Sequence record: PV435126.1
Length of the DNA stretch: 64,000 bases
Source: Escherichia phage EPFV3-03/2025
Strand: one strand, 5' to 3'
Shown here: one piece after another, positions 1 to 64,000 of the stretch
How the letters are laid out: every line of letters begins with the position of its first letter
Numbering within the stretch: the stretch's first letter is position 1
Translations under genes and position numbers: made by a program
Notes under the pieces: model-generated
Told to the model about the DNA's origin: nothing
The model's input: only the letters and a program-made list of their open reading frames with translations
The model's database searches: none

Positions 1-373
1 TTGTCACGGTCCGGCGGCGAAAGGATTCGAAATCGATGGTAAACTAATTATTGTCAATGTTGACGGGGAAGAGGTTGCAGTATATCCGGTGGCAGACGTT
101 AAAAGCCGTCTACAATGCCGCATGGATGTTACCGCCTATCAGCTTGATCCGGTCCGCATAGTTGCCCTGGTCCTGGAAGAAGAAATTAAAGCAATGCACC
201 ACAGCAACAAGTTTATTGGTGACGCTCAAGATAATATGAAGGTATGCCGCCATAAAGTTAATGAAGTGCTTAAAGAATATGGCTTTAAAGATCTGATGAT
301 CAAACGTGAGGAAAAATTCCGCTACCGTAACGACCTGGCAAATCGGATTTTTGAAATATACGAATCATTATAA
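1..373 (+). CDS. hypothetical protein, 5' partial (frame open to window start)
   Basis: ORF 89..373 has no in-frame stop upstream to position 2; followed by a hairpin plus T-run terminator. Confidence 0.5.
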   Translation, partial: CHGPAAKGFEIDGKLIIVNVDGEEVAVYPVADVKSRLQCRMDVTAYQLDPVRIVALVLEEEIKAMHHSNKFIGDAQDNMKVCRHKVNEVLKEYGFKDLMIKREEKFRYRNDLANRIFEIYESL

Positions 374-391
374 TTTTTTAACTGAATTATC

Positions 392-416
392 AAGGGGCTT
401 AGGCCCCTTTCTTTTT
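392..416 (+). terminator. rho-independent terminator
   Basis: aaggggc/gcccctt stem with ttag loop followed by T-run, directly after the stop at 373. Confidence 0.6.
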
Positions 417-1167
417 GTCTGCTCTTCCCCATACCATAAACGGCCCTACCTGACAAGTGGAATAATTGACGAGCCATCAATCCCGCACACTGTACAAATA
501 TACATGTAAAATAGCTATTGCATAACCTTTCATTGTGTGGTAGCGGTGCTATTTTTACCCGTTTTCTCTCCCAAAATTGCACGTAATGCAGCTATTGCAC
601 AAAATTTAACCTGATGCACATCTTCAGTATACTGTCAACAATTAAAAATCTTTATAAGTCATACACTTACACAAACCAAAAAGCGTGTCCTACGTGAAAA
701 ATCGGGTGTAACTATAGCCGACAGATCTCAGAATCCACGTACAATCACCATTCTATAGCCTGCAAAGTATTTATTCCAACCACAGAATAACGGAATAGTC
801 AATACTTGTATAAAATAATTATTCGTGTAAACTGCATAACATAAATCTTCTCATGTGTCAACATTTTTCGTAAACAGTCCGAAATTGTCACGATAGGTTA
901 CTATAATCAGAGAAATCTTTAGTCGTCTAATGTTTACTGTACATAACTATACTGACTGGAATCATTAGATGACTAAGAGAAAGATAAGAAATAATTAACA
1001 ATGTAATTGTTTTATCTGCAACAATAAGGCAACTATGCAAACGAATGGCATGGCGCGACGGAGTCGCGACATAATATAAAAGCAGTAACCATCACCCCCG
1101 TGATAGTTTGTCTGCAATCTATTAATCAGATCATAGTTGCCTTGTATTTAGTTAATCATGACATAAC

Positions 1168-1207
1168 AAGCAGGGCAACTATAGATCTTCTAATAGTTGC
1201 CCTGCTT
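1168..1207. repeat. perfect 15-bp inverted repeat with 10-nt spacer
   Basis: aagcagggcaactat / atagttgccctgctt arms around agatcttcta; the GCAACTAT core recurs nearby in both orientations. Confidence 0.8.
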
Positions 1208-2938
1208 TTATATTATGTCATATATTATTAACTTGTCAATTGTCACCTTGCTAATTGTTTTCATGCAAACGAATGTCATGGCTTATCATCTCTGTGTAAA
1301 CTGTCAATGTGTAAACAGTCTACGCAGGAACAATCTATACGTGAACAGTGAAACATGAAATAATAACAGTCGTTATTGTGTCGAAAGTGTCGTATTGTGT
1401 GACATTGTGTCAGACAAGTTTTTCTCCTCTTTGTCAAGTGCTGCATGGAAAATTTACAATCTGGTATGGTAGCATTTTTGCGGCCCCGTTTACATGCATG
1501 AGTGTATGTATAATCCTTGTTGTGTGGGCGTTTAGACGTCTGGACGGTCAGAAGTCCGCAGGTTAATATCTAATCTATTGGTCGCTAACTATATCCACCA
1601 CAAATAATAAGAAATACAATTGTTATATTCGTAAACAGTAACCCATGTTATCAATCCCTGTATGTATCGCCAGTGGTGCGCATAATGGGTATTATGTTAA
1701 ATTGCCCGTAATGATAACGATTCTCACAATGATAAGTATTCTCATTCATCCACACAAAATAGCTTGCAAATGTTGTGCCACTGTGTGAACGGCCTCGCCT
1801 ATTAATTTGCCTCACTGCCCCGATATTTGAGAATTGTTATAAGAATGAGAAGTATTCCCATTCCGTCCGCCTGGCAGCACTCCAGTCGCTACCGGCTCCT
1901 GACAGGGTAGCACTCCTGTAGGACAAGCACAAAATCTGGGCATAACTGGACCTGTTCAGATATTTCTGGCTGACTCTTCAGGTCTGTGTGGGAAAAGCCA
2001 ACCTCTCCGGCGGGGCAGGGGGGGTCTGCATGGCAGATTTCACCTGGAGCGAAACCCTTAAGGGTAAGATGGGGTGGTATTACAGGAAAAATTGCAGGTC
2101 AATTAAAAAATTTACGTGGTGTATGAAGCCCTCTTCAGGCAGGGCGTGTATTATGGGATGAAACCCTCTTCAGGTGATGATATTTGTGGGTGTGATATTT
2201 GCTGGAAAGCCAGATATGACGGGGCTCCCGGCGGGGATGGGGTAGTACAGGCAGGGAAAATGTGGGGATGTGGTGTGGTAAATTGATCAGGCAGGTAGGA
2301 TATGGAATATGTTACAAGTATGTTAAATATGGAGGTAGGATATTTGTAAGATTTGTGTGTAAAATCAAATACTTATGTGGTGTTGTGGTATTTTCTATAA
2401 ATAATTCAAGTTTAATAGGTGATATTTGTCTCCATCTACTTTGTGTGGTAAACAGATTCTAATTGAATTGGTTTACAAGTGTATATAAAGTATACAAATT
2501 AAAGATATAAGAAACCCCCCTCCCCCCTTCGGCTACCATTCACCTTTTCCTCTGACTGGTACTTAAACACTTATTCAGACTCTTCAGGTTATCACCCATA
2601 TATCATATGGCAGTGACTGGTGTCCTCCGGCCCCTCTTTCGTCACCCGTCCGCTTCGCCATGCTAATGCCATAGCTAACTGTTCGGTTGTTCACCCTGTT
2701 CACTCAGGTGTATCTCCATACCCCTTCAAACCGAAGAGAACAGAAAACCCGAATTACTCGGTAAAAGAAAAGAGAAGAACTTAATTTTATCAGGATAGGC
2801 AAGAATGTCAAGGCATGACTGCTCACTAAACAAGCAAACAGTCATGTGTGGGAGGTAAGTGATTGTGGTGGTAGGAAATTTAGTTGAAAGATGTGTTATA
2901 GGTGCTTCCAGCACTTTAGCCTGGCAGCTAATTGTGTG

Positions 2939-3154
2939 TCAGTCCAGCGGTTCATCCTCTACTTCACTGAAATCAATGTTCATGGTCTCTTCCCAACCAT
3001 CGATCTCAGCACAAGAGTGGAGTTCTTTAGGGTTTACTCCCAAAGCCTCAGCAACAGAGTCTATATTTAACACCTCTGGCAGGTATGATTCATCGAATTC
3101 AAGGTAAATCAGGCCACGAGTGTTGTCAGCTCCACCAAATATTTCTATCTTCAT
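2939..3154 (-). CDS. hypothetical small acidic protein
   Basis: 71-aa ORF starting MKIEI; last gene of the minus-strand block. Confidence 0.45.
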   Translation of the reverse strand: MKIEIFGGADNTRGLIYLEFDESYLPEVLNIDSVAEALGVNPKELHSCAEIDGWEETMNIDFSEVEDEPLD

Positions 3155-3274
3155 AAAATCTCCTCTGGGAATGAGAGTGTGAACAGGATTATACGTTCCA
3201 ATGCACTGGAATTTATATACGTTTGCCTCTTCAGGCCATGCTTTAGCATGATAAACTTGTGTGGGCTCGGTGCT

Positions 3275-3610
3275 TCATAGTCTGCCACCTCTGAACTCTT
3301 CGTTCTCAGGCATGATAGAGAACCAGATGGCTATGATGTCCTCCCACGTCAGGTCATCAGCCTCAGGGTCCACCTGGGACGGAGATAGAGAATCCTCAGA
3401 ATTGAAGTTTTTCTCTGCGGTCGCTTCTTCAGATGTCTCTTTAGGTGCATGTGTGTTGGTCATGTTCCACCCGTGAGTATTCCGGCAACAGCCGCTATGG
3501 ACGTAATGATCATCAGGATCACCACCAAAACCTCGGACAATGTTTTCATTGCGTATTCCATATTCTTCAAACGATGTGAGGATACTATCACAGGAGCTGT
3601 AATGTGTCAA
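3275..3610 (-). CDS. hypothetical protein
   Basis: 111-aa ORF; start uncertain (a promoter-like motif overlaps the first codons). Confidence 0.4.
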   Translation of the reverse strand: MTHYSSCDSILTSFEEYGIRNENIVRGFGGDPDDHYVHSGCCRNTHGWNMTNTHAPKETSEEATAEKNFNSEDSLSPSQVDPEADDLTWEDIIAIWFSIMPENEEFRGGRL

Positions 3611-3771
3611 CAGAAACGCCGCGAGGGTTGGTTAAAATCCGAGCGTATGGTGATTTGGGTCAAAACGGACGTGCGTTCTCGCTACGCTCGAAATAGAGAG
3701 TTGTTTGTAAGCAGCTCTTAAACGCTCTGTAATGATATTAACTACCTAAGGTATGGAATCGTGCACCAGAT

Positions 3772-3797
3772 AAAGAAAAGGACGCCACAGAGCGTCC
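3772..3797 (-). terminator. rho-independent terminator (minus strand)
   Basis: ggacgc/gcgtcc hairpin with T-run on the minus strand, just downstream of the gene ending at 3823. Confidence 0.5.
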
Positions 3798-3822
3798 TAG
3801 GTGCCTTAAATTTGATATTTTG

Positions 3823-4134
3823 CTATACCCATGAGGGCTTGTCTAGGTTGGAGTAGCTGAAGGGGGTCAAAAGGTGACTGTCAAAATCTTTCAAACTGTC
3901 CAAGTCTTTTTCCTCGTCCTGACACCATCTGTGCCTGCATTTATTGTTGTAGTGCATGGAATGCATAGCGTTCTGCAACTTAACAGGTACAAGTGATTCA
4001 GGAGTAGATAGAATTGTTGGGTATGCCAGGACTATCTCAAACAATGGAAACACATCGAAACTGAAGTCTATTTCTGCTGAGGTTGCTGGCATATAGGAGT
4101 ATTTAGCTGTCGTTGTAGACATAATCCACCTCAC
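3823..4134 (-). CDS. hypothetical protein
   Basis: 103-aa ORF, abuts the next gene. Confidence 0.5.
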   Translation of the reverse strand: MRWIMSTTTAKYSYMPATSAEIDFSFDVFPLFEIVLAYPTILSTPESLVPVKLQNAMHSMHYNNKCRHRWCQDEEKDLDSLKDFDSHLLTPFSYSNLDKPSWV

Positions 4135-4457
4135 ACAGGCTTGATAATACCTTCACCGAATAACTCTTCATATTTAATCTTATCAGGATCCCACTCCTGG
4201 ATAATTTCGAAGACAATATCCAGCCCAGGGATAATCACTTCTCCGGTATCAAGTCTGGCAAGAACAAAACCGGAAGGTTGAATGGTTTCCCAGTTGCGAC
4301 GATTAGAATAGATAACTTCGAAAATATCGCCAACCGCAATCTGTTGATCAAGGTGTTCAAGATTCTCTTTCATATAAACGCAGCGTATTTTCCGTGCAGG
4401 CCACAGGCCCCCTGCATCACGTTTATTTAGCTCTTTTACAGTAATCGGCATTAGCAT
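4131..4457 (-). CDS. hypothetical protein
   Basis: 108-aa ORF. Confidence 0.55.
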   Translation of the reverse strand: MLMPITVKELNKRDAGGLWPARKIRCVYMKENLEHLDQQIAVGDIFEVIYSNRRNWETIQPSGFVLARLDTGEVIIPGLDIVFEIIQEWDPDKIKYEELFGEGIIKPV

Positions 4458-4480
4458 TTCTGATCTTCTCCATAGATAGT

Positions 4481-4503
4481 AAAAAGAGGGGCCAAGACCC
4501 CTC
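4481..4503 (-). terminator. rho-independent terminator (minus strand)
   Basis: gagggg/cccctc hairpin with T5 run on the minus strand, downstream of the gene ending at 4511. Confidence 0.6.
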
Positions 4504-4510
4504 TTCGTTG

Positions 4511-4816
4511 TTATTCTGCAGAGCGTTTGAACAGAATGTCTGCTTCAGACATGTGCTCAACCTCTTCTTCGATTTTAGCTCGACGTTTTTCAGCTTCGTA
4601 GCGGATATCGAATTCGGTAGCCACCAATGACTTGATAAACTTAGGAGAATACAGGTGATCCTGTTTCTCGACAAGAATAATATCCTTGATAGCGTCTTTC
4701 AGATCTTTAATCTGAAGCTGAAGTTCCACCAGCTCTTCAATTGTTTTACGGAGGCGATCACGCTCTGCAGTGTCAGAAGGCAGAGAGGTGAACAGTTCAA
4801 CTTTAGATTTAGCCAT
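4511..4816 (-). CDS. hypothetical coiled-coil protein
   Basis: 101-aa ORF rich in E/K/L heptad-like sequence. Confidence 0.55.
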   Translation of the reverse strand: MAKSKVELFTSLPSDTAERDRLRKTIEELVELQLQIKDLKDAIKDIILVEKQDHLYSPKFIKSLVATEFDIRYEAEKRRAKIEEEVEHMSEADILFKRSAE

Positions 4817-4844
4817 AGTAAGAGTCTCCTTATATTGTTTTAAA

Positions 4845-5096
4845 TTAACGTTCTACAAAAATACCATTCAGTTCGATAACCAGGAATTTCTGATCTTCAC
4901 TATCGTCACGTGCTAGCACCTCACAGACGTAACGGTCATCTCCGTCATCATCACAGTCAAATACAAGGCTGAGGACTTTATCATGATAAATCTTCGACAC
5001 TACTGCCTCGTAAGTATTGCCGATTGTGAATCCAAGATAATCCCCGATGCATTTGACAACAACATGGTCGCCAGCATTTAAGTCAATCTTCGTCAT
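4845..5096 (-). CDS. hypothetical small acidic protein
   Basis: ORF 4845..5162 trimmed to the internal start MTKIDL, which has an aaggag RBS. Confidence 0.55.
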   Translation of the reverse strand: MTKIDLNAGDHVVVKCIGDYLGFTIGNTYEAVVSKIYHDKVLSLVFDCDDDGDDRYVCEVLARDDSEDQKFLVIELNGIFVER

Positions 5097-5251
5097 TACT
5101 GTGCTCCTTGGGTGATAATATGGTATGTAAAACTTTAACCAGAGATGTGAATAACGCCCCAAAACACACAGATAGCGCTAAAACGGATAAGGCCATCATT
5201 AAAGCTTCAGTAAAATCAGTCATTCCTCACCTCTTGTTAGTAACTATACTA

Positions 5252-5515
5252 TCATTTATCTTCGCCGTCAAGAACTTTTTTAAATATCTCAGGAATATCT
5301 CCTGTTCTTAGATAGCTCATGACCTCCCAAGGTTTCCACTTGAACTTCTTGCACAGTAAGGCAGCCGAGATCGTCTCGTTGCGAAAAGAAAGGATATTAA
5401 TATCCCACTCTGAGAACCCCAATTTCCGAAGAGTGGCTATAGAAATCCTCACAGCAACCCAACAAGAGAGGCACGCAACAAACGCCACTGCCACAACCCA
5501 CATCAGGATGTTCAT
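5252..5515 (-). CDS. hypothetical membrane protein
   Basis: 87-aa ORF with N-terminal hydrophobic segment WVVAVAFVACLSCWVAV. Confidence 0.45.
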   Translation of the reverse strand: MNILMWVVAVAFVACLSCWVAVRISIATLRKLGFSEWDINILSFRNETISAALLCKKFKWKPWEVMSYLRTGDIPEIFKKVLDGEDK

Positions 5516-5604
5516 ACAGCCCCCTTAATGAAATACAAGGCATAGTGTTAAGGTTGCTACCCAGCAAATAATTAACAGTGCCGTTGCAACCTTGGCAAGA
5601 TTTA

Positions 5605-5892
5605 TCATAGTGTCTCTAAAATTTCATACCCTTCGGGTCGGAAAACAAGCCACTCAGGTGCTCCATTTGGTCGATACGCTTTATACAGAACAACCTGATC
5701 TCGGCACATGCACATGGCTACATAGTTTTCATCAACACCTGCCTCCTGCATTGCATCTTCTTCTCCGGCAACAGCCTTGCTTACAACTTCCTTGGTAGGC
5801 AGGTGGGCGATCAGCTCGTCACCATCGTTAATTCCAAAATGACTGAGTTCTCCATTGGTATCTTTAATCTTGATCTTAACCAAATCTTTCAT
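5605..5892 (-). CDS. hypothetical small acidic protein
   Basis: 95-aa ORF starting MKDLVKIKIK; in tandem array. Confidence 0.55.
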   Translation of the reverse strand: MKDLVKIKIKDTNGELSHFGINDGDELIAHLPTKEVVSKAVAGEEDAMQEAGVDENYVAMCMCRDQVVLYKAYRPNGAPEWLVFRPEGYEILETL

Positions 5893-6221
5893 TAGTCTTC
5901 CTCCAGGTTCAAAGGTCCTAAGATTTCATATGCTAGATTAGAAGTTACCAGAGGGTCTTCTGCATCTTTAGTATTATACCATCCGTGAATAACCAGAGTC
6001 CCACTTTGCTTCATGTCTAACTGGAACTGTTCTGCCGTTTCCTCATCCATCTCCAAGATCTCCATGAGGTATTTGATGTTAGGAAGGTATGCAGCTGTTA
6101 CAGTCCCCTCTACCAGGCCTTCAGGCCAACCTACATCCGGATGACAAGTAGGGACCAGAGAGGTCAGCTTGATAGTGTATGCTTTTTCTGCACGAGCCTT
6201 CAGTAACGGATCAATTTTCAT
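5892..6221 (-). CDS. hypothetical small acidic protein
   Basis: 109-aa ORF; start overlaps previous stop. Confidence 0.55.
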   Translation of the reverse strand: MKIDPLLKARAEKAYTIKLTSLVPTCHPDVGWPEGLVEGTVTAAYLPNIKYLMEILEMDEETAEQFQLDMKQSGTLVIHGWYNTKDAEDPLVTSNLAYEILGPLNLEED

Positions 6222-6571
6222 TATTCTTCCTCCTCTTCGGTGCCTGCTTCCAGTAGTAAGTTAAGAACATCTTCAGCAGAAGGTTCGTAGAACTCTTGGC
6301 CTTCGTTGTCGATGATGCGATAGTCATCACCCCGAATAATCAGAGGATCGTCATCAAAACCTTCAAGACCTTTAACAACGACAACACGGTCGATTGCCAT
6401 CATTGTAAGAACTTTATCGACATCTTCCTCTGCTACACCATACTGCAGCAGAATGTCTTTGGTAGGAGGGACAGCATCCACCACAACACCGTTACCAAAA
6501 CCTTCCGGAAGTTTAGCTAAAATATCTTCCGGAACCACATTCATATCAAAACCTGTGATCTCTACTTTCAT
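6221..6571 (-). CDS. hypothetical small acidic protein (MK-V/I-E/K family)
   Basis: 116-aa ORF starting MKVEITG with poly-E C-terminus. Confidence 0.55.
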   Translation of the reverse strand: MKVEITGFDMNVVPEDILAKLPEGFGNGVVVDAVPPTKDILLQYGVAEEDVDKVLTMMAIDRVVVVKGLEGFDDDPLIIRGDDYRIIDNEGQEFYEPSAEDVLNLLLEAGTEEEEE

Positions 6572-6832
6572 TTACAGAACCTCTTCGTCAACTACTTCAT
6601 AAAAATGGCTTGGGATTGCAATGGCGTTCTCGCCTTCACCTAAGAACACTGTCCCACTAACGATTAACATTAGAAGAACGTCTGCGATACCTTCCTCGGG
6701 GACGTTGCCAAAACCTTTAATCAGCTCGTAGGTTGGAAGATTTACCTCTAAGATGTCACCATCTTTGGAGCGGAAATCAACACCATCCTGAATCTCTGCC
6801 GTTTCAAGGTTTTTCAATTTAATCTTCATCAA
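6572..6832 (-). CDS. hypothetical small acidic protein (MK-V/I-K family)
   Basis: 86-aa ORF starting MMKIKL, ending YEVVDEEVL; TTGACA-N17-AATAAT promoter-like motif upstream on the minus strand. Confidence 0.55.
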   Translation of the reverse strand: MMKIKLKNLETAEIQDGVDFRSKDGDILEVNLPTYELIKGFGNVPEEGIADVLLMLIVSGTVFLGEGENAIAIPSHFYEVVDEEVL

Positions 6833-6908
6833 TCAGTCTCCTGTCTTGTTAAGATGAAGGTATTATTGCACACAGGGTTGGTGTTGTCAACACCTGTGTG
6901 GAATAAAA

Positions 6909-7304
6909 TTACTGAAACAGTGCAGATAAATTACCTTCTGGTGGGAACTTATCTGCCAAGAACGGAGTCAGAACAGTGGCCTTCTGAAGATCTGGAGTCC
7001 ACTCGTTGTTCAGAACATCCCAGTAGTACGCAATGTTGCTGTGTGGGTGCCGCATTACGAACTTTTTCCCTTCGTAGTCAGTTGAAACCTCTACAGAAGA
7101 AATAACAACAGAATCTTCAAGAGTTTCTTCATAGAAAGATCCACCCTCGAATTTCCAACGAGATGCAAGAGCTCCTGCCTTAAACGCTGCAGATAACGGA
7201 CTGTCGGCAAGAACATACATTTCTTGCACTCTGTCGCTACGATCTTTGCTTCTTACGTTGTATACAGTATCTGAGCTATACTCAACACGGTATAGACTTA
7301 CCAT
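6909..7304 (-). CDS. hypothetical protein, paralog of 9107..9505
   Basis: 131 aa; shares HPxS..YW..WTP motif with the ORF at 9107..9505. Confidence 0.6.
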   Translation of the reverse strand: MVSLYRVEYSSDTVYNVRSKDRSDRVQEMYVLADSPLSAAFKAGALASRWKFEGGSFYEETLEDSVVISSVEVSTDYEGKKFVMRHPHSNIAYYWDVLNNEWTPDLQKATVLTPFLADKFPPEGNLSALFQ

Positions 7305-7636
7305 TACCGCACCTCCTCAATAACTTCCACATCTGAACCTACCACAAATGCAAAAGGGCAGGTTTCATGAAAGACATCCGGATCGCCGCCAAGCTTGCTA
7401 ACTATTTCTCCACCACTAATAAACACAAGCTCACCGATATTCATCAGATTGCTGAAATAGTATCCATAATGATTAAAGAATGCAGCAGGGTCAGGCAGAC
7501 TAGTAGCCTCAAGCTCTACATCGGTTGAGATTACTTTCTTATCATACCCTCTGGCCTTTTGAGATGCAAGATCTGCAGAATCCTCAGGCGACCGGAGATG
7601 CACAGGAATTGTTTCACCAATAAAGCGTACTTTCAT
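7304..7636 (-). CDS. hypothetical small acidic protein
   Basis: ORF 7304..7663 trimmed to internal start MKVRFIG to avoid overlap; ends VEVIEEVR. Confidence 0.5.
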   Translation of the reverse strand: MKVRFIGETIPVHLRSPEDSADLASQKARGYDKKVISTDVELEATSLPDPAAFFNHYGYYFSNLMNIGELVFISGGEIVSKLGGDPDVFHETCPFAFVVGSDVEVIEEVR

Positions 7637-7640
7637 ATTC

Positions 7641-7904
7641 TCACCCAACAACCATAGCTTCAAAAGGGGTCATAAACGAATAAACAGCATTATCATCTGC
7701 TTCAGGAAATGCCCCCAAAGACTTCATGTCTGAGCCCTTGACAAATACAAGGTTCTGATCAAAAGCTTCTTGTGGATCAATCCGATACATATTTCGTAGG
7801 GTATCACTTACCTCATCATCAAGAGGCGAGTATGCTGTGCACGTTTTTCCAATCAAGCTTTGAGAATCAGGGTATCCACCTGAAGTTTTAAAATAAACAA
7901 TCAT
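7641..7904 (-). CDS. hypothetical small acidic protein
   Basis: 87-aa ORF. Confidence 0.5.
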   Translation of the reverse strand: MIVYFKTSGGYPDSQSLIGKTCTAYSPLDDEVSDTLRNMYRIDPQEAFDQNLVFVKGSDMKSLGAFPEADDNAVYSFMTPFEAMVVG

Positions 7905-7992
7905 ACAGTATCACCTCTGGTAAGAGATGGGGATTCCTTTCCCACAAATAATTACAAACCTTTCTTGTCGAGGAAGTATGGCTAACCCAAGA

Positions 7993-8262
7993 TTACTCCT
8001 CTACAACCTCATACACATCCGGAGTTACAATCAACTCTTCTCCGTTGCCTGGAGCAACAAACACTACCAAACCTTCCGGTGTGTGCTTTTTAGCCATCTC
8101 GATGACATCTTCTCGCAGAGCTGGCTCCATCAAATCAAAACCTTCACCCAGAGCATCACGAACCACCTTCATGTAGTCCACTGGTTGTGCTTCAACGATC
8201 ATGCCTTCAACCAGTCCGCAGTTTTTGTCTGCCAGCTCAGTTTTGAATAATTTAATTTTCAT
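7993..8262 (-). CDS. hypothetical small acidic protein (MK-V/I-K family)
   Basis: 89 aa starting MKIKLF; GMIVEA motif shared with 13415..13648; ends YEVVEE. Confidence 0.55.
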   Translation of the reverse strand: MKIKLFKTELADKNCGLVEGMIVEAQPVDYMKVVRDALGEGFDLMEPALREDVIEMAKKHTPEGLVVFVAPGNGEELIVTPDVYEVVEE

Positions 8263-8399
8263 TTAGAGGTCTCCTCAATTATTTGATATTAATAGCCGTA
8301 ACCTAACACATTAACTACAACTGCGATTGCAAACATAATTTCAAAGCATGCAATCTCTACATTTGGGACTAATTTCTTAATCATACCCATTGTAGCACC

Positions 8400-8717
8400 T
8401 CAATCCCAAAAGTCAATCTTTACTTTACCTTTTCCCTTACCTTTCTTTCCACCGCATTTAGCCAACTGGCGTGCTGCAACATCCACCATACGGTCAGTTG
8501 CCTCGTAAGCATCGCTACCTTTAGCTTTGGCGATAACTTCTTTCCCAGAATTGTCAAAAATAAAAGCCATAACTTCCTGGTGATCATTTTCAACTTTTAC
8601 ACTCACACGTGCATAGTTGGCAGATGGGTGCAAACGCTCCAGTTTGGACATTTTGTGGGAAATGAAAGACACCATACCTTCAGTGATCTCTACGTTGCCA
8701 GTGATTTCAATCTGCAT
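8400..8717 (-). CDS. ribosome hibernation promoting factor / RaiA-like protein
   Basis: MQIEITGNVEITEGM...KLERL...VKVE...RQLAK resembles the HPF/YfiA family N-terminus MQLNITGxNVEITxA..KLE and C-terminal RQL(N/T)K, as recalled from the E. coli proteins; TTGACA-N17-TATCAT promoter upstream. Confidence 0.7.
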   Translation of the reverse strand: MQIEITGNVEITEGMVSFISHKMSKLERLHPSANYARVSVKVENDHQEVMAFIFDNSGKEVIAKAKGSDAYEATDRMVDVAARQLAKCGGKKGKGKGKVKIDFWD

Positions 8718-8798
8718 AACGTGCTCCTTTTAAAGAAGAGGGAACCAAACCCTCTTTGAAAATAATGATACTAAAGATCAAATGTTGTGTCAACAGTT

Positions 8799-9089
8799 TT
8801 ACAGCTTGTCGTCGATAGTTTTTAAAATATCTACTGCAAGATCTGCCATTTTACGAACATACTCTGCAAACTCAACAGGATCCTTGATCAATGAGTTCAC
8901 AGGGTCGTACCCTAGAGCGTTCAAAATGGCTGCAGCATCTACAACCTTCTCATCATTTGCGAAGATCTCTCCGTCAAACTTGTAGGTCCATTTTGAGTCA
9001 ATCTTGGCAGGGAAGGATTGGTCAACGCTTGTTACACCATCCTTTTTAAACGCTCCGGGGTTATCAGTGTCCAGAACTAAATCCATCAT
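8799..9089 (-). CDS. hypothetical protein
   Basis: 96-aa ORF. Confidence 0.5.
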   Translation of the reverse strand: MMDLVLDTDNPGAFKKDGVTSVDQSFPAKIDSKWTYKFDGEIFANDEKVVDAAAILNALGYDPVNSLIKDPVEFAEYVRKMADLAVDILKTIDDKL

Positions 9090-9106
9090 GTTAGTACCTC
9101 ACTGTT

Positions 9107-9505
9107 TCAGTTTAGCTTTTCTTCAACAACCCCATAACTTGGGGCAGAGTCAAGAGCTTTCTGGTTTAAAAGTGGCGTAGCAGAATCTGCAAACGGTGTC
9201 CAAGTTTTTGTTCTGGCATTCCAGTAATGCTTCACTCTAGAATCTGGATGCACTATAACAAAAACTTTTTCACTTGTCAACACATTAATTTCTTCCACAC
9301 CCTTGCTGATAATTTCTCCGTCATATCCTCCGGTCTGGTATCCTTCGTACCAGGTTCTTGCATAGGCATAGCCAGCCTGCCAGCATGCAGCCTCCTCCGA
9401 GGTGGAGACTACGTAGAAGTCTTTCTCAAATTCTGGGATACGCCCTTGCTTTACGCTCCAAGCTCCGCGAATTTTCATTGTAACTTTGAACAGTTTGTTT
9501 TTCAC
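9107..9505 (-). CDS. hypothetical protein, paralog of 6909..7304
   Basis: 132 aa; VIVHPDSRVKHYWNARTKTWTP matches VMRHPHSNIAYYWDVLNNEWTP in 6909..7304. Confidence 0.6.
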   Translation of the reverse strand: MKNKLFKVTMKIRGAWSVKQGRIPEFEKDFYVVSTSEEAACWQAGYAYARTWYEGYQTGGYDGEIISKGVEEINVLTSEKVFVIVHPDSRVKHYWNARTKTWTPFADSATPLLNQKALDSAPSYGVVEEKLN

Positions 9506-9517
9506 AACGGTTACCTA

Positions 9518-9772
9518 TTACAGCTCTACAATATCTGCATCTGACCCTGCCCCAAAGGCATAATAGGACTCTTTCCCGAAATAATATTCAGGTGCACCAG
9601 CGGCGATCAGGTCTGATCCTAAGATAAACACCACGTTGTGGCCTACATAACTATGATGTTGCCGCACAGGATCATCCCACGGTAACCCTTCAAAGTATAC
9701 CGCAGGAACGACCTTTCCCTTCAGGAAGGATTGTCCCAAGTAGACGTTAGAATCAAGAATTTTAACCTTCAT
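9518..9772 (-). CDS. hypothetical small acidic protein (MKVK-L family)
   Basis: 84 aa; MKVKILDSNVYLGQ..GKVV..DLIAAGA..IVEL, paralog of 9762..9989 and 13415..13648. Confidence 0.6.
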   Translation of the reverse strand: MKVKILDSNVYLGQSFLKGKVVPAVYFEGLPWDDPVRQHHSYVGHNVVFILGSDLIAAGAPEYYFGKESYYAFGAGSDADIVEL

Positions 9773-9989
9773 GATCGTCCTCCACTATCTCTACATCCTC
9801 ACCTAGGGCAAAGTTGTAGGTCCACTGACTGTCAAAGCAGTCCTGAGATGCACCAGCGGCAATAAGATCTGCTCCTTTTATTTTTAAAAGGTCAGGGTAA
9901 TCTTCGTTAGGGACAGCAGTAAACACTTTTCCTACTAAAGGCTCCTGACCAATATAGAAGCTTGAATCTAAAACTTTAACTTTCATCAA
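9762..9989 (-). CDS. hypothetical small acidic protein (MKVK-L family)
   Basis: 75 aa; MMKVKVLDSSFYIGQ..GKVF..DLIAAGA..EIVED; overlaps neighbour by about 10 nt. Confidence 0.6.
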   Translation of the reverse strand: MMKVKVLDSSFYIGQEPLVGKVFTAVPNEDYPDLLKIKGADLIAAGASQDCFDSQWTYNFALGEDVEIVEDDHEG

Positions 9990-10273
9990 CGGTCTCCATC
10001 AGGTGGTTGTGGGACGTAAACACTGTTACGAATATCGTCCGCAGTATAGTAATAAGTGTCTCCAACCCTATCTCTGGCTGCAATGTACTCTGCTATACCA
10101 ATAAGTGCCATTGATTTGGTGGCGTATCTTCCCAACTCGTTAGCTCCCCAGTAGAATTTAGACCAATAGGGAATAAGACCGAACAAATATACCTTTTGAC
10201 GAACTTCCCAGTAAGTGCCTTTCCCGACAAGTTTAAACTCGACTTCACCACTGTTAATCTTTTTCATTATCAA
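9986..10273 (-). CDS. hypothetical protein
   Basis: 95-aa ORF, start overlaps previous stop. Confidence 0.5.
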   Translation of the reverse strand: MIMKKINSGEVEFKLVGKGTYWEVRQKVYLFGLIPYWSKFYWGANELGRYATKSMALIGIAEYIAARDRVGDTYYYTADDIRNSVYVPQPPDGDR

Positions 10274-10566
10274 TCTCCCTCCACCGTGGTCGGATTGTCA
10301 GTAAGAAATTGAGCATTAGCTGGAGGCACACCTGACATTTTCCACACAACCATAAGTTTGTAACCCGGAACCCTATTAAGTGCAGATCGAGTAGAGTTTG
10401 TGCACGTATACTTTCGCTTTCCAAACCCGTTCTCCATCATAATCCAGTACCCAGTATCTTTGTCACCAGGTATCGGTAGACCACCTTCATCAACCCACTG
10501 AATGGACCACGGCACGATGGCTACAGCTTTATATTTAAACTTTTTAAACCACTCAAAAAGTTTCAT
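10270..10566 (-). CDS. hypothetical protein
   Basis: 98-aa ORF. Confidence 0.5.
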   Translation of the reverse strand: MKLFEWFKKFKYKAVAIVPWSIQWVDEGGLPIPGDKDTGYWIMMENGFGKRKYTCTNSTRSALNRVPGYKLMVVWKMSGVPPANAQFLTDNPTTVEGD

Positions 10567-10661
10567 AATTCAGCCCCGCATAGACATAATCACTATAAAC
10601 AGGCAAATAATAAATCCGAATGCCACGCCACCCATAAACGTTAATATTGATGCAATCATAG

Positions 10662-10847
10662 TCAATCAGCCTCGCTTGGCAACTCTTCTACCTTAACATG
10701 CCGAAAAGTGTTACCGTAATGGTTGATCCATGACATCAGCTCGCTTTCTTGCTCTTCCTCTGGGATGAACTCTCGAATGCTGACAAGTTTTAAGAAAACC
10801 CAATCACAATCTGCACCCATTCTACCAGACAGGCAATAGTGCTTCAT
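10662..10847 (-). CDS. hypothetical protein
   Basis: 61-aa ORF, weak. Confidence 0.35.
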   Translation of the reverse strand: MKHYCLSGRMGADCDWVFLKLVSIREFIPEEEQESELMSWINHYGNTFRHVKVEELPSEAD

Positions 10848-10865
10848 AAAACCCTCCCGCCTGGT

Positions 10866-11060
10866 TTAGAATATTGCTTCTTCCATTGCACCTGAGAGCA
10901 ACAAAGAGGTGATCTGGCTAACATTCATCTCAGACTCTACTTCCTCCCCTTTGAAAGGTTCGCGGCAGAATAGGACTGTTTCAGGACTTTTACTTCGAAC
11001 AATATAATACAAATCATTCAATGTGTTGTAGTAATAAGTGTTAAAACGTAAGTTTTTCAT
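10866..11060 (-). CDS. hypothetical protein
   Basis: 64-aa ORF. Confidence 0.4.
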   Translation of the reverse strand: MKNLRFNTYYYNTLNDLYYIVRSKSPETVLFCREPFKGEEVESEMNVSQITSLLLSGAMEEAIF

Positions 11061-11344
11061 TTTCTAGTCCCCTTCTTAGATTTTTGTGTAGAAACGCTTT
11101 CTGCAATACGAGACAAACGTTCTTCTGAAGCCTTGCCTATTCCAGGTTTTTTGAGTGGATTATCTTTATGACCACAATCCAATTGGATATTGGATACCTC
11201 TCCAACCTTGTAAGTCAATTCTAGCAAAAGGTTGTCGTCCTTGTCAAATGTTCTTACGATAAATTTTTTATCGTTCTCCTGAACTTCATATCTGGTACCT
11301 GCAGTATACAGCATGGTGCCATCAGCATAGGATATCCAGATCAT
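11057..11344 (-). CDS. hypothetical protein
   Basis: 95-aa ORF with basic C-terminus. Confidence 0.5.
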   Translation of the reverse strand: MIWISYADGTMLYTAGTRYEVQENDKKFIVRTFDKDDNLLLELTYKVGEVSNIQLDCGHKDNPLKKPGIGKASEERLSRIAESVSTQKSKKGTRK

Positions 11345-11706
11345 TGAGCCTCCTTCTGCTGCAACAGCATTAACTCTTTGTTAGAGATCTTTACTGCTGT
11401 TTTTATTGTTCCGTCTTTACGGAACCACGACCAGAACTCTACAGTGTCCCCACTATCAAGCAAAGCATACCCGTGGTAGAAGTCTTTGTCCTTAGACAGT
11501 TTCTCATCTATGTCTGCATCGACACATTCGTGATCCATAGCATTTTGCCTGAATGCATCGGTTATGCCAATGCACGCCTTGCTCTCAAGACTGGTATATC
11601 CGGTATCTTTTAATTCGGTTTCCCAAACCCAGTATCCTGCAAAAGCTACGACAGTTACCAGCCCCATAGCAGCTACCAACTTTAATACCGATTTAATCTT
11701 TGCCAT
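11341..11706 (-). CDS. hypothetical membrane-anchored protein
   Basis: 121 aa with N-terminal hydrophobic segment LVAAMGLVTVVAFAGYWVW. Confidence 0.5.
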   Translation of the reverse strand: MAKIKSVLKLVAAMGLVTVVAFAGYWVWETELKDTGYTSLESKACIGITDAFRQNAMDHECVDADIDEKLSKDKDFYHGYALLDSGDTVEFWSWFRKDGTIKTAVKISNKELMLLQQKEAQ

Positions 11707-11766
11707 TCTCTCTACCTCTTTCTTAACTTATTTAACTATGGCACATCCTTTGTGCCTCATTGCACA

Positions 11767-12228
11767 CTACTTAAACAACAATTCAAAATAGTGAAAAATT
11801 AACAGAAGTTGAATTACGCCCAGCACAACGGCAAGTATGTTAATCTTAGAATCAAAAAACTTCTTAACTTTTACTCTAAAAGGTTCCTTAATGTCCTTTA
11901 CGATCCTATCTATAGATGACCTCATATCTCTGATTACCATCCTGAACATTAAAGACGGATGATCCTTCTCTGTAACGGAATCGAAAACATACTCTCTTTG
12001 ATCATAAGGGCCGCCAGCTCTGCGTATTAACCTCTCCACAGAGACCTCGAACGTCACACCTGTAACGTAATCATCTATGACAAGTAGTGACGGGTCTTTA
12101 CCATCAAGAGGCATCAAAGTTATCTTTCCAGATTTTGTTAAAATTTCTCCTTTTTCAAGTAAGGTGTACCAATGCTCTCTGCCAAGGCTGTTGAGGCACG
12201 TTTTTACATATTTAACAAACATCGTCAC
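11767..12228 (-). CDS. hypothetical protein with C-terminal hydrophobic segment
   Basis: 153-aa ORF; C-terminal ILAVVLGVIQLLLIF. Confidence 0.5.
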   Translation of the reverse strand: MTMFVKYVKTCLNSLGREHWYTLLEKGEILTKSGKITLMPLDGKDPSLLVIDDYVTGVTFEVSVERLIRRAGGPYDQREYVFDSVTEKDHPSLMFRMVIRDMRSSIDRIVKDIKEPFRVKVKKFFDSKINILAVVLGVIQLLLIFHYFELLFK

Positions 12229-12428
12229 CCCTCATCGCACGTCTGATATAACCACTCTATGAAATCTTGATACCATTCGCCCTCTGAGCGCTCCGTAGGC
12301 CAATAATCTTCACCCTCTCGTGCATTAAAATCTGAGTATTCAACTTTCCACTCCTTTACCAGCTCGTGGAGAAGGTTTTCAGCCTGCTCTAAAGATTTAT
12401 TTTTTACCATTGCTGTCTCCTTTTTCAA
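12225..12428 (-). CDS. hypothetical protein
   Basis: 67-aa ORF. Confidence 0.45.
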   Translation of the reverse strand: MKKETAMVKNKSLEQAENLLHELVKEWKVEYSDFNAREGEDYWPTERSEGEWYQDFIEWLYQTCDEG

Positions 12429-12629
12429 GATAGTTATACATCAGAACTGCACCACCTAAGATGGCTACCAGTAACAATATCCCAGATAGCATCTCAATAA
12501 ACATGGCTTGAAACACTGAAAGGTCTCCCTAAATTAACGCACCATTTTAAATACATGCTCTTTTCCCATAAAGGTGCCTGGCTAAGATCTGCGTAGAACG
12601 CAATCTCTTTAAGAACAGTATAGATAGTT

Positions 12630-12857
12630 TTAGGTGCGGTCTCCATCCCTACTCTCCTTCCGGATATTCTTGTAGTAATCGACTAGGCACATTATTACGA
12701 TGAAGATAACAACAGGCCAAAAAGGTGCAGCAGTGATGATGGTGATAAAATCATCAAACTTCACCCTTCGTCTGGACACGATGCATATACCTGTCAAGAA
12801 TACCGCTGTTATAACGGATATTACCAAGTAACCTATTAGCACAACATTTATACTCAT
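12630..12857 (-). CDS. hypothetical small membrane protein (two hydrophobic segments)
   Basis: 75 aa; two predicted TM stretches then a charged C-terminus, a holin-like architecture but not adjacent to lysis genes. Confidence 0.45.
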   Translation of the reverse strand: MSINVVLIGYLVISVITAVFLTGICIVSRRRVKFDDFITIITAAPFWPVVIFIVIMCLVDYYKNIRKESRDGDRT

Positions 12858-12887
12858 TAGCCCTCCCTTTGTAGGTTAAATTTTATA

Positions 12888-13418
12888 CTACAGATGGTTG
12901 CTTATGGTGTCAAGAAAATTATCCCGTTCTTTCTTGGAGTTTTCACGGGTGTAGCTGAAAAACATATCTAGAATAACCTTATTGATATATTCCAGCTCCT
13001 CTGTGTTCAGGTACTTAGCAGGATCTACAATGACATCCCAAGTCTCATACAGACCGCACTCATGATAACCCCAACGCTGCTCAATTGTCAAGCTGAGCGG
13101 CAAATCTTTACCGTCACAAACAACCTTCCATCTACAAATGCTGGTATCTGGGCACACCTGTGTACGGTATACCTGTACAAAATCCAATCTGAATTTGAGG
13201 TACTCGTCATACAATTTAAGCACAAAGCTCTCGATTTGTGGAGACACTTTTGCAGCAAACTGTGCGTATTTATACTTGCACTGGATGATCTTTCTGCGTT
13301 TTGCAGTTAAATTTTTTGCAGCCAGTTGTTCTTCAGTGTATCTCCACCGATCAACAAACGCAACAGGGTCTTTGTCCCCATAAAGGTCTTCCCAGTTAAT
13401 CAGAAGCATACCTGTCAC
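12888..13418 (-). CDS. hypothetical protein
   Basis: 176-aa ORF. Confidence 0.55.
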   Translation of the reverse strand: MTGMLLINWEDLYGDKDPVAFVDRWRYTEEQLAAKNLTAKRRKIIQCKYKYAQFAAKVSPQIESFVLKLYDEYLKFRLDFVQVYRTQVCPDTSICRWKVVCDGKDLPLSLTIEQRWGYHECGLYETWDVIVDPAKYLNTEELEYINKVILDMFFSYTRENSKKERDNFLDTISNHL

Positions 13419-13648
13419 TCCTCCACAACTTCAAGACCTTTACCGCCTCGCTCTGGCAGATTACTTAAAGACAGGTAATACGTATAGTCAGGAGAGATCC
13501 TGCCAGACTCTGCACCTGCAGATAGTAAATCTTTTCCCTTAACCATGACAACATTATCGTTTGCAGATAGTCGTTTTGCTTCCACAATTTTACCAACGCA
13601 GTCAACCAAGGAAGGGTACCCTAAATCTGTAAGAAATTTAACTTTCAT
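13415..13648 (-). CDS. hypothetical small acidic protein (MKVK-L family)
   Basis: 77 aa; MKVKFLTDLGY..GKIVEA..DLLSAGA..LEVVEE. Confidence 0.6.
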   Translation of the reverse strand: MKVKFLTDLGYPSLVDCVGKIVEAKRLSANDNVVMVKGKDLLSAGAESGRISPDYTYYLSLSNLPERGGKGLEVVEE

Positions 13649-13687
13649 GCTACCTCCTACTTCTACCGTCCCTGGTAAGATAAATTA

Positions 13688-14086
13688 TTACTGAACAAAG
13701 CGCGGAGCTGGGAAGGATAACTCTTCTAAAGAGAAGATTTCATTCCCCACAATCCATGTTGCAGGATCATCTGGGTTGACTGGATAGATAATCATCACCT
13801 CGTCAGTGTTACATACCCGCTTTTTACCTGTGGAGTCATCAGCAACCAGCATGCGCGGTTCTTCAGAAATGCACAAGTATCCTCCTCGGCCCACTGTTCC
13901 TTCCACAGGATCTTGTCCTTTGATCACGATGATTATCTTCTCTCCTGAGGCGATATTACCTTGCACACTCACCGTTTGACCAACCTTGGATGTGCCAATC
14001 TTAGTGACTTCGAACATTACATCCCGAATTACTGTTGCATAATCGCCAGACACTTTCTTACCTTCTTTAGTGATCTCAATCTTCAT
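13688..14086 (-). CDS. hypothetical protein
   Basis: 132-aa ORF starting MKIEITKEG. Confidence 0.55.
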   Translation of the reverse strand: MKIEITKEGKKVSGDYATVIRDVMFEVTKIGTSKVGQTVSVQGNIASGEKIIIVIKGQDPVEGTVGRGGYLCISEEPRMLVADDSTGKKRVCNTDEVMIIYPVNPDDPATWIVGNEIFSLEELSFPAPRFVQ

Positions 14087-14322
14087 ACACTGGGCTCCTT
14101 AAATGAATCTATGTAATCAATTAAATCCCAAGCATCCCTATGACCTGTCAGAGGGTATACTTCTCCAAGAGGGATCATAGCAATAAGTCTATCAAAAACC
14201 CAGTCTGGACGCAACATTTTATGATGATATTCCCACTCACCTTCTACAGACTTTTTCTGAGTGATCAGAATCTCTGTGTAGTGTTTTGCCTGTCTTGAGT
14301 AGATTGAAAATGACTTGTACAT
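14083..14322 (-). CDS. hypothetical protein
   Basis: 79-aa ORF. Confidence 0.5.
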   Translation of the reverse strand: MYKSFSIYSRQAKHYTEILITQKKSVEGEWEYHHKMLRPDWVFDRLIAMIPLGEVYPLTGHRDAWDLIDYIDSFKEPSV

Positions 14323-14359
14323 AGATGACCCCCCCTCTTGTTGAAAACAAAATACACTA

Positions 14360-14644
14360 CTACCAGGTTACTGTCAAGTAGGCAACCGTGTTATTTTTCT
14401 CCGGAGAGATGCCAACAACATCCACCTGCAGACCTCCTGCCCTCAAATCCCCAACGATGTGTGGGAAGTAGTCTGAGAGGTGCGATGGGAGATTTATCGA
14501 AAATCCGCATCCCAGAAAGCCTGCTAACGCTTTATTTTGTATCTCCCCTACAATCGCATCATAAATGGAGTTAAGCTCGTCAGGGAGCGTTACAGGGCGT
14601 TTTAGCGCTAACTGGTGCAACTTGTCCTTAGCACTCATTTTCAT
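14360..14644 (-). CDS. hypothetical protein
   Basis: ORF 14360..14713 trimmed to internal start MKMSAKDK, which abuts the upstream stop. Confidence 0.45.
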   Translation of the reverse strand: MKMSAKDKLHQLALKRPVTLPDELNSIYDAIVGEIQNKALAGFLGCGFSINLPSHLSDYFPHIVGDLRAGGLQVDVVGISPEKNNTVAYLTVTW

Positions 14645-15174
14645 TTCAGGTCTACCTCTGGAGGTGCCAACCACATAAATGGCGGCAGGTCTAAACGGTT
14701 CTTCTTGTCCCACACAAAATATGCATATGCTTGCCCGTCAGTTCTGCCATTTGATTGGAATGATGGACGCTTAGATATTGTGATCACAGTGGTAGGTGCA
14801 TTATCAAGCCACCATTCAAATCTGGCTTTGCTTTCCAGAAAATTAAGACGCAAAAGCATAATAACTACGTCAGCATCTTTCAACGCCTTGTCTACAAACT
14901 CACGAGCCAGGCTGTACGGTGGGTTGGTGATAATACAGTCAACATGGTTGTATTCTGTATTCAGATAGTCAACACCTTCTTGGATTTCTCCCCATGCAGA
15001 TCCTAACGGCATACGGGAGTAGAACACACCTGAGGCGCTATTTCTGCAAGGCTCTAGGTAGGTCCAGTCTTCTGGGAACGGAATAAGGTCATACAGCCCT
15101 TCTGCACACCACTCCGGTGTCACATACTCGTCGTAAGCGTTACGTTGTTCATCAGGTTTTCTAGCACAAGTCAT
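14641..15174 (-). CDS. DNA methyltransferase (amino-methyltransferase, NPPY motif)
   Basis: 177 aa containing IITNPPYS, the motif IV of N6-adenine/N4-cytosine methyltransferases. Confidence 0.7.
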   Translation of the reverse strand: MTCARKPDEQRNAYDEYVTPEWCAEGLYDLIPFPEDWTYLEPCRNSASGVFYSRMPLGSAWGEIQEGVDYLNTEYNHVDCIITNPPYSLAREFVDKALKDADVVIMLLRLNFLESKARFEWWLDNAPTTVITISKRPSFQSNGRTDGQAYAYFVWDKKNRLDLPPFMWLAPPEVDLK

Positions 15175-15190
15175 GCAAATCTCCAGATCA

Positions 15191-15214
15191 TAAAAGCCCT
15201 CCGAAGAGGGCTTT
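15191..15214 (-). terminator. hairpin terminator (minus strand)
   Basis: gccctc/gagggc stem with cgaa loop flanked by A/T runs, downstream of the gene ending at 15226. Confidence 0.5.
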
Positions 15215-15225
15215 AGAATTAATGT

Positions 15226-16275
15226 TTAAGCTTCTTCGACAATTCCTGCACCCAGGATTTTTTCATTGAGCTCTTTTGCTGTTTTAATAATATTGTCCAC
15301 CAGACGCTTGCGGGTCTTATCTTTAACCTGAACTTCTTCACCTCCGTTCAGGGTGGTTTTCAATTGGGACAAAATGTCCTGAAGCTCTACCACAGAGAAT
15401 CGCTGCAGATCTTCCGAGGTAATCTCACCAAGTGCAATCTTAACGGTCTCACCGCTCTCCATCTGTAGATTCAGGAACACAGTGTGAACATCACCTTTCA
15501 CACCATTTGCTTTTGCAGACTCAACAGCATGAACCAGCTCGTCCAGAGATGTGCATTGGTGAATCTCTGGCAGGCCTGCTTCACCTAGCACACCTTCTTC
15601 ATCACTTTTTGCCAAAAGCTTTTTCGGTTTCTGTCCATTCTGAATGCGCTGAATGTTTTCATCGTCCAGAATGATAGCACCAGTTCGAGATGCCAGCTCT
15701 TCTCCATCTAACCACACTTCGCCACCAGCTGTGATGGATGCGATTTCATCTTCTGTTAACACCCCACCGTAGTATTTTTCAATCAGGCGTTCAAAACGTT
15801 TCTTCCAGTAGTTGATCTGGGTATTCATGTTCACACCGTTACCATAGGTGCCACCTTGATAGTAGTGGAACATAAATTCTGTGTCCGGAGCTACAGTTCG
15901 TTCTTTGCAACCCAGCCATAAGATTGTTCCTGCCGAGCAGCACATCCCTTCAGCGTGTACAACAACGCTTGCCTGAGACTCGCGGAATGCCTGCAAATAC
16001 GCCATAGCAATGTGAACGCAACCACCGGGGCTGTTAATGATTACACGGATACTTTCTTCTGGCTGTGCCATACGAATTGTTTGCAAACGGGACATATGAT
16101 CCTGCAAATCTTCAAGATCGTCAATATAAAGAACGTGGTCAACAACAGGTGTTGGGTAGCTGTATGTTTCCATAATACCACCCGGCATACCAAACATTTT
16201 GTTACTCATAGGTTCGAAACCGTTCTGTTTTTCTTTCATGCCGTGTACCATGGTGCTGCGAGGTGTTAAATTCAT
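15226..16275 (-). CDS. ClpP-like serine protease with C-terminal extension
   Basis: 349 aa; INSPGGCVHIAMAYLQ...HAEGMCCSAGTILW resembles the ClpP/S14 core; about 150 extra C-terminal residues. Confidence 0.7.
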   Translation of the reverse strand: MNLTPRSTMVHGMKEKQNGFEPMSNKMFGMPGGIMETYSYPTPVVDHVLYIDDLEDLQDHMSRLQTIRMAQPEESIRVIINSPGGCVHIAMAYLQAFRESQASVVVHAEGMCCSAGTILWLGCKERTVAPDTEFMFHYYQGGTYGNGVNMNTQINYWKKRFERLIEKYYGGVLTEDEIASITAGGEVWLDGEELASRTGAIILDDENIQRIQNGQKPKKLLAKSDEEGVLGEAGLPEIHQCTSLDELVHAVESAKANGVKGDVHTVFLNLQMESGETVKIALGEITSEDLQRFSVVELQDILSQLKTTLNGGEEVQVKDKTRKRLVDNIIKTAKELNEKILGAGIVEEA

Positions 16276-16335
16276 GAGAAATCCTTAATATTGGAAGTTG
16301 AAAGCTATTTATTTAAACCTGATTCACATTTACCT

Positions 16336-16695
16336 TTATTTAGCAATCACTATAGAATACTTACGATTGTCAGAAGCATCACAGCTCAATGATTGCCAGT
16401 CTACCACATACCACGTATCATTGTCAACAATTACTTTATCGCCTGTTCTGTAGCAGGTGCTGCTTTCAATAATCCTAGACTCGATAAAGAATCTGTGTCG
16501 GCGCTCACGTAGCAACGCTAAGTTGATTATATTACCACCACTGTCCTTGGTCCACACATTCTTGGATCCTTTATTTGCCAAAATTGTCTCGCCGTTATAT
16601 ACAAACAGGCAGTATATTTTATTCAGTCTCTCTTGTATTGTAGCCATACTGTGTCCTTCTCCTTGTTTTGTCCAATAATAATATCTAAAGCTCAC
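16336..16695 (-). CDS. hypothetical protein
   Basis: 119-aa ORF; TTGACA-N17-TATTAT promoter-like motif upstream. Confidence 0.45.
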   Translation of the reverse strand: MSFRYYYWTKQGEGHSMATIQERLNKIYCLFVYNGETILANKGSKNVWTKDSGGNIINLALLRERRHRFFIESRIIESSTCYRTGDKVIVDNDTWYVVDWQSLSCDASDNRKYSIVIAK

Positions 16696-16750
16696 CTGTT
16701 TGTCAACAACTGTTTTAGATATTTAAGGGTGGAATAACCACCCTTCTGTA

Positions 16751-17539
16751 TTACTCGGAAACAGGAGTCCAAATATGATTTGCACGATCCTCAATAAGAT
16801 TGAGTGCAATCTGACGGCCTAACCCGGAACGAACGACATCGTCTGGACTATCAAAGCTAATCATTCCAACCTCAGGATCTGGATGACGCGTAAAGAAATC
16901 TGTCACCCATGCAAGGCCAGATTTACCAGGGATGTCACGTTGGCTGTTATCGCCCATAATTACAAGGGTGGCCTGATCAGAGATCCTTGTGATAATTGAC
17001 AACATTTCTTCAGGATTGGTTTGCTGTGCTTCATCAATAAGGACAAAGCATCGTTCATCAAAACTACGACCACGAATGCTTTCAACCTCACAAATCTCGA
17101 TACGGCTGTTCTGACCGTCCCCAAGCATTGCTGCAAAAGCACCTTTGCCAACACGACGACAAATCGTGTCCATCATGCTTCTAAGATAGGGCCACAGTTT
17201 CTGCATTGCATTTCCAGGTTTAAATCCTGAAGTCTTTCCTGTCTGAACGTAAGGGCGTGCAACAATGATCTTATCAATCTCGTTCTTGCGCAGAAGATCC
17301 CCCGCATATGCAGATGCCATGAATGTCTTACCGGATCCAAACACACCGTTTACAATGATAATCTTACGCGACCCTAGATAATCAAGATACTTTTGCTGCT
17401 TTTTATTCATTGGTCGGAGAGCTGGAGCGGTGTGCTCTCGTTCGTCAGCAAATTTTTCAGCAGCCTTACGCAGGCGATCAGATTTGCGAGCCTCTCTAGC
17501 TTCATCACGCATGCGTTTTGTTTCTTTAGCTCGACCCAT
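16751..17539 (-). CDS. phoH: PhoH-like ATPase
   Basis: 262 aa; Walker A GVFGSGKT and overall PhoH-like organisation. Confidence 0.85.
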   Translation of the reverse strand: MGRAKETKRMRDEAREARKSDRLRKAAEKFADEREHTAPALRPMNKKQQKYLDYLGSRKIIIVNGVFGSGKTFMASAYAGDLLRKNEIDKIIVARPYVQTGKTSGFKPGNAMQKLWPYLRSMMDTICRRVGKGAFAAMLGDGQNSRIEICEVESIRGRSFDERCFVLIDEAQQTNPEEMLSIITRISDQATLVIMGDNSQRDIPGKSGLAWVTDFFTRHPDPEVGMISFDSPDDVVRSGLGRQIALNLIEDRANHIWTPVSE

Positions 17540-17577
17540 GTTGGGACTCCTTTCAGATTGAGATGTGCCAAGTACTT

Positions 17578-17928
17578 TTACTGCAATAGTTTTTCAATAG
17601 CCGCTTCCATGCTGCTTGCAACAGCCTGAACTCGGATATTCATCTCTTCTTGGTGGATCAGCTCCTTAAGCTCTTTAATGGTAAATTCTTTAGAGAAACC
17701 TTCCACCATAATCTTGTGTAAGGCTTCTTGCGTATCTACCTGCAAGAACTTTTCCAGTTTGTTGGCAGAGGCTTCTAAATCAGCCCGAATACGAGGGTCA
17801 TCTGTGCGATTCAGCATCAGGCGTAAGCCATCAAGATTAGTAGAAATAGCGTCTGCATGTTGAGTAACTAACCGTGGCAAAATGAGATCTACAAACTTAT
17901 TAGCCAAATCGATACGTTCTTGTGTCAC
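17578..17928 (-). CDS. hypothetical protein
   Basis: 116-aa ORF, probably GTG-initiated. Confidence 0.5.
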   Translation of the reverse strand: MTQERIDLANKFVDLILPRLVTQHADAISTNLDGLRLMLNRTDDPRIRADLEASANKLEKFLQVDTQEALHKIMVEGFSKEFTIKELKELIHQEEMNIRVQAVASSMEAAIEKLLQ

Positions 17929-18038
17929 TGTTGCACCCCCTCTTCATCCTCATGATGTTTCTTTTCACGCTTGTGTTTTTTCTTAAGCTCAAGCGCAATC
18001 TCTTTTTTGTACGCCTTCTTCAAGGCCTTTTTAGCCAT
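17926..18038 (-). CDS. small lysine-rich protein (about 37 aa, below the ORF-track cutoff)
   Basis: ATG preceded by gaggagg RBS; translation MAKKALKKAYKKEIALELKKKHKREKK..; consensus TTGACA-N17-TATAAT promoter upstream on the minus strand. Confidence 0.4.
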
Positions 18039-18100
18039 TTGGCACCTCCTCTGCTTTCATTACGCTAATTATAACCAACTTAACAAGACTTTGTCAACAA

Positions 18101-18592
18101 TTAGTCAACCTGAACCCAACCGCCTGCTACCTTTTTAAACATTCTTTGGTTATCGCTGCCTCGGAATGGTTTCTTGGTTGGTAAATCTTTTACATACTTT
18201 CCATCAATGACGATATCAGCCAGTTTAAGAACATCACTAGAGATATGCTCAAATGTGAACCCAGTATACACAAGAATAGTTTTCTTGTCACCAAACTTTT
18301 CCTTAATTCTCCTCATAAGGTCAATAATACCTGGCTCATTATAAGTAGCCAAAGGCTCTCCACCAAGTAAAGAAATACCGCATACAGATTCATTGTCTAA
18401 ATCCAACAAAATTTTCTGCAAATCTTCTTCGGTGAACTCTCTTCCTTTATCTTTTGACCAAAATGCTTGATTAAAGCAACCAGGACAAGCGTGTGGGCAC
18501 CCAGATACCCACAAAGCTGTCCTAATACCTGGTCCCTCGGTGTAAGATATCTCTGTATACCCGACAATATTCATACATACTCCGCATCGCAT
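18101..18592 (-). CDS. nrdG: anaerobic ribonucleotide reductase activating protein
   Basis: 163 aa; radical-SAM-type cysteine cluster GCPHACPGC; directly downstream of nrdD. Confidence 0.8.
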   Translation of the reverse strand: MRCGVCMNIVGYTEISYTEGPGIRTALWVSGCPHACPGCFNQAFWSKDKGREFTEEDLQKILLDLDNESVCGISLLGGEPLATYNEPGIIDLMRRIKEKFGDKKTILVYTGFTFEHISSDVLKLADIVIDGKYVKDLPTKKPFRGSDNQRMFKKVAGGWVQVD

Positions 18593-18750
18593 TTAGGACA
18601 ATGCCAAATAAAATCGTCCAGTGCCTTACACCAACGAAGATTGCAATGACAACCACACTTGCAAATTTTATAAATACCTGTAGACATACTGCACCTCCTA
18701 GTTTACTGTGTAACAACAATATGCCACATCCTTGTGACTTTTGTCAAGTA

Positions 18751-19713
18751 TCAGCAACCACAACTTCCGTAGTGCTTAACCCGTTCTATAACCTCCGCTT
18801 GCTTACCTTTATTGTAAGGACGAGAGTTTGGACTGGACAGATACCCGGATACGCGTCTGATCACACTGATCGTTCCTTCTTCATGGTTTCCACATTCTGG
18901 GCATACAAAGCCTTTAGCTGTTGCACTGAACTCACCAGAGAATCCACACTTAAGACATTTATCCACAGGCTGGTTAATACCAAAATACATAATGTGTTTA
19001 TATCCGAAATCAACAAGAGCTTCCAAAGCATCTAAGTTGTTTTTCAGATTTGGTGTCTCTATGTACCCAATGTTGCCACCAGAGGAGATCATAGCAAAAC
19101 CTTCCTCATACTTCCACTTATCAAAAGGCGAGCTATTGATCCATACTGGCTGATGGAAACTGTTGGTGAGGTATTCATGCTCGTGCTTCAACACTTCTGG
19201 GTATTCACGATCCAGACAGGTTGCAGCTTTATAGCATAAACTCTCAGAAGGTGTGCCGTACAAGCTAAATGCTAGTCCACTTTCCTTCTTGTATCGCTCA
19301 CAAGCATCTTTCATGTGCTGAAGGATTCCAAGAGCTAAAGCCTTGTCACCCTCTCTGCCCAAAATCTGACAGGTTTCATACACACCAATATACCCAATAC
19401 TGATGGAAGCGTACCCGTCATAGAAGAGTTTATCGATACTCTCTTCAGGATCCAGGCGAGCAAGAGCTCCTTCACACCACATGATAGGGTTCTGCCCTGC
19501 CTTTGTTCCTTTTAGACGGTTAACCCTTACAAGGTGAGCCTCATATGCCAAATCCAAATATTCGTCAAGAACTGCAAAGAAATCAACACCTTCCGTTTTA
19601 GCTTTTGCCGCAATCATTGGTAGGTTAAGGCTAACAACACCCAAGTTGAATCTGCCAAGGTATTTCTCCTCGCCTGTTACAGGGTCGCTATATTTCGATA
19701 AGAAACTTCTACA
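18751..19713 (-). CDS. nrdD: anaerobic ribonucleotide reductase, exon 2
   Basis: Begins at CRSFLS; C-terminal glycyl-radical motif RVSGY and cysteine tail CGC. Confidence 0.8.
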   Translation of the reverse strand, partial: CRSFLSKYSDPVTGEEKYLGRFNLGVVSLNLPMIAAKAKTEGVDFFAVLDEYLDLAYEAHLVRVNRLKGTKAGQNPIMWCEGALARLDPEESIDKLFYDGYASISIGYIGVYETCQILGREGDKALALGILQHMKDACERYKKESGLAFSLYGTPSESLCYKAATCLDREYPEVLKHEHEYLTNSFHQPVWINSSPFDKWKYEEGFAMISSGGNIGYIETPNLKNNLDALEALVDFGYKHIMYFGINQPVDKCLKCGFSGEFSATAKGFVCPECGNHEEGTISVIRRVSGYLSSPNSRPYNKGKQAEVIERVKHYGSCGC

Positions 19714-20475
19714 CATTATGTTCAAGGTGGTTCGCAAGGCCACCCCCGCACCTTTACGTGCTGCTGCATGTCCCCATGCAGATCAGACTATATCTTCACA
19801 CTTAGTGTGTCTACCATTTCGAGTGTCATCAGCTTACACCCTACACCGCTACATTCATCACGGTTAGTCGTTAGGCATTTCGTAACAGAACTCGTAATCA
19901 TAGTTATTAGGTGCACCACGTTTCAGGATAGCAGATATTCTTTTTCTATCTATTCCTAAAACATCAGCACAACATCTCAGACTCTTAAAGTGAATAACCA
20001 CACCAGTTAATTTGTGGGTGGCTTTCACCCCGTGACATCTTGTGTAAAAAGCATAACAGTTGTTGTCGTATCCTTCTTGAGTATTGTCTGGGCAAGCTCC
20101 CCACTCAAGGTTGTATACGCTGTTATCTTTCCTGTTGTCACCTTTGTGCTTAACATATGGTAAATTGTCTGGATTTGGTAAAAACGCTTCAGCAACAAGT
20201 CTGTGAACCCTTAGGCAAACAGTCTTTTTGTTCTTGCGTATCCTGACAAGACGGTAACCTGTGTTTATCTCTTCCCACGAATGAATAATTCTTTCATTTT
20301 CGTATCGGGTGCAATAAACATTGCCCATCTCGTCAATTTCATAACCTTCAAAATCACGAATTTGTTTTCTCATTTCAGGACTCCTCTTAGTCAGGAGTTC
20401 TGTTACGTTTAGCACGGGATTGTCCGTTCTGGAGTTTCCCCGTTTAGATAGATTTTACATGAGCAGTTATAGTTT
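19714..20475 (-). mobile_element. candidate group I intron in nrdD carrying an HNH homing endonuclease
   Basis: nrdD reading frame is interrupted; exon 1 ends in U (..atgggt) and the intervening sequence ends in G before tgt(Cys); free-standing HNH ORF inside; same arrangement as the T4 nrdD intron. Confidence 0.6.
19864..20415 (-). CDS. HNH homing endonuclease
   Basis: 183 aa; VHRLVAEAFLPNP...KHKGDNRKDNSVYNLEWG, typical HNH_3-type motif. Confidence 0.8.
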   Translation of the reverse strand: MLNVTELLTKRSPEMRKQIRDFEGYEIDEMGNVYCTRYENERIIHSWEEINTGYRLVRIRKNKKTVCLRVHRLVAEAFLPNPDNLPYVKHKGDNRKDNSVYNLEWGACPDNTQEGYDNNCYAFYTRCHGVKATHKLTGVVIHFKSLRCCADVLGIDRKRISAILKRGAPNNYDYEFCYEMPND

Positions 20476-21636
20476 ACCCATGCTTGTTACTTTGCCGTCT
20501 GTTGAACCTGTCACTTTACGATTCAGCGGAACAGAAACAAAGTCAGGATAAATCCGCTCTGCAGAACATTCTAGAGCCAATCGTTTCAAATCGTAGTTAG
20601 GATCCCCAGGGTTCATGTTGACACCCTCCTCTAAGAAGAACAGCACTTTAGGGAACACAGGTGTGATCCGTTCTTCACCAAGACCCATTTTGTGAACTTT
20701 CAAGTAGTTTTTGGTAATCATTCTACCAAAGACCGAGGTATCTAGCCCTAAACTTAATGTGATGAATGGAGTTTGCCCGTTGACAGAAGTTAACGTATTG
20801 ATTTGGTAGAGCAAAGTTTGCATACTATCAAACACGTCTTTATCTGTCATTTGCATTGCAACAGTCTCAGCATCTGGCAACCAATGTTCCTGACAAAATT
20901 TAAGGTTCTTCTCGTAGGTTGCTTCAGCATACTGTGCCAGATAATGATCAATATGGCTCATGGTCTGACCACCATATTGAGCACTAGCTACTGCACTAGA
21001 GATTTGGCTAAGGATTGTTGTTGCAACCCCTATTGACTTCGGCTTACTGACATGGGCGTTGCCAATGTTGAATCCGTTTTCCAGCATATCCGGATAATTT
21101 ACCAAACAACAGTTTGTTAACGGACTGATCAGGTAGTCAAGATCATGCACATGGATGAAGCCTTTGTTGTGCTCTTCGGAGACACGGTCTGGCAGGATCT
21201 GTGTTGATGCAAGATGTTTGCTAAGGATTCCTGCAAGCAGGTCACGATGAGTGTGTACATGATTAGTAGGCTTATTTGCGTTTTCTTTTGTAAATTCATC
21301 ACAAGTACGATCCAAGAAGCCGCTAATATCTGCAAGCAGTTTTCCACCTGCCTCTCTGTTATTATCCCTTGTCTGTCTATACTGGATGTATTCTCTGGCT
21401 GCACATTTTAAACCCATATCCATAAGAGCATCTTCAACAAGGATATGGATATTTTTTACAGAGATCGTGCACTGGTCAGTTGGCAGATTGTTGGCAACAA
21501 CTTCATTAACCGCACAGGCAATCCGGTAAGCTTCTTCTTCAGTATGTCCAGACTCAAGTAAGGCGGACTCTGCCGCCTTGATCACCTTAATTCCGTTATA
21601 AAACTCTTCTCTACCGTCCCGTTTTACAACTTTCAC
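20476..21636 (-). CDS. nrdD: anaerobic ribonucleotide reductase, exon 1
   Basis: N-terminal ATP-cone-like start MKVVKRDGREEFYNGIKV and GFIHVHDLD region; ends ..VTSMG. Confidence 0.8.
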
Positions 21637-21911
21637 TTTTTCTCTCCAAAACCATTCTTAACAAAAGAGATGAAATCGTCAGCACCACCTATGTGGATAC
21701 TGTCAAGGTTGCTTTCCAAGAAGATCTGAGGCAACGTTCTGGGAACAAATGGGCTACACTTCTCGATAAGCTCTTCTTTTGTGTATCCTTCACCTAGCGT
21801 CTTGTATACGAAAGGTATGCCTTTACTGACTGCAAATTCTTTTGCTCTTACACAATGTGGGCAGTTATCCTTACCGTAAATGATGATGAAAAAAGATTTT
21901 TCGCAGCTCAT
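21633..21911 (-). CDS. glutaredoxin-like protein
   Basis: 92 aa with CPHC redox motif (YGKDNCPHCVRAK); adjacent to nrdB. Confidence 0.7.
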   Translation of the reverse strand: MSCEKSFFIIIYGKDNCPHCVRAKEFAVSKGIPFVYKTLGEGYTKEELIEKCSPFVPRTLPQIFLESNLDSIHIGGADDFISFVKNGFGEKK

Positions 21912-21914
21912 ATA

Positions 21915-23003
21915 TTAAAACTCCCAAATTTCTTCTTCAGCGTCGTTAACAGTTGTGTTGACGCGGTAGTCAGTGTTCGACATTTCTTGGTTCGCCGTCT
22001 GTTGCAATGAAGGTTTCATCCACACCTGCATAAACGGTAGCGGGTCCTTTGTTGGCGGCACAAAGTCTTTGTCGATGTCGTAATAATCATAAATCGGTGA
22101 GCAGTTATAGTCAACCCATTCTTTAAGCAACGGTGAATTAAGACCTATAATCGCTCTTCCTTCGCTGAAAATATAGTCACTCCAACCGTACTCCTTGGTC
22201 CGCACTTCGTCAAGAATTTCTTTTAACTCACCCTTAATCTCAAGAAAGCTTTGCTCCCATGCAGGATCATCAAGCAGGATATCGATGATAGCAAAATCAC
22301 CTTTCGAATGCAGCATTTCATCAAGCATAATTTTTTGAACAAGTTGTGCCACTTGAACAAAAATACCTTGCTCAGCTACTGCGAACGTACATGCAAAACT
22401 TGCAATAAACTCAATACTTTCTAGAGCTAAAAGTGCAAAAAGTGCTCTAAGGATACATTTCCGTACAACATCTTCTTCAACACTGGAAGGATCCAGTCGG
22501 TATTTTGCACCAATAACCTCAAGCTCTTGCATATATTTGACAATAACTCCAGATCTGCTCAGCACGTTCTGGTTTTCCTGAATCTCTTCTATAATCTCGC
22601 GAGCATTAGGAAGGCATTGTCTAACAATCTCTGAGTAAGTTAGTGCATGAAGAACCTCAATCTCAGACTGCTTCATCAACAAGGTGAAAAGCTCACTGTT
22701 GGTGATAAATGGTGAAAACAGACAAATGATAGATCTTGCTGCAACACTGTCTGCCTCCCATTGCCACATCAGTGTCTGCACCATCACATCGTAAGTTGAC
22801 TTTGAGCATGTTACGAAATCAGAAATAGACTGTGACAAATCTACTTCGTCCTCTGCCCAATCTTGTTCTTTTTGTTTTTTGTATAGTTCAAACAGCTGTG
22901 GATACTTTTTGTTAATAGAGTCGTACATCCCCATCTGCTGTCCTAGAAACAGCGGATAATCACCAGTTTTATGAGCAGTGTTCTCAGTATTAAATACGGA
23001 CAT
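21915..23003 (-). CDS. nrdB: ribonucleotide reductase small subunit
   Basis: 362 aa, ferritin-like di-iron protein directly downstream of nrdA. Confidence 0.85.
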   Translation of the reverse strand: MSVFNTENTAHKTGDYPLFLGQQMGMYDSINKKYPQLFELYKKQKEQDWAEDEVDLSQSISDFVTCSKSTYDVMVQTLMWQWEADSVAARSIICLFSPFITNSELFTLLMKQSEIEVLHALTYSEIVRQCLPNAREIIEEIQENQNVLSRSGVIVKYMQELEVIGAKYRLDPSSVEEDVVRKCILRALFALLALESIEFIASFACTFAVAEQGIFVQVAQLVQKIMLDEMLHSKGDFAIIDILLDDPAWEQSFLEIKGELKEILDEVRTKEYGWSDYIFSEGRAIIGLNSPLLKEWVDYNCSPIYDYYDIDKDFVPPTKDPLPFMQVWMKPSLQQTANQEMSNTDYRVNTTVNDAEEEIWEF

Positions 23004-23013
23004 TATTCTACCT

Positions 23014-23036
23014 CTAAAATGGGGCCGAAGCCCCTT
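23014..23036 (-). terminator. intergenic hairpin (attenuator or terminator)
   Basis: ggggc-cgaa-gcccc hairpin flanked by A/T runs between nrdA and nrdB. Confidence 0.4.
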
Positions 23037-23041
23037 TTAAA

Positions 23042-25357
23042 TTACAGTGCACAACTTTCGCAATACGGATCTTCAACTGAACTATCTGCAATCAAAGGAT
23101 AGTTCTTTCTTGTTTCATCTTCAGCCTGTTTCTTCGCGTGAAGCTCCTCTGTCAAAGAGTCACCAGCACCAACCCTAGAGTTTAAGTAATACCATGTCTT
23201 CATCCCGAATTTAGTAGCACGGATAAGATACCCAAGCTGCTCCTTCATTGAAATTTTACCATCTTTCAACTTGGTGTAATCAATATATAGGTCAGCACTG
23301 ATTGCCTGTCCTGTGAATTTTTGAATCACAGCATACATATCAATCATGTCGTTAGTATCAACGTCCCAAGCCGAGGTATAATACTCTTTCAGTTCATCAT
23401 ATTCAGGAACGATAAACAGCACCTGTCCTTGTGGCGACTTTTTAAAGATAATGTGCTCACGGACAGGATAAACCCCGTTAGTTGTGTTTGTTGCCAACGA
23501 GGAGCTTTCATTAGGCATATATGCTTCAAGAACGCTATTACGTAGTCCACCGTTTTCAATAATTTCTTTACGTAACCCTTCCCAATCCTGCTTAAGAGAA
23601 GGATCTTTCACCACACTATCGACCTCTTTGTTATAAGTGTCGATTGGTAACCAACCCTCTGGGTATTTTGTTTTATGCATCCACTCGCAGACACCACGCT
23701 CTTTTGCCAATCGTAAACTTGCCTTATGCAAGCTGTAGCTGTGAAGCTCTGCAAGATCGTGAACAAGCTGTTTACTTTCAGGAGACCCGTAAGCAACCTT
23801 GTGGCTGGCAATAAAATGTGCAATATTGGTAAGGCCAACCCCGATGGATCTGCGTTTTTTAACAGTGCTCTCCATATTTTCATACGGATATGTCATGATT
23901 TCCATAACATTGTCAATCATAAGCACAGTGTAGTATGCAACATCCTCATACTCCTCTGGGGTAACCCTTCCAGCTACAAGGGATGATAGGAAGCACAATG
24001 CAACCTCACCATCATCAGCATCGTACTTGAAGATATTACGCATATCTGAATAGCCTTTTGTCGGAAGGGCTATCTCTGCACACAGATTACTTGAATAGAT
24101 TACATCTTTAAAAGGTGTATGCCTATTCATCTCATCTGTCCAGTACACATACAGCCTGCCTACCTCGGTACGCTGCGTGATCAGTTCAACAGCAAGGTCT
24201 CTAGCACGGATCCATGTTTTAGGAATGCTGTCATCTTTAGCGATACGATCAACCTCTGCATCAAACTCCTCCATAGACATGGTGAAGATACCCTCGTGCA
24301 GTTGAGGTGCGTGCTTATAAGAAACAAGCATCCAATCTAAATTCTTAGCCACACGGTTGATAAATGATCTATTAATACCTATAGAGTAGTCCATAGTGTT
24401 GATTCTTTTTGAAGCAACAGTCATAGGGTTTCTCAAACGGATCAGTTCATCAATCTGTGGATCTAGCGCAAGGAATGATACCGTTGCCGAACCTCCACGT
24501 GATTGTTGTCTATTCTCCTTAACCCCAGCATCAATACCTCGATAATATGGAAGCTTGCCCATATGTTTAATAGTGTTACCACGAACACCATCACCTGCAG
24601 ATCTTGATGATAGATAGTAGCCAATACCTGCTTGGTTAACCGTCATTGTGTACGCAACTTCACGTGCCACACCAATAGATTTTGCTGTATCGTCAGCTTT
24701 TATTACGCAACAAGATGCATACCCTGTCTTACCTGTGCGTAGACCGTTTAAGTACGGTGTCGGGGCATTAATCTTCAAGTCCGACAGATAAGTGTATAAT
24801 TTTACAACATCGTTGATACGACGTTCTTTCGGCATATTCTTCATGACAGCCATTGCTATCCCCATAAACATCATCTGGGGAGATTCAAACAGGGTGTCTT
24901 TAAGAGTATCCTTGATCCCGTATTTGTCGCGAAACTGTTTAAGGACTGCATAGCCATAACCGAGATCTTTACTGTGATCAACAACAGCGTCTAAAGTGTT
25001 TAACTCGGTAAAGCTATAACCCATATCCTCCCAATACCCTTTATCAACCATGGTATTGTAAAATGAGGGTAAGGAAGGGATCTTTGTAAATCCTCCAAAA
25101 GCCTCTTTATAAATCTGACCGATAAGAACACGACCAGCCATACGAGAATGAGCTTCGTCTTTACGGCTAACACAGGAGTCTATGATAGCTTGGTTAACTT
25201 CTTTGGTTGTACACCCATCATACAGCCGTTTGTATGCATCAAGTGCAATATGTGACCAATTGCCGTTACCGTCGTCACCGAAAATAGCTGCCTTATTTAA
25301 ACGTTCTGGGTCGAATGCCACTTCACATCCGTTGCTTTTAATTACCTTGGTGATCAA
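23042..25357 (-). CDS. nrdA: ribonucleotide reductase large subunit (class Ia)
   Basis: 771 aa; N-terminal ATP cone, C-terminal CESCAL tail. Confidence 0.9.
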   Translation of the reverse strand: MITKVIKSNGCEVAFDPERLNKAAIFGDDGNGNWSHIALDAYKRLYDGCTTKEVNQAIIDSCVSRKDEAHSRMAGRVLIGQIYKEAFGGFTKIPSLPSFYNTMVDKGYWEDMGYSFTELNTLDAVVDHSKDLGYGYAVLKQFRDKYGIKDTLKDTLFESPQMMFMGIAMAVMKNMPKERRINDVVKLYTYLSDLKINAPTPYLNGLRTGKTGYASCCVIKADDTAKSIGVAREVAYTMTVNQAGIGYYLSSRSAGDGVRGNTIKHMGKLPYYRGIDAGVKENRQQSRGGSATVSFLALDPQIDELIRLRNPMTVASKRINTMDYSIGINRSFINRVAKNLDWMLVSYKHAPQLHEGIFTMSMEEFDAEVDRIAKDDSIPKTWIRARDLAVELITQRTEVGRLYVYWTDEMNRHTPFKDVIYSSNLCAEIALPTKGYSDMRNIFKYDADDGEVALCFLSSLVAGRVTPEEYEDVAYYTVLMIDNVMEIMTYPYENMESTVKKRRSIGVGLTNIAHFIASHKVAYGSPESKQLVHDLAELHSYSLHKASLRLAKERGVCEWMHKTKYPEGWLPIDTYNKEVDSVVKDPSLKQDWEGLRKEIIENGGLRNSVLEAYMPNESSSLATNTTNGVYPVREHIIFKKSPQGQVLFIVPEYDELKEYYTSAWDVDTNDMIDMYAVIQKFTGQAISADLYIDYTKLKDGKISMKEQLGYLIRATKFGMKTWYYLNSRVGAGDSLTEELHAKKQAEDETRKNYPLIADSSVEDPYCESCAL

Positions 25358-25584
25358 TTTGCTTCCTCCACTTCATCAACGTATTTATCAAGGCAGGTAT
25401 CAGTATCTTGTTGGATAAAGGTATCCTCTTCTACAGAGATATTTATAATTTTACCTGTATATTCATCATAATAAACATCATCATACATTTTAATATCGTT
25501 TGTCAGACCGTTGAACCAAAGCCAACCAACATACTCTGCCCGACTTGCAAAACCAAGATCCTTCCACTTGGAGTTATGACTCAT
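25354..25584 (-). CDS. hypothetical protein
   Basis: ORF 25354..25662 trimmed to internal start MSHNSK, which has an aaggtgg RBS. Confidence 0.45.
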   Translation of the reverse strand: MSHNSKWKDLGFASRAEYVGWLWFNGLTNDIKMYDDVYYDEYTGKIINISVEEDTFIQQDTDTCLDKYVDEVEEAN

Positions 25585-25594
25585 CTTCACCACC

Positions 25595-26095
25595 TTAGCT
25601 TTCAATACCGAATAATTTTTCCAGGCGATGCAGATCTTCAAAATTGAAAGGTTCATCAACAATATGAATATCTTCAGCCTTTTCAGATTGTTTTGTATAC
25701 TTTCTCACATTAACACGATCTTCTACTGGGATATCATACGGAAGATCTTGAACAAGCATTGCCTCACCGGGTGCTTTATCTACATCTAAAATATCTACAC
25801 CGTTATACATCTGCGGGTATCTAAAGTCTGCACGCATGACACCAGCAAATACATCTGCCTTTCGATAATGGGTTGGCTTATTTTTGCATCTAACGTTTTT
25901 TCCACGAAGAACATCAATATTTTTTAAATCAAACCCTACGGCGAAGAGTGCAGCTCGGAGACCGTTTCGTGTGCGAACGTTAAATCCGGGAACAGTAGAT
26001 AGGAAATCTAAAGTAACTGAAATAAATGTCTTTTTAGGAATCATAACATTACTCATATCTGTCTCCATTTCTGGCTCACCAACAAAGTGAGCCAT
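25595..26095 (-). CDS. hypothetical protein
   Basis: 166-aa ORF; TTGACT-N17-TATAAT promoter-like motif upstream. Confidence 0.5.
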   Translation of the reverse strand: MAHFVGEPEMETDMSNVMIPKKTFISVTLDFLSTVPGFNVRTRNGLRAALFAVGFDLKNIDVLRGKNVRCKNKPTHYRKADVFAGVMRADFRYPQMYNGVDILDVDKAPGEAMLVQDLPYDIPVEDRVNVRKYTKQSEKAEDIHIVDEPFNFEDLHRLEKLFGIES

Positions 26096-26154
26096 TATTA
26101 TAGATTATCTGATGCTATTAGTCAACACAAAAGTTACCTATCGCTGTGATAGGA

Positions 26155-27138
26155 TTAACCTTTCATGAAGTGGTTATTAAGCAGCTGTCTGTGCTGAACC
26201 CACCCACAAAAGTTGGCAGACCAGAATTTACCATCACGGTCTTGATGGGTTACACCTTCCTGCCAAACACAGCTGTCCTGTGTGATTTCACATGAAGACA
26301 GGTAGTAGTTTAAACGTTCCATTGCGTTATCGTGATCCATAGGTGTTGCCTGATGCTCGTAAGGGCTTGCATGAATACGATCCCCACCGATCAATTTTTT
26401 AGCCACACTGTCTGCCTTTTCAAACGTGCTGTCAATATTGCGATAAGATACTTGTGCACAGCAACTAGCACTAATAGACAGAGCTTCTCCAGTGTCGAGA
26501 ATACATAGCTTCCCTTCTGTGTCACGTACAGCATAGTTAAACTCACCGTCCAAATAAACGTGCTCCACATATGGGGTGTGCCATTGACCCGGTTTAAGGA
26601 TTTCAGGAGTGCTATTTACAAGAGCCTCCCACATACAATTAGCCAACATCTGAATCGTAGGATCCGCATCGTGCCAGCAACGGAGGTGGAAAAAATTATT
26701 CCACTCGGTGCTTGTTACAACTGTTTTCATGCGTTGAAACGGCTCTACTAGGCGGTTACATACTTGCTTATGGTAACCAGCAAGGGCGAACTTCTCTGCA
26801 TGCCAAGCGGCGTTTTTTGCAGCTTCTTTCCAAAACTCTTCAGGGGTTAGCTCCATGTCAGTGTATTCTACACGGATCTTTTGATCGTGTTCCCCTCCAT
26901 CTTCCATTCCTCGCTTATTTACACCGAAGCGAACTGGCATTGCCGGATTCTCCACAATCTGCTGCAGCATCTTGCTGACAGGCACTGCACGAGAAGACAT
27001 AGCGTTTCGGCTGAACATTCGATGTGTCATAAGCTCTGAGTGAATAATTCGAGGATATTCTAGCTCAAAAGTGGTGATACGCTTACCTTTCTCTGAAATG
27101 CTGTCGGCAATAATCTTTGCAGTGCACAGTTTTAGCAT
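26155..27138 (-). CDS. thyX: flavin-dependent thymidylate synthase
   Basis: 327 aa; ThyX signature region RIIHSELMTHRMFSRNAMSSRA. Confidence 0.8.
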   Translation of the reverse strand: MLKLCTAKIIADSISEKGKRITTFELEYPRIIHSELMTHRMFSRNAMSSRAVPVSKMLQQIVENPAMPVRFGVNKRGMEDGGEHDQKIRVEYTDMELTPEEFWKEAAKNAAWHAEKFALAGYHKQVCNRLVEPFQRMKTVVTSTEWNNFFHLRCWHDADPTIQMLANCMWEALVNSTPEILKPGQWHTPYVEHVYLDGEFNYAVRDTEGKLCILDTGEALSISASCCAQVSYRNIDSTFEKADSVAKKLIGGDRIHASPYEHQATPMDHDNAMERLNYYLSSCEITQDSCVWQEGVTHQDRDGKFWSANFCGWVQHRQLLNNHFMKG

Positions 27139-27338
27139 TATTTAGCTCTCCTTGTTTTAATTTTGGAAATTTCGTCTGGGTTTATGTTGGCCTTAAATGC
27201 GAGGTATCTGTTAAACATATCGGAGCACATATCTTGGGTGATCCTAGAGGCATACACCAGCTTACCGCCCAGATCATACACCTCTAGCCAGTCACCGTAT
27301 CTGACTACAGGATCGCCACCTTTAGAACATCTGCCCAT
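27138..27338 (-). CDS. hypothetical protein
   Basis: 66-aa ORF. Confidence 0.4.
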   Translation of the reverse strand: MGRCSKGGDPVVRYGDWLEVYDLGGKLVYASRITQDMCSDMFNRYLAFKANINPDEISKIKTRRAK

Positions 27339-27339
27339 T

Positions 27340-27933
27340 TCAAATACCTTCTAAAAACTTCCCTATTTTATACCAGCTGTTAGCGGTATAGTCAACACTA
27401 ACCTTCAACTCCTCGAATTGCTCATAAGGAGTGTCTTTTAAGATTTTAATAACTTCAGGACGTGAAGCGAATTGGTTCAGGTATTCATGCCTGTCGTCAA
27501 TTATAACATCTACAGCCACATTACCTTTGAAATGTGTGGCGTAGAAGCCGTGACCCTGGGTGTGATCGTCCAGATCCATAAAATCGCTGGTCCAACGCTT
27601 TAAGAACCTTGATTTAGATGCAAGGTGACCTTTCTTACATACAGAGATAAATGCAAGCTTGTGACCACGAGCCACCAAATCTTTCATAACCTCAATAGCC
27701 CCCTCTTCAGGCTTAAGAAAGTCGTAGAGGAACGGGTCACTCCAGAAATCAAAAGGCCCTATGATGTTTTCTTTGGGGCGATCAGGCCAATACTTTGACA
27801 GATCGTAATACATCAGTCCGTTAGAAGGTTTAGCGACTGTCTTGCTGGCTGGACCATATAAACGCTCTAGCCACTCCCACCATGCTGTTCCTGAGTCTAC
27901 CAGTGTTAAATCTACATCAATTCCGATCAGCAT
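27340..27933 (-). CDS. HAD-family 5'(3')-deoxyribonucleotidase-like phosphatase
   Basis: 197 aa; N-terminal DxDxT motif (IGIDVDLTLVD) and later IIDD. Confidence 0.65.
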   Translation of the reverse strand: MLIGIDVDLTLVDSGTAWWEWLERLYGPASKTVAKPSNGLMYYDLSKYWPDRPKENIIGPFDFWSDPFLYDFLKPEEGAIEVMKDLVARGHKLAFISVCKKGHLASKSRFLKRWTSDFMDLDDHTQGHGFYATHFKGNVAVDVIIDDRHEYLNQFASRPEVIKILKDTPYEQFEELKVSVDYTANSWYKIGKFLEGI

Positions 27934-27938
27934 TGTTC

Positions 27939-28541
27939 TCAGCCCTCTTTAGCATCAATATACTTGCACACAATCTCAGATGCGCACTCCCAAGGAGCTC
28001 CCTCAGGGTTAATAACATCAAACTCGATACCTTTTATCCCGTTCTTCTCTAGGCTAAGGTAAGTTCTGGAATCATTTCCCCAATCATATCCTGCACGGTG
28101 GATACGGAACAGTAGAAGATCGCCACCTGTGCTGTATGCGTACTCGCCAAGGCATGCCAGCTCCTCTTTGAAGCCACCATCGGAGTAAACAACAACCCCT
28201 TTACCTTCAGGGAAATCTTTCTTCAAGGATGCGACTGCGGCCTTACCGAAAGCATCTTCACCAAAGATAGGTTTAATCAGATTTTCACTACAATGGATCA
28301 TCCATTCTCGCGGAGAAACATGCTTGCCGTCTATAATTAAGAACGGGCACGGTTCTTCTTTGTAGCGGCGATCATAAAGTGCATTCCACAACTGTGGTGA
28401 AATACCAGCTGCCTTAATTGCCACACTGAATAGCATTTCCTTTACCTCGCGGTGATGCGAGTTTGGAATGGCTTCCAACAAAAGATCTGCGATATGGTCT
28501 TTTCCAGAACTTGGTGGAGCATTAAGAACAATAATATCCAT
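27939..28541 (-). CDS. P-loop kinase, possible dNMP kinase
   Basis: 200 aa; P-loop LNAPPSSGKD near the N-terminus; sits among nucleotide metabolism genes. Confidence 0.5.
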   Translation of the reverse strand: MDIIVLNAPPSSGKDHIADLLLEAIPNSHHREVKEMLFSVAIKAAGISPQLWNALYDRRYKEEPCPFLIIDGKHVSPREWMIHCSENLIKPIFGEDAFGKAAVASLKKDFPEGKGVVVYSDGGFKEELACLGEYAYSTGGDLLLFRIHRAGYDWGNDSRTYLSLEKNGIKGIEFDVINPEGAPWECASEIVCKYIDAKEG

Positions 28542-28744
28542 TAAAAACCTCCGTGGTATTCTTCAACTGCATCAATAATACTTTTACACTTATCTACCAG
28601 CTCGTTAGCTACTACAGCATCGTCTTCCCAAACAGCCTCCTCAATCTGATCAAGCAATGATCGCATCTTATTCATCATTTCTGGGATAAAGCTTTCTGAA
28701 AAGCTGTCTGGAATTGTTAACTCTGGTGTCATTGCGGTCTCCAA
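28541..28744 (-). CDS. hypothetical acidic protein
   Basis: 67-aa ORF. Confidence 0.4.
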   Translation of the reverse strand: METAMTPELTIPDSFSESFIPEMMNKMRSLLDQIEEAVWEDDAVVANELVDKCKSIIDAVEEYHGGF

Positions 28745-28759
28745 TCATACTGTGCGTTA

Positions 28760-29218
28760 TTAGAAGTTTGTTTTTACACGTCCCTTTTCATCTACTTCGT
28801 TGTTAGCTAAAAGCGTTACAAAGTCTGTAAAACGAACATGAAGAACTCTTTTCTTATCCAGGTATCCTAAAGCCACACCTGAGAAATTTACCATCAAAGG
28901 TGCTAAAGAAGCTCTAGCACTGAAATGCTGCTGTTCCACTCTTCCAACACCCTTAGTATAAGAAGGGTTGAGATTGTAAGTTCTGAATCCAAGTTTTGTT
29001 GGGGCTTTAGAATTAAAAACAACTTTATAACGTTTCTTACTCAACTTATGTTCCAGAATAAGCATACCCTTTTCACCACGGATAAGCTGAAAATCTGTAA
29101 AATGCTCTTTTAAGACAAAAGGTAGTGCCAGCCCCATAGCCTGTCCCCTTTGCACGGCTGTTTCACCAAAAGCCTTTGCATCAGTAAGCTCTTTAGTCAA
29201 GTCTATACTTTTGATCAT
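28760..29218 (-). CDS. hypothetical protein
   Basis: 152-aa ORF. Confidence 0.5.
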   Translation of the reverse strand: MIKSIDLTKELTDAKAFGETAVQRGQAMGLALPFVLKEHFTDFQLIRGEKGMLILEHKLSKKRYKVVFNSKAPTKLGFRTYNLNPSYTKGVGRVEQQHFSARASLAPLMVNFSGVALGYLDKKRVLHVRFTDFVTLLANNEVDEKGRVKTNF

Positions 29219-29999
29219 ACCTGGTCTCCAAAATGTATTGTAGTTCTTTCTTGCCTATACTCTTCATTCCAGCAGTCTTACCTGCTTCTTCTTGAAAAGA
29301 AGAATAGCATTCAGCAAACACTCTGTCAACACCCTCAACTAAAGATTTTATGAAATATGTTGATTCTTCAGATTTTGGGTCATCATCTCCCAATACTTTT
29401 CCAGCATTATACCCAACACGTCTTATGCAGAAGTCGTAGTCATCCGGTGTGCTAAAAGAAAATAGCTTATTCTCTCCAATCTCTACAGGATCCCTATTGC
29501 ACACCTTTTTCTCCCAAATTTGGAAAACACATGGCACGTCATAAGGTTTGTCGTTAAGTAAAAACGAGTTCTTGGGGCACCTTTCGCTGTAGATAAGGTG
29601 CATTGACATGTCCAACTTGTTTGCAAAAAATATTTTTTCAAATGTCCGTGGCAAGATGAAGGCTATAGCCCCGCCAGGCTCTAGCAATGATGCACAGTGG
29701 TTAAAGAACTTGCAAGCTAAAGACGAATTTTTGCCGAATGGAGGATTACCTATGAAGACATCAGCCTTAGGGTACACCTCTAAGAAGTTTGCCTTAATAC
29801 ACGGTGTTGGGCCTTCAAATTCAGGATCTGGTACCAAATCGTACGACAGTATCTCTGAAAATAGTTTTGAAAAAGAACCCTTTCCAGCAGAAGGCTCAAC
29901 GTATGCACAATTCCCATACCTAGCTTTTACTTTACCAACAAGATATTCTGCATACTCAGGGTCTGTGTAATATTTGTCGTTGGACTCTTTCTTGCTCAA
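29193..29999 (-). CDS. DNA methyltransferase (NPPF motif)
   Basis: 268 aa containing VFIGNPPFGK, amino-methyltransferase motif IV. Confidence 0.65.
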   Translation of the reverse strand: MSKKESNDKYYTDPEYAEYLVGKVKARYGNCAYVEPSAGKGSFSKLFSEILSYDLVPDPEFEGPTPCIKANFLEVYPKADVFIGNPPFGKNSSLACKFFNHCASLLEPGGAIAFILPRTFEKIFFANKLDMSMHLIYSERCPKNSFLLNDKPYDVPCVFQIWEKKVCNRDPVEIGENKLFSFSTPDDYDFCIRRVGYNAGKVLGDDDPKSEESTYFIKSLVEGVDRVFAECYSSFQEEAGKTAGMKSIGKKELQYILETRYDQKYRLD

Positions 30000-30045
30000 G
30001 GTGCCTCCAAAATGAAAAGGGGAGGCGCAAGCCTCCCTCTACTTG

Positions 30046-31029
30046 TCAGATTATCTGAATCAGGGTGTTTTTCATCTCTTCTCGGGTACGGATGTTGTTA
30101 CGATCACGAACAACAGATCCACAACCTTCGCAGCGGTAGGTTTTAAATGCACTCAGTTGAGTATACGCCAAAGCCTCTTCCTCGTGAAGGTGTTCTCCAC
30201 CACAACGTGGGCAACGAACTTTTGACTCCTCATCTTGGTAGTACAACGACATGTTGGGGTGCTGCTTAGCAAACGGACGCGCCAGCAAATACAGACCTTC
30301 CAGAGACAAGATGTCCCCAACATTATACTCCCGCATCTGTTTAAACGCCTCAAGATCACCATGAACACACTTGATCCACATTTCAAATGTGTGGTCAATT
30401 AGTTTCTGTCGGGCCAGCTGGAAGTATTTACATGCATACTCTAACGTGTTTGCATTCAAACGGAATGCCTTTTTAATCATCTTGAGGGTGTCAACCTCTT
30501 TGTATGGGCTTGTTGGCGGCAAACCGTGAAATGCAAATCGTTGGTTGGCCCACCCACAGTCAAAACCAGAGTTGTGTGCTACTGCGACATCACATTTATC
30601 CAGATAATACCACAAATCTTGAATCAGCTCAAGATCGTTGTGGATATCCTCGCCCCACATTTTGTAATCAGGAAGAGCACAGTCAACCACACTGGGGCTG
30701 TCTAACCATTTACCTGCGAAAGTTAGCATATAGGGCATAATTTCAATACCGCAGGTTTGAATGTTGGTCTTATAATGCCCAAAGAACCAGCCGTTTGTTG
30801 GGGATGTCTCTGTATCATACACCCAAACTTTAGCACCTTTGTGTTCTTCAAGGAAGCGCTCCGTTGCCTCTCCTACAATCTCTGACATATTCTCTTGTGC
30901 ACGTTTAAGCTGTAGCCGGATCCAGCTCTCACGTGACTCACGACCTAGAAATTCACGAGCAATTTGTCTATTGGTGTATCCTTGTTGCTTTAGTGTTAAA
31001 ATTTGCTCAAGAGTTAACTTTGTCATCAT
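30046..31029 (-). CDS. DEDD-type 3'-5' exonuclease with N-terminal HTH and C-terminal zinc ribbon
   Basis: 327 aa; exo motifs VYDTETS, AHNSGFD, YNVGDI; N-terminal LEQILTLKQQGYTNRQIA; C-terminal CPRCGG..CEGCG. Confidence 0.6.
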   Translation of the reverse strand: MMTKLTLEQILTLKQQGYTNRQIAREFLGRESRESWIRLQLKRAQENMSEIVGEATERFLEEHKGAKVWVYDTETSPTNGWFFGHYKTNIQTCGIEIMPYMLTFAGKWLDSPSVVDCALPDYKMWGEDIHNDLELIQDLWYYLDKCDVAVAHNSGFDCGWANQRFAFHGLPPTSPYKEVDTLKMIKKAFRLNANTLEYACKYFQLARQKLIDHTFEMWIKCVHGDLEAFKQMREYNVGDILSLEGLYLLARPFAKQHPNMSLYYQDEESKVRCPRCGGEHLHEEEALAYTQLSAFKTYRCEGCGSVVRDRNNIRTREEMKNTLIQII

Positions 31030-31041
31030 CGTTAAGATTCC

Positions 31042-31263
31042 TTAGTAAAACTGAAGAATGTCTTTTAAAGCGAAGTCACGATATTCGCCCTTGTCTACAT
31101 CAAATGCATGCATCAACCACTGCTCTTCTTTATGATACTCTGTAGATCCAAACCATAAACTAGGCTCAGTAACGCAGCGATCTGCAACAACACCTTTCCA
31201 GTTACGGTATTTCATTCTGATCAGAACTGAATCGCAAGGATTGAATACCTTTTTCATCCCCAT
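31042..31263 (-). CDS. hypothetical protein
   Basis: 73-aa ORF. Confidence 0.4.
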   Translation of the reverse strand: MGMKKVFNPCDSVLIRMKYRNWKGVVADRCVTEPSLWFGSTEYHKEEQWLMHAFDVDKGEYRDFALKDILQFY

Positions 31264-31807
31264 AGAAATCTCTCTCCTCAGTTTTCTTTATAAACTCCTG
31301 CATGTATGCCTCAATAGCCTCATGCTTGGTGTACTCTGAATTAATGACAAGATCGAGATCCGATTCTGCCCGTGCAATAATCGTAGCCTTAGAGCATCTC
31401 CTCAAGAACTTTGTCATATCATCTCTGTAGTTTTTGTGGAGCGGGAAGTCGCTGTAGTCTTTCTCCAGATAGTCAGCCATCCGGCGCAACGCCTCTGATA
31501 AACTGCAATCTGTATACTCGTTACAGTATTTCATCCAGTATTTAAGCACATACCCCTCAAAGGTATTAGTGCATTGGGACAAAACACCTCTACAACGACC
31601 AGTCAGATGATCATGATCTAAACAAGGCTTACGAAGTGGTTCGCACAAGATCGGATCAAGACCATCCTGCTCTTCTGACAATTCTTTCCGAAAGTTGGCT
31701 ATGTCCTTAGAATCTTTTAGCCACCCTCTATTAACGGGGGCTTTGACAGCTTTCTTTCTTATTTTACGCTTTGCGATAATCCCTCCAGATGCGCCCTGCC
31801 TATCCAA
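31202..31807 (-). CDS. endonuclease VII-like junction-resolving enzyme
   Basis: CEPLRKPCLDHDHLTGRCRGVLSQCTN matches the T4 gp49 zinc/HLDHDH core; start uncertain because the ORF overlaps both neighbours. Confidence 0.7.
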   Translation of the reverse strand: MDRQGASGGIIAKRKIRKKAVKAPVNRGWLKDSKDIANFRKELSEEQDGLDPILCEPLRKPCLDHDHLTGRCRGVLSQCTNTFEGYVLKYWMKYCNEYTDCSLSEALRRMADYLEKDYSDFPLHKNYRDDMTKFLRRCSKATIIARAESDLDLVINSEYTKHEAIEAYMQEFIKKTEERDFYGDEKGIQSLRFSSDQNEIP

Positions 31808-32388
31808 TAAGCATCTGCGAGATCGGCCTTACCTTGTACCAAATTGATCCCATCTAGGAACCCAGGTTCAGATACTTCACAGGCCTTAACCATCAACTTT
31901 TTATCCATCGTAACAGGCTTCTTCACAGTATGCTCTTTACCCGTCCTTTTGTCAAGCTTTTTCTTCTCCTCAAAAGCAAGTTCTTCAGGAAGATGACTAC
32001 GAGCAAACTTTTTGGCAGTTGTTGGTGTCACTGTGTGGACCTTAAACAGGCCGTCATTTTCACAATCAGCTAAGGCATCCCAAAGCATAACTTCAAGACC
32101 GTAAAACAACCCAGCCAGTTCACGTGTGGCATCCCCGCGTGATCCAAAGGAAAGCCCTTCCATAACTACGGTGTCAACGCCGTGCGTGTGGATATAATAT
32201 CTGACCTGTTTGCAGATCCAGTCAATACGCTCAGCAGCTGTTGCAAAAGAAACCGTCCCTGGTTTCTTCTCTTTTGCAGATGAGCTTTGAGTTCGTAACA
32301 CAACCTTATGAACAGGCTTTCCATCGTCCCATACAACGCAAGCTGTGTGTGTCAACGACTGGTCTATGGATAATAGACGCTCTCTCAT
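31759..32388 (-). CDS. RuvC-like Holliday junction resolvase
   Basis: 209 aa; LSIDQSLTHTA, VVMEGLSFGSRGD and KADLADAYWIG resemble RNase H-fold resolvase catalytic motifs. Confidence 0.55.
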   Translation of the reverse strand: MRERLLSIDQSLTHTACVVWDDGKPVHKVVLRTQSSSAKEKKPGTVSFATAAERIDWICKQVRYYIHTHGVDTVVMEGLSFGSRGDATRELAGLFYGLEVMLWDALADCENDGLFKVHTVTPTTAKKFARSHLPEELAFEEKKKLDKRTGKEHTVKKPVTMDKKLMVKACEVSEPGFLDGINLVQGKADLADAYWIGRAHLEGLSQSVK

Positions 32389-32720
32389 GCTTCCTCATCC
32401 TCCTCTCCTTCATCAGGAGCATAAGCCTTATCTTTGAACAAGACGAGAGAGCAAAGCTTAACATCTGTTTCCACACTGGTGAACATGCATAACCGCTCGC
32501 CCTCAATCAGCTCACAATCCTCTTTTAAAACAGCAGACCATACACGGTCATCTGCGTAATCATCAGTGTACAGGATGTATGAAATGGTGTCATCTTCATA
32601 CAACCGCCACATACCTGTGGCAACAACGAATGTGTTTTTTGTTTTAAGTGTCCCTGTTGTATGATCATCCTCAAAAACAGCTTCCATAATTGCGTTATCT
32701 ACAGCATTTTTAGTCATCAA
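32385..32720 (-). CDS. hypothetical protein
   Basis: 111-aa ORF. Confidence 0.45.
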   Translation of the reverse strand: MMTKNAVDNAIMEAVFEDDHTTGTLKTKNTFVVATGMWRLYEDDTISYILYTDDYADDRVWSAVLKEDCELIEGERLCMFTSVETDVKLCSLVLFKDKAYAPDEGEEDEEA

Positions 32721-33856
32721 ATTGCTCCAACATTTCTAAGAACGTTAACAAGTTTTGTTTGATCATTGAATGTTCGCTTCATATACAAACAGTCAAAAAT
32801 TATACTCATCCATTGACCTACGGAAATTCTGCGATCAATACCATTGAAGTCAGTATACTTAACAACACCTTTCGGGAACCACTTCTTGTACTGATCAATA
32901 ATAGCCACCCACATCTCCTTTGGAGTGCTGCACTGAGACAGTAGGTAGAATGCTGAGGCATCCCCGAACTTACCCTTACCGATAAGTCCTTGATACGGCT
33001 TGATATTGTCAGCAGAGTCACCACACAGCATTTGGTATCCGAAGAACAGCATCCCGTAACCACCAACCTCTCCATTAGGCTTCATGAAGATGTTCCCCAT
33101 ACCGTTATCGATCAGCATAGGGGTTTCCCTTACAAAATCTCCCTTATCGTTTCGCATGGGATCGAACACAAGCCCCGGTAGTGTTCTTTGGTCCTTATCA
33201 ATAGAGATAATAAACTTGTTGAACTTACCCGTTTTTTGGTAGTGGTTCCAACCTTCAAATTGCTGGATAGCTAACCAGTCGTCAGCCTCGATACCGTTGA
33301 TCACTTGAGCATTATACTGCTTTTGGAGATACTGTCTTGCATCTCCAAGCAGCAGTGGTCGAAGAGTATTGTTACGGTTGGCTTTATATCTTTCCGGCAT
33401 GGGAAGATCTAGTCTGAAATTACCTGTGCCTCCAAGTACCCCCACGCACCGATCTTCCGGAATACCGAGATAATTAAGGACTGCATTAGCTTTACACTTA
33501 ATTGTGTGCAAGCAGTTCTCTACAGGATCAGGGGTTTGGATATCCAAGACATCGAAATCTTCTCGTGTCCACGGAATAAACTCCTTGCCAGCCTTTTTAC
33601 ATGCAGCTTCACGGTTGGTATTCTCAGCTTTTAACCAACCACCAACGGTGTTCTTCTGCCGCCCCCAGAACTCTGTTCGTGTTTTAAACATCTTCTTACG
33701 TCCGGAGGCTTTGTGTGTTACCTCAATTGTCCTTTTTTCACAACTTGCTGCAGCTTGATATGCAACCTGATCGAAGTCATAATAAACTATAGCGTCAGGT
33801 TCAAGAAGATCAGCCAGACAATCTATGGACTCAATAAGTGGATATTCTCTACTCAA
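32717..33856 (-). CDS. 5'-3' exonuclease / flap endonuclease (T4 RNase H-like)
   Basis: 379 aa; VYYDFDQVAYQAAAS parallels T4 RNase H CLIDFSQIALSTA; GDSADNI matches the FEN GDxxDNI motif. Confidence 0.75.
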   Translation of the reverse strand: MSREYPLIESIDCLADLLEPDAIVYYDFDQVAYQAAASCEKRTIEVTHKASGRKKMFKTRTEFWGRQKNTVGGWLKAENTNREAACKKAGKEFIPWTREDFDVLDIQTPDPVENCLHTIKCKANAVLNYLGIPEDRCVGVLGGTGNFRLDLPMPERYKANRNNTLRPLLLGDARQYLQKQYNAQVINGIEADDWLAIQQFEGWNHYQKTGKFNKFIISIDKDQRTLPGLVFDPMRNDKGDFVRETPMLIDNGMGNIFMKPNGEVGGYGMLFFGYQMLCGDSADNIKPYQGLIGKGKFGDASAFYLLSQCSTPKEMWVAIIDQYKKWFPKGVVKYTDFNGIDRRISVGQWMSIIFDCLYMKRTFNDQTKLVNVLRNVGAI

Positions 33857-34157
33857 AGACCCTCCTGTTAGTTATTCTGCAAGATGGTTGGATGCTGTAA
33901 TGGAATGCATCATCACTCTCTGCAATAAGTGACTCAACATCCCAATACTTTTCAAAAAGGAACGGATTAGACCCCCAGTGGTGGGTTATTTTCATCAAGG
34001 AGTCTGGTATCATATAACCACAGATCTTAATTACATCGCCAGGTTGAATTGTGTTTTCATGAAGGTTGCTTGCCTTCTTCAGAATCATACCTTTATGATT
34101 CTCGTTTGCATACAACTGGACAATATCTTTATCTTCAACAATAAAAATTTTAAGCAT
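33849..34157 (-). CDS. hypothetical protein
   Basis: 102-aa ORF. Confidence 0.45.
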   Translation of the reverse strand: MLKIFIVEDKDIVQLYANENHKGMILKKASNLHENTIQPGDVIKICGYMIPDSLMKITHHWGSNPFLFEKYWDVESLIAESDDAFHYSIQPSCRITNRRVFE

Positions 34158-34216
34158 ATCTAGTTCTCCTAGTTTATAGATATCTGACCGATAATATCAG
34201 ATTAATAACACTTTTG

Positions 34217-34510
34217 TCAAGACTTTTTAGTCTTTCTTGGAGAGCTTTTTGTTGATCTTTTCCTTTTGTGGTAGATTCCAAGTGCAGCGTTTTCTTGGGC
34301 GCACGTTTTAACAGTTCTCAGACAAGAACTTTCAGCTTTAGGCAGGTTTAACTCCCACCAACCAAGCCAGTAAAGTTCTGATTCAGACAACTGCTCAGAT
34401 TCAGCCTTACGATACAAGGCTTGCATACCTCTGATGATATCGTCCAGAGGTGTATCGAATACAAAAGCTGTCTTATCGAATTTCTCTTTTACAGGTTTCT
34501 TAGCCATCAA
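34217..34510 (-). CDS. hypothetical protein
   Basis: 97-aa ORF with basic C-terminus. Confidence 0.45.
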   Translation of the reverse strand: MMAKKPVKEKFDKTAFVFDTPLDDIIRGMQALYRKAESEQLSESELYWLGWWELNLPKAESSCLRTVKTCAQENAALGIYHKRKRSTKSSPRKTKKS

Positions 34511-34964
34511 GGTAACCCTCTATCCACGAAAAGTCAGTCTTCCATTCTGGAACTTTACTAAGCTCGCGCCACTCTGCAAAGCAGTCTCGGTAATACGCCT
34601 CTGCCATACCTCTGGTGATCTTATTCACCTTAGCCAACTGATTAACTGCCTGAGCATACTTTCCACGGATATTTGCTAACCCAGGATGCACCGATGTGTG
34701 ACAATCTGGGCACAACGCTATCAGTCCGACAAGCCGGATCACTCCCTCTTCGAAAGTGTAAAGTTCATGACACTCCACTGGGTGTTTGCTGCCTTTACCG
34801 CCGCACACCTCACAAGTGTAGTTGGCTTCTCTATAGCACTTCTTGCGGATCTTATCCCACTCACTCTTCTTCACAGCGTTTCGGAGGTTATTATACCAAG
34901 CTGTTTCTGGGATCAGTTGTACGATAAGCCTGCGTTCAGACTTCATTAAACGTCCGTCTTCCAC
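34500..34964 (-). CDS. HNH-like zinc-finger nuclease
   Basis: 154 aa; CEVCGG..HPVECHE..CPDCH. Confidence 0.5.
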   Translation of the reverse strand: MEDGRLMKSERRLIVQLIPETAWYNNLRNAVKKSEWDKIRKKCYREANYTCEVCGGKGSKHPVECHELYTFEEGVIRLVGLIALCPDCHTSVHPGLANIRGKYAQAVNQLAKVNKITRGMAEAYYRDCFAEWRELSKVPEWKTDFSWIEGYLDG

Positions 34965-34973
34965 GTATCCTCC

Positions 34974-35180
34974 TCATTCAAAGAAATGGGTGCGAGGGCA
35001 GGAACCTGCCTCACCTTGTTTCACAAGCTCATATAGCTCACCTTGGCTTGTCTCATAAAGGCAAATACGTTTACCATTGTCCCGATATACATCCACAAGA
35101 TACGCTGTTTCACCTGCAAACACGACACCACAGACAAGGCATGCTGCCATGAACAAAATTGCCAACAGAAAATCTTTCAT
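34974..35180 (-). CDS. small secreted or lipoprotein-like protein
   Basis: 68 aa; N-terminal signal-like LLAILFMAACLVCGVVFA; immediately downstream of the endolysin gene. Confidence 0.45.
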   Translation of the reverse strand: MKDFLLAILFMAACLVCGVVFAGETAYLVDVYRDNGKRICLYETSQGELYELVKQGEAGSCPRTHFFE

Positions 35181-35243
35181 GGTTAAACCCTCCTGAACAT
35201 TCTATGAGGCAACAATACCACGTCCGTGTGGTTATGTCAATGA

Positions 35244-35714
35244 TTAATCCAGGACAACGCCGCCTGACTTTTTGAACACCTCGATCAACTTTTCAATCTT
35301 CTGTTCGTGCTGACCGTACCCTGCACCTGGAAGGCTTGCCCATCGGGATCGGCAAAGATGGATGGCCTGGTGAATACGACCTTCATCAATATCATCGAGC
35401 GCCTTACACTCACGGATCAGTTGCAACGCAATCTTGTCCTGACTGGTAGGGCCAAAATCTGGTAATCCTAACTGCTCCATATAGTGTTTAGCAAACTTCT
35501 CCAAAATCTGGTAACGCCCAGCAGCAGAGGAGGTAAGTTTAGCATTTAACTTAACGTAAACACCTGGATGCTTACTGTAATCGCTAAACAGCTTGCCACC
35601 GACTATGACATCATAGCCCCGATCCTTGGTAGGTTGTCTACCGTTATCTGTACCTTCTGAATATGCGATCATATCCAAGAAAGCTTTTCGTTGAACATTT
35701 TTATCAAGTTTCAT
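35244..35714 (-). CDS. endolysin (lambda R-like lytic transglycosylase)
   Basis: 156 aa; QRKAFLDMIAYSEGTDNGRQ...YDVIVGG...AGRYQ...WASLPGAGYGQ closely parallels lambda R. Confidence 0.9.
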   Translation of the reverse strand: MKLDKNVQRKAFLDMIAYSEGTDNGRQPTKDRGYDVIVGGKLFSDYSKHPGVYVKLNAKLTSSAAGRYQILEKFAKHYMEQLGLPDFGPTSQDKIALQLIRECKALDDIDEGRIHQAIHLCRSRWASLPGAGYGQHEQKIEKLIEVFKKSGGVVLD

Positions 35715-35865
35715 TTTTCATACTCTCCAGTTCACTCATAACGAGCCCGATCAGCACCACTACATAGTGTGGCTATGTTGCACAGTGCATACATCAGAGC
35801 ATATGTAGGTGCCAATTGAAAACACTCATTCAATTGGCTACCGTTATCTACTAAACATACCTACA

Positions 35866-37149
35866 CTATTCCAGAACCTCCCAAGTGTCTGGATTAACAT
35901 TTCGGACGCAGATACCGACAGGGAATTGGTAGTTGTTGTCTTCTGTCCTTGCTTGATATTTAAAGGTGACAAACTTGCCGATCATTTCCTGCATCCTGCC
36001 ATAGCTACGCTCCTCGTGCGTGCCTTTCATCTTCATTTTAACAACGATGCCTTCCTTGTCAACGCAGATAAGAACACCCTCATCATTCTTATCTTTCTCA
36101 ACGTCAATAACTTTCACCTCTGCGTCGTTGAACTTTTTCCATTTCAATGCTTCAGATGTTCGCTGACCGTATTCGTATTTACCACAGAAGTTACGCATGA
36201 TAGTACCTTCATACCCTTCGGACATGAATACACCAACAGATTCTTCGCAATGATCAACTGTGTACGCAATCTCTGCGTCAACAACCCTGATATGGTCAAG
36301 CATCAGAGTGGTAATGGTATCTTCTGCATCCATAAGATCCTTGCAGCGTCCAGACTCTGTTTCTGGATCCCACCACACCTTGTCACTAGGGATATCAAAA
36401 ATGTGATACTCTAAGTCATAGCTACAGTACCCTCCGTAACGCAAATCATCACGAACAGGCTCAACATCAACAGGAATATCTACCTTATTGAAGTTTTTGT
36501 ATGTTGATAAGCCTGCCTTAATTGCGGCATGACGGCGTTTTTTATCTGCCTCGTAGTCTTTATCGATCTCGGCCTGAATCTCTTCCTGTGTGCGCCACCG
36601 TTTAGCAAGAGACACTATTTTCTGCAGAGGCAGACCATGAATATAGATCTCTCCGTCGAGCTGTTTAATCCCGGTGGTGAAGTGGAAAGAACGAAGTTGC
36701 TCCAGAAGCTTTCCTTGAATAGGGTAGGACTTATTACCACGGGAAATAAATTTAGGCTCCCCATTTTGGAAAACAACAAGTAGACGAAGGCCATCTAACT
36801 TACGCAAGATCCAGCAAGGTAATTTAAGTGCCTTTCCACGCTTCAGGTAGTCATGCACCAGCATGGGTAAAAGGTCAACGCCCTGCTCGCAATCTTCCAT
36901 ATTTTCAACATACCCCAGACGGACTTGTTTTTCCCACTTACTGATCGCTTCCAGCTCAGCCTGTTGCTCAGCTGTAGTTTCATTGGCACGACCCACGTTC
37001 TTAGGTGTGCAGATCGTCTCTTTGTATTGCAGTTTACCATCAAGCTTGCCAAACTCTACGATAACCTTATCACCATCCGTGAATACTTTCCACTGTTGGT
37101 AGCTGTCATCTTTGTTCAGTGCGTACAGTGTTGTTTTGATCTGATGCAT
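35866..37149 (-). CDS. ATP-dependent DNA ligase
   Basis: 427 aa; adenylation motif KLDGLR, EGTIMR and KWKKF-type downstream motifs. Confidence 0.75.
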   Translation of the reverse strand: MHQIKTTLYALNKDDSYQQWKVFTDGDKVIVEFGKLDGKLQYKETICTPKNVGRANETTAEQQAELEAISKWEKQVRLGYVENMEDCEQGVDLLPMLVHDYLKRGKALKLPCWILRKLDGLRLLVVFQNGEPKFISRGNKSYPIQGKLLEQLRSFHFTTGIKQLDGEIYIHGLPLQKIVSLAKRWRTQEEIQAEIDKDYEADKKRRHAAIKAGLSTYKNFNKVDIPVDVEPVRDDLRYGGYCSYDLEYHIFDIPSDKVWWDPETESGRCKDLMDAEDTITTLMLDHIRVVDAEIAYTVDHCEESVGVFMSEGYEGTIMRNFCGKYEYGQRTSEALKWKKFNDAEVKVIDVEKDKNDEGVLICVDKEGIVVKMKMKGTHEERSYGRMQEMIGKFVTFKYQARTEDNNYQFPVGICVRNVNPDTWEVLE

Positions 37150-37418
37150 TACTCAGCCTCTTCCTTAAAAATTTTAAACATCTCTTCTTTGCTCATTACC
37201 AACCAGTCTCCCATAAAGTCAACTAACCAATCCCCTTGGTACAAGACCAGGTTACCAAACGGCTCGACAAGCTCACACATGCGAAGAATATCTCTGGTTC
37301 GAACAGGTGACGATGTAAACACACCTGTATCAATCCACCGTTGCAGATCAGATACTGATGAAGAGCTTCCGTCAAACTGGTGTGCTTCTACAGGTTTAGC
37401 AAGATTAAATAACGGCAT
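37149..37418 (-). CDS. hypothetical protein
   Basis: 89-aa ORF. Confidence 0.45.
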   Translation of the reverse strand: MPLFNLAKPVEAHQFDGSSSSVSDLQRWIDTGVFTSSPVRTRDILRMCELVEPFGNLVLYQGDWLVDFMGDWLVMSKEEMFKIFKEEAE

Positions 37419-37713
37419 TGCAGTCCTCCTTCTCTAATAGGTCTTTTATCGGGTAAACAAGCAGGTGCGGATCGTAATAACTTATAGTCTTATTCTGCCA
37501 CACTATGAACTTAATTACAACTAAATTTACCACATCTTTATCCCCATGTAGTCCAACACACAAATTTGTCCATATTTTGTGGTTGAATACTTTGCTGTCG
37601 ATGTAGATCTTAGTGTCAAACTTATCCTCTATCCTACCTATAAGTTTAACCAATTCTTTCATCTGATCACCAAACACAGCATCGTTTTCAAGATCTCTAG
37701 AGTGCTTGTACAT
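37405..37713 (-). CDS. hypothetical protein
   Basis: 102-aa ORF. Confidence 0.45.
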   Translation of the reverse strand: MYKHSRDLENDAVFGDQMKELVKLIGRIEDKFDTKIYIDSKVFNHKIWTNLCVGLHGDKDVVNLVVIKFIVWQNKTISYYDPHLLVYPIKDLLEKEDCNAVI

Positions 37714-37777
37714 AACTTTCTACCTCACTTGCATACTTTCCGAAACAAGTAAAGCCGGGATCGCCCCGGCTATGTTA

Positions 37778-38491
37778 TTAAATATATTCTGTTACATCCT
37801 TGAAGCTCGAAGGCTTCATAATCTTACCTTTACTGTCGAGGAATATGATAACTTTATTTCCGTTGTAGAATTCTTCTTTAGCAACAAAACCTTCATAGCG
37901 ACCATCAAAGCGTCGCTCAAGATCTTTAATCTCCAACTCGATGAGTTGTTCAGCAGGCATATCTGCACTGGCACCGTGTGAATACCGCAGATGGTTGACG
38001 CGTGCAAACTTGCTGTCATTAGATTTTAGAACCTTCCGCATCATCCCGCACACATCACCGCGAAGCTGGAACAGCAAAGCTGTTGACAACTCTGCTAAGC
38101 GGTAAGCAGACGCTCTTTGCTTAGAGGTATTTTTCGCAGCGATCAGTGTATCATAAAATTCACCGATCTTAAACTTAAGACCTCGCGGATTATCAAACAG
38201 GTTTGACCACTTTTCATGGTTATCGTTAACAAGATAAGCGGCATAACTTGTGACAACGTGAAGATCGCAGGCCTCTTTTAGGAGATGATCCCCACCATCA
38301 CCTTTCTCCAACTCTTCCAAAACTTCATTGAACTCTTCCTCAATGAAACTCAGCTGAAGTTCGAATGGTGTGTATGATTTTTTCACTTTAGCTGCTACAC
38401 GGTTCCAATTTTCCACCCAGTTGGCAGACCAAAGGTAGTTTTCAGGCTGAGACAGTTTTTCCAGGTTGTCGATCAGTTTAGTATTCAGCAT
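37778..38491 (-). CDS. MazG-like nucleotide pyrophosphohydrolase domain protein
   Basis: 237 aa; EEEFNEVLEELEKGD...HLLKEACDLHVV resembles the MazG helical core; C-terminal domain unknown. Confidence 0.5.
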   Translation of the reverse strand: MLNTKLIDNLEKLSQPENYLWSANWVENWNRVAAKVKKSYTPFELQLSFIEEEFNEVLEELEKGDGGDHLLKEACDLHVVTSYAAYLVNDNHEKWSNLFDNPRGLKFKIGEFYDTLIAAKNTSKQRASAYRLAELSTALLFQLRGDVCGMMRKVLKSNDSKFARVNHLRYSHGASADMPAEQLIELEIKDLERRFDGRYEGFVAKEEFYNGNKVIIFLDSKGKIMKPSSFKDVTEYI

Positions 38492-38505
38492 TAAAAGGCC
38501 TCCGC

Positions 38506-39267
38506 TTACAGTTCCATAAAGTTTTCTACGATGTCAATAAATGTTTTATCAGAGAAAGCGTCAACCGCCCCGTTAAACCAAACTGGGATGCCGCGATCCT
38601 CATACTGGTAAATGTCACTACGTGAAATGCCATTCTCCCCTAAATGCTGTGAGTCGTATTTGTTAACGATCAGTAGTTTAGTCCCCTTATTACAGGCAGG
38701 GAATAGCTCCCAGTTAAAATTGATAACTGTGTTGGAGCACCCTACAAGGATAACCATATCATTGCTCGTCAGAGAAGTCAACAGGTCATACATGTCTACA
38801 TACTTTGGAGCTACTTCTCCGAAGAACACTACATTAGGCTTGACCCAAGTATACTCGCTTGCATCTACCTCAGAGTATCCAATGTCTTTAATTACGTCAT
38901 TCCCTTCATCATCCTCATAAACTATTTCTGGCAAATACCCGTGGACATGCAAAATATCTTCATGTTTTACACCAGCACGCTCCAGCAAATCATCTACATT
39001 GGTGGTCAGGTTGATCACACGACCAGACCAGCGGGAATACCACTCAGCGATCCGGAGATGTGCAAGGTTAGGCTCAACACTCCCCAAAGCTACACGCCGT
39101 GCATTGTAAAAGTCATGTACCTTATAGTAGTTCTTGGCAAAGGTGTGGATGTTACACACCTCATCGATGCTGAAATTCTCCCACATTGCAGTGCCACCAG
39201 ATCGGAAAGTTGGGATACCAGATTCAGCGCTCAAACCAGCACCGGAGATAATGATCAGTCGTCGCAT
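38506..39267 (-). CDS. Sir2-family (sirtuin-like) NAD-dependent protein
   Basis: 253 aa; GAGLSAESGIPTFRS, NLTTNVDDLLERAG..HVHG and KPNVVFFGE match the three Sir2 signature regions; no CxxC zinc module seen. Confidence 0.75.
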   Translation of the reverse strand: MRRLIIISGAGLSAESGIPTFRSGGTAMWENFSIDEVCNIHTFAKNYYKVHDFYNARRVALGSVEPNLAHLRIAEWYSRWSGRVINLTTNVDDLLERAGVKHEDILHVHGYLPEIVYEDDEGNDVIKDIGYSEVDASEYTWVKPNVVFFGEVAPKYVDMYDLLTSLTSNDMVILVGCSNTVINFNWELFPACNKGTKLLIVNKYDSQHLGENGISRSDIYQYEDRGIPVWFNGAVDAFSDKTFIDIVENFMEL

Positions 39268-39275
39268 AAGTGTCC

Positions 39276-39626
39276 TCAGTAGATGTTTTGTTTAATCTCT
39301 ATTCCAAACTTTTTAAACGAGTCAGCAGCAAGCATGAATTTACGAGCCGCTGATGGGTTAGAAGTATGCACGAAAATCTTCACGTTGTCAACTACAGGAG
39401 GCTTACCAAATACAAATTTTTCTTCCAGCATAGATAGGCAATCGTACCCTTCAAATACCTCTCCAAGGTCGTTGTCCATGTGCCACTCAGAAACGCGCCT
39501 GTAGAGCTTTCCCTTATCGTTAATAAAATCAATAAACTCAGAGGAATTCTTTAGCCAAAGAGCATCTGGGAGCCCATAATTTGACGGATCTCTCAAGTCA
39601 TCCAGCCACACAATCAACTTCTTCAT
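39276..39626 (-). CDS. hypothetical protein, possible receiver-like RNA-repair accessory domain
   Basis: 116 aa; N-terminal KLIVWLDDLRDP strand-loop; translationally coupled to the RNA ligase gene. Confidence 0.4.
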   Translation of the reverse strand: MKKLIVWLDDLRDPSNYGLPDALWLKNSSEFIDFINDKGKLYRRVSEWHMDNDLGEVFEGYDCLSMLEEKFVFGKPPVVDNVKIFVHTSNPSAARKFMLAADSFKKFGIEIKQNIY

Positions 39627-40558
39627 TGCATATAGTCCTCGTTGTGGAAATAGCAGTCAAGTATCTCACGGCGTTCCTGCTCCAGGAGGCAATTCCACAC
39701 ATCTTCTGTGTAGTTTCTACGAATGAAGTTTACCATGCCGTAAAACTCTTCGTCAACACGTTTAAAGATATCATCATCCCAAATCTTCCAAGCTCTACCC
39801 CTCATTACGACCTTCCGTGCCAGATAGTAGGGAGACTTGATCTTTAGTTGCAGGTCATAAGGGTAGTAAGACTTACGGATCATATACCCTTCGCCCCTTG
39901 TTTCTGCAGCCAACTCTTTTGCATAGCTGAACGGAATTTCACGCACAGTGTGAGGACGTTTTGCACCAAGGTATTTGGCAATACCGTCTAAAGCTGCTTC
40001 TGGTAGCATTATTCCAGAATCATTGTATCGGCAACCGATCAAATAGGCACCATGATCTTCCTGAACAATATGCGGGTCTGAAGGGTGACAAATTTCAAAC
40101 ATGAATGTCATGTTTTCATGGCCCATAACCTTCTTGATAAGATCTAAATTACCACATTGCTCCTGGATTGTTTCCTTTGCGAGGTTACAATATGGAGAAT
40201 CAAGAGACCCTGTTGTTGAGAACAACAGTTCACCTTTGTGAGATGATACCACACCAAGGAATCCGTTCTTTTTCTCTACCGCCGTCACAAGTTTATTGTC
40301 AGGCAGGTTGGTGGAATTTTCTCCCAAGTTAAATACTTTTGTGAAGGGCCATGCCACAACATTTCCTTCATTACCGACAACAATTCCTCGGCACTCTAGT
40401 AAACGCGGAGACAAATGCCATAGATTGTTGTAAAATACTTTTCTGGCATATTTATAGATCTTTAACCCAAGATCTGGATAATACCGACTGGTTACAAGAC
40501 CTTTATCCACTAAATCATCTGCATTAAAATACTTCATCATACATTCCTCGTTTGTCAT
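39623..40558 (-). CDS. RNA ligase-like nucleotidyltransferase
   Basis: 311 aa; candidate motif I KKNG, motif IV EGYMIRK, motif V LKIK; separate from the DNA ligase; next to the Pnkp-like genes. Confidence 0.6.
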   Translation of the reverse strand: MTNEECMMKYFNADDLVDKGLVTSRYYPDLGLKIYKYARKVFYNNLWHLSPRLLECRGIVVGNEGNVVAWPFTKVFNLGENSTNLPDNKLVTAVEKKNGFLGVVSSHKGELLFSTTGSLDSPYCNLAKETIQEQCGNLDLIKKVMGHENMTFMFEICHPSDPHIVQEDHGAYLIGCRYNDSGIMLPEAALDGIAKYLGAKRPHTVREIPFSYAKELAAETRGEGYMIRKSYYPYDLQLKIKSPYYLARKVVMRGRAWKIWDDDIFKRVDEEFYGMVNFIRRNYTEDVWNCLLEQERREILDCYFHNEDYMQ

Positions 40559-40601
40559 TTTGTCACTCTATCTTGCCACACAAATAAACTAGTGTCAACA
40601 C

Positions 40602-40630
40602 TTGAAATGAACAAAAGAGTTATGTATACT
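40602..40630 (+). promoter_or_regulatory. sigma70-like promoter
   Basis: TTGAAA-N17-TGTATACT upstream of the first plus-strand gene. Confidence 0.5.
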
Positions 40631-40658
40631 ACCATTAAAATTAAAACGGAGGATTACT

Positions 40659-41069
40659 ATGTCTAAAATGCTGTATATCGTGCGTGGTCTACCAGGTTCT
40701 GGCAAATCAACACTGGCAAATGCACTATCTTTAGAGGGGCTGTACCCACATTTTGAGAACGACATGTTCTGGTACGACGACGATGGAAATTACAACTGGG
40801 ATGCAAGTAAAGTAACACTTGCAGCAAAATGGTGCAAAGATAACGTAGAAGATATGATGCGTATGGGATACGACCGTGTCGTGGTAAGTAATACGTTTAC
40901 AAAAGAAAAACATGTGCAAGAATATGTTGACATGGCAATCAGTCATGGGTATAGTTATACTGTGATCGTGGTTGAAAACCGCCACGGTAATAAGAGCATT
41001 CATGATGTTCCAGATAGGGTTGTGGACCGTATGGAGCGTGAGCTTAAAAACTGCATTAAACTAAAATGA
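40659..41069 (+). CDS. polynucleotide 5'-kinase (Pnkp kinase-domain-like)
   Basis: 136 aa; P-loop GLPGSGKST and VSNT resemble the T4 Pnkp kinase domain. Confidence 0.7.
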   Translation: MSKMLYIVRGLPGSGKSTLANALSLEGLYPHFENDMFWYDDDGNYNWDASKVTLAAKWCKDNVEDMMRMGYDRVVVSNTFTKEKHVQEYVDMAISHGYSYTVIVVENRHGNKSIHDVPDRVVDRMERELKNCIKLK

Positions 41070-41076
41070 GGGATGT

Positions 41077-41631
41077 ATGAAATATTTTGTAACAAGCGAT
41101 ACACACTTTCTCCACCAGCGAGTCATGGAGTTTGATTCATGTCAAAAACACAGATCTCAGTATGATCACAATCTTGACAGTATGAACGAAGGAATCATTG
41201 CAGAGTGGAACTCTGTTGTATCACCAGAAGACACTGTGTTTCACTTGGGCGATATTGCATGCACTAAGGATAAGAATATCAACAACTTATTTCCAGATAT
41301 TCTAAATATGTTGAACGGACATATTATTCTTGTTCGTGGTAACCATGACACAAGGACGACTGTCAGAATTATGAAAGAGTTCGGTCATGAGGTTGTAGAT
41401 TATTACGAGCTTCGCCACAACAAGAATTTGATCTGTATGAGCCATTACCAGTTTGCAAAGTGGAACAGAAAGCCTCACGGATCAGTCCAACTGTTCGGTC
41501 ATGCTCACGGAACCACACAGCAGTTGTTTGGCAGGCAGTTTGATGTCGGTTGGGATGTGTGGGGGAGACTCTTACCATTAGAAGAGGCATACCGTATTGC
41601 AATGAGTCTTGCTATTGACAGCGGGGAGTAA
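41077..41631 (+). CDS. calcineurin-like metallophosphoesterase (candidate 2',3' end-healing phosphatase)
   Basis: 184 aa; SDTHF, GDI, GNHD, GHAH motifs. Confidence 0.8.
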   Translation: MKYFVTSDTHFLHQRVMEFDSCQKHRSQYDHNLDSMNEGIIAEWNSVVSPEDTVFHLGDIACTKDKNINNLFPDILNMLNGHIILVRGNHDTRTTVRIMKEFGHEVVDYYELRHNKNLICMSHYQFAKWNRKPHGSVQLFGHAHGTTQQLFGRQFDVGWDVWGRLLPLEEAYRIAMSLAIDSGE

Positions 41632-41678
41632 TCCCTGCTATTTTAAAGAAAATTGCCACACAAGGAGAATCAGGAGAT

Positions 41679-42029
41679 ATGAAAGAGGAGGATAAGCTGC
41701 CATACCTTAAAGTCCCATTTGGAATACTGTCTATGTCAAAAGTTTTGAATGATACAACTGGAGAGGTTGTTGTTCTTGACTTGTATGACAAGATCGTATA
41801 CTGCTACCTGCACAACTGGTATAAGCTTGGAGGAAATTCACGCTTCACACCCAGCACAAGGAAAATTGCAGCAGATGTTGGGATAAAGAAAACAAAAGCA
41901 GCAGCGTGCGTTAAAACTTTAGAATGTGCAGGCGTGGTTGAAATATCCACACAAGGGAGAGGTAAAAGATGCACATTTTCCAAAGTTTTGCCACCAGAAG
42001 AGGTTATTCGAATGTCAACAACTGGTTAG
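41679..42029 (+). CDS. winged-helix DNA-binding protein, candidate initiator or repressor
   Basis: 116 aa; STRKIAADVGIKKTKAAACVKTLECAGVV helix-turn-helix-like segment; followed by an iteron array. Confidence 0.5.
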   Translation: MKEEDKLPYLKVPFGILSMSKVLNDTTGEVVVLDLYDKIVYCYLHNWYKLGGNSRFTPSTRKIAADVGIKKTKAAACVKTLECAGVVEISTQGRGKRCTFSKVLPPEEVIRMSTTG

Positions 42030-42090
42030 ACCAGTAAAAACTTAAATATCTGTACTATAAGGATTCGTATGTTTTATGTCCATCCAAGAG

Positions 42091-42176
42091 CAGAGGGTAG
42101 TAACTGTCCGTAATACGGACACTACTGCCCGTCACGCGGACACATCTGCCCGTAATACGGACACTAACTGTCCGCA
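42091..42176. repeat. four tandem 21-22 bp repeats each containing the dyad GyCCG-N5-CGGAC
   Basis: taactgtccgtaatacggacac / tactgcccgtcacgcggacac / atctgcccgtaatacggacac / taactgtccgcaatacggacac, directly abutting. Confidence 0.85.
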
Positions 42177-42690
42177 ATACGGACACATAAAGAATATAAC
42201 TAAAATAACTAAATAATAAAAAATAAAAGATCTAGTACTTATGGTACTAAAGTACATATACTTAACTTATGTAGAATATACTAGATCCTAAGTACCATGT
42301 TTTAAATTTATTACTTACTATTGGTAGTGTCGGCCCTTCATTGGCACTCGCCTACGAGGGGCGAGATGCCGGGCCTCCATAGTGCACACAATAACAGGAG
42401 TGCATACATGCAGGACTGTTAACATGTGTGGGAGCGAAGCGATAGCGCAGGCCAAAGGCCGAGCACTAATGTGGACCACCGACGAAAGCTTGCCAGCGCC
42501 GTAAGGAGTCGGTTGAGAGCCTCCCGCGAGAGTTTAGTTAAAGTTTATGTGTGGAAACGGACAGGAAGGCCCCTAAATCGCCACACAGCTGCGTAAACTA
42601 TACCAAGTAAGGCAATCGCACCAGTTTGATAGAAAAGCTCGTTACAAAGCGATACAGTGAGTTTTTCTATAACTTGAAGAGGAGGCAGTT

Positions 42691-43269
42691 ATGAGTTCAC
42701 GCAAAGATGACCGCGAAAAGATTGCAAAACGTTATCAGAATGAAGAACAGATGGAGAAAACTTTCAAGTGGAAGCCAGGTTTCCAGCGTAATCATTCTAA
42801 CGCTCGTGATCGTAAGCATCCGGATAAGTGGCTAACACCGCCAAATGATGGCATGCAGGTTGGTGATGAGAAGGAGCTATCGCCTGGAAAAGATGGCAAC
42901 TACATTCGCACTAAGGACGCTGGTCCAAAGGATGACAGCTATCTTGTAGATAAGGTTCTTGATGGTATTGATGTAGATGTTGACACCACACGGAACTTTT
43001 TTCTTGGGTGGTATCGCACAGGTTTTTTCGACATCAAGGCCATTCGTCGTGTTTGTGATATTAAAAAGTCTGCATATGATGACGACTCGTTACATCGCAC
43101 CCTGAGGCAATATTCAGAAAGATATGGTCATCCGGTTATCACTCTTGACGATGTTGACGAAGTGATGTATCATGCAGAGGTTGTTGCAGGCAGATTTGGT
43201 GATGCATATCTTGATATCCTTTCTGCAAACGATGAGGTAATGTTGAATAAGATTTACTACGAACGTTGA
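42691..43269 (+). CDS. hypothetical protein
   Basis: 192-aa ORF with ggagg RBS. Confidence 0.5.
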   Translation: MSSRKDDREKIAKRYQNEEQMEKTFKWKPGFQRNHSNARDRKHPDKWLTPPNDGMQVGDEKELSPGKDGNYIRTKDAGPKDDSYLVDKVLDGIDVDVDTTRNFFLGWYRTGFFDIKAIRRVCDIKKSAYDDDSLHRTLRQYSERYGHPVITLDDVDEVMYHAEVVAGRFGDAYLDILSANDEVMLNKIYYER

Positions 43270-43279
43270 GGAGAGCTTA

Positions 43280-43468
43280 ATGAACAATCCGGTAGCAAAG
43301 AACTGTAATAAGTTCAACAAGTCTGCAATTCACACTGACAGGAAAAAGAGCTGGTCACCGGACATTGACGAGGAGCTTGAGAATTACTTTGAAGATCTGG
43401 TTACCAATGCAGGTGAGGTTGCGATTAAAGAATACGCAGACAGGAGGGATAAGGCCGGAATCTGTTGA
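43280..43468 (+). CDS. hypothetical protein
   Basis: 62-aa ORF. Confidence 0.4.
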   Translation: MNNPVAKNCNKFNKSAIHTDRKKSWSPDIDEELENYFEDLVTNAGEVAIKEYADRRDKAGIC

Positions 43469-43493
43469 CAAAAATAATGTTACCTGATAAGAT
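43465..43493 (+). promoter_or_regulatory. sigma70-like promoter
   Basis: TTGACA-N17-TAAGAT. Confidence 0.5.
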
Positions 43494-43544
43494 CTGCAAT
43501 ATGATGTGATACAATTTTAACTTACGAGGTCTACAGGTAATGCT

Positions 43545-43787
43545 ATGTTTAAGGTTAAGCTCGTTTTCCGTTCCATGAATGAGGATTATTTAGAAGATGA
43601 AGGTGAATTTCGTGCACTAGATGATGCAATAGATTTTGCCAACGACTTAGCTTGTATGAACACGGGTTATGGGTTGTGTTGTTGGGACGGTGGTATTCAG
43701 ATCGGTGATAGCAAAATCTTCTACTTCTACCCTGAGCCGGATAACAAACAAATTAAGTATGTTTTATTTATTTGTGCTTTACAATGA
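43545..43787 (+). CDS. hypothetical acidic protein
   Basis: 80-aa ORF. Confidence 0.45.
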   Translation: MFKVKLVFRSMNEDYLEDEGEFRALDDAIDFANDLACMNTGYGLCCWDGGIQIGDSKIFYFYPEPDNKQIKYVLFICALQ

Positions 43788-44074
43788 GGTTGTTTTCGTG
43801 TATCATGATGAATATCCAATTTAAAGATGAATTTGATGGCTTTATCTCCGGATGCTTTGAAACAGGGTTCGGAGAATGCTGAGTTCCCCTTAGAGGGCTT
43901 GATAGTGCACCACACTTAAAATGGTAGGGGCAGCCAGCACATGACGATGTGACCCCAGCCAACCTGTAATAAGGTCGAGCCAAAGCGCGGTAATGGGTCT
44001 CTGGTAACCCACTTGTTGGGTCTTGTGGTCCAGGACGCTGGGCAAGTCGCAGGGAATACCACCCTGCGGCGAAC

Positions 44075-44103
44075 TTGACAATCAGTATTTGCCGTGATAA
44101 AAT
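44075..44103 (+). promoter_or_regulatory. sigma70-like promoter
   Basis: TTGACA-N17-TAAAAT upstream of the gene at 44132. Confidence 0.5.
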
Positions 44104-44131
44104 CCACCTATCACGTGATAATGGAGGAAAC

Positions 44132-44470
44132 ATGGCGGATACAACTAAAAAGCGTCGCCGTAGAGGCAGACCTCTGAAAGAGGAGTCCAACGCCATTCAG
44201 CTAGAGAAGAACATTCTTGATATGAAGGAATCTTTTATAGCGATGGTTCCAGAAGCTCACAAAGTTTTAAGAGAGCTGATGTTGGATCCGAAAACCAAGC
44301 AAAATATTCGTCAAAGCATTGCAGAGTATGTCCTTGATAAGGCAGACCGAATGCAGGAAGAATATGATGAGATGTTTGGTGAAGAGGAAGAGGTAGTAGT
44401 AGAAGAGGCTGAAAAACCAGCACCTTTTATGCCATTTACCACAGAGATACAGCCTGTTGGCAATAGTTAA
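44132..44470 (+). CDS. hypothetical DNA-binding-like protein (basic KKRRRRGRP N-terminus, acidic C-terminus)
   Basis: ORF 44075..44470 trimmed to MADTTKKRRRRGRP, which has a ggagg RBS. Confidence 0.5.
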   Translation: MADTTKKRRRRGRPLKEESNAIQLEKNILDMKESFIAMVPEAHKVLRELMLDPKTKQNIRQSIAEYVLDKADRMQEEYDEMFGEEEEVVVEEAEKPAPFMPFTTEIQPVGNS

Positions 44471-44479
44471 AATATTTTC

Positions 44480-44508
44480 TTGACAAACTTTGCTTAACAG
44501 TGTAATAT
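44480..44508 (+). promoter_or_regulatory. sigma70-like promoter for the tRNA cluster
   Basis: TTGACA-N17-TAATAT about 60 bp upstream of the first tRNA. Confidence 0.55.
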
Positions 44509-44566
44509 TGTAAACATGGTCTCCCACCTTTTCTGGCGGCTCAGGTGTAAAAGAAAGCCACCCAGT

Positions 44567-44641
44567 GCCCTGTTAGCTTAGTGGATAAAGCAGCGGCCTT
44601 CTAAGCCGTTGACACTGGTTCGAGTCCAGTACGGGGTGCCA
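44567..44641 (+). tRNA. tRNA-Arg (anticodon UCU)
   Basis: Cloverleaf by eye: acceptor gccctgt/acggggt, anticodon loop cttctaa, T-loop ttcgagt, encoded CCA. Confidence 0.75.
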
Positions 44642-44645
44642 AATT

Positions 44646-44732
44646 GGGGAGTTATCCCGTAGAGGTAGCGGTGTAGACTGTAAATCTATTGTCATTGCGA
44701 CTCGGGTGGTTCGACTCCACCACTCCCCACCA
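44646..44732 (+). tRNA. tRNA-Tyr (anticodon GUA)
   Basis: Acceptor ggggagt/actcccc, anticodon loop ctgtaaa, long variable arm, T-loop ttcgact, CCA. Confidence 0.75.
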
Positions 44733-44856
44733 AATTTATATTTTTAAATGCATAAATCATACAGATAATGACATTGATATTTATCGTCGTTTATACTAGT
44801 CACTAACTGCTCGAAAATCAGTGTCATTATCAGTGTAATTTATAAAGGAGGGTAGG

Positions 44857-44947
44857 GAGCAATGGTGCTCAAGCGGTCTTGAAAACCGTCCCGTTGAGGA
44901 TGACTCGATGATGGTTCGATTCCATTACTCTCCGCCACATTGTTGAC
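44857..44947 (+). tRNA. tRNA-Ser (anticodon UGA)
   Basis: Acceptor ggagggt/actctcc, anticodon stem-loop gcggt-cttgaaa-accgt, long variable arm, T-loop ttcgatt, CCA; exact 5' end uncertain. Confidence 0.6.
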
Positions 44948-45035
44948 CTTGTAATTAAGCGAAAGCCGGAAGCAGAACCGGATTATCAAATGTTACAGTC
45001 GTCATCGCCGACTAGCCACATGGTCAACATATTGC

Positions 45036-45134
45036 GCTAGGTAAGCCCTTTGGCAAGGGCGAGGATTTTTAATCCTGAAAATAGACGAGGTAGTCGTTGA
45101 ATACATAGGTGGTTCGATTCCATCACCTAGCACC
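45036..45134 (+). tRNA. atypical oversized tRNA-like element (about 99 nt; anticodon uncertain, loop candidate tttttaa)
   Basis: Perfect 7-bp acceptor pairing gctaggt/acctagc, D-arm gccc-tttggcaa-gggc, T-arm ggtgg-ttcgatt-ccatc, but about 30 nt between anticodon arm and T-arm. Confidence 0.4.
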
Positions 45135-45139
45135 TTTTT

Positions 45140-45215
45140 GCTGATGTAGCACAATTGGCAGTGCAATTGATTTGTAATCAATAGGTTGCAGGTTCGAGTC
45201 CTGCCATCAGCACCA
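45140..45215 (+). tRNA. tRNA-Thr (anticodon UGU)
   Basis: Acceptor gctgatg/catcagc, anticodon stem-loop attga-tttgtaa-tcaat, T-loop ttcgagt, CCA. Confidence 0.75.
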
Positions 45216-45216
45216 T

Positions 45217-45291
45217 GGCCCTGTAGCTGGAAGGTTCAAGCAAGCGACTCATAATCGCCAGACGGTGGTTCAATTCCACCCAGGGCCACCA
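45217..45291 (+). tRNA. tRNA-Met or Ile2 (anticodon CAU)
   Basis: Acceptor ggccctg/cagggcc, anticodon loop ctcataa, T-loop ttcaatt, CCA. Confidence 0.7.
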
Positions 45292-45303
45292 AATAATAAA
45301 TAC

Positions 45304-45379
45304 TCCGCGTAGCTCAGCTTGGTAGAGCGCCTGATTTGGGATCAGGAGGTCGAGTGTTCGAATCACTCCGTGGAGACCA
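45304..45379 (+). tRNA. tRNA-Pro (anticodon UGG)
   Basis: Acceptor ctccgcg/cgtggag with C1-G72, anticodon stem-loop cctga-tttggga-tcagg, T-loop ttcgaat, CCA. Confidence 0.7.
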
Positions 45380-45425
45380 CCTTTAGTTATACTTTAAATA
45401 TATACACACAAAAGGAACCTTTAAA

Positions 45426-45695
45426 ATGTATACACTTAAAATTGTAGAGCGTGTAAATCCAACCCATACTGTAGATTTTCGTGACGATTTCAACCCTCTT
45501 GCTGTAAATCTTCGAGAGTCGTATCATGAACTAAGCTGCGATGCAGTTGTGGTCTTCTTTGAAGACAACTCTGAAGGGGCAGTGGCTTGTGTTGTTGATA
45601 GCGAGCAGAAGTTTTATATTTACAGAGATGTGGATGCTTACTTGATGAATGAGAATGCGGTTACTGTCAGAATCATCCACCGAGTGCCTCGATAA
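45426..45695 (+). CDS. hypothetical protein
   Basis: 89-aa ORF after the tRNA cluster. Confidence 0.45.
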   Translation: MYTLKIVERVNPTHTVDFRDDFNPLAVNLRESYHELSCDAVVVFFEDNSEGAVACVVDSEQKFYIYRDVDAYLMNENAVTVRIIHRVPR

Positions 45696-45751
45696 GTATT
45701 AGTCTCCTTTTAGTTAGTTTCGATCTATTTAGGTTACTCAATTTTAACCCG

Positions 45752-45783
45752 CCCCGTTAGCTGTATAGCTGCGGGGTTTTTTC
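45752..45783 (+). terminator. rho-independent terminator
   Basis: GC-rich hairpin ccccg..cgggg followed by TTTTTT. Confidence 0.6.
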
Positions 45784-45800
45784 GTTTCTGGAGCCTTAAA

Positions 45801-46199
45801 ATGATTTCAGTTTTAACATTGATGAGTAAATACAGAGGGATCATAAAAGGTTTAGTTTTTGCAGCTGCTCTAGGCACAGCATACTTGGGGGCCGTGTATT
45901 GGTTTAACTCTAAGCTCAACGCTGCTTATCAGGAAGGCGTAACAGCAACAGAGTTAAAGTGGGAACGGATCCTTGACCAGCAACAAAAGCAGGCCGACAA
46001 AATTAAAATGGGCCACGCAGAGGAGGTTAAAAACCTTGAAAAATCTCTTTCTGACCTACAGGATAAATTAAATATGGCTGAGAAGGCAGGTAAAGAAAAG
46101 CAGATTATCTACCTCCAATCACCTGAAGGTAAGAAGTCAACACTCCCTGACCAGCTTATAGATATCTATAATGAGAGCATTAATCAGGAGGGCAGATGA
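45801..46199 (+). CDS. i-spanin (Rz-like)
   Basis: 132 aa; N-terminal TM LVFAAALGTAYLGAVYWF followed by coiled-coil-like region; stop overlaps the o-spanin start. Confidence 0.6.
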   Translation: MISVLTLMSKYRGIIKGLVFAAALGTAYLGAVYWFNSKLNAAYQEGVTATELKWERILDQQQKQADKIKMGHAEEVKNLEKSLSDLQDKLNMAEKAGKEKQIIYLQSPEGKKSTLPDQLIDIYNESINQEGR

Positions 46200-46483
46200 G
46201 AGCCACCGTATTATTAGTTGCTTGCTTGCTGCTGTGCGGGTGTGCGACAAGTGTCGAAAAAGAATACAAGATTGACCCTCCGGATGTAGGAAGGTTGATT
46301 GTTAAACCTCCCGAGGGTGCTATGAAACCACCTGCTAAAGCTATCCCTTTGAAGAAAGGTGCGCCAGATGCGGTGAATTCTGGCATTATGAGGGATAATA
46401 ACCTGTCTTGTAGTAATGATAGAGCTAAATTGATCATTTTGCAAGACTATATAAGAACACTGTTTCCAAAGGAGAGAGGTTAA
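46196..46483 (+). CDS. o-spanin (Rz1-like lipoprotein)
   Basis: 95 aa; signal plus lipobox-like LLLCGCA, proline-rich mature region. Confidence 0.65.
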   Translation: MRATVLLVACLLLCGCATSVEKEYKIDPPDVGRLIVKPPEGAMKPPAKAIPLKKGAPDAVNSGIMRDNNLSCSNDRAKLIILQDYIRTLFPKERG

Positions 46484-48030
46484 TGTCTAAGATTTACGGA
46501 CCGTGTTCTGAAAAGCAGAAGATGATCCTTGAGAACGATGCAGATATTTTGGTGATCGGAGGTGCAGCAGGTTCTGGCAAGTCGTTCCTCTTGCAGCTAA
46601 TGCCACTTAAAATTATTGATGACCCACACAGCTCTGTGGTTATGTTCCGAAGAACAACTCCACAGTTGGAAGGTGAGGGTGGGCTATGGCCTAAAGCAGT
46701 AGCTATTTACAGTGATCTGCCTGAAAACATTAAACCAAAGTTCAGAGAGAAGGATCATAAGTTTATTTTTCCACGGTTTGATCCGAGCACTGGCAAGTGG
46801 GACAGGAGCAAAAAAGGGGCCGTTGTAAAATACTGCCACATGGAGTATGTCCAAGATAAGCTTAACCATCAAGGCCTTGAGTACACCATGGTTTGCTTCG
46901 ATGAAGGCACGCAATTCGAATGGGAGCAGATAGACTATTTGATGTCTCGTCTGCGATCTCAGTCAAAGTATCCATCAAGAATGGTTATCAGTTGTAACCC
47001 CGACTCAGAACACATGCTTGCCAAACTGGTTAGGTGGTGGTTGGACGATGAAGGGTATCCAGATCCGGAGAAATGTGGTAAGAAAAGATATTTTATCCGA
47101 CGCGACGGTGAGTTTATCTGGGGAGACTCTAAAGAGGAGTTAATAGAGAAATACACCACGGTTAACGGACTGGGTGTGGAGATCAAGCCAAGACCGTTGT
47201 CATTCTCGTTTATAGGTGCAACAATTTTCGATAATCCTGTCTGCTTGAGAGACAACCCAGAATACCTTGCTTTCCTTGAAGGTCTACCAGAGCTTGAAAA
47301 AGCCCAGCTTCTTCATGGCAACTGGTTTGCCAAACCTGAGGGTGCAAACTATTTCCAAAGATCTTTCCTTCGTGATGCCGATAGAGTACCTCTTGGATCA
47401 GTATCTTGCAGGGCATGGGATAAGGCAGGAACCGAGAGAACTTCCGGTAATAAATTTCCTGACTTTACTGCCAGTGTTAAGGTAAGTAAAGATAGCGACG
47501 GTTTTTATTACCTGTCCGGGGATTATTGTCCTGAGAACGTGGATGACGGTAGGTATTCCACAGGTCTGGAAGGTAAGTTCTGTAAAAAGGCTGGGGAACG
47601 AGATGTGATCATCAGGAAACAGGCGCAGTTTGATGGAGATGATTGCATAATCGTATTTTCTGTGGACCCCGGTCAGGCAGGTAAGAGTGAGTTCTTAACC
47701 TCGTCCAGATCCTTGCTCGCCGAAGGGTTCAGGGTTGAAGAAGATCCGATGCCTTCCAACAAATCTAAACTGACAAGGTTCTCACCTTTTGCCAATCTTG
47801 CCCAACAAGGAATGGTGAGGATTGTAAAATCCAGTTTCCATCCTGACACTCTGGAAGCATTTCTGACTGAACTTGAAAAGTTCAACGGGGAAAGATCAAC
47901 ATTTAACAGAAAAGACGACTGGGCCGACTGTGTAGCTTCTGCGATTAATTTCTTGGAGAAAGAGGAGGTAGCACTGCCTTGTGTGATTCCATCAATCTCA
48001 TCACCTTCTATGTTCAAGCGTTTTATCTAA
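46483..48030 (+). CDS. terminase large subunit
   Basis: 515 aa; Walker A VIGGAAGSGKS, Walker B-like MVCFDEG; followed by the portal gene. Confidence 0.85.
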   Translation: MSKIYGPCSEKQKMILENDADILVIGGAAGSGKSFLLQLMPLKIIDDPHSSVVMFRRTTPQLEGEGGLWPKAVAIYSDLPENIKPKFREKDHKFIFPRFDPSTGKWDRSKKGAVVKYCHMEYVQDKLNHQGLEYTMVCFDEGTQFEWEQIDYLMSRLRSQSKYPSRMVISCNPDSEHMLAKLVRWWLDDEGYPDPEKCGKKRYFIRRDGEFIWGDSKEELIEKYTTVNGLGVEIKPRPLSFSFIGATIFDNPVCLRDNPEYLAFLEGLPELEKAQLLHGNWFAKPEGANYFQRSFLRDADRVPLGSVSCRAWDKAGTERTSGNKFPDFTASVKVSKDSDGFYYLSGDYCPENVDDGRYSTGLEGKFCKKAGERDVIIRKQAQFDGDDCIIVFSVDPGQAGKSEFLTSSRSLLAEGFRVEEDPMPSNKSKLTRFSPFANLAQQGMVRIVKSSFHPDTLEAFLTELEKFNGERSTFNRKDDWADCVASAINFLEKEEVALPCVIPSISSPSMFKRFI

Positions 48031-48033
48031 GTG

Positions 48034-48062
48034 TTGCCAATCTTAATTAGATGTGGTAGAAT
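48034..48062 (+). promoter_or_regulatory. sigma70-like promoter
   Basis: TTGCCA-N17-TGgTAGAAT upstream of the portal gene. Confidence 0.45.
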
Positions 48063-48132
48063 AGAGTAATCGGAGATACTAGCCCTCTGACACGAGGGCT
48101 ATTTTGTTATACTGTTTTGAGGGGTAAAGCTT

Positions 48133-49689
48133 GTGTCCAAAAAGAACCGCAGGAAACACAACGCCACAGCCAAAACTGTGAATAAATCTGGGAACGCAGG
48201 CGCACCAACTCATAATGTTCGTATGAGTGAGATCGGTTCTGGCGCACTTTCCCAAATTATGGCAGAATCACAATCTATGATGGTTGAGGAATTGCGTTGG
48301 CCTCAGCTGATTGCCACAGTGGAGACTATGAAATGTGATTCCACAGTTGCTACTGCCTTAGATACAAAATATGTTTTCATCACGAAAGCATTTAATGATT
48401 TTAAGATCCTTTATAATGTTAAAAGTGAAGACTCTAAGAAAGCTGCCGAGCTTATAGAGTATTCTTTGCGTAATTTGGCAAACCAGCAAACTCTTCGAGA
48501 TATTGCAAGAAGCGCAGCTACCTTTAACGAGTATGGTTTTTCACTGTTTGAGAAAGTATACCGCAGAGAGAAAGAAGGTAAATATGCCGGGATGCTTCTT
48601 ATTGATAAAATTGCATTCCGACCTCAGGCCAGTTTGTCCAGATCAGAGCCGTTTGTCTTTGACAAGAATAGTAGAACACTGACAGGTATTTATCAATCAC
48701 CTAATGCATTTCTAAACACGCAGAATGCACGCTGGGCTGGCCCTCTTGCTGCAATGCCTTCAAAAGGCTTTAATGAGCCTGAAATTTTCATCCCTGCCAA
48801 GAAGCTTATGCTCATGACCTTGTCAGGAACAGAGTCTAATCCTGCAGGTGTGTCACCGATGATAGGTTGCTACAGATCTTTCCGTGAGAAAGTTCTGATT
48901 GAAAACCTTGAGGTTGTTGGCTGCTCCAAAGACCTTGGTGGTGTGCTTGAGCTGAAAATTCCTTCCAATATTCTGAACAAGGCCAGCATTGACCCGAATT
49001 CAATGGAAGGGAGAATGGTTGCAGATCTTATGCTTGACGCAGCAAATGCCCACAGTGGGGAGCAAAGTTTCTTTATACTTCCGTCTGATAGAGATAAGTC
49101 TGGTAAAGAGCTTTACTCCATGACCCTGAAGGGGGTTGACGGCATGGGTAAGCAGTATTCCACTAAAGATTTGATTGATGCCCGTAAGAAGGCGATTCTT
49201 GACCGTTTCGGTGCTGGCTTTATTAACCTCGGTAACGATAACGTTGGATCCTTCTCTCTGTCTGAGTCAAAACAATCTATCCATGGTCATTTTGTTCAGC
49301 GTGATATAGATATTATCACTGAGGCCTTCAATAAAGATCTTATTCCACAGCTTCTGGCATTGAATGGTATCATCCTTGAAGATGATGATATGCCTAAACT
49401 GAAACCTGGTCTGATTGAAGAAGTGGACATGGAGAGCTTCTCCAAGTTTGTCCAGAGGATCGGTGCTGTAGGTTACTTGCCAAAAACTCCTGCAGTAATT
49501 AATAAGATTCTTGAAGTAGGCGGGTTTGATGAAAGATTTGACGAAGACATGGATCAGGAAGAGCTGATGAAGCTCTTGGGCCAGGATATCAGCAGGGCTG
49601 GTGATGGTATGGCTGCAGGATCCACTGGCAACGGCACTTCTAAGATGTCATCAACCAGAGATAATTCCATATCTAACATGGAAAATTAA
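48133..49689 (+). CDS. portal protein (by position and size)
   Basis: 518-aa ORF, GTG start, immediately after the large terminase. Confidence 0.6.
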   Translation: MSKKNRRKHNATAKTVNKSGNAGAPTHNVRMSEIGSGALSQIMAESQSMMVEELRWPQLIATVETMKCDSTVATALDTKYVFITKAFNDFKILYNVKSEDSKKAAELIEYSLRNLANQQTLRDIARSAATFNEYGFSLFEKVYRREKEGKYAGMLLIDKIAFRPQASLSRSEPFVFDKNSRTLTGIYQSPNAFLNTQNARWAGPLAAMPSKGFNEPEIFIPAKKLMLMTLSGTESNPAGVSPMIGCYRSFREKVLIENLEVVGCSKDLGGVLELKIPSNILNKASIDPNSMEGRMVADLMLDAANAHSGEQSFFILPSDRDKSGKELYSMTLKGVDGMGKQYSTKDLIDARKKAILDRFGAGFINLGNDNVGSFSLSESKQSIHGHFVQRDIDIITEAFNKDLIPQLLALNGIILEDDDMPKLKPGLIEEVDMESFSKFVQRIGAVGYLPKTPAVINKILEVGGFDERFDEDMDQEELMKLLGQDISRAGDGMAAGSTGNGTSKMSSTRDNSISNMEN

Positions 49690-49744
49690 AAATTATCAAC
49701 ACAGGGGGTTGCAAAACCTCCTTTGGCGTGATAAAATAATCCAC

Positions 49745-50176
49745 ATGGGGAATAAGATGCCACAGGAAGAAATGATTTCCTACGAAATCATCTACGAACC
49801 TGACACTAAAGATGCTCACGGTGAGTGGATGAGTAAAGACACCATCAAAAAGGCTAAAGATAACTGGGACGCAGCATACGCCGCAGGCCTAGTTTCTGAA
49901 AACCTTTTTCACTTGACCTCTACAGATGCTTTCACCATTGAAAAGACGTGGATTCAAGAAGAGTTTGATGTTGTAGTGATTGGCACTGAGCAGGTCATCA
50001 AGGCTGGCTCTTGGGTTGCTAAAGTTAAATACAATAATCCTGAATTATGGGAAGCTAAGAAGGCTGGCATTGTTGGTGGCCTAAGCATTCAGGCAACAGG
50101 TAATGTTGATGAAGAGACTGGTGAAATTACCAACGTAAACTTCGGAATCAGTGTTGTAGAAGAGGGCAATGAATAA
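49745..50176 (+). CDS. hypothetical head-module protein
   Basis: ORF 49601..50176 trimmed to a start beyond the portal stop. Confidence 0.4.
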   Translation: MGNKMPQEEMISYEIIYEPDTKDAHGEWMSKDTIKKAKDNWDAAYAAGLVSENLFHLTSTDAFTIEKTWIQEEFDVVVIGTEQVIKAGSWVAKVKYNNPELWEAKKAGIVGGLSIQATGNVDEETGEITNVNFGISVVEEGNE

Positions 50177-51153
50177 TGTCTGAAAAAACGATTACTATTA
50201 AAGAGAAGGGGATTGCCCTGTGCCATAAGGCGCAAGGCTATAGCGCTAACAACAGACCTGTATCTCTTTTGATGAAGAGTGATCTTCAGCCTGAGCAGTT
50301 AACAGAAGATATTGTTAAGGCACTTCGCCAAGTTACTGTGGAGCTTAGTTTTGAAGAATACCTGCGTCGTTTCTTCGATATGTGGTATGACGATGCCAAG
50401 GCACTTGCACACATGCTTGGTTTTGAGGTTGAAGAGGAAGCTTGGGCTAAAGAGCATCCTGATTGGGAATGGGCGCAAGCTGACGCAGAGTCTTGTATTG
50501 CATGGCTGGAAGAGCGTTGTGATAACGTGACCATTCATAAAGCTGCAAAAGAAGGCAAGCAGCTTAGTGTGGTAGATCAGTACAGCCTGTTAAAAACACA
50601 ACAGATTTTTGAACAAGTAACCGCTGATCTCTTCGATAAAGAAGGGAACCTGATCAAGGCGGTACAGGAACCTACTGAGGTAGATAAAACTACCGAGGTG
50701 GATGATGTTGCAAAATCCGCAAATACCGAGGAGAATCCGGTGGACGTAACCAAAACTAAAGAGTATCTGGATCTGCTGAAGCAAGTAGAAGAGCTGAAAG
50801 CAACCCAGAGTAAAGCTGAAGAAATCATCAAGGCCCAGGTTGAAGTTGAAAAAGCTAAAATGCTGACTAAAGCTCAAGCTTTAAGCTTTGTTGGTGAAGA
50901 AGATCATGCAACCCTGGTTGACTTCATGCTGGAAAAAGCTAACGAACCTATTGTAGCTATGCTGGAGAAAGCTCAAGCCAAAATTGAAGAGCTGGAAGCA
51001 GAGGTGCATAAAACCAAAGAAGAGTTTGCCACCACTGAACATGGTAATGATGGCGAACCTGTTGTGGATGATATTGCAAAATCCGCAGAAGAAATTCTTG
51101 CTGAAAACGTTGCAAAAGCACTTGCTCGTGCACGTGCAGAATCTACCAAATAA
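50176..51153 (+). CDS. putative scaffolding protein
   Basis: 325 aa, acidic and helix-rich (EELKATQSKAEEIIKAQVEVEKAK); between portal and capsid genes. Confidence 0.5.
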   Translation: MSEKTITIKEKGIALCHKAQGYSANNRPVSLLMKSDLQPEQLTEDIVKALRQVTVELSFEEYLRRFFDMWYDDAKALAHMLGFEVEEEAWAKEHPDWEWAQADAESCIAWLEERCDNVTIHKAAKEGKQLSVVDQYSLLKTQQIFEQVTADLFDKEGNLIKAVQEPTEVDKTTEVDDVAKSANTEENPVDVTKTKEYLDLLKQVEELKATQSKAEEIIKAQVEVEKAKMLTKAQALSFVGEEDHATLVDFMLEKANEPIVAMLEKAQAKIEELEAEVHKTKEEFATTEHGNDGEPVVDDIAKSAEEILAENVAKALARARAESTK

Positions 51154-51173
51154 GACATTAACGGGGGAAATAA

Positions 51174-51563
51174 ATGATTACCGCTCAATATTCTGATATC
51201 GTGCTCGGCAAAGTTGATTCTAGCGATGCTGGCTACAATTTTAAAGAGATGGAAATTACACTGACAGAGCATCACCACGCTGGCACGGTTGTGACCAAAG
51301 ATGGTAGCATTGCCAATCAGGACGGTTCAGACGCTTACGGCGTTCTGGTGGATCGTGCTTTAATTCCAGACTCTGCTGGTAAAGTGCATATCGCTGAACC
51401 TCTTGGCACAAAGAAATATAAACTGGTTGTTGCCGTGCGTGGTGTTACTTTTGCCAAGGATAAATTGCTGGCAACTGGTGGCGCTAAAGCAGCACAGGCT
51501 GTGTTAGACAAGCTTGAGGCTCTGGGTAACAAGGTTCAAGTCCAGACCCTTGGTGATGAGTAA
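51174..51563 (+). CDS. putative head decoration protein
   Basis: 129-aa ORF directly upstream of the putative major capsid gene, as with lambda D before E. Confidence 0.4.
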   Translation: MITAQYSDIVLGKVDSSDAGYNFKEMEITLTEHHHAGTVVTKDGSIANQDGSDAYGVLVDRALIPDSAGKVHIAEPLGTKKYKLVVAVRGVTFAKDKLLATGGAKAAQAVLDKLEALGNKVQVQTLGDE

Positions 51564-51611
51564 GCCCTAAATTGTTCGGGAAAATATTTAAGTTTTACTT
51601 TGGAGAAATAA

Positions 51612-52622
51612 ATGATTACTCGTAAAGATGAATTTGGCATTGTTGATTTAGGTGCTACTCTGGACCTTGTTCCGCGTCAATTTCGCCTGATCACTGGTAT
51701 GGATCTGTTCGAAACCCGTCTCGGCACCTCAACAATTGCTCAGATCGAGCGTGTTGATGAAGTTGTAACCGACATTCCGGCACGCCGTCGTGGTGGTGAG
51801 CGTAACTACGTTGGTAGTGAACGTGCTCAGGTTAAAAACCTGAACATCCCGTTCTTCCCTCTGGACAAAGGCATCACTGCCGCAGATGTTCAGAACTTCC
51901 GTCGTTACTTCACCCCTGATGCTCCGAAAACTGTTCAGGACGTAGTAACCCGCGTTGTTCGCCGTATCCGTGTTTCTCATGAAGCACTGCGTGAGAAAGC
52001 GCTGTTCCAGGCTATTCTGGGTAAATCCTATGCACCGGGTGACACAACCTGTCAGTATGACTATTACACTCTGTGGGGTGTGACTCAGAAGTCTGTTGAG
52101 ATTGACCCTGCAAAAGCAGATCAGGATCCTATGGAGGTTCTGGAAGAAGCTCGTCTGCACATCGCACTGCAAGCTGGTGATAACGCAGCTGGCTATCGTA
52201 TTGTAGCTCTGTGCTCACCAGAGTTCTTCAGCGCTATTACCCATCACCCGCTGGTAGAACTGGCATACACCTACTACGGCTCTGCTCAGGAACCTCTGCG
52301 TCGCCGTCTGGGTGCTGGCGGTCAAGACAGCGTATACCGTGTGTTTGAACATAAAGGTATCACCTTTATCGAAGATATCTCTGGCAATATTCCTAAGAAA
52401 GAAGCTCGCATTCTGCCGATGGGTATTGATCAGATGTTCCAGCTGCACTTTGCTCCGGCAGATGATGTTAACGAAGCAAACACCCCAGCACAGGAACTGT
52501 ACATGTGGTATAAACACTCTGCATACCTGCGTGAAGAGAAGATTGAATCTGAAACTTCCATGCTGGCAGTTAACACCCGTCCAGAGCTGGTTGTTAAAGT
52601 AACTCTGAAAAACGGTGGCTAA
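51612..52622 (+). CDS. putative major capsid protein
   Basis: 336 aa; position in head module; codon usage strongly biased (ctg, cgt, ggt); followed by a strong terminator. Confidence 0.6.
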   Translation: MITRKDEFGIVDLGATLDLVPRQFRLITGMDLFETRLGTSTIAQIERVDEVVTDIPARRRGGERNYVGSERAQVKNLNIPFFPLDKGITAADVQNFRRYFTPDAPKTVQDVVTRVVRRIRVSHEALREKALFQAILGKSYAPGDTTCQYDYYTLWGVTQKSVEIDPAKADQDPMEVLEEARLHIALQAGDNAAGYRIVALCSPEFFSAITHHPLVELAYTYYGSAQEPLRRRLGAGGQDSVYRVFEHKGITFIEDISGNIPKKEARILPMGIDQMFQLHFAPADDVNEANTPAQELYMWYKHSAYLREEKIESETSMLAVNTRPELVVKVTLKNGG

Positions 52623-52646
52623 TCACTAAGGTGATTCATCCCATAT

Positions 52647-52679
52647 GGGGAGGGGGTTCTCCCCCTCCCCTTTTTATTT
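52647..52679 (+). terminator. rho-independent terminator
   Basis: Perfect 10-bp stem ggggaggggg/ccccctcccc with ttct loop, then TTTTT. Confidence 0.75.
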
Positions 52680-52703
52680 ATTAGGGTTTAACAGGAGTGT
52701 CCC

Positions 52704-53519
52704 GTGAAGAGAGCCGTATATCCAGTTGAGTATGATCCTCTATTAAGAGTTTTCAACAATCAGTTAAGTTTCTATCAATTTTTAGCACAATATAACCCAG
52801 AAATCAATGTTGGTTTATCAGCCCTGCTGCCACCAACAGAATTCGTTATTGGCAGTGTTCACTATCCGTGCAGAACTATTGTAGACTTCTTCGAGAAGAT
52901 TGCAAAACATACAGGCCTGCCAATTGATACTGGTATTTCAACTATCCGTATGGGTGTTATTCTTCTGTTCTTCACAGAGAACCTTGATGAAAGCACTTTA
53001 ACACTGCAAAGCGGGGATGTCAATATCACACTCACTCCGTCAGTGTTTAAAGAGGTAGATGCTGCTTTCAAAGTTTCCGTGGCAGAGGGACATCTGTGGG
53101 ACCCTGTAGGGATGCCTAAAAAAGTGACCATAAACGATGAGCAATGCAGCATTGTTTATGAAGAAGATACTCAAACTTTCACTATTGAGTGGCCTAAGAA
53201 ACGTTCTCAGGTTGTAAATCTTGGACTGACCTCTACAGTGGCTCCAGAGCCTGAACCTGAAGTGCCGGAACCACCTCTTGAGGGTGACAGTGAAGGTCCT
53301 GTAGCAGATCCACAAGATGTGGCTGTAGCCTCTTTCGCATCTGCAGCTGTTGAGAATAAGGATGAAATCCTTAAACAGGCCGCAGCTCTTAACAACGAAG
53401 ATGACAAAAGTGGTTCAAAAGATGCACTCCAAACCTTTGCTAAAGAGTACGGTGTTACCTTAAGTAAGGCAAAAACTTTCCAAAATATGATGAAAGATTT
53501 TGAGGCTGCACTGGCATAA
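52704..53519 (+). CDS. hypothetical structural protein
   Basis: 271-aa ORF with proline/glutamate-rich linker (PEPEPEVPEPP). Confidence 0.5.
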   Translation: MKRAVYPVEYDPLLRVFNNQLSFYQFLAQYNPEINVGLSALLPPTEFVIGSVHYPCRTIVDFFEKIAKHTGLPIDTGISTIRMGVILLFFTENLDESTLTLQSGDVNITLTPSVFKEVDAAFKVSVAEGHLWDPVGMPKKVTINDEQCSIVYEEDTQTFTIEWPKKRSQVVNLGLTSTVAPEPEPEVPEPPLEGDSEGPVADPQDVAVASFASAAVENKDEILKQAAALNNEDDKSGSKDALQTFAKEYGVTLSKAKTFQNMMKDFEAALA

Positions 53520-53578
53520 TTTTGTTAAGGCCCCTTCCAAATCAGGAATGGGGCTTTATTTTTACGAGGTATTTTCAA

Positions 53579-54199
53579 ATGGCATGGTATGAAGATGAAG
53601 AGATTATCCCGTCCCCGCCTAACCAGGATGGTGTAGTCGATACCCCAGAAGAACCACCAAAAGAAGATCCTGCACCTTCTGAACCTGATCCAGACCAACC
53701 TCTTATTGATATTATGAGGTTATTGCTTGGCAATGTTGATGAGGAAACACTTCCTGATGAGGTAATTAAAACATTCCTTGACATGGAGAAGCTGAAACTA
53801 AATTATCCGGCAGATCCTGATAAGCTACCTCTTCTTAAATACAATGTGCTTGTGCAGCTTGTGCGGTGGCTGATGATGCAGGAAGTGTCCAGCGGTAATG
53901 CAAGTATAACTTCTCGTCTGGAAAAAATAGGTGATGAGACCATAGAGATTCGTGGCGGGTCTTCTTACGCCCAGTGGAAAGATTTCCTTGATTGGCTGCT
54001 GGCACATCCGGATTATGTAGACTCTGAGCTAGACGCTTACAGCAGAATGATTATCATCGGTGGTGTTCGTGTAGACGAAGGTATTCGGGTTAAATTTAAT
54101 GAAAACAGTAACGGCCCGTTCGATGTTCAGGGAATTACACCTATCAGTGGTCTAAATAATCAACCTCCTCGCCACCCAAGACGCAAACGCAGTTTTTAA
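53579..54199 (+). CDS. hypothetical head-tail connector protein
   Basis: ORF 53522..54199 trimmed to internal start MAWYEDEE. Confidence 0.45.
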   Translation: MAWYEDEEIIPSPPNQDGVVDTPEEPPKEDPAPSEPDPDQPLIDIMRLLLGNVDEETLPDEVIKTFLDMEKLKLNYPADPDKLPLLKYNVLVQLVRWLMMQEVSSGNASITSRLEKIGDETIEIRGGSSYAQWKDFLDWLLAHPDYVDSELDAYSRMIIIGGVRVDEGIRVKFNENSNGPFDVQGITPISGLNNQPPRHPRRKRSF

Positions 54200-54205
54200 A
54201 AATTG

Positions 54206-54234
54206 TTGCTTTTGATGTATCTTTGTGGTAAAAT
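54206..54234 (+). promoter_or_regulatory. sigma70-like promoter
   Basis: TTGCTT-N17-TGgTAAAAT; the -10 context tggtaaaatac is shared with the promoter at 57727. Confidence 0.45.
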
Positions 54235-54252
54235 ACATTAGTGAGGAATATA

Positions 54253-54717
54253 ATGCTAAAGGTTAAATGTCAAACCAGGTTCAACCTAAAGCGTTTAGAT
54301 CGCTTTTACAAAGACCTTGTGAAACTCGAAAGCAAAACAATAACCTACGGCTTTTATGATGAACCTCACCCGTCAGGCTTAAATATGGCAACATTGGCAG
54401 CTATTCACAACTTCGGTTGGAACGGACTGCCTGTTCGCAATTTCATGGAGACGGCCTTTGCATTTCACAGCACGCAACTGCAGACCTTGACAGAAAAATT
54501 GTTGAGAGCTATGGCTAGAGGATCAAGTGCAGAGGCTGTTCTTAAGCAGATGGGAGACACAGGGGCCAAAGCTATCCAGTTTGTTATTGAGGCTGGGCAG
54601 TTTAGTAACCCTACTGTTAGTGAGCAGTGGGCACAAGAGAAGGGCTTCAACGAGGCTATGCGGCATTACGATGTGCTGCTGGAATCTGCAACCTTTAAAA
54701 TTGGACAGCAAAAATAA
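54253..54717 (+). CDS. hypothetical virion morphogenesis protein
   Basis: ORF 54241..54717, start probably MLKVKCQ. Confidence 0.5.
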   Translation: MLKVKCQTRFNLKRLDRFYKDLVKLESKTITYGFYDEPHPSGLNMATLAAIHNFGWNGLPVRNFMETAFAFHSTQLQTLTEKLLRAMARGSSAEAVLKQMGDTGAKAIQFVIEAGQFSNPTVSEQWAQEKGFNEAMRHYDVLLESATFKIGQQK

Positions 54718-54726
54718 GGGGGTTGA

Positions 54727-55152
54727 GTGGCAGCAGGTTATAAGCTGATAGGAAAGAACAGGCTAATACCCCGTAAAACATTCAAAGGTCGCCACAGAGT
54801 GTATAACAAAACAGTTGGTGGTCCTTTTGCTAACGAGGGGTTAGAACTTGAGTATGAAGAGTTTGATGTCTTAGAGTGTGTTGTGCAGCCGTTGACAGGA
54901 AGGGCAGCTAAAGACTACTCCTCTCAAATAAATCCTGAAGGTGACAGACAGTACGAGGCTTTTACGGTTTACTCCTCAACCAAGTTGTATAGTCCAGATG
55001 AAGGAACATATGCAATGGCTGATCAAATTCAACTACCTGACATCCGTGGTGACTTGAAATGGTTTACCGTTTTAAAATGCGATGCATATGTCACGTCTGG
55101 TGGTGGAAGATATAGATTTTTTGTGGTAGAAGAGCCTGAAGGAGAAAACTGA
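54727..55152 (+). CDS. hypothetical structural protein
   Basis: 141-aa ORF, GTG start. Confidence 0.5.
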   Translation: MAAGYKLIGKNRLIPRKTFKGRHRVYNKTVGGPFANEGLELEYEEFDVLECVVQPLTGRAAKDYSSQINPEGDRQYEAFTVYSSTKLYSPDEGTYAMADQIQLPDIRGDLKWFTVLKCDAYVTSGGGRYRFFVVEEPEGEN

Positions 55153-55703
55153 TGGAAGCTTTCGAAAAAGTTTTTTCTGATCTTGAAACAACCATTGCTA
55201 AGCTTGTCAAGGTTGCCACAGGAAGAACTGTAGTTCTGGCAGAAAGCTCTACCATACCGAAGCCGGAAGGTGAGTTTGTACTTTTACAAACCTTGGCGAT
55301 CAATCCCACCACTTGGGAAGATAATGAGTTTCAAGATGCGGAGGGTAATGCTTACGTAACACACAGTTACACTGTTACCTATCTGTTAACAGCTTATCGT
55401 GGCAGGGCACATGCTGCACTTAGCAGAGTATTGCAAGCAATAAATCTTCCAATGTTTTATGACAAGTATTTCCCTCTGGGATCGTGCTTTGCTTACTCTA
55501 ACAATTCAACAATCTCCCCTCAAAGGGTGCCGTTGAATAAGCAGACGTATGAAAATAGAGCCACGGTAATGCTGACATTTAACGTAAGGTTTGTTGAGAC
55601 AGACATTGGGGCTTTTGAGGATCTTCAGGGAATTAAGGCTGAAATAACCACGCACTTCCCTTCACCCAATTCTGATAAATCGGTTACAGACAGTGGTCAG
55701 TAA
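55152..55703 (+). CDS. hypothetical structural protein
   Basis: 183-aa ORF, start overlaps previous stop. Confidence 0.5.
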   Translation: MEAFEKVFSDLETTIAKLVKVATGRTVVLAESSTIPKPEGEFVLLQTLAINPTTWEDNEFQDAEGNAYVTHSYTVTYLLTAYRGRAHAALSRVLQAINLPMFYDKYFPLGSCFAYSNNSTISPQRVPLNKQTYENRATVMLTFNVRFVETDIGAFEDLQGIKAEITTHFPSPNSDKSVTDSGQ

Positions 55704-55775
55704 TCGTTATAATTGTGTAGTGTAATGATTACACTGCGTGTTTGATATCCGTGCACAGATATTAAGAGGAAACAA

Positions 55776-57152
55776 ATGCCATATTTAGATAAAGTGGTAG
55801 ATGTTACAGTTAACCTCGGAACCCAGCCTATTGACACTGTAGGTTTCGAAACCCCGCTGTTCATCGCTATCCACAACAACTTTACTGAGCGAGCTCGCGT
55901 ATATGCTGAGCTGGATCAGATGGTGGAAGACGGTTTCGCACAAGGCTCTGCAGCGTATGAGTTTGCAGCAAAAGCTTTTGGTGGTGTATTCCCTCCACAA
56001 TACGTTATAATCGGCAGACAGGCTAAAGAAAAAACCACTGTAGATTTTAAAGGTATTGCTGCCGCAGCTGATACCGATGTCGTAATGACTATTGCAAAAG
56101 GTAGCTACAATACTTCTCTGATAGTGCCTATCTCTGGTGGAACAGGTGCAACTCAGATTGCAGAGTCAATGAAGACTAAAATTGAAGCAGATGATAGCTT
56201 GAACGATATCACTGTAGCGGCTGAAGACGGTGTTCTCACCATCACGGGTGACTGTACTGTTGGTTATCATACTGGTAACTATACAATCAAAAATATCGCA
56301 AATGCTGAAAAACCTTCTACAGTAGTTGATAAGATCAATGCTGAGCGTGACAATTGGTACTTCCTGTGCCATGAAGACCACACCGACATTGAAGCATGTG
56401 CGAAGTGGGCTCAGGCTAACTACAAGCTGCATGTCTACTCTACTGCAGAAGATGTTACTGGTAAAGATAATAACATCGCCACCAAACTAATGGCTGCACA
56501 ATATGACAGTGTTGGCATGTACGATCCTCGTGCTGATAAAGATTTTCCAGAGGGTGGTATCGTAGGCGCTATGGCATCCAACGATCCGTCTTACGGTGAC
56601 AGCTTGCATTTAAAACAGATGCCAGGTGTGATTGCACCGTCTCTGACTTTAACTCAGCGTATGGCTATTTGGGAAAACCACGTTAACTTCTACAGAATGA
56701 TTAACGGTGTTGGCGCTTTCTGGGAAGGTAAGTGTGCTTCAGGTCAGTATGCAGACGCTATTCGTTTTGCACACTGGATCAAGTTCAGATCTGAAGAATC
56801 TATGTTTGGGTACATGCATCGTCGCTCCAACATGGGTTTAAGCATGAAGATGTCTGATGATGATCTTCCGGTTATCAAGTCTGTCCTGATGAACAACCCG
56901 ATCAACACTGGCATTAAGAATGGCGCGATCCTGACAGGTTTTGACGAAGACAACAATGTGTTCTACGACCCGATCATCACAGTTCCTAAACGTGCAGAGA
57001 TCCCAACCAATCAGCTGGCTGCTCGTGTTCTGGAAGGTGTGAAAGTAGAACTGGTGTATAACAACGCCCTGCACTTCGTTCGTATCCGGATCAACGTCCT
57101 CTTGGACAAAGTTGGTTCTAAATCCACCAATGCTGTTGCAATGACTGAATAA
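55776..57152 (+). CDS. putative tail sheath protein
   Basis: 458-aa ORF immediately upstream of a 157-aa tube-sized ORF, chaperone pair and tape measure. Confidence 0.55.
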   Translation: MPYLDKVVDVTVNLGTQPIDTVGFETPLFIAIHNNFTERARVYAELDQMVEDGFAQGSAAYEFAAKAFGGVFPPQYVIIGRQAKEKTTVDFKGIAAAADTDVVMTIAKGSYNTSLIVPISGGTGATQIAESMKTKIEADDSLNDITVAAEDGVLTITGDCTVGYHTGNYTIKNIANAEKPSTVVDKINAERDNWYFLCHEDHTDIEACAKWAQANYKLHVYSTAEDVTGKDNNIATKLMAAQYDSVGMYDPRADKDFPEGGIVGAMASNDPSYGDSLHLKQMPGVIAPSLTLTQRMAIWENHVNFYRMINGVGAFWEGKCASGQYADAIRFAHWIKFRSEESMFGYMHRRSNMGLSMKMSDDDLPVIKSVLMNNPINTGIKNGAILTGFDEDNNVFYDPIITVPKRAEIPTNQLAARVLEGVKVELVYNNALHFVRIRINVLLDKVGSKSTNAVAMTE

Positions 57153-57162
57153 GGAAGACTAG

Positions 57163-57636
57163 ATGGAAACTCAAATTTTAACTCCTTATGCGTATGACCC
57201 TAAAAAGGTCAAACTGTATCTGATGCAGCAGCGTGTCACTGGCTTCGCTGCTGACACCAAGATCGTTGTTTCAAGAAACGAAGACAACATCTACCCTCAC
57301 GTTGGTGTGGATGGTGAAATGTCTGCGGCACTGTCTCGTAACCAATCTGGTGTTATGACTGTATCCTTGCAGAACACTTCTGTATGGAACGCTTACCTTT
57401 CTGACTGGCAGAAACAGGCATCGATTACTGGTCTGGTATTCTTCCCGGTTCTGCTGGAAGGTAGCCAAGGCCCTGGTATTTCTACAATCGGTTGGATCCA
57501 GAAACAGCCTGACCTGACTTACGGAACCGAAGTAGGTCAGTTGGACTGGGATATCGGTATTCTGGATGCATGGCTCAACCGTGACAACATCACTGGTGCT
57601 CTCACTGGCCTCGCAGGTCTTGCAGGTATTATCTAA
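57163..57636 (+). CDS. putative tail tube protein
   Basis: 157-aa ORF between sheath-sized gene and chaperones. Confidence 0.55.
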   Translation: METQILTPYAYDPKKVKLYLMQQRVTGFAADTKIVVSRNEDNIYPHVGVDGEMSAALSRNQSGVMTVSLQNTSVWNAYLSDWQKQASITGLVFFPVLLEGSQGPGISTIGWIQKQPDLTYGTEVGQLDWDIGILDAWLNRDNITGALTGLAGLAGII

Positions 57637-57654
57637 GGGCACACTCTAGCATAG

Positions 57655-57685
57655 GCCTCACCTTCGGGTGGGGCTTTTTGCTTTT
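57655..57685 (+). terminator. rho-independent terminator
   Basis: gcctcacc-ttcg-ggtggggc hairpin then TTTTT. Confidence 0.7.
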
Positions 57686-57726
57686 AGGGTTTTGACACAC
57701 GTTCTTGAATTGCTTGAAAGGTTAAA

Positions 57727-57755
57727 TTGACAATGCACCATAATCATGGTAAAAT
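57727..57755 (+). promoter_or_regulatory. sigma70-like promoter with extended -10
   Basis: TTGACA-N17-TGgTAAAAT. Confidence 0.55.
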
Positions 57756-57798
57756 ACACAAATATGGTGCACAACATGACTAATAAGGATGCTATAAA

Positions 57799-58272
57799 AT
57801 GGCTATAAACTTTAGACCTACAACAGAGATTGATTTAGCAGGGCACAACTTTGTGATCACCCACTGGGGACCGATGAAAGCAATGAAAAACATGCCTAAA
57901 ATCGGTAAGATTGTAGCTGTCCCGCTAGGTGCTATCGGTGGATCTATTCTCTCAGGCGGTCAGAATATGGCAGAGGTCCTTCCTACAGCCCTGGCTTACC
58001 TGTTCCAAGAACTTGATGATAACTCTATCGAAGAGTTATTTAAAATCTTGTTCGAAGATATTACCGTGGATGGTGTGGATAAGCTTAACCCTGATGTTGT
58101 GTTTGCAGGGCATCTGCTGGAGATGATTAAGCTGGCAGGTAAGGTTCTGGAGGTTAACTACGGCTGTTTTTTCACACAAGACGGTTTAGGAAGCCTTCTG
58201 GAGATGTTACAGCAGATGGGTATGATTCAGCAGGTGAACAATCTGGATCAGACTCCGGAAGAGCAGGAATAA
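57799..58272 (+). CDS. tail assembly chaperone
   Basis: 157-aa ORF immediately upstream of the tape measure gene; contains slippery heptamer T_TTT_TTC at 58167-58173. Confidence 0.6.
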   Translation: MAINFRPTTEIDLAGHNFVITHWGPMKAMKNMPKIGKIVAVPLGAIGGSILSGGQNMAEVLPTALAYLFQELDDNSIEELFKILFEDITVDGVDKLNPDVVFAGHLLEMIKLAGKVLEVNYGCFFTQDGLGSLLEMLQQMGMIQQVNNLDQTPEEQE

Positions 58273-58532
58273 GCAAGGTTGTTGTGAGGGCCAGTGAGTG
58301 GGCAGCCAAGAACAGTTCACTCAACTGGTTCGACTTTCTTTGGTGCAGGGTGCTCAAGAATTTCAAAGGGGAAAATTTTGAATCGCTAAATCTTGCAGAT
58401 ATGGCGTATTTCCTGAAGCTCTGTGAGTATCTTGATATCGAAGAATTCCTAGATACCGTCCAAAACAGGGAAATGGAGCGGGAGCAGAAGGCTGCCGCAG
58501 CTGCTGCGAAAGCTAAGCGCAGGAGAGGATAA
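58158..58532 (+). CDS. -1 frame extension of the tail assembly chaperone (frameshift product C-terminal part)
   Basis: The -1 frame is open from 58158 to 58532 and overlaps the chaperone 3' end; slippery site 58167-58173 lies in the overlap. Confidence 0.55.
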   Translation, partial: LRLFFHTRRFRKPSGDVTADGYDSAGEQSGSDSGRAGISKVVVRASEWAAKNSSLNWFDFLWCRVLKNFKGENFESLNLADMAYFLKLCEYLDIEEFLDTVQNREMEREQKAAAAAAKAKRRRG

Positions 58533-58537
58533 TCTAA

Positions 58538-58573
58538 GGGCCGGATTCCTTTTCTGGGATCTGGCCCTTTTTA
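58538..58573 (+). terminator. hairpin terminator
   Basis: gggccggat..atctggccc hairpin then TTTTT. Confidence 0.55.
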
Positions 58574-58586
58574 TTATGAGGAAAGC

Positions 58587-60926
58587 ATGGCTACAAACAA
58601 AATAGTTGCCACAACAGTCAACAAGATTGGCTTTGAGATAGAGAACTCCTCCTACAAAAAAGCTGTAGAGAAAATTCGCAGTATTGGGAGGGAGTTCAGA
58701 AAACTGGGCGAGGATTTTAACTCAGCCAACCCAATGAGTAGATGGCAGGCAGTGGCTGTTAAAACCCAGCAAACAATGCAGCGGGTTGCCAGACAGCAAT
58801 CTCAGGCAAATGCTAAACTGCACAGGGAGAGCGTAGCACAAGCCAAGAAAGAGGCTGCAGTAAGGGCTGCAATAGAACGTAGGGAGAACGCAAGACGTAA
58901 ACAAGCTGTGGGTAATCTTACCGCTAAAAATCCAGAAATGGCTAGGATGCGTAAGTTCTACCAGCAGCAAGCTAAAGAGGCCAAAAAGGCTGCCAAATCT
59001 GCACCAGTGTCTTACGGCGGTTATAAGGCACCCAAGGCAAGAGTTTTGGCTAATGCCAAATCTTTCAAGTATATCCCTGGTAACCCTAATATGGGTGGTG
59101 TGGCTTCCGACCCTAACCTTGTGAAAGCTCAGACAGCTGCTATGAATCGTTATCATAGACAGCTAAGAAGAGACAGTAAAGCTGGTATGGATAATAAGCT
59201 TATGTCTGATCGTGAGGCAAGGAGAACCCACCTCTACAACTCTGCGATAAGACTTTCTGCCAAGTATGGAGCCGGATTCCGTGGAAGCTTGCCAGGATAC
59301 TCAGAGTTAGAGTCCAGGTTTGCTCGCGGAGAGATGAAAAAGTCAACCTTTAACGCCCACCTGTCAGCTCTGCAGTCTGGATTTAAAAGCGCCACCAGCC
59401 AAACGCTTACACTAGGCGATGCCATGAGAGACTTACGTAGATCTGTTATTAATGCAACAGCTGCGTATACGGCTTTCTCTGGATTTACTGCTGTGAACAG
59501 ATCTGGTCACATGATGGAGGGGGCAAGTGCTGCTCTTACTGCTGTTACTGGAGATCCAAACAAAGCCAACAGTGAGGTTGCGTTTGTCCAGCAAGAGGCT
59601 ATGCGTCTTGGTTTTGATCTCAAATCTGGTCTTCAAGGTTACGCCCAGATGGCGGTAAACGCCAAAAACCAGATGACAAATCAGGAAGTGCATGAGCTAT
59701 TCTCTGCATACTCACAGTATGCTGCTGCTTATGGTGCGGATGAGGTAAAATACCAGCGCGGTATTATGGCAATCCAGCAAATGCTTGGTAAAGGACAGGT
59801 AATGTCCGAAGAACTGAAGCAACAACTTGCTGAAGCATTGCCCGGTGCATACGAACCTTTTATCAAAGCCACCAAAGAGGCTTTTGGTCTTTCTGAACTA
59901 TCCATGGATCAGTTCATGGACATGATGAAGAAAGGTGAGGTTAAGACAGCCAAGATCATGAAGTATGTAGCTAAGTACATGAACGAGGCATCTGCAGCTG
60001 GTTATGAAAGAATGCAGAAGTCTAACGTACTGGCAGAAAACAGACTGAAAACCTTCATCGAACTATCTCGTCAGAAGCTGTTCACCCGTTGGGCTGATGA
60101 ATTAACAGAGTTCTATTATACACTGATTCGCACAGGTGAGACTTTGCAATTTGTGTGGGATGCCTCTGGTGATTTTGTTAGCGGTTTTGTGAGAGGTCTC
60201 AACTGGGTAGTTGGCGAACTAAACAATACCATAGTCAAGATCCGCATGTTTTTCCTTGAATGGGGGATTAAATGGGGATTCATAACAGCTAAGACGAAGG
60301 AATATTCTGAAGAGCTTAATGACACCTTTAGCTATGCTAAATGGGCAGGGTTTGCTGCTGCCATCATGCTGGTAGTGAACGCCCTGACAAAAGGTTTTGT
60401 CATGGCATCTATGCTTGTAAAAACCTTCAAATTCCTTAGTTCTATAAGAGGCGCAGCTGGAGCAGCAGGTGCAGGTGCAGCTACCACAGAAGGATCTGGT
60501 GGTGGTGCGGCAGGAAAAGGGGGAGGTGGCCTCAAGACACCTGGTGGTAAAGTTGGCCTGCTTGGGAAGCTTGGTATTATCGGTACAATATTAAGTGCCG
60601 GGGAGTTATTTAATGACCGTTTCAACCCGCTAAGTGAGAGAAATCAGCAACTGGATACTATCAGTGATATGATTCGCAAAGATATCATATCGGGAGGTAA
60701 CGGATTTGTTGATCCTTTGGACACCTTGCCGGGAGGAACTCTTCCGTTGCCGGGTGGTCCTGGTTTTGCTTCTCAATTAAGAACTATGGAAATGCTACCT
60801 TTAGAGATCAGCGATGGGAAAATCACGATTTCAATAGATGAGGGTGAGTTTAGCAAAATACTTGATGCAAAACTTGAGTGGGAGAATAACAAAGATATTA
60901 ACTTTATGTCAACAGATCTTTGGTAA
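58587..60926 (+). CDS. tail tape measure protein
   Basis: 779 aa; long helical N-terminal half, Gly/Ala-rich segment and hydrophobic segments in the C-terminal half; follows the chaperone pair. Confidence 0.75.
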   Translation: MATNKIVATTVNKIGFEIENSSYKKAVEKIRSIGREFRKLGEDFNSANPMSRWQAVAVKTQQTMQRVARQQSQANAKLHRESVAQAKKEAAVRAAIERRENARRKQAVGNLTAKNPEMARMRKFYQQQAKEAKKAAKSAPVSYGGYKAPKARVLANAKSFKYIPGNPNMGGVASDPNLVKAQTAAMNRYHRQLRRDSKAGMDNKLMSDREARRTHLYNSAIRLSAKYGAGFRGSLPGYSELESRFARGEMKKSTFNAHLSALQSGFKSATSQTLTLGDAMRDLRRSVINATAAYTAFSGFTAVNRSGHMMEGASAALTAVTGDPNKANSEVAFVQQEAMRLGFDLKSGLQGYAQMAVNAKNQMTNQEVHELFSAYSQYAAAYGADEVKYQRGIMAIQQMLGKGQVMSEELKQQLAEALPGAYEPFIKATKEAFGLSELSMDQFMDMMKKGEVKTAKIMKYVAKYMNEASAAGYERMQKSNVLAENRLKTFIELSRQKLFTRWADELTEFYYTLIRTGETLQFVWDASGDFVSGFVRGLNWVVGELNNTIVKIRMFFLEWGIKWGFITAKTKEYSEELNDTFSYAKWAGFAAAIMLVVNALTKGFVMASMLVKTFKFLSSIRGAAGAAGAGAATTEGSGGGAAGKGGGGLKTPGGKVGLLGKLGIIGTILSAGELFNDRFNPLSERNQQLDTISDMIRKDIISGGNGFVDPLDTLPGGTLPLPGGPGFASQLRTMEMLPLEISDGKITISIDEGEFSKILDAKLEWENNKDINFMSTDLW

Positions 60927-60939
60927 TAAACAGCACACA

Positions 60940-60965
60940 GGGGGCTCCGGCCCCCTTTATTTTAT
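60940..60965 (+). terminator. rho-independent terminator
   Basis: gggggc-tccg-gccccc hairpin then T-rich run. Confidence 0.6.
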
Positions 60966-61032
60966 CGGTGTTGTAAAAACGGCTATTTTATGATACAATA
61001 TTTAGATGGTATCGGAGTGTCCTGGAGAGGTT

Positions 61033-61917
61033 ATGCCAAGCAATATAGTTGATGAAAAAGACCTGTACAAGCCTCAAGAGGTTAAATCTCCAAAGGCTGA
61101 AAAGGCAGAGCAGCAAGCTGAAAGCGATGTAAAATACACTATGTTTGTCAGCGGTCTTAACTATGGTGGTCGCAATACGGAGATGAAGGGTAAAAACTTT
61201 ACTAACGATCTTGCCATCATCTTCGATCAGATTGAGAACTACTCTTTCAAACATACGGTTGATAAGACTGATTTTGCGGTGGAAGATAAATCTACCCTGT
61301 CAGACCACGCTGTAATTAAAGATGGTGTATTTTCTTTTACTGGTAGGGTAAATACATCACCACATATAATCTATGAGCAAAACTACATTGACAGGAATAC
61401 TGACTCTAAAAACCCTGCAGCATCTATGCGACCAGGCGCTGCACTAGAGGCTTTGACTGAGATCATTAATAAGCGCCAGTTGGTTTCTTTGGTTACCGAG
61501 GAGAGACTCCTTGAGAACTACATCATAACCAGCCTTTCTGCCAACAAGTCTGTTGGTGAAGGTGCTGCGATGGTGTTTGATGTAGAACTTACAGAGTTCC
61601 GCACATTCTACTTGAACAAGGTTGTTAATGCAACTGTATACAGCAACCCTAAGAAAGTAGGCAAGACCCAGCAAAAAGGTGCTGTCAACGACTGTAAGAA
61701 TGGCAGCAACGTAGGTAACAAGAGGGACACAGGGGCATTTGCAGACACTGCATCCACAAATGCCGCAGAAGAGTGGCAGCCATACAAATCTATGATGTGG
61801 ACGGATGAAAACGGTGTTACTCAATCTGCTGCGGATTGGTATTATCAGGAATATGGAAGACCTTCTACCATAGTCCCATCTGAGCAGGGAAACTACAACA
61901 AAGTTAACGGAAAATAA
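61033..61917 (+). CDS. hypothetical tail or baseplate protein
   Basis: ORF 61006..61917, start probably MPSNIV. Confidence 0.5.
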   Translation: MPSNIVDEKDLYKPQEVKSPKAEKAEQQAESDVKYTMFVSGLNYGGRNTEMKGKNFTNDLAIIFDQIENYSFKHTVDKTDFAVEDKSTLSDHAVIKDGVFSFTGRVNTSPHIIYEQNYIDRNTDSKNPAASMRPGAALEALTEIINKRQLVSLVTEERLLENYIITSLSANKSVGEGAAMVFDVELTEFRTFYLNKVVNATVYSNPKKVGKTQQKGAVNDCKNGSNVGNKRDTGAFADTASTNAAEEWQPYKSMMWTDENGVTQSAADWYYQEYGRPSTIVPSEQGNYNKVNGK

Positions 61918-61932
61918 TAAGGGGAGCGTGTA

Positions 61933-62313
61933 ATGGAACTTAAAGATTGGTGCATAATCACCTTTGTGTGGGACATTGACGGCTTTCCTGATCAAACCAT
62001 GCGTGTTGTTTTAGACAATGAGACGTATGAAATGCGTATGCAATGGAATGAGAGGGATGAGTCCTGGTGGTTATCTCTTGGTCCGGTAGGTGACAGCCCT
62101 TTAGTAACCAGAAAAGTAACAGCCTGTCAAGATATTTTAGACGGACTGCATTACAGAGACGATTTACCGAAAGGTAGATTGATGGCGCTGTCGTTTAAAG
62201 ACGATCAATATTGGGGAAGGGTTGGAAGATACAACCTTGGAGCAAGATCTGAGCTGCAACTTGTATACGGCACCCCAGTTGATCTTTACAAGGAACAGCA
62301 AGGGTTAGAGTAA
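61933..62313 (+). CDS. hypothetical tail or baseplate protein
   Basis: 126-aa ORF. Confidence 0.5.
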   Translation: MELKDWCIITFVWDIDGFPDQTMRVVLDNETYEMRMQWNERDESWWLSLGPVGDSPLVTRKVTACQDILDGLHYRDDLPKGRLMALSFKDDQYWGRVGRYNLGARSELQLVYGTPVDLYKEQQGLE

Positions 62314-63311
62314 TGGCAGAGTACAGACGTAGAACATGGCGATTGCTATTTGGTCGTCCTGTAGAGCATGGCGGTAAATCAAAAACCAATATCCCAAAAT
62401 CTGTTGAAAAGAAAGGAGAGAGTGATTCCGGAGTTTATGAGATTAGCTCGGACACTGGTGCTGCCAATATAGAGTTTGACATACAAAAGGACAATACCAA
62501 AGAGCCAAACAAAGGCTATGTGACAGTTTACAACCTGTCTGACGATACAGTTAACTATCTGGATATGCATCAAGCTGATGCTCTTGCAGTTATGTTTGAG
62601 GCTGGCTATGATAATGAGAACCAGTTAATATTCTCCGGAACTGTAGAGTTTGTTGAGGACAGATGGGAAGGCCCGACCAGAAAAACTAAGTTCATCTTTG
62701 GGGATGGCACTGAGAACATTATTAAGTGCCAAAGCACAAGATCTTATCAGAAAGGTACACCTCTGAACTCTGTGCTTAATGACCTGCTGAAGGATATGAA
62801 CTTGCCAAAAGGTAGGGTTGTTGGTTTTGGAAACCAGACTTTGCAATACTCTATGGCTTTCTCCGGAAACACCGCAGAAAACCTCCGCAGGTTTGCAAGG
62901 CTGACAAACTCAACATTCAGCGTTCAGGACGGTGCTTTATATTGGACCAAGGTTGGAAAAAGGTTCAAGGACTCTGTGTTTGAAATAAGTGCAGAGTCTG
63001 GGATGCACGGATCACCTACCCCTAAAAACCCAGAACCTGCTAAAAAGCGAAAAGCTAAAGCTGCTGCGAAAGGCGGCACAAGTAAGAAAAAGAAAAACCC
63101 GAGAGAGGATGTTGGTCTTACTGTAACCACATGTCTTAACGGGGCTATCCTCCCAGAGTCCACCATTTATCTTAAAAGCAGGCAATACACAGGCTTCTAT
63201 AAGGTGATCACAGTGCATCATAAGGGCACCATAGAAGGTGGTGATTACACTACGGAGCTTGGCCTTGGGGAAACAGTGGGTGGAGTTGTTGACAAAACTG
63301 AGGAGGTATAA
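62313..63311 (+). CDS. hypothetical baseplate or tail protein
   Basis: 332-aa ORF, start overlaps previous stop. Confidence 0.5.
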   Translation: MAEYRRRTWRLLFGRPVEHGGKSKTNIPKSVEKKGESDSGVYEISSDTGAANIEFDIQKDNTKEPNKGYVTVYNLSDDTVNYLDMHQADALAVMFEAGYDNENQLIFSGTVEFVEDRWEGPTRKTKFIFGDGTENIIKCQSTRSYQKGTPLNSVLNDLLKDMNLPKGRVVGFGNQTLQYSMAFSGNTAENLRRFARLTNSTFSVQDGALYWTKVGKRFKDSVFEISAESGMHGSPTPKNPEPAKKRKAKAAAKGGTSKKKKNPREDVGLTVTTCLNGAILPESTIYLKSRQYTGFYKVITVHHKGTIEGGDYTTELGLGETVGGVVDKTEEV

Positions 63312-63988
63312 TGGCAATAAATAGGAAAGATGCTGCTGTAAGATCCTTTATAGAAAAAATAATGAGGGACTACCACACCAGTATCAGGGCCAGAGTTGTC
63401 AGTGTAGATTACAGTATCCCCTCCGCAGCAGTGCAGCCAATAGCTGAAACCACGTTTGATGACGGGGATGTTGAGAGGTACCCTCTTATTTATGACGTTC
63501 CGATCCAGGTAATGTCTGCAAACAGCGGGAAGGCAAGGTTAACACTCCCTATTAAGGCTGGTGATGTTGTAGGGTTGCAGTTTTCAGAGAGAAATGAAAA
63601 CAATAACGACGATCAACAAACTCACGGCCTGTTTCCAGGGTGGGCAATAACCTCTGTTCATTCAGACTCGAACGCTCTGCAGATCGATCCTGATAATGTA
63701 GAGTTATGGAATGATAGGGTTTATTTTAAACTGACACCTTCTGGTGATTTTGAGCTTCAAACACCTGGTGGGACATTACGGTGCGACAGTAGCGGGGAGT
63801 TTTCTTTCACTAACGGGGCTGCCAATTTACGAGCTGCTGTGGATGGGAATATTAGAATGAATGGTGCCACAATAGACCCATCGGGTAGAATCATAACTGC
63901 TGCTGGTGTGGATTTGGACTCATTCTATGCAGAATATAAAGGTCATACCCACTCTTGCCCTGATGGTGAGACAAGTGGACCGCACTAA
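63311..63988 (+). CDS. putative baseplate spike/assembly protein
   Basis: 225-aa ORF in baseplate position. Confidence 0.45.
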   Translation: MAINRKDAAVRSFIEKIMRDYHTSIRARVVSVDYSIPSAAVQPIAETTFDDGDVERYPLIYDVPIQVMSANSGKARLTLPIKAGDVVGLQFSERNENNNDDQQTHGLFPGWAITSVHSDSNALQIDPDNVELWNDRVYFKLTPSGDFELQTPGGTLRCDSSGEFSFTNGAANLRAAVDGNIRMNGATIDPSGRIITAAGVDLDSFYAEYKGHTHSCPDGETSGPH

Positions 63989-64000
63989 TAGAGGGCTTGC

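Follow-up and report, generated by a model that had tools for sequence, protein, structure and literature searches.

The window analysed here, a 64,000-nt stretch of Escherichia phage EPFV3-03/2025 (record PV435126.1), carries an RNA ligase-like gene back-to-back with genes for a P-loop kinase and a calcineurin-like phosphoesterase. An earlier note, made from the sequence alone, had read these genes as a split RNA repair module directed against host anticodon nucleases. Are the three activities indeed encoded, do the genes belong together, and which broken ends would their products act on? Numerous anti-phage defences shut translation down by cutting tRNA, among them PrrC, RloC, Cas13a, Retron-Eco7, PARIS, OLD and DARNA. 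RNA repair by phage enzymes counts among the few direct antidotes known against such defences, and the present cluster would offer a tractable E. coli phage version of it, assembled from parts unlike those of T4, including putative cREC and zinc-less sirtuin enzymes.

Genes and putative promoters of the cluster

The window is Vequintavirus (rV5-like) DNA; it shares 98.6% identity with phage SYGMH1 and 94-99% with Vequintavirus genomes. The four open reading frames proposed earlier are all present at the positions given for them, with intact catalytic motifs (Table 1). They are separate genes on two strands, ligase on the minus and kinase and phosphoesterase on the plus strand, instead of one fused polypeptide. 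The extent of the module had been drawn too short: the sirtuin gene and the MazG-like gene, further downstream on the minus strand, were missed. The resulting six-gene neighbourhood (sirtuin, ligase, cREC, kinase, MazG and phosphoesterase) spans positions 37778-41631.

Table 1. Features of the neighbourhood (positions in the window)
Feature	Position	Strand	Length or content
MazG-like nucleotide pyrophosphohydrolase	37778-38491	-	237 aa
Class III-like sirtuin	38506-39267	-	253 aa
cREC-type small protein	39276-39626	-	116 aa
Rnl1-type ATP-dependent RNA ligase	39623-40558	-	311 aa
Strand-switch intergenic region	40559-40658		putative back-to-back sigma-70-like promoters
Stand-alone PNK-clade P-loop kinase	40659-41069	+	136 aa
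Calcineurin-like binuclear metallophosphoesterase	41077-41631	+	184 aa

Gene packing is operon-like, neighbours overlapping or sitting 7-14 nt apart. The start of cREC overlaps the ligase stop codon by 4 nt (ATGA) and the sirtuin gene lies 8 nt downstream of cREC. No terminator was predicted in a scan of 38400-42800. The cluster heads a leftward DNA-metabolism block that includes an exonuclease, ribonucleotide reductases and, 2.5 kb off, a DNA ligase. On the other side, the tRNA cluster begins at 44567, 2.9 kb past the end of the phosphoesterase gene (the earlier estimate was about 3 kb), and includes one aberrant tRNA-like gene; a scan of 39000-46000 with Rfam returned tRNAs and no other non-coding RNA.

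A divergent promoter between ligase and kinase, as claimed in the earlier note, is plausible, as judged by two putative sigma-70-like sites placed back-to-back. On the plus strand, a consensus scan found TTGAAA (40602-40607) and TATACT (40625-40630) separated by a 17-nt spacer, with 10/12 matches, at a position also predicted by PhagePromoter in the GenBank record Gotham. On the minus strand, TTGACA (40598-40593), a 17-nt spacer and TGg-CAAGAT (40575-40570) were read off the sequence. The promoter core GTCAACACTTGA is invariant among five rV5-like phages, and the GC skew flips sign at 40559-40658.

Families and catalytic residues of the encoded proteins

The earlier note had left the class of the ligase to HMM comparison. 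Pfam and PHROG searches identify an Rnl1-type enzyme (PF09511, RNA_lig_T4_1, 3.7e-15; phrog_562, 9.5e-66). Searches of the PDB with the single ligase or kinase sequence gave nothing useful and homologue profiles were required; the ligase profile matched T4 Rnl1 structures 2C5U and 9DO4 at E 6.5e-13. Motif I reads K96-K-N98-G99, is invariant in 30 homologues and aligns with the KEDG of T4 Rnl1. K96 is the predicted lysine nucleophile, and the absence of such a lysine, raised earlier as a possible objection, is not observed. Residues R57, K74/F76, E155, E223-G224 and K239/K241, aligned to T4 Rnl1, are likewise invariant in the 30 homologues, so that the protein carries nucleotidyltransferase motifs III, IV and V as well as the Rnl1-specific N-terminal residues (T4 R54, K75 and F77). 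In T4 Rnl1 these three and the motif residues are reportedly essential according to mutational analysis.

An AF2 model of the ligase (pLDDT 90) was compared with known structures by Foldseek. The best matches were Trl1-LIG, Rnl3 and T4 Rnl1, all with E around 1e-12 and with the fungal Trl1-LIG ranking first. DNA ligases came far behind (ASFV DNA ligase E ~2e-6, others >1e-3). On Pfam, profile and fold results together, a DNA ligase paralog was thus ruled out. A bona fide DNA ligase is encoded by another gene of the phage. The protein is nevertheless not a T4 RnlA equivalog (TIGR02308 39.1 bits, cut-off 242): its alignment to T4 Rnl1 stops at motif V, and the ~65 residues beyond, compared to ~120 in T4, form a short helical C-terminal domain in place of the T4 tRNA-specificity domain. 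Translation probably begins at 40540 or 40537 rather than at 40558, as suggested by a GAGGA Shine-Dalgarno sequence upstream, the low pLDDT of residues 1-7 and the shorter form annotated in Gotham.

The kinase carries the P-loop RGLPGSGKST, with Walker A lysine K16 and general-base D35. G10, G15, K16 and D35 are invariant across 34 homologues and D35 aligns with D35 of T4. Family searches returned AAA_33 (5.3e-11), phrog_2071 (4e-58) and phrog_505, annotated as polynucleotide kinase (4e-10). The earlier note had considered that the kinase might be specific for dNMPs. Instead, its nearest solved relatives by profile are polynucleotide kinases, namely Pnkp1 4XRP (8e-8), T4 Pnk (3.5e-7), CthPnk (2e-6, full length) and mammalian PNKP (3e-5), and adenylate and shikimate kinases matched weakly (2e-3 or worse). 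The multidomain adenylate kinase 9 reached 4.3e-8 over the P-loop only, with no stretch over threshold. Closest kinship to dNMP/NMP kinases was therefore ruled out by the profile search. The protein is a single domain with no fused HAD (DxDxT) 3'-phosphatase. The acceptor-binding arginine of T4 Pnk is R38; here position 38 is a Trp that is not conserved in the family, and no equivalent of this arginine is present.

The identification of the third protein as a calcineurin-like phosphoesterase was borne out by a complete set of binuclear-metal motifs: SD8xH10, GD59, GN89H90D, H123 and GH142xH144. Among 32 homologues H10, D59, N89, H90, H123, H142 and H144 are conserved and D8 is nearly invariant. 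It matches PF00149 (Metallophos; 6e-6, 27.2 bits for a cut-off of 21.5) and phrog_547 (3e-52). Among solved structures just one is closely related, that of Aquifex aq_1665 (1XM7, E 6e-24), a protein with no assigned function. By sequence comparison it is placed in the aq_1665 clade and not in the clade of CthPnkp and lambda phosphatase, kinship with either of which was rejected as the profile gave no detectable match. A match to the DNA-ligase-associated PdeM was weak (E 3e-4) and below cut-off. Two metallophosphoesterases, CthPnkp and lambda phosphatase, have been shown to possess both 2',3'-cyclic phosphodiesterase and monoesterase activity (PMC2190708), a precedent for what enzymes of this kind can do.

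The small protein following the ligase was correctly described in the earlier note as coupled to it. It is however not an unknown protein, since it belongs to cREC (PF20274, 2.3e-14, 54.2 bits for a cut-off of 27). Invariant residues mapped on 54 stand-alone homologues outline a conserved pocket (D9, D10, R12, D51, D53, H87, T88, S89, N90 and K96). The AF2 model (pLDDT 92) resembles receiver domains best (Foldseek TM ~0.6), and no solved or characterised cREC member was found in this search. The name stands for cyclic-phosphate processing receiver-like, a predicted activity, and the family is described as confined to RNA-repair or ADP-ribose contexts (PMC9503650). The sirtuin (PF02146, 8e-27; phrog_2162, 8e-109) retains the NAD-binding GAGxSxxSGIPxFR and the catalytic HG. 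Its zinc-ribbon segment is shortened and cysteine-free, and in the alignment with SIRT5 and CobB structures (E 1e-21) the zinc module is jumped over. The MazG-like protein matches phrog_671 (5e-22) and no Pfam family.

Linkage across ligase lineages and relation to known systems

We surveyed the 3-kb neighbourhood of the ligase in 41 independent lineages from other phages and viral contigs, clustered at 70% identity. Within this distance a kinase is encoded in 34 lineages, a phosphoesterase likewise in 34 and the two together in 29; the grouping is thus not due to chance. The usual arrangement is phosphoesterase-ligase-kinase on one strand, adjacent or overlapping, and two lineages carry kinase-ligase fusions. 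Only in the rV5-like lineage are kinase and phosphoesterase on a different strand from the ligase, so the split is a rearrangement local to that lineage. By contrast, cREC occurs near the ligase in 3/41 lineages, the sirtuin in 4/41 and MazG in 2/41, and the trio therefore appears sufficient without cREC and sirtuin. Ligase, kinase and phosphoesterase form a widespread conserved core, cREC, sirtuin and MazG being lineage-restricted accessories and the MazG-like gene a peripheral neighbour. NAD+ salvage genes (NAMPT, PRPP synthetase) adjoin the ligase module in 10-12 of the 41 lineages; none was found in the window. Other recurrent ligase neighbours, DUF7390, DUF6011 and an unannotated 159-aa family, do not occur in the window either.

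The same set of genes has been described, from comparative genomics, by Iyer, Burroughs, Anantharaman and Aravind (2022, Viruses 14:1977, PMC9503650) as a type 2, sirtuin-centred phage RNA-repair neighbourhood, with Escherichia phage V5 and Proteus phage Mydo as prototypes. For the V5-type neighbourhood, which includes sirtuin and MazG, a role in RNA repair was predicted, and calcineurin-like phosphoesterases were reported to be present 'occasionally' in sirtuin neighbourhoods (PMC9503650); in our survey they were found at 13/13 sirtuin-containing loci examined. The cluster of the window is an instance of this prototype: T4-like ligase, cREC, kinase, sirtuin, MazG and phosphoesterase are shared within the Vequintavirus lineage and nothing essential differs. 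GenBank records already annotate its genes and the neighbourhood has been published, so that the cluster itself adds little. The modest new points are the ligase-kinase-metallophosphoesterase core, the status of sirtuin and cREC as rare add-ons, the split layout as an rV5 rearrangement and the frequent vicinity of NAD-salvage genes.

Like T4 Pnkp and Rnl1, the enzymes are phage-encoded, separate proteins, with an Rnl1-type ligase of matching catalytic residues and a PNK-type kinase (P-loop, general-base Asp). In T4, however, the kinase carries a fused HAD (DxDxT) domain that heals 3' ends in place of a binuclear metallophosphoesterase, and Rnl1 has the C-terminal tRNA-specificity domain lacking here; the rV5-like cluster contains cREC and sirtuin genes in addition. 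With the bacterial Pnkp/Hen1 systems (Clostridium thermocellum Pnkp, Pnkp1-Rnl-Hen1) it shares a P-loop kinase, matching Pnkp1 and CthPnk by profile, a calcineurin-type phosphoesterase and an ATP-dependent ligase. Those systems differ in that the activities reside in one polypeptide with an Rnl4-type ligase, compared to three genes on two strands with an Rnl1-type ligase, and their phosphatase domain (CthPnkp) is not detectably matched by the aq_1665-clade enzyme. Neither Hen1 nor any other methyltransferase was found in the neighbourhood by Pfam, PHROG or annotated context. The fungal and plant Trl1-Tpt1 pathway has a similar ligase fold, a P-loop kinase partner and an NAD-using enzyme, as found nearby here, but relies on a 2'-PO4-dependent ligase together with a 2H cyclic phosphodiesterase and Tpt1/KptA, for which latter two cREC and sirtuin are the hypothesised stand-ins.

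Proposed function and alternatives

We favour, with a probability of roughly 0.6, the interpretation that the cluster is a heal-and-seal RNA repair pathway of Vequintavirus which undoes tRNA cleavage by anticodon-nuclease-type defences; repair of cleaved tRNA against host anticodon nucleases is the most likely function that we infer. The in-silico checks called for in the earlier note all came out on the side of its reading. The sequences show that the genes are there, belong to these families, keep their catalytic residues and stay linked across lineages, and the operon-like packing and conserved putative promoters agree with the proposal; substrates, sequence of events and counter-defence role are inferred. 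In the proposed order of steps, the genes would be expressed early from the two back-to-back promoters. The kinase would phosphorylate the 5'-OH of a severed RNA, the likeliest substrate being a tRNA cut in its anticodon loop by a host ribonuclease, and the phosphoesterase would remove a 2',3'-cyclic or 3'-phosphate to leave a 3'-OH; cREC may help by opening the cyclic phosphate. The ligase, adenylylated at K96, would then join the 3'-OH to the 5'-PO4 end. Cuts made by anticodon nucleases would thereby be reversed. T4 Pnkp and Rnl1 undo the cleavage of tRNA by PrrC in this way. The presence of cREC and sirtuin in the rV5 lineage hints that 3'-end chemistry may differ from that of T4. The clade of the phosphoesterase and its weak resemblance to PdeM, the missing T4 R38 equivalent in the kinase, and the missing T4 C-terminal domain and low T4 RnlA equivalog score of the ligase count against the favoured interpretation. 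Literature searches found no biochemical or genetic tests of these proteins, and the text of the HIDEN-SEQ preprint, a genome-wide transposon study of essentiality in Vequintavirus Bas54, is silent on these genes.

An NAD-dependent, Trl1/Tpt1-like route, proposed by Iyer et al. (PMC9503650), is unlikely in our estimate but has several points in its favour. Here the cyclic phosphate would be opened by cREC or the phosphoesterase so as to leave a 2'-phosphate, and the resulting 3'-OH,2'-PO4 end would be sealed by the ligase. The zinc-less sirtuin would then, like KptA/Tpt1, use NAD+ to release the junction 2'-phosphate in the form of ADP-ribose cyclic phosphate, clearance of the by-products falling to the phosphoesterase or MazG. 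If true, this would provide a sirtuin acting on RNA as a functional analogue of Tpt1/KptA. The route has been put in print for phage V5 (PMC9503650), and is consistent with the ligase, cREC, sirtuin and MazG genes sharing a strand at overlaps or spacings of 8-14 nt, with a sirtuin that kept its NAD-binding and catalytic His motifs while losing the zinc module, with NAMPT and PRPP synthetase adjoining the module in other lineages and with fungal Trl1-LIG as the top Foldseek match. However, the Foldseek E-values of Trl1, Rnl3 and T4 Rnl1 are indistinguishable and sequence profiles match T4 Rnl1 alone. Sirtuin and cREC are rare among the 41 lineages whereas phosphoesterase and kinase are near-constant, which indicates that the ligase family as a whole needs no dedicated 2'-phosphate remover. 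The neighbouring genes and 43 kb of annotated context contain neither a detected 2H nor a detected KptA gene, and we know of no sirtuin acting on an RNA 2'-phosphate. Somewhat less likely still are the specific assignments in which cREC, as a phospho-aspartate-type enzyme of receiver fold, opens the 2',3'-cyclic phosphate and the zinc-less sirtuin removes the 2'-phosphate by ADP-ribosyl transfer.

In a further reading, the three enzymes would not serve counter-defence but act on DNA ends or on RNAs that the phage itself makes, for example in replication, recombination or the maturation of phage tRNA or mRNA. The cluster heads a DNA-metabolism block with its DNA ligase nearby, in 14/41 lineages the RNA ligase has an ATP-dependent DNA ligase no more than 3 kb away, the phosphoesterase weakly resembles PdeM, T4 Pnk is also active on DNA, and the tRNA cluster with its aberrant tRNA-like gene is close. 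Nevertheless, the ligase is Rnl1-type with a DNA ligase separately encoded, across lineages the phosphoesterase is tightly linked to the RNA ligase and not to the DNA ligase, and cREC is limited to RNA-repair or ADP-ribose contexts (PMC9503650); we rate this reading as quite improbable. Finally, a main role of the ligase in tail-fibre attachment, by analogy with T4 gp63, is hardly credible: many GenBank records read 'RNA ligase 1 and tail attachment protein' and PHROG names follow T4 gp63, but the name has been passed on by homology only, the ligase reaches 39 of the 242 bits for a T4 RnlA equivalog and is without the T4 C-terminal domain, and it sits among nucleic-acid enzymes, far from the tail genes, with kinase and phosphoesterase linked to it in most lineages.

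Gene content of the locus

An ORF check of the window recovered all four open reading frames that the earlier note had assigned to a split RNA-repair module, at the positions and on the strands listed below. Over the 3.1 kb around the module, 119 phage records share 94-99% identity with the window; almost all come from rV5-like Escherichia phages (genus Vequintavirus), the nearest being SYGMH1 (98.6%) and FV3 (97.9%). In the GenBank record of phage HMD-6, the small ORF and the ligase are labelled 'cyclic-phosphate processing receiver domain-containing protein' and 'RNA ligase', and the kinase and phosphoesterase '3'-phosphatase 5'-polynucleotide kinase' and 'phosphoesterase'. The module is thus already known, being both annotated in GenBank and published for the same phage lineage. 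Since its neighbourhood was described for phage V5 by Iyer et al. (PMC9503650), it represents an instance of a published, purely computational system. Literature searches found no experimental study of the module proteins.

Features of the putative RNA-repair locus (window coordinates)
Feature	Position	Strand	Remarks
MazG-like pyrophosphohydrolase	37778-38491	-	phrog_671; downstream of sirtuin
Sirtuin	38506-39267	-	PF02146 at 8e-27; directly downstream of cREC
cREC-type small ORF	39276-39626	-	116 aa
Ligase ORF	39623-40558	-	311 aa; overlap with small ORF, ATGA
Putative promoter	100-bp intergenic region	-	TTGACA-17-(TGg)CAAGAT, read directly from sequence
Putative promoter	100-bp intergenic region	+	TTGAAA-17-TATACT, 10/12 consensus matches
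Kinase ORF	40659-41069	+	136 aa; carries RGLPGSGKST
Phosphoesterase ORF	41077-41631	+	184 aa

Predicted activities of the encoded proteins

The ligase matches Pfam RNA_lig_T4_1 (3.7e-15) and phrog_562 (9.5e-66) and has 1688 homologues in a large protein database, mostly of ~300 aa and on phage-sized contigs. Residues invariant in an alignment of 30 homologues include R57, K74, F76, K96-x-N98-G99, E155, E223-G224, K239 and K241. T4 Rnl1 was the sole match in a PDB search with the ligase profile (2C5U, 9DO4; E 6.5e-13), and the invariant residues align to its motifs LECRG, EKFFN, KEDG, FEF, EGY and KIKS. The AlphaFold model (pLDDT 90) matched fungal Trl1-LIG, archaeal Rnl3 and T4 Rnl1 equally (E ~1e-12), as against E above 1e-3 for most DNA ligases and ~2e-6 for the ASFV DNA ligase, which still falls some six orders of magnitude short of the RNA-ligase matches. 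The earlier note had allowed that the protein might lack a catalytic lysine or be a DNA ligase paralogue. The Rnl1 motifs and the RNA-ligase fold speak against both, since K96 lies in the K-x-N-G motif aligned to T4 KEDG, and the Pfam and T4 Rnl1 profile matches agree with the fold. Orthology to T4 RnlA was rejected (39 bits, equivalog cut-off 242 bits); T4 RnlA carries a tRNA-specificity domain after motif V, whereas the window ligase has a short helical tail of ~65 aa.

Ligase length differs between GenBank records (311 or 305 aa), the Gotham record having the shorter form. At the first ATG of the ORF (40558) the ribosome-binding site is weak, while GAGGA precedes an ATG-ATG pair at 40540/40537 (window 40535-40558). 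Because of this upstream GAGGA, the disorder of residues 1-7 in the model and the shorter form in Gotham, the true start is probably 40540 or 40537.

The kinase matches AAA_33 (5e-11) and the PHROG polynucleotide-kinase family (4e-10), with R9, G10, G15, K16 and D35 invariant in 34 homologues, all from ligase loci. The top full-domain PDB match of its profile was Pnkp1 of the Pnkp1-Rnl-Hen1 complex (8e-8), and T4 polynucleotide kinase (3.5e-7, D35 aligned to T4 D35) and C. thermocellum Pnk (2e-6, full length) were also matched, with tRNA(Sec) kinase and mammalian PNKP next among the best full-domain matches. Adenylate and shikimate kinases scored 2e-3 or worse, except for the multidomain adenylate kinase 9 (4.3e-8), a P-loop-only match in which no stretch passed the threshold. 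Strong PNK matches and weak matches to NMP-type kinases thus point to a PNK-like enzyme rather than to the dNMP kinase considered previously. Unlike T4 Pnkp, it has no equivalent of R38 or of the fused phosphatase domain.

The phosphoesterase matches Metallophos (6e-6, above cut-off) and phrog_547 (3e-52), and its metal ligands H10, D59, N89, H90, H123, H142 and H144 are invariant, and D8 nearly so, in 32 homologues. Its sole close relative of solved structure is aq_1665 of Aquifex, an uncharacterised protein (1XM7, E 6e-24). PDB searches detected neither the C. thermocellum Pnkp phosphatase domain nor lambda phosphatase, so that the description 'Pnkp-like' holds at the superfamily level only.

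The small ORF, coupled to the ligase as proposed but previously taken as unknown, is a cREC domain (PF20274, 54 bits, cut-off 27). We found 54 homologues, all stand-alone and of ~114 aa; R12, D51, D53, H87, S89, N90 and K96 are kept in 29/29 sequences; for D9, D10 and T88 the share is 90% or more. Receiver domains are the closest likeness of the AlphaFold model (pLDDT 92). The domain was named by the Aravind group, and cyclic-phosphate processing is their prediction. In another phage locus, L016, the cREC homologue ~1.9 kb upstream of the ligase has 214 aa, which suggests that it is either fused to a further domain or was called as too long an ORF.

The cREC, sirtuin and MazG genes are separated by gaps of 8 and 14 nt, and a scan of 38400-42800 predicted no terminator in this stretch. 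The sirtuin is similar to class III enzymes (SIRT5, CobB; E 1e-21). Both its NAD-binding motif and the Y-x-x-R of class III are preserved, as is the catalytic HG; its zinc-ribbon segment has no cysteine and is ~25 residues shorter than that of SIRT5.

Conservation of the module and alternative readings

We surveyed 80 viral-contig loci with ligase relatives (36-88% identity) and three assembly loci, covering ±10 kb; profiles built iteratively from the window proteins were run against the ORFs. Clustering of the ligases at 70% identity gave 41 lineages, and a gene was counted if within 3 kb of the ligase. Kinase and phosphoesterase were each present in 34/41 lineages and both in 29/41, compared to 14/41 for DNA ligase, 4/41 for sirtuin, 3/41 for cREC and 2/41 for MazG. 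The commonest order is phosphoesterase-ligase-kinase on a single strand, with genes often overlapping; the rV5-like lineage (the window together with L001 and L005) is the sole one in which kinase and phosphoesterase lie opposite to the ligase strand. Two lineages (L039-L056) encode kinase-ligase fusions of 421-432 aa (e.g. L044 577-1875), near which no phosphoesterase was found. All 13 sirtuin-containing loci have the phosphoesterase. From these counts and the strand survey we conclude that the conserved functional core consists of the heal-and-seal trio, sirtuin and cREC being additions restricted to some lineages. The split between two strands is as the earlier note had it, but as a layout peculiar to the rV5-like lineage it is a local rearrangement and no design principle.

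The best-supported reading is repair of cut tRNA by these three proteins, for which T4 Pnkp and Rnl1 acting against PrrC serve as model. The kinase would phosphorylate the 5'-OH end, the phosphoesterase would make the 3'-OH end, possibly after opening of the cyclic phosphate by cREC, and the Rnl1-type ligase would seal the break, restoring tRNAs cut by host anticodon-nuclease-type defences. Metallophosphoesterases performing both cyclic-phosphodiesterase and monoesterase steps are exemplified by CthPnkp and lambda phosphatase (PMC2190708). Within the reach of sequence analysis, the counter-defence interpretation put forward earlier is supported.

The main rival, put forward in 2022, is a Trl1/Tpt1-like route that depends on NAD, with the sirtuin acting like KptA to remove 2'-phosphates (Iyer et al., PMC9503650). 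It stays alive because ligase, cREC and sirtuin are tightly packed in the window, and because in other phages the module is often linked to NAMPT/NAPRTase (10/41 lineages within 3 kb) and PRPP-synthetase-like genes (12/41; salvage gene examples at L003 1852-4595, L004 8931-12944 and L058 9473-10945). Such NAD+ salvage genes are commoner near the module than sirtuin or cREC; both types are absent from the window. Against this route as the general mechanism stands the fact that sirtuin and cREC are rare in the ligase family. Processing of DNA ends, maturation of the phage's own RNAs, or a 'tail attachment' role as in the GenBank label of the ligase are weakly supported. The remaining interest of the module lies in the enzymology of cREC and sirtuin, both activities being predicted.

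Putative promoters, repeats and tRNA genes

The sign of the GC skew flips near 40 kb. A long leftward series of genes for nucleotide metabolism and replication begins with the ligase, and a rightward one, beginning with the kinase, extends through tRNAs and lysis genes into structural genes. The divergent promoter of the earlier note corresponds to back-to-back putative sites with -35 boxes 3 nt apart, the plus-strand site being also predicted by PhagePromoter in the Gotham record. In five rV5-like phages, one with a ligase only 88% identical, their core GTCAACACTTGA does not vary. It is thus plausible that both module halves are co-expressed early by host RNA polymerase.

Four copies of the palindromic unit TGTCCG-N5-CGGACA, 21-22 bp long and arranged in tandem, occupy 42101-42186, just downstream of an HTH/'replication initiation protein' gene (41679-42029) and next to the point near 40 kb where the cumulative GC skew is lowest; an ORF-free stretch up to 42690 follows. 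The array could be a replication origin or an operator array.

The tRNA cluster said to lie 3 kb away starts 2.9 kb to the right, with seven tRNA or tRNA-like genes predicted by ARAGORN (44567-45379). Among them, tRNA-Ser(tga) at 44847-44937 was not recovered by Rfam at gathering threshold and has no annotation in FV3 or HMD-6. A 99-nt tRNA-like gene at 45036-45134 is unannotated in the FV3 RefSeq record and scores only 35.5 bits with the Rfam tRNA model. Its anticodon loop has 8 nt (called as 'atcc' by ARAGORN), its anticodon stem consists of A:T pairs throughout, and its extra arm is long.

Follow-up and report, generated by a model that had tools for sequence, protein, structure and literature searches.

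A 64-kb window, i.e. the whole stretch of DNA analysed here, belongs to a Vequintavirus (rV5-like coliphage) and carries a winged-helix (wHTH) gene, an array of palindromic iterons and an AT-rich tract next to one another. By our estimate, the chances are about even that this module is the replication origin of rV5-like phages, made up of a cognate initiator, its iterons and an unwinding element. In the genome study of rV5, where skew analysis was tried, the origin could not be located (Kropinski 2013, PMC3606486), and we found in the literature no account of a Vequintavirus origin, iterons, transcriptome or satellites. The features of the locus are as follows.

41615..41644, + strand: promoter-like site of sigma70 type (TTGACA-18-TATTTT, with TG) just before the wHTH gene
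41679..42029, + strand: winged-helix protein gene (116 aa), DUF6945 / RepA_N N-terminal-domain type, N-terminal domain only (profiles, PDB match, AF2 model)
42054..42082, - strand: leftward promoter-like site TGGACA-17-TATAGT, a weak candidate that runs antisense to the wHTH gene at its 3′ end
42101..42186: four abutting 21-22 bp iterons with 17-bp palindromic cores
42187..42315: AT-rich tract abutting the iterons, candidate DNA-unwinding element (129 bp, about 20% GC)
about 42320..42625, + strand: conserved noncoding structured RNA-like element (5′ hairpin module 42326-42378, core 42425-42623)
42627..42690, + strand: invariant hairpin (42627-42672) and ribosome-binding site before the 192-aa gene; the helix (alignment columns 315-335 / 348-366) is almost invariant
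42691..43269, + strand: gene for a 192-aa protein (PHROG 12226), genus-restricted, the right-hand conserved flank of the module

The 116-aa protein and its relatives

The label of winged-helix protein, given to the 41679..42029 product in an earlier sequence-only reading, was borne out by profile matches and by structure prediction. In Pfam searches, the protein scored 27.1 bits with DUF6945 (PF22182), just below the cut-off of 28, and 23.1 with HTH_36, and gave no match to RepA_N (PF06970) at E ≤ 1; the two shortfalls, to DUF6945 and PF06970, weaken the origin reading. With the same DUF6945 profile, the 4RO3 fragment scored 80.8 bits and the Seunavirus homologue P0020 30.3 bits, above the cut-off. 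PHROG 12838, described as 'replication initiation protein', matched the 116-aa protein with an E value of 4e-76. Since the profile contains a 4RO3 fragment and a profile search of the PDB is therefore circular for 4RO3, a single-sequence phmmer search of the whole PDB was relied on instead; it revealed 4RO3 as the best relative (E 1.8e-6, residues 13-90), and the staphylococcal RepA N-terminal domains were not significant (E about 1). The 4RO3 structure is the N-terminal domain of Vibrio cholerae PLE RepA, which binds semi-palindromic iterons in EMSA and is needed for PLE replication (PMC7145576).

An AF2 model predicted from an alignment of 15 family members, with 4RO3 left out, had a pLDDT of 80.2, versus an unusable 38 from the single sequence. 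When this model was searched with Foldseek, PDB ranks 1-8 were all RepA_N-type N-terminal domains, above all generic wHTH regulators, with 4RO3 at TM 0.66 followed by the S. aureus RepA N-terminal domains 4PQL, 4PT7 and 5KBJ. The nearest relatives of the protein, by sequence as well as by fold, are the DNA-binding domains of proven iteron-binding initiators, and this argues for the origin reading. The wHTH domain takes up the full 116 aa (relatives are 105-153 aa long) and the C-terminal domain of RepA_N initiators is absent, so the protein may be merely a DNA binder, which weakens that reading. The idea of a split initiator, with the 192-aa protein as the missing C-terminal domain, was rejected, as the latter had no Pfam match and no similarity to the 303-aa HTH protein of the plasmids considered below; the 116-aa protein was not similar to that HTH protein either.

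Only 5 homologous proteins were found by word-index search and 11 by full HMMER search, which indicates a tiny family. A profile search yielded about 10 further Seunavirus-type members, and when IMG/VR was scanned by pattern, no relative could be confirmed. The distant relative P0011 is a fusion of a GIY-YIG nuclease with DUF6945. Within Vequintavirus-type records having the neighbouring genes, the protein and the noncoding locus were present in nearly all (118 of about 119). Neither a family member nor the RNA element was found within the 13 kb examined of a phAPEC8-like phage.

Iterons, AT-rich tract and their joint replacement

The four abutting 21-22 bp repeats previously noticed 3′ of the wHTH gene are indeed there, starting 72 bp past its stop codon, with units at 42101-42122, 42122-42143, 42143-42164 and 42165-42186 (start-to-start 21, 21 and 22 bp). 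Their palindromic cores, TGTCCGTAATACGGACA at 42105-42121 and others at 42126-42142, 42147-42163 and 42169-42185 (centre-to-centre 21, 21 and 22 bp), have 8-bp arms around a single central A. The dyad GTCCG-N5-CGGAC had been ascribed to every unit; it is exact in units 1 and 4, but the left arm is GCCCG in units 2 and 3, although unit 2 has GTCCG in most relatives. An 18-nt unit pattern matched 6 times in the 64-kb window, all inside the array, versus 0.02 expected. Whole-genome checks for the dyad were made on the genome of phage SYGMH1 (about 137 kb, 99.6% identical to the window), and none was found outside the array. The array is far beyond chance, and both its form, i.e. direct repeats each inverted around an A/T centre as in RepA_N targets, and its being the single candidate binding locus in about 137 kb favour the origin reading.

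Among relatives, the repeat number is 4, 3 or 2 and changes in register; phages with 3 or 2 iterons exist, which indicates viability with fewer repeats and is a point in favour of the origin reading. The spacer between gene and array (42030-42100), with a diversity of 0.126, belongs to the most variable portions of the locus. In the genomes of 185,579 bacterial species, 107 scattered single iteron matches were found, in unrelated and mostly high-GC taxa. With one match per stretch in these 107 stretches and no arrays, the iterons were rejected as a satellite or prophage target in bacteria.

The AT-rich DNA that follows, estimated earlier at about 130 bp, measures 129 bp (42187-42315). Its GC content is 19-23% per 100-120 bp and 7.5% in the first 40 bp; in 120-bp windows, it ties for the genome-wide GC minimum. 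The tandem 9-mer and the inverted pair reported for it were both located, the former as ATAACTAAA at 42196 and 42205 (42196-42213), a word found nowhere else in the genome, and the latter as GATCTAGTA (42229-42237) and TACTAGATC (42279-42287). On the minus strand, GATCTTTTATTTT (42220-42232) fits the E. coli oriC 13-mer consensus and is the single match in 64 kb, with 0.11 expected. The tract also has two GATC sites, and its pairwise diversity is 0.018 versus about 0.05 in the neighbouring genes, i.e. it is about three times more conserved. No + strand sigma70 site scoring at least 9/12 was found anywhere in 42030-42700, a relaxed custom scan included, and a sigma70 promoter inside the tract was rejected on this ground. 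Lowest-GC rank, strong conservation, the oriC-type 13-mer and the absence of such a promoter site all agree with the origin reading. Neither DnaA boxes (TTATCCACA, ≤1 mismatch) nor the IHF consensus occurred in 41950-42750, which counts against an origin, although a phage working with a helicase-primase of its own would be expected to lack them.

The IMG/VR contig L131 represents a divergent relative: its flanking genes match those of the window at 89% and 82% identity (82% for the 192-aa protein), whereas its wHTH allele reaches only 27% (E 2e-8). Its repeats, 4-5 copies of the palindromic ATCTGATRCAAATATGTATC, are unrelated to the iterons of the window, and the AT tract differs too; protein allele, iterons and AT tract have been replaced together. 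L130 was rejected as a coincidental hit within coding sequence. The Seunavirus/Mydovirus homologues (pairwise E 3e-6) and the metagenomic family member P0014 each lie beside 20-23 bp direct repeats of their own, spaced 23 bp apart and adjoined by an AT-rich tract. Common to the three lineages is only this adjacency of repeats and AT tract, the position relative to the promoter not being fixed; between the AT tracts of different genera, conserved words are limited to short AT-rich or GATC-containing k-mers that are not collinear and were therefore set aside as uninterpretable. The joint swap and the recurrence of repeats plus AT tract speak for the origin reading. Taken with the kinship of the protein to iteron-binding initiator domains, the swapping of allele and repeats together upholds the iteron and unwinding-element architecture proposed from sequence alone.

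Transcription, the structured RNA and competing explanations

The promoter-like site upstream of the wHTH gene corresponds to one that the rV5 RefSeq record annotates, under the label P76, as being of sigma70 type, and the intergenic region 41632-41678 is nearly invariant (pairwise diversity 0.009). Based on this site and its invariant surroundings, the gene is probably expressed early by host RNA polymerase. No terminator was found from this promoter to the repeats, so the array is probably transcribed as well and the repeats may lie in a transcribed leader. The only good promoter site in 42030-42700 is the leftward one (42082-42054), whose -35 varies among relatives and is poorly conserved. 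A switch in GC skew and transcription lies 1.5 kb from the module, and the homologous module in Seunavirus lies exactly at such a switch. Both positions fit an origin, but since the GC skew of these phages tracks transcription, they provide no independent support for one.

The GC-rich block right after the AT tract, missed in the sequence-only reading, appears to be an RNA element. Its predicted structure has 29 pairs (94.7% paired), with compensatory changes in 8 pairs versus 0-2 in slid controls, and its G.U wobbles are on the + strand. The covariation signal emerged after plasmid homologues had been added; within Vequintavirus alone, where divergence is too low, there was 1 covarying pair. 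No coding signature was detected in any frame of the block, with no synonymous excess and with stops in every frame. In Rfam 15, only tRNAs reached gathering scores and the element was unmatched, a spurious rli43 match (20.6 bits versus a threshold of 100) being the only one at E ≤ 5. Judged by its covariation, the block is a structured RNA that has not been described before. A second GC-rich island (43812-44074) was rejected as a structured element, its fold z-score of -1.3 being not significant.

The RNA element, placed by nhmmer at 42425-42623, is common only to rV5-like phages and E. coli plasmids of about 13 kb, e.g. NZ_CP020521.1. These plasmids are circular, encode a capsid protein and rV5-like tail proteins, and lack the phage iterons. 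The structured RNA may belong to the origin module or be the target of regulation by the array.

If the module is an origin, the early sigma70-type promoter would drive synthesis of the 116-aa protein, a stand-alone homologue of the RepA_N DNA-binding and dimerisation domain, and dimers would then occupy the four palindromic iterons. As these are two helical turns apart, the dimers are proposed to sit on one face of the DNA. The nucleoprotein array would strain the abutting AT tract of about 20% GC until it melts, and the phage replisome, whose genes are T7-like (gp4-type primase-helicase and Pol A), would load at the melted tract. As a domain for C-terminal recruitment is missing from the protein, the replisome would probably not enter via direct protein recruitment; opening of the DNA, possibly aided by transcription into the adjoining structured RNA, seems the more likely route. 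A replisome of the T7 type classically needs no initiator protein and begins at transcribed promoters, which weakens the origin reading.

In an extended version that we consider unlikely, iterons, AT tract and the RNA of about 300 nt form one composite origin, which the plasmids tap as satellites. The swappable wHTH/iteron/AT part would confer specificity and open the DNA, and the constant RNA, transcribed through the opened region, would act as a primer, an R-loop or a replisome-recruiting RNA for the T7-type replisome. The plasmids of about 13 kb would then be satellites of rV5-like phages that have kept iterons of their own and copied the RNA to tap the helper's machinery.

Apart from the origin reading, the protein may be a wHTH regulator with no role in replication and the iterons its operator array, an explanation that we hold to be possible though rather doubtful. 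By binding the four sites, the protein would block or modulate read-through from the early promoters (40602-40630 and 41615-41644) towards the structured RNA and, farther downstream, the cluster of tRNA and structural genes; alternatively, it would activate a weak promoter in the AT tract. There, a -10-like word, TGTAGAAT (42271-42278), recurs in the Seunavirus and Mydovirus loci as part of true sigma70 promoters, and TAGAAT lies upstream of the RNA in plasmid p190. With no terminator between the wHTH and 192-aa genes, the array is inside a probable transcription unit and upstream of a structured RNA that could be a regulatory target. MarR, IclR and GntR-type regulators have this fold too, winged helices of such type include ordinary repressors, and many GenBank records name the gene 'putative transcriptional regulator'; for the Seunavirus homologue, HTH_IclR and 'wHTH-PRTase associated' score about equally well. 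The Seunavirus repeats separate the promoter region from the wHTH start codon, which they adjoin, a classic autoregulatory position. The probable transcription, the use of such folds by repressors and the Seunavirus arrangement likewise weaken the origin reading. However, the array is downstream of its own gene in Vequintavirus, so autoregulation is no explanation there, and the candidate -10 has no -35 and is about 87 bp from the last iteron. Moreover, 129 bp of near-invariant DNA at about 20% GC exceeds the needs of a promoter, the lineages share the adjacency of repeats and AT tract rather than a position relative to the promoter, and the closest kin of the protein are initiator domains, not regulators.

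It is very improbable that the locus is a pac-type packaging site at which the wHTH protein serves as a small-terminase-like recognition factor for headful packaging, with the plasmids sharing the neighbouring element for their own packaging. The rV5 genome is circularly permuted, the locus is at the head of a rightward cluster with terminase and structural genes, and the plasmids with rV5-like tail genes carry the adjoining element, but they lack the phage iterons, and the RNA-type covariation with G.U wobbles in the common element is unexpected for a duplex DNA site. The GenBank record A141 begins exactly at the first iteron; other records begin elsewhere, so a tandem repeat probably broke the assembly at this point. 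In addition, the protein matched no terminase-small-subunit family, its best relatives being initiators.

A conflict module, with the RepA_N-like domain and its sites as decoy, competitor or captured-satellite leftover in conflict between phage and satellite or between phages rather than in replication of the phage's own DNA, is likewise very improbable. In its favour are the modular reuse of the domain, the restriction of the swappable module to the genus and the existence of candidate satellites of rV5-like phages, but the phage itself contains the sites, which the plasmids lack and which match bacterial genomes only singly and sporadically, and near-universal presence in the genus is as expected of a core function. 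The model for such a module is ICP1 Odn, in which a nuclease domain joined to the DNA-binding domain of PLE RepA targets a satellite origin (Barth et al. 2021, PMC8263062). Odn resembles the present case as a phage protein reusing that type of domain, and the P0011 fusion, among the few distant relatives, resembles Odn itself, whereas the rV5 protein is a single domain whose sites belong to the genome that encodes it.

Comparison with known origins and significance

The DNA-binding domain closest to the 116-aa protein in sequence and fold is that of PLE RepA (Barth et al. 2020, PMC7145576; 4RO3). In both systems, semi-palindromic direct repeats lie in noncoding DNA beside the gene (three of about 30 bp in PLE1, four of 21 bp here), and initiator allele and origin are swapped together between related elements. 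They differ in that 1) PLE RepA has a further C-terminal domain, whereas the rV5-like protein consists of the N-terminal domain only, 2) PLE is a satellite dependent on phage ICP1, whereas the present module is in a large virulent phage, 3) a 129-bp AT tract adjoins the iterons here and a structured RNA comes next, and 4) binding and a requirement for replication have been demonstrated for PLE, whereas binding, melting and use as an origin are predicted here from sequence.

The RepA_N proteins of pSK41 and pTZ2162 (4PQL, 4PT7, 4PTA and 5KBJ; Foldseek ranks 3-8, probability about 1.0) have the same wHTH fold. Dimers of RepA_N plasmid initiators bind iterons with 8-9 bp inverted sub-repeats and an A/T centre, similar to the 8-bp arms and central A found here. 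These initiators also have a C-terminal domain with host- or replisome-specific functions, which the 116-aa protein lacks, and the origin of RepA_N plasmids is usually inside the rep gene, whereas here it would be downstream of the gene.

In ori-lambda, O dimers attach through an N-terminal wHTH domain to four dyad-symmetric iterons spaced by about 20 bp, and an AT-rich melting region adjoins; lambdoid phages exchange such initiator-origin specificity modules, and nearby transcription activates the lambda origin. The number and symmetry of the iterons, the wHTH domain, the adjoining AT-rich region and the swappable modules are all paralleled here. However, the lambda origin is inside gene O and the C-terminal part of O recruits P-DnaB, whereas the present repeats are outside the ORF and there is no equivalent of the recruiting domain. 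The 116-aa protein did not match Phage_rep_O; its Seunavirus homologue did so faintly (E 0.017-0.07).

T4 oriF/oriG, the T7 primary origin and ColE1 RNA II represent transcript-dependent origins, with no initiator/iteron array. As in these, an AT-rich element lies here by a probably transcribed region whose RNA may be a primer or form an R-loop, and the replisome is T7-like. Unlike in these, transcription of the RNA element is predicted, and the element has no sequence or Rfam similarity to theirs.

Phages of the rV5 type are widely isolated and are used in E. coli O157 typing and biocontrol, and their origin has never been located. The initiator/iteron/AT-tract module offers a directly testable origin candidate and a handle for engineering, e.g. 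replicon swaps and conditional replication. If it is an origin, a virulent Gram-negative phage would be using a RepA_N-type DNA-binding domain that functions with no C-terminal domain attached. The RNA shared solely with small capsid-encoding plasmids suggests a relationship of helper and satellite, and a class of RNA, neither of which has been described before; should the composite-origin view hold, rV5-like phages would have a new kind of RNA-containing phage origin, and the plasmids would form a new satellite family.

Winged-helix gene, repeat array and AT-rich tract

Comparison of the region 40600–43300 revealed 99.6% identity to Escherichia phage vB_EcoM_SYGMH1 and 90–98% identity to 117 other rV5-like phages (genus Vequintavirus). 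The ORF at 41679–42029, which is rV5 ORF 79 and FV3 ORF072, is named 'putative transcriptional regulator' in GenBank and 'replication initiation protein' in RefSeq and PHROG 12838, and the repeats following it are annotated merely as 'repeat_region' in a few GenBank records. A literature search found Vequintavirus nowhere tied to iterons, a mapped origin or a transcriptome; in the rV5 genome paper, the AT/GC-skew search for an origin gave only shifts tracking the direction of transcription (PMC3606486). It was also noticed that genes for Sir2-like, RNA ligase 1, P-loop kinase (AAA_33; polynucleotide kinase by annotation in some relatives) and metallophosphoesterase proteins lie at 38506–41631, around a divergent promoter region near 40600; they look like an RNA-repair and NAD-related cluster, directly upstream of the module (gene, repeats and AT tract) and near tRNA genes. 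A tRNA-like gene at 45036–45134 (+) has a four-base anticodon (atcc) according to ARAGORN and an Rfam tRNA score of only 35.5, and is labeled tRNA-OTHER, tRNA-Lys or Asp|Gly in different GenBank records.

The winged-helix (wHTH) protein matched the Pfam families DUF6945 (27.1 bits, cut-off 28) and HTH_36, both below threshold, and belongs to a very small family, with 5 proteins found by word-index search, 11 by full HMMER search of 1.8 billion representatives and 15 by profile search. When all PDB sequences were searched with phmmer, the sole significant match (E 1.8e-6, residues 13–90) was 4RO3, the N-terminal domain of RepA from the Vibrio cholerae satellite PLE, a fragment which itself scored 80.8 bits with DUF6945. 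According to Barth et al. (PMC7145576), PLE replication requires RepA, which binds the PLE origin at its semi-palindromic 'repeat 3' iterons and is structurally one of the RepA_N initiators. An AlphaFold2 model (pLDDT 80), built from 15 family members without templates and with 4RO3 left out of the alignment, was compared with the whole PDB; ranks 1–8 were all RepA_N-type N-terminal domains, 4RO3 (TM 0.66) being followed by RepA of S. aureus pSK41 and pTZ2162 (4PQL, 4PT7, 5KBJ), and regulators of the MarR, ArsR, DtxR and LexA types ranked below them. The sequence match and the fold ranking suggest that the protein is a stand-alone copy of the initiator-type winged helix, predicted to be dimeric and to bind iterons. 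RepA_N initiators, however, have a C-terminal domain for host- or replisome-specific functions, and since the wHTH protein lacks it, we do not place the protein fully within that family. Its gene has its own conserved sigma70-type promoter (41615–41644), consistent with early expression. In a related metagenomic protein (P0011, 228 aa), a GIY-YIG nuclease domain is fused to a DUF6945 domain, an architecture like that of ICP1 Odn, the origin-directed nuclease against PLE iterons.

Every element named in the sequence-only reading was found at the locus. Four tandem units occupy 42101–42186 at spacings of 21, 21 and 22 bp, each with a palindrome of 17 bp, which reads TGTCCGTA-A-TACGGACA for units 1 and 4. 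The dyad GTCCG-N5-CGGAC, which had been ascribed to each unit, is present in units 1 and 4 only, the left arm in units 2 and 3 being GCCCG in the window. The unit pattern matched 6 times in the 64 kb, always inside the array (0.02 expected), and the dyad was not found in the other ~73 kb of the SYGMH1 genome; the phage thus has a single cluster of sites. Alignment of nine Vequintavirus genomes, picked to cover diversity, revealed four units in most, three in A135 and two in YN3, all in exact register, which shows that the repeats behave as a tandem array and that the phages can do with fewer sites. Few parts of the locus were less conserved than the spacer that separates the stop codon from repeat 1 (pairwise diversity 0.126). 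In bacterial genomes, iteron matches were single and scattered over unrelated, mostly high-GC taxa, with no arrays. The record of Campylobacter phage A141 (MG065672.1) starts exactly at the first iteron (equivalent to 42101) and finishes with the wHTH gene; as sister records begin elsewhere, this start most likely reflects a break of the assembly at the repeats.

The AT-rich DNA described after the repeats proved to be a 129-bp tract abutting the array (42187–42315, 19–23% GC), the joint lowest-GC 120-bp window genome-wide. Within it lie, as previously read, the 9-bp inverted pair and the tandem 9-mer ATAACTAAA, a word with no other occurrence genome-wide. Its pairwise diversity among the nine genomes was 0.018 versus about 0.05 for neighbouring genes, suggesting constraint much beyond what base composition alone would need. 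The E. coli oriC 13-mer consensus was matched perfectly here (GATCTTTTATTTT at 42220–42232, minus strand) and nowhere else in 64 kb, but 0.11 matches were expected, and as origin evidence this one is weak and post hoc. In the phAPEC8-like phage Schickermooser, an intergenic switch beside a tRNA cluster (L012:1860–2045) has an AT-rich core between inverted arms of 56 nt with many (A)GTAC and AGATCT / ATCTAGTAC words, identical words occurring at 42229–42300 of the window; no member of the wHTH family turned up within 13 kb of it. The genome's other lowest-GC window begins a noncoding region of ~1 kb outside the window (L010:83–1064; SYGMH1 50,083–51,064) with repeated GC-rich blocks (e.g. CCCCGGTG[AG]TTGTCTCCC) and short tandem repeats; this region is a possible candidate for a second origin or an ncRNA, and might correspond to the 'non-coding' box of the rV5 genome map.

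Exchange of the module and related loci

A divergent Vequintavirus contig (L131, IMGVR_UViG_3300010279_000001, 137,418 bp) carries the locus at 1900–2770, between flanks encoding a phosphoesterase and a 192-aa protein that are 89% and 82% identical, respectively, to those of the window. Between these conserved flanks, 1) the wHTH allele is 143 aa long and only 27% identical to that of the window (pairwise E 2e-8), 2) an unrelated repeat of ~20 bp, ATCTGATRCAAATATGTATC, with its own dyad GATACA-N4-TGTATC, stands in four to five copies in place of the four GTCCG-N5-CGGAC units, and 3) a different A-rich tract takes the place of the AT tract and reaches an identical downstream boundary. Because all three are replaced together, protein, repeats and AT tract behave as one exchangeable unit, and this co-variation in a fixed context is the best evidence for the repeats as putative binding sites of the wHTH protein. 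Such exchange is a pattern known for modules of lambdoid phages and PLEs. In lambdoid phages, initiator/origin modules swap as units. Those of PLEs are also exchanged as units (PMC8263062).

In Seunavirus GAP31 and EspYZU08 and in Mydovirus KpS8, a divergent transcription switch harbours the gene for a homologue of 105 aa (pairwise E 3e-6; up to 30.3 bits with DUF6945). Next to this gene are two direct repeats (AGCCTATACTCAAATTGATA, 23-bp spacing), GATC-containing palindromes and an AT-rich tract that has TATAAAATAAATAAAACA in tandem. These homologues (L013:3053–3370 and L014:3076–3393) are first in an operon with PRPP synthetase and nicotinamide phosphoribosyltransferase and score near threshold (25.3 bits, cut-off 27) with the Pfam family 'wHTH-PRTase associated', which hints at a regulatory role in those genera. 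Near the gene of another metagenomic relative (P0014, 153 aa) are two tandem 23-bp repeats and a distal third copy, with an AT-rich tract between. Gene, repeats and AT tract lie next to one another in every lineage, although the orientation of the gene relative to the repeats varies.

Origin or operator

The elements of the iteron-plus-AT-tract architecture proposed for this locus were confirmed; the origin function itself is what we infer. Homology to experimentally proven initiators, together with the co-replacement of protein and repeats, makes this reading the best-supported explanation, under which the locus would be an initiator-iteron module of the RepA_N / PLE-RepA type with an unusual protein consisting of the N-terminal domain only. 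In favour of a replication origin we counted the protein family and fold, the single putative binding locus per genome, the palindromic sites phased two turns apart, the array directly abutting the most AT-rich DNA of the genome, itself extremely conserved, and the lack of a + strand sigma70 promoter of at least 9/12 in the AT tract. The GC skew switches sign about 1.5 kb left of the module; because this coincides with the transcription switch, it is not independent evidence.

The main rival is a purely regulatory operator. No terminator was found after the wHTH gene, and therefore the array is probably transcribed; this, the absence of DnaA and IHF sites, and the -10-like TGTAGAAT at 42271–42278, which resembles the -10 of genuine promoters of the Seunavirus/Mydovirus loci, are either against an origin or neutral, and the Seunavirus repeats are in an autoregulatory position. 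Initiators of this type often act as repressors too. On balance of these points, we give the origin about an even chance and consider an operator alone rather unlikely; a pac site and a conflict or decoy role are minor rivals.

Structured RNA element and capsid-encoding plasmids

Directly after the AT tract is a GC-rich block (48–57% GC versus 43% for the genome):

about 42320–42625, + strand, structured RNA-like noncoding element, indicated by covariation and common only to Vequintavirus-type genomes and E. coli plasmids

It has stops in every frame, no synonymous excess in its substitutions and no Rfam match. A BLAST search of complete E. coli genomes hit small circular plasmids that carry parts of it, and reciprocal searches located it only in 118 Vequintavirus genomes, a family of ~13-kb plasmids, a 39.6-kb record with three copies and a 137.6-kb 'E. 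coli plasmid' record, evidently in fact a Vequintavirus genome. This last record (CP057073.1, 137,565 bp, PLSDB), a complete Vequintavirus-like genome, is filed as an E. coli plasmid that is non-mobilizable and comes from a culture of cattle faeces; either a carrier state or contamination of the assembly by phage could account for it.

The consensus from five phage and six plasmid copies has 29 base pairs and is 94.7% paired. Compensatory double changes occurred in 8 of the 29 pairs versus 0–2 with the partners slid, and none of 500 shuffles attained the observed value, the covariation coming from only about three independent lineages and hence few independent events. Helix 4 changed at 4 of its 6 pairs, and in the variant plasmid L128 its entire stem is replaced by another complementary sequence. 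Two further G-C to U-A exchanges distinguish the 5′ hairpin (42343–42370) from that of plasmid p190, and direct reading of the L131 sequence revealed GGGAG/CTCCC changed to GGAAG/CTTCC. The G.U wobbles are on the + strand, so that the sense strand folds, and the unpaired motifs AAUGUGGA, GAGUCUCCCGCG and CCCCUAAAU are conserved. The boundary of the L131 swap is the 5′ end of the element. A second GC-rich (51–57%) noncoding island (43788–44074), preceded by a promoter-like site (43778–43806), is well conserved (diversity 0.031), with a fold z-score of only -1.3 and no match in the ~13-kb plasmids.

The ~13-kb circular E. coli 'plasmids' (L124, NZ_CP020521.1, 13,689 bp, and L125–L129) have genes for a major capsid protein, for a baseplate protein with 52% identity to the product of 61105–61719, for another protein with 45% identity to that of 54259–54681, and for a tape-measure protein with 25% identity over 460 aa to an rV5-like phage protein. 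Hence they are relatives of rV5-like phages, and candidate satellites or mini phage-plasmids of Vequintavirus; a literature search on such capsid-encoding plasmids found nothing. They lack the iterons of the window. Their noncoding DNA, about 2.9 kb, has separate iteron-like arrays (four copies of CGGTAAATATTTCC, three of ATATCAAnnTGATAT) with the shared RNA downstream of these. The RNA is followed by small ORFs and by a gene for an HTH protein of 303 aa with no relationship to the proteins of the window. Since phages and plasmids alike have the RNA beside iterons, its involvement in initiating replication is conceivable, though improbable. The RNA element and its tie to the capsid-encoding plasmids are the newest feature of this locus.

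What the first reader, a model, noticed from the sequence alone, without database searches (positions are those of the whole stretch)
42311..42690. About 380-bp GC-rich segment with no ORF of 60 aa or more on either strand: candidate structured ncRNA
Between the AT-rich tract and the next gene the composition becomes GC-rich, with many short complementary segments (cactcgcc..ggcgag, ggcc-aaa-ggcc, cggccc..gggccg), yet the ORF track shows no ORF here on either strand; GC-rich random sequence would normally give longer open frames. This could be a structured RNA (for example a Y-RNA-like or tRNA-like partner of the adjacent RNA-repair genes) or a structured replication element.
Basis: inference. 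Interest (0 to 1): 0.6.

Follow-up and report, generated by a model that had tools for sequence, protein, structure and literature searches.

The report
Folded arm of phage replication origin
The GC-rich gap is a real, non-coding, hairpin-rich element that always sits beside the swappable replication-origin repeats of rV5-like phages, of small satellite-like E. coli plasmids and of an uncultured phage group. It most likely marks where DNA priming starts.

Summary
Window 42317-42622 (+) is 52-54% GC, has no ORF of 60 aa or more, shows no coding signature and matches no Rfam family.

The window is an rV5-like Vequintavirus. The element lies directly after a Rep-like gene, four iterons and an AT-rich tract, at the genome's GC-skew switch.

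Homologues occur in all ~118 Vequintavirus records. They also occur in 13-kb E. coli plasmids that carry phage capsid and tail genes, and in four uncultured 118-140 kb phage contigs. Each copy follows a different Rep/iteron set.

A 6-bp helix closing a three-way junction is paired in all 12 distinct sequences. Four of its six pairs show compensatory changes.

The + strand carries the window's densest cluster of DNA mini-hairpin motifs (GCGAAGC, GCGATAGC, CCGTAAGG). These are far more stable as DNA than as RNA and are typical of primase start sites such as phage G4 oric. Relatives keep motifs of this class with different loops.

Best reading (~0.5): an origin-flanking single-stranded-DNA priming or primosome-loading signal. 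Main rival (~0.27): a structured RNA. A Y-RNA or tRNA-like partner of the RNA-repair genes is not supported.

Resemblance to G4 oric is a lead, not significant. No experimental evidence was available.

The parts
41679..42029 (+). Rep-like helix-turn-helix gene (116 aa)
   Evidence: Matches phrog_12838 'replication initiation protein' at 4e-76 and Pfam HTH_36/DUF6945 weakly. In the divergent relative L002 it is replaced by a different 143-aa Rep-like gene (phrog_8102).
42101..42186 (.). Four tandem ~21-22 bp iterons (TAACTGTCCGTAATACGGACAC and variants)
   Evidence: the repeat finder family D1, spacing 21, 21, 22. L002, the satellites and clade B carry unrelated iterons at the same relative position.
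42187..42316 (.). AT-rich tract (candidate DNA-unwinding element), with inverted repeat GATCTAGTA 42229-42237 / TACTAGATC 42279-42287, each arm containing a GATC site
   Evidence: GC is 0.355. Sequence read directly. This tract is not homologous in L002; conservation starts only at about 42329.
42317..42383 (+). 5' hairpin domain. It comprises P0 (ACTATTGG 42317-42324 with CCATAGT 42377-42383), P1 (GGCCC 42332-42336 with GGGCC 42371-42375) and P1a (GGCA-CTCGCC 42343-42352 with GGCGAG-A-TGCC 42360-42370).
   Evidence: Invariant within Vequintavirus. Satellite L004 has GTCA-CTCTCC / GGAGAG-A-TGAC, which is two G-C to T-A compensatory pairs. P0 shows T-A to G-C in L135 and L140, and G.T variants.
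42385..42430 (+). Hairpin P2 (CACACA/TGTGTG closing helix, TAACAG/CTGTTA, TGCA/TGCA)
   Evidence: 96-98% of cells paired. rV5, L139 and L142 carry an 18-nt deletion that leaves a new 8-bp helix CACACATG/CATGTGTG. Satellites and clade B have a variable number of hairpin cassettes here, each ending in TGTGTGGG.
42428..42527 (+). Core domain closed by helix PL (GTGGGAG 42428-42434 with CTCCCGC 42521-42527)
   Evidence: Paired in 11-12 of 12 Vequintavirus sequences. Clade B has an analogous helix, GGATC/GATCT, with G.T to A-T and T-A to T.G changes; this was aligned by hand. Support is moderate.
42434..42446 (+). Two overlapping DNA mini-hairpin motifs, GCGAAGC (42434-42440) and GCGATAGC (42439-42446)
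   Evidence: Motif scan. Both sequences are listed as extraordinarily stable DNA mini-hairpins (Tm 76.5 and 71 C) in PMC13037366. Satellites have GCGAATGC+GCGTCAGC, overlapping in the same way, at the homologous place.
42450..42460 (+). Hairpin GGCC-AAA-GGCC
   Evidence: 98% paired. Replaced by ATGC-GTCA-GCAT in satellites.
42478..42513 (+). Helix A (ACCGAC 42478-42483 with GTCGGT 42508-42513) closing a three-way junction. The junction holds GAAA 42484-42487, mini-hairpin h1 (GCT-TGCC-AGC, 42488-42497) and mini-hairpin h2 (CC-GTAA-GG, 42499-42506).
   Evidence: the count of structure pairs on A4: 100% of cells paired, 4 of 6 helix-A pairs with compensatory change, slid controls 14-57% paired. 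h1 is AGC-GAA-GCT or AGC-TAA-GCT in clade B. The h2 loop is GTAA, GGAA or GGGA. CM R1 scores true members at 61-80 bits and chance pattern hits at 24 bits or less.
42549..42603 (+). 3' domain. It comprises helix X (GTGTGG 42549-42554 with CTATAC 42598-42603), the conserved CCCCTAAAT 42570-42578, and hairpin Y (GCC 42580-42582 with AGC 42587-42589).
   Evidence: Helix X is 97% paired, with G.T to G-C and T-A to C-G changes. Hairpin Y has 2 of 3 pairs with compensatory change (L002; satellites by hand alignment). Satellites form CACTCACA/TGTGAGTG at the same place.
42617..42622 (+). 3' strand (CGCACC) of a candidate long-range helix with GGTAGTG 42323-42329 that would close the whole element
   Evidence: RNAalifold prediction. 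L129 keeps it through two one-sided changes, and L002 has GGTGTG/CACACC. It competes with P0 for G42323-42324. Support is weak.
42629..42690 (+). Separate conserved hairpin (ATAGAAAAGCTC 42629-42640 with GAGTTTTTCTAT 42659-42670) and Shine-Dalgarno sequence of ORF77
   Evidence: Inverted repeat I9. Almost invariant, including in L002. Absent from satellites. In clade B and the satellites a consensus sigma-70 promoter occupies this place.
42426..42596 (+). 56-codon GTG ORF (rV5 'ORF 78'), judged non-coding
   Evidence: Variable columns by codon position are 21:29:23. Synonymous/nonsynonymous counts of 91/311 match an off-frame control at 90/311. No Pfam or PHROG hit. A 1-nt indel shifts the frame in about half of the satellite copies.
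42691..43269 (+). ORF77 (192 aa, unknown function), the next gene
   Evidence: phrog_12226, no Pfam or PDB match. A 50%-identical homologue in clade B lies 5 kb away from the element, with only a 60-nt upstream gap. The element is therefore not tied to this gene.

Best explanation
Window 42317-42622 is the constant, folded arm of a modular iteron-type replication origin. The layout is Rep gene, iterons, AT-rich unwinding tract, folded element.

Proposed mechanism. Rep bound to the iterons opens the AT tract. The adjacent + strand becomes single-stranded; it is the lagging-strand template of a fork leaving to the right. It folds into hairpins: the helix-A three-way junction, tandem GCGNAGC / GCGNNAGC / CCGNNAGG mini-hairpins, and others. 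These resist SSB coating and mark where a primase or primosome (host DnaG/PriA or the phage's own enzyme) makes the first primer. This would be a single-strand initiation (ssi) signal of the kind known from phage G4 oric and from plasmid origins.

Such a signal is read by shared replication machinery, not by the specific Rep. That would explain why it stays the same while Rep/iteron cassettes are exchanged, and why satellite-like plasmids and another phage clade of the same host carry it.

Shown: the fold is conserved by compensatory change; the element is non-coding; it is always next to iterons plus an AT tract; and DNA mini-hairpin motifs are enriched on the + strand.

Inferred: that this locus is the origin, that the active form is single-stranded DNA, and that the activity is priming or loading.
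For: 1. Origin context. There are four iterons, a Rep-like gene and an AT tract. The cumulative GC-skew minimum and gene-strand switch lie at about 40 kb.

2. Modularity. L002 has a different Rep and different iterons, and homology starts exactly at the element. Satellite-like plasmids show at least 5 iteron types before the same element. Clade B shows at least 2 iteron types.

3. Structure. Helix A and its junction are 100% paired, 4 of 6 pairs are compensatory, and slid controls give 14-57%. The 5' hairpin has two compensatory pairs in L004. An 18-nt deletion preserves the structure.

4. DNA signature. Three Hirao mini-hairpin motifs lie on the + strand and none on the - strand, against a background of 0.53 per kb per strand. 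This is the densest 306-nt window on the + strand of the 64 kb (>=3 motifs in 0.38% of + strand windows). Relatives keep 2-3 motifs of the class with changed loops. These motifs melt at about 76 C as DNA and 39 C as RNA. They occur at G4, St-1 and alpha3 primer sites and in RSF1010 ssiA (PMC13037366).

5. Resemblance to G4 oric. G4 has GGACGGCGAAAGC...GCCGTCC; clade B has GACGGC-GAAA...GCCGTC. AATGTGGG and GTGCCTACGG are also shared. The two best CM hits in the whole G4 genome both fall in oric on the viral strand.

6. Promoters. No consensus promoter lies upstream of the element in satellites or clade B. A strong one lies just downstream, so there the element is outside the downstream transcription unit.
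Against: - No origin has been mapped experimentally in these phages.
- Similarity to G4 oric is not statistically significant: CM E = 0.23 and 1.3, and blastn and nhmmer hits are in the noise.
- The DnaG start triplet CTG follows helix A only in clade B, not in Vequintavirus or the satellites.
- At about 300 nt, with a multi-branch fold and candidate long-range helices (PL, closing helix), it is larger and more RNA-like than known ssi signals, which are roughly 40-140 nt.
- In Vequintavirus no promoter or terminator separates it from the flanking + strand genes. It is therefore certainly transcribed there.
- The + RNA fold has the best z-score and a well-defined ensemble in the window.
- The strand is not proven. 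Thermodynamic z-scores do not separate the strands across clades. Polymorphic G.T against A.C pairs are 10 against 6.
- Within-genus covariation alone is not significant.
Confidence: 0.5

Rival explanations
1. A structured RNA made from the + strand. It could be a cis-acting part of the transcript that crosses the origin (primer precursor, R-loop control, mRNA processing or stability domain). Or it could be a stand-alone ncRNA shared by the phages and their satellites.
For: - The element is co-oriented with the flanking genes in all lineages.
- No terminator or promoter separates it from the upstream operon in Vequintavirus.
- The + RNA fold has z = -2.67, and its MFE and centroid nearly coincide. 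The - RNA fold has z = -1.75 and an ill-defined ensemble.
- The architecture is multi-branch, with a three-way junction, a GNRA-type loop varying as GUAA/GGAA/GGGA, and candidate long-range helices.
- G.U pairs sit in supported helices, for example helix X.
Against: - No Rfam family matches.
- No promoter is evident upstream in satellites or clade B, and a strong promoter lies just after it.
- The 2-3 bp mini-hairpins conserved as a class would be unstable as RNA (Tm 39 C against 76 C).
- Loops I first read as UUCG tetraloops on the + strand are CCGAAGG DNA mini-hairpins on the - strand.
- The strand preference in energy does not hold in other clades.
- An RNA role gives no obvious reason for strict adjacency to iterons.
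Confidence: 0.27
2. A double-stranded DNA protein-binding region. Examples are the pac site recognised by the helper phage's small terminase, which satellites would copy in order to be packaged, or an array of regulator or DnaA-like sites (TGTGG/CCACA repeats).
For: - Vequintaviruses package by the headful (pac) mechanism (PMC8407724; PMC13211470).
- The 13-kb plasmids have capsid and tail genes but no annotated terminase.
- This element was the only shared non-coding DNA found between them and the phages in the two parts of the plasmid searched (1-4000 and 9500-13689).
- TGTGG-type motifs recur 3-6 times.
Against: - Compensatory base changes that preserve intrastrand pairing are not expected for a duplex binding site.
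- TGTGG copies are irregularly spaced (35-123 nt). They are lost in L001, L002 and L137, with pairing kept.
- The element is about 3.7 kb from the terminase gene, with a tRNA cluster in between.
- It always sits at the iterons rather than at packaging genes.
Confidence: 0.07
3. A 5' leader that regulates translation or stability of ORF77 (42691-43269).
For: It lies directly upstream of ORF77 in Vequintavirus. The last 60 nt (hairpin plus Shine-Dalgarno sequence, 42629-42690) are the most conserved part.
Against: - Satellites have no ORF77.
- In clade B the ORF77 homologue lies 5 kb away with a 60-nt upstream gap. There the element precedes a promoter and an HNH endonuclease gene.
- The 42629-42690 hairpin is a separate unit that is not shared with the other clades.
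Confidence: 0.04
4. It encodes a small basic protein (the 56-aa 'ORF 78', annotated in rV5 and other records).
For: The frame is open in all 12 phage copies and extends to 65-89 codons in L002 and L137. The indels seen inside it are multiples of three.
Against: - There is no third-position excess (21:29:23), and the synonymous/nonsynonymous ratio equals an off-frame control.
- It has a GTG start, no family hit and no homologue outside the genus.
- A 1-nt indel in half of the satellites shifts the frame across the most conserved core.
- Clade B differs by non-triplet indels.
Confidence: 0.02

Closest known systems
G4-type single-strand initiation signals: phage G4, St-1 and alpha3 origins of complementary-strand synthesis. 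From memory, not checked here: the 'G-site' next to oriR of plasmids R1/R100.
   Same: - A strand-specific set of hairpins lying beside or acting as an origin.
- It contains GCGAAAGC-class mini-hairpins that exclude SSB and mark where primase starts (PMC13037366).
- Clade B helix A plus GAAA is nearly identical to G4 Hairpin I (GACGGCGAAA...GCCGTC), and AATGTGGG is shared.
- Such signals can be combined with different initiators.
   Different: - About 300 nt, against about 140 nt.
- A three-way junction with two inserted mini-hairpins where G4 has a simple hairpin.
- Variable hairpin cassettes.
- The CTG start site is absent after helix A in Vequintavirus and the satellites.
- Sequence and CM similarity is not significant.
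- It sits in double-stranded virulent myovirus genomes and satellite-like plasmids.
RSF1010 ssiA/ssiB and PriA-type primosome assembly sites (ColE1 pas, pAMbeta1 ssiA)
   Same: These are origin-proximal hairpins on one strand that recruit a primase or primosome. RSF1010 ssiA contains a CCGAAGG mini-hairpin. The order rep gene, origin, ssi in pAMbeta1 (from memory) resembles Rep, iterons, AT tract, element here.
   Different: No sequence similarity was tested or found. Those sites are 40-100 nt single hairpins. The dedicated primase (RepB') or PriA dependence is unknown here.
ColE1 RNA II (structured primer precursor)
   Same: A structured non-coding segment several hundred nucleotides long next to an origin, conserved by pairing.
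   Different: RNA II has its own promoter and is transcribed towards the origin. Here the favoured strand runs away from the iterons and AT tract, and no upstream promoter is seen. No antisense RNA I-like partner was found.
Bacterial Y RNA / tRNA-like RNAs linked to RNA-repair operons
   Same: Adjacent to RNA ligase, PNK and phosphoesterase genes in Vequintavirus. A closing helix between the 5' and 3' ends is possible.
   Different: No Rfam Y_RNA, YrlA or tRNA match. The adjacency to repair genes is lost in satellites and clade B, while adjacency to iterons is kept.

Membership tests
G4-type ssi signal (DnaG-dependent priming site) | Lies at or beside a replication origin, on one specific strand | tested here: met
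   It follows the iterons and AT tract, in the same orientation, in four lineages with at least 9 iteron types. That the locus is an origin is itself inferred (Rep-like gene, iterons, GC-skew switch).
G4-type ssi signal (DnaG-dependent priming site) | Stable intrastrand hairpins maintained in evolution, including SSB-resistant GCGNAGC / GCGNNAGC-type mini-hairpins | tested here: met
   Helix A is 100% paired with 4 of 6 compensatory pairs. Three mini-hairpin motifs lie on the + strand against 0.16 expected. The class is conserved with changed loops in satellites and clade B. Motif properties come from PMC13037366.
G4-type ssi signal (DnaG-dependent priming site) | Recognisable sequence or structure homology to G4 / St-1 / alpha3 oric | tested here: inconclusive
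   The two top CM R1 hits in the G4 genome both fall in oric on the viral strand, but with E = 0.23 and 1.3. blastn and nhmmer are not significant. Shared strings were seen by eye.
G4-type ssi signal (DnaG-dependent priming site) | 5'-CTG-3' primer start site a few nucleotides 3' of the primase-recognised hairpin | tested here: not met
   Present 8 nt after helix A in clade B (GAAGATCTGC). Absent in Vequintavirus (GTCGGTTGAGAGCCTCCC) and in satellites (GGCAGCAAAGAGTCTCCC). A phage primase with another start triplet would not need it.
G4-type ssi signal (DnaG-dependent priming site) | Supports SSB- and primase-dependent primer synthesis on single-stranded DNA | not testable with these tools
   Needs an M13/f1 ssi complementation assay or an in vitro priming assay.
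Any described RNA family (Rfam 15: Y RNA, tRNA-like, RNase P, SRP, tmRNA, 6S, group I/II introns, ROOL/GOLLD, others) | Covariance-model score at or near the family's gathering threshold | tested here: not met
   In the whole window at gathering score, only tRNAs at 44567-45376 match. In 41900-42900 at E<=10 there are only chance-level hits far below gathering. Satellites give none. ARAGORN finds no tRNA or tmRNA in the element.
Y RNA partner of RNA-repair genes | Conserved linkage to rsr/rtcB-type or other RNA-repair genes | tested here: not met
   RNA ligase, PNK and phosphoesterase genes flank it only in Vequintavirus. Satellites and clade B carry the element without them.
ColE1 RNA II-type primer RNA | Own promoter, with transcription directed towards the origin | tested here: not met
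   No consensus promoter reads into the element from either side, except a weak 9/12 match on the - strand in L004. The supported orientation points away from the iterons.
Protein-coding gene (rV5 ORF 78) | Purifying selection on codons and a frame conserved among homologues | tested here: not met
   Codon-position counts are 21:29:23. Synonymous/nonsynonymous counts equal the off-frame control. Frame-shifting indels occur in satellites and clade B.
pac site | Start point of headful packaging series; small-terminase binding | not testable with these tools
   Only indirect evidence is available. Pairing covariation and iteron linkage argue against it. The packaging type comes from the literature.

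The most novel reading that the evidence does not exclude
The element is a new family of origin-coupled structured RNA, or an RNA/DNA dual-use fold, shared by virulent rV5-like phages, an uncultured phage clade and plasmid-like satellites. The satellites would keep a copy of the helper's origin arm in order to capture the helper's replication machinery during infection. This would be a mode of molecular piracy not yet described for phage satellites.
Probability: 0.2. Interest if true: 0.8.

Novelty: new variant of a known kind. Interest (0 to 1): 0.6.

Why it matters
rV5-like phages are widely isolated and are used in phage-therapy collections, yet their replication origin and its parts have not been defined. 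In GenBank this segment is either unannotated or called as small hypothetical CDSs.

If the reading is right, four things follow:
1. It locates the origin and gives a testable priming or loading signal.
2. It shows that an origin can be built from a swappable specificity module (Rep plus iterons) and a constant structured module shared across unrelated replicons.
3. It ties a set of 13-kb E. coli 'plasmids' with capsid and tail genes to rV5-like phages, as likely satellites.
4. It extends the natural occurrence of DNA mini-hairpin motifs at priming sites from small ssDNA phages and RSF1010 to large virulent myoviruses.

If the element instead proves to be an RNA, it is an undescribed RNA family with covariation support.

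Tried and rejected
- **Rfam.** Gathering score on the window, E<=10 on 1 kb, and E<=1 on three satellites gave nothing.
- **tRNA/tmRNA scan.** Nothing in the element.
- **Other Vequintavirinae or related genera.** Both flanking proteins are confined to about 118 Vequintavirus records. Regions around the phosphoesterase homologue in Seunavirus 4MG and Justusliebigvirus ESCO8 have no such gap and no CM hit.
- **A 14-mer pattern scan of IMG/VR.** It returned more than 120 chance loci.
- **A degenerate pattern in genome contigs.** It gave 18 hits, all with CM scores of 17 bits or less, so all chance. The exact core pattern gave 0 hits there.
- **RNase P-like and SRP-like strings** (CCGGGCCUCCAUAG; CC-GGAA-GGAGGCAGC), noticed by eye. 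Not supported by the covariance models, and the SRP-like part varies between clades as the helix A strand.
- **TGTGTGG repeats as protein-binding sites.** Irregular spacing and loss with compensation.
- **Strand assignment by folding energy.** It worked for the window but not across clades.
- **Strand assignment by G.U against A.C polymorphism.** 10 against 6 pairs, inconclusive.
- **UUCG loops as an RNA signature.** Withdrawn, because the complement is a CCGAAGG DNA mini-hairpin.
- **ORF77 function.** No Pfam or PDB match. Its distant homologue revealed clade B but no function.
- **Literature.** Searches for rV5/Vequintavirus with satellite, noncoding RNA or transcriptome found nothing relevant.
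Full report
**What the window is**

Bases 42000-42800 match about 118 GenBank records of rV5-like phages (genus Vequintavirus) at 90-99% identity. The best match is vB_EcoM_SYGMH1 at 98.9%.

The local gene order is:
- RNA ligase (-) 39623-40558
- polynucleotide kinase 40659-41069
- phosphoesterase 41077-41631
- a 116-aa helix-turn-helix protein of the PHROG 'replication initiation protein' family, 41679-42029
- a 661-bp gap
- a 192-aa ORF of unknown function (rV5 ORF 77), 42691-43269
- small ORFs, a tRNA cluster at 44567-45379, and then the terminase

The gap has three parts. There are four ~21-bp iterons at 42101-42186. An AT-rich tract follows at 42187-42316 (GC 0.355). The GC-rich block of the finding comes last. 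The genome's cumulative GC skew has its minimum, and the genes change strand, at about 40 kb.

**Check of the observation**

The + strand of 42316-42628 folds with z = -2.67 against dinucleotide shuffles.

A 56-codon GTG ORF (42426-42596) is annotated as a CDS in rV5 and in BASEL phage records. It stays open in all twelve phage copies I aligned. Three results argue against coding:
- Variable columns fall 21:29:23 over codon positions.
- The synonymous/nonsynonymous counts (91/311) equal those of an off-frame control (90/311).
- It has no Pfam or PHROG match, and the frame is shifted by indels in satellites and clade B.

I treat it as non-coding.

**Known RNA families**

cmscan against Rfam 15 finds only the tRNAs in the window at gathering score. 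Nothing credible appears in 41900-42900 at E<=10. ARAGORN finds nothing in the element.

**Relatives, and where the conservation begins**

*A divergent Vequintavirus.* Contig L002 from IMG/VR encodes an ORF77 that is 82% identical. It has a different Rep-like gene, different iterons and an unrelated AT tract. Homology to the window starts sharply at about 42329 and runs to the ATG.

*Satellite-like plasmids.* blastn against E. coli genomes and plasmids found partial matches (83-87%) in 13.2-13.7 kb circular 'plasmids' and in a 39.6-kb trimer of one. Two metagenome contigs of 13.9 and 15.5 kb are of the same kind. These replicons encode:
- a major capsid protein, a tape-measure protein and a baseplate protein
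- a weakly Rep/O-like 303-aa protein
- no annotated terminase

Their baseplate protein is 52-55% identical to the one encoded at window 61162-61719. I searched two parts of one plasmid (positions 1-4000 and 9500-13689 of 13689) against all GenBank phages. The only shared DNA found was this element, and it matched all Vequintaviruses. In the plasmids the element follows iterons of at least five unrelated types, a short AT tract, and usually a G-rich tract.

*Clade B.* A 50%-identical ORF77 homologue (P0006) led to a Logan contig (L150/L151). A gapped pattern then found three IMG/VR contigs of 118-140 kb (L152-L154). None of them matches any GenBank phage. In these contigs a recognisable copy of the core lies downstream of yet other iterons: two types, CCAAGGGCCAAATAATGGCCC and CAGTACGGAAACC. 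A consensus sigma-70 promoter and an HNH endonuclease gene lie downstream of the core. The ORF77 homologue sits 5 kb away without the element.

*Family membership.* A covariance model of the 53-nt core scores all members at 61-80 bits. Every pattern-selected decoy from bacterial genomes and other viral contigs scores 24 bits or less. The model finds nothing in Seunavirus or Justusliebigvirus regions.

**Structure**

The best-supported feature is helix A with the junction it closes:
- Helix A is ACCGAC 42478-42483 paired with GTCGGT 42508-42513.
- It closes a three-way junction made of GAAA, a 3-bp hairpin h1 and a CC-GNRA-GG hairpin h2.
- The helix reads GCTGCC/GGCAGC in satellites and GACGGC/GCCGTC in clade B.

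On a MAFFT alignment of 12 distinct sequences, every cell pairs. Four of six pairs have changes on both sides. Partners slid by 1-3 columns pair in only 14-57% of cells, with 0-2 compensatory pairs. h1 is GCT-TGCC-AGC in phage and satellite copies, and AGC-GAA-GCT or AGC-TAA-GCT in clade B. The h2 loop varies as GTAA, GGAA and GGGA.

Other helices have support of differing strength:
- The 5' hairpin shows two G-C to T-A compensations in satellite L004.
- P0 shows T-A to G-C changes within the genus.
- rV5 itself carries an 18-nt deletion in hairpin P2 that recreates an 8-bp closing helix.
- Helix X and hairpin Y in the 3' domain show compensatory and wobble changes in L002. By hand alignment they also do so in satellites.

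Within the genus alone the curated 65-pair structure is 96.8% paired, against 33-43% for slid controls. But variation is too low for significant covariation: 78 of 500 shuffles reach the observed value. The case rests on the cross-clade comparisons.

Satellites and clade B carry a variable number of extra hairpin cassettes between the 5' end and the core. Each cassette ends in (GAGT)TGTGTGGG. These TGTGG strings are stem halves, not fixed binding sites: they are irregularly spaced, and where they are lost the pairing is kept.

**DNA or RNA, and which strand**

I first leaned to RNA. The reasons were the better z-score and well-defined ensemble of the + RNA fold in the window, GNRA-like and UUCG-like loops, and G.U pairs. 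Several of these arguments did not survive:
- Across clades the two strands have similar z-scores.
- Polymorphic G.U against A.C pairs are 10 against 6.
- The 'UUCG' loops on the + strand are CCGAAGG on the - strand.

Two observations then pointed to single-stranded DNA.

First, the phage G4 complementary-strand origin shares three things with the family. Its Hairpin I (GGACGGCGAAAGC...GCCGTCC) resembles clade B's helix A plus GAAA. It shares AATGTGGG, and it shares GTGCCTACGG with a satellite cassette. The core model's two best hits in the whole G4 genome both fall in that 140-nt origin, on the viral strand. However, they have E = 0.23 and 1.3, and blastn and nhmmer see nothing significant. 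This is a lead, not a test.

Second, the element is rich in the mini-hairpin motifs reviewed in PMC13037366 (GCGNAGC, GCGNNAGC, CCGNNAGG). According to that review they are extraordinarily stable as DNA (Tm about 76 C) but not as RNA (39 C). They bind SSB poorly. They occur at the primer sites of G4, St-1 and alpha3 and in RSF1010 ssiA.

The window's + strand has GCGAAGC (42434), GCGATAGC (42439) and CCGTAAGG (42499), and none on the - strand. The background is 0.53 per kb per strand. This is the densest such 306-nt window on the + strand of the 64 kb, with three or more motifs in only 0.38% of windows.

Satellites keep an overlapping pair with other loops (GCGAATGC+GCGTCAGC) at the homologous place, plus CCGGAAGG. 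Clade B has GCGAAGC inside h1, plus CCGGRAGG. Conservation of the motif class under sequence change is hard to explain for RNA, where 2-bp hairpins are unstable.

The absence of a promoter upstream, and the presence of a strong one just downstream, in satellites and clade B fits a DNA element better than part of a transcription unit.

**Most likely mechanism (confidence about 0.5)**

The segment is the constant structured arm of a modular origin. Rep binds the iterons and opens the AT tract. The adjacent + strand, which is the lagging-strand template of the rightward fork, is exposed and folds into SSB-resistant hairpins. A primase or primosome starts the first primer there.

Because the host or phage replisome reads this arm, and not the specific Rep, it can stay constant while Rep/iteron cassettes are swapped. 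It can also be shared by phages, satellites and another phage clade of the same host.

Shown: non-coding status, conserved fold, strict iteron linkage, and mini-hairpin enrichment. Inferred: origin function, single-stranded DNA as the active form, and priming.

Points against:
- No origin mapping exists.
- The G4 similarity is not significant.
- There is no CTG start triplet after helix A in Vequintavirus or the satellites.
- The size and multi-branch fold are unusual for an ssi signal.
- The region is certainly transcribed in Vequintavirus.

**Rivals**

- A structured RNA: origin transcript or stand-alone ncRNA (about 0.27).
- A duplex protein-binding site such as pac (about 0.07). Vequintaviruses are headful packagers, but pairing covariation and iteron linkage argue against it.
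- A leader of ORF77 (about 0.04). The linkage is lost in satellites and clade B.
- A small protein (about 0.02).
- The remainder is for no function or something not considered.

**Comparison with what is known, and novelty**

The element works most like G4-type and other single-strand initiation signals. It meets their positional and structural criteria. It fails the CTG criterion in two of three clades, and it cannot be shown to be homologous to them. I therefore file it as a new variant of that kind, not as a member.

It is not a member of any Rfam family, and it is not a Y-RNA-like partner of the repair genes.

I found no paper describing it, the satellite-like plasmids or clade B. That search covers open-access literature only.

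Noticed in passing
L126 (NZ_CP020521.1), L143 (CP148565.1), L144 (NZ_CP035869.1), L145 (NZ_CP178698.1), L146 (NZ_CP043822.1, 39.6-kb trimer), L127 and L132 (metagenome contigs): 13-14 kb circular E. coli 'plasmids' encode a major capsid protein, a tape-measure protein, a baseplate protein (52-55% aa identity to window 61162-61719), another rV5-like protein (49% to window 54340-54681) and a weakly Rep/O-like protein. No terminase is annotated. They carry 2-3 kb of non-coding DNA with several iteron arrays. They look like plasmid-borne satellites of rV5-like phages. They occur in only 4 of 5,426 complete E. coli genomes. I found no description of them in the literature I could search.
   Followed up: partly
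L150/L151 (Logan DRR174583_581), L152-L154 (IMG/VR 3300045988 contigs of 118-140 kb): An uncultured phage clade carries a diverged copy of the element next to its own iterons, an ORF77 homologue (50% identity) and a DUF7230 protein. It has no DNA match in 50,697 GenBank phage records. An HNH endonuclease gene with a consensus promoter follows the element.
   Followed up: partly
window 42101-42316: There are four ~21-bp iterons, each with an internal palindrome (GTCCGTAATACGGAC). An AT-rich tract follows, containing a 9-bp inverted repeat with two GATC sites. This is probably the phage's replication origin. The Rep/iteron/AT module is exchanged as a block in relative L002.
   Followed up: partly
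window 42629-42690: A 12-bp hairpin with an 18-nt loop lies immediately before the Shine-Dalgarno sequence of ORF77. It is almost invariant across the genus, more conserved than the coding sequence that follows. It may be a translational control or mRNA-stability element of ORF77.
   Followed up: no
window 45036-45134 and 44847-44937: ARAGORN calls a 99-nt tRNA with a four-base anticodon (atcc). Rfam scores it weakly (35.5 bits), and a BASEL record annotates the homologue as tRNA-Lys. A 91-nt tRNA-Ser (tga) is found by ARAGORN but not by Rfam at gathering score.
   Followed up: no
window 42426-42596; rV5 DQ832317.1 64759-64929; BASEL records: Public records annotate one to three small 'hypothetical protein' CDSs inside the non-coding origin region. 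These are probably annotation artefacts.
   Followed up: yes
window 43465-43493; L004 1602-1630; L151 4707-4735: Near-consensus sigma-70 promoters with an extended -10 (TTGACA-17-TAAGAT or TATGGT, preceded by TG) are shared in style by the phage, the satellites and clade B. This suggests that all use host RNA polymerase for early genes in the same way.
   Followed up: no
satellites, about 100-130 nt upstream of the core (e.g. L145, L143): A conserved G-rich/C-rich tract (CCCCCCTAACCCCCCAGGGGGAATGGGGAGGGATCAGAGAGTGGGGAAGG) lies between the AT tract and the element in most satellites. It is absent from the phages and from satellite L004. It could form a G-quadruplex or an R-loop. Its role is unexplained.
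   Followed up: no
rV5 record DQ832317.1 58027-60872 (about 46.4-49.3 kb in the window by synteny; position not checked): The large terminase gene is annotated as joined from three pieces in rV5, yet Rfam finds no group I or II intron in the window at gathering score. The nature of the interruptions was not examined.
   Followed up: no
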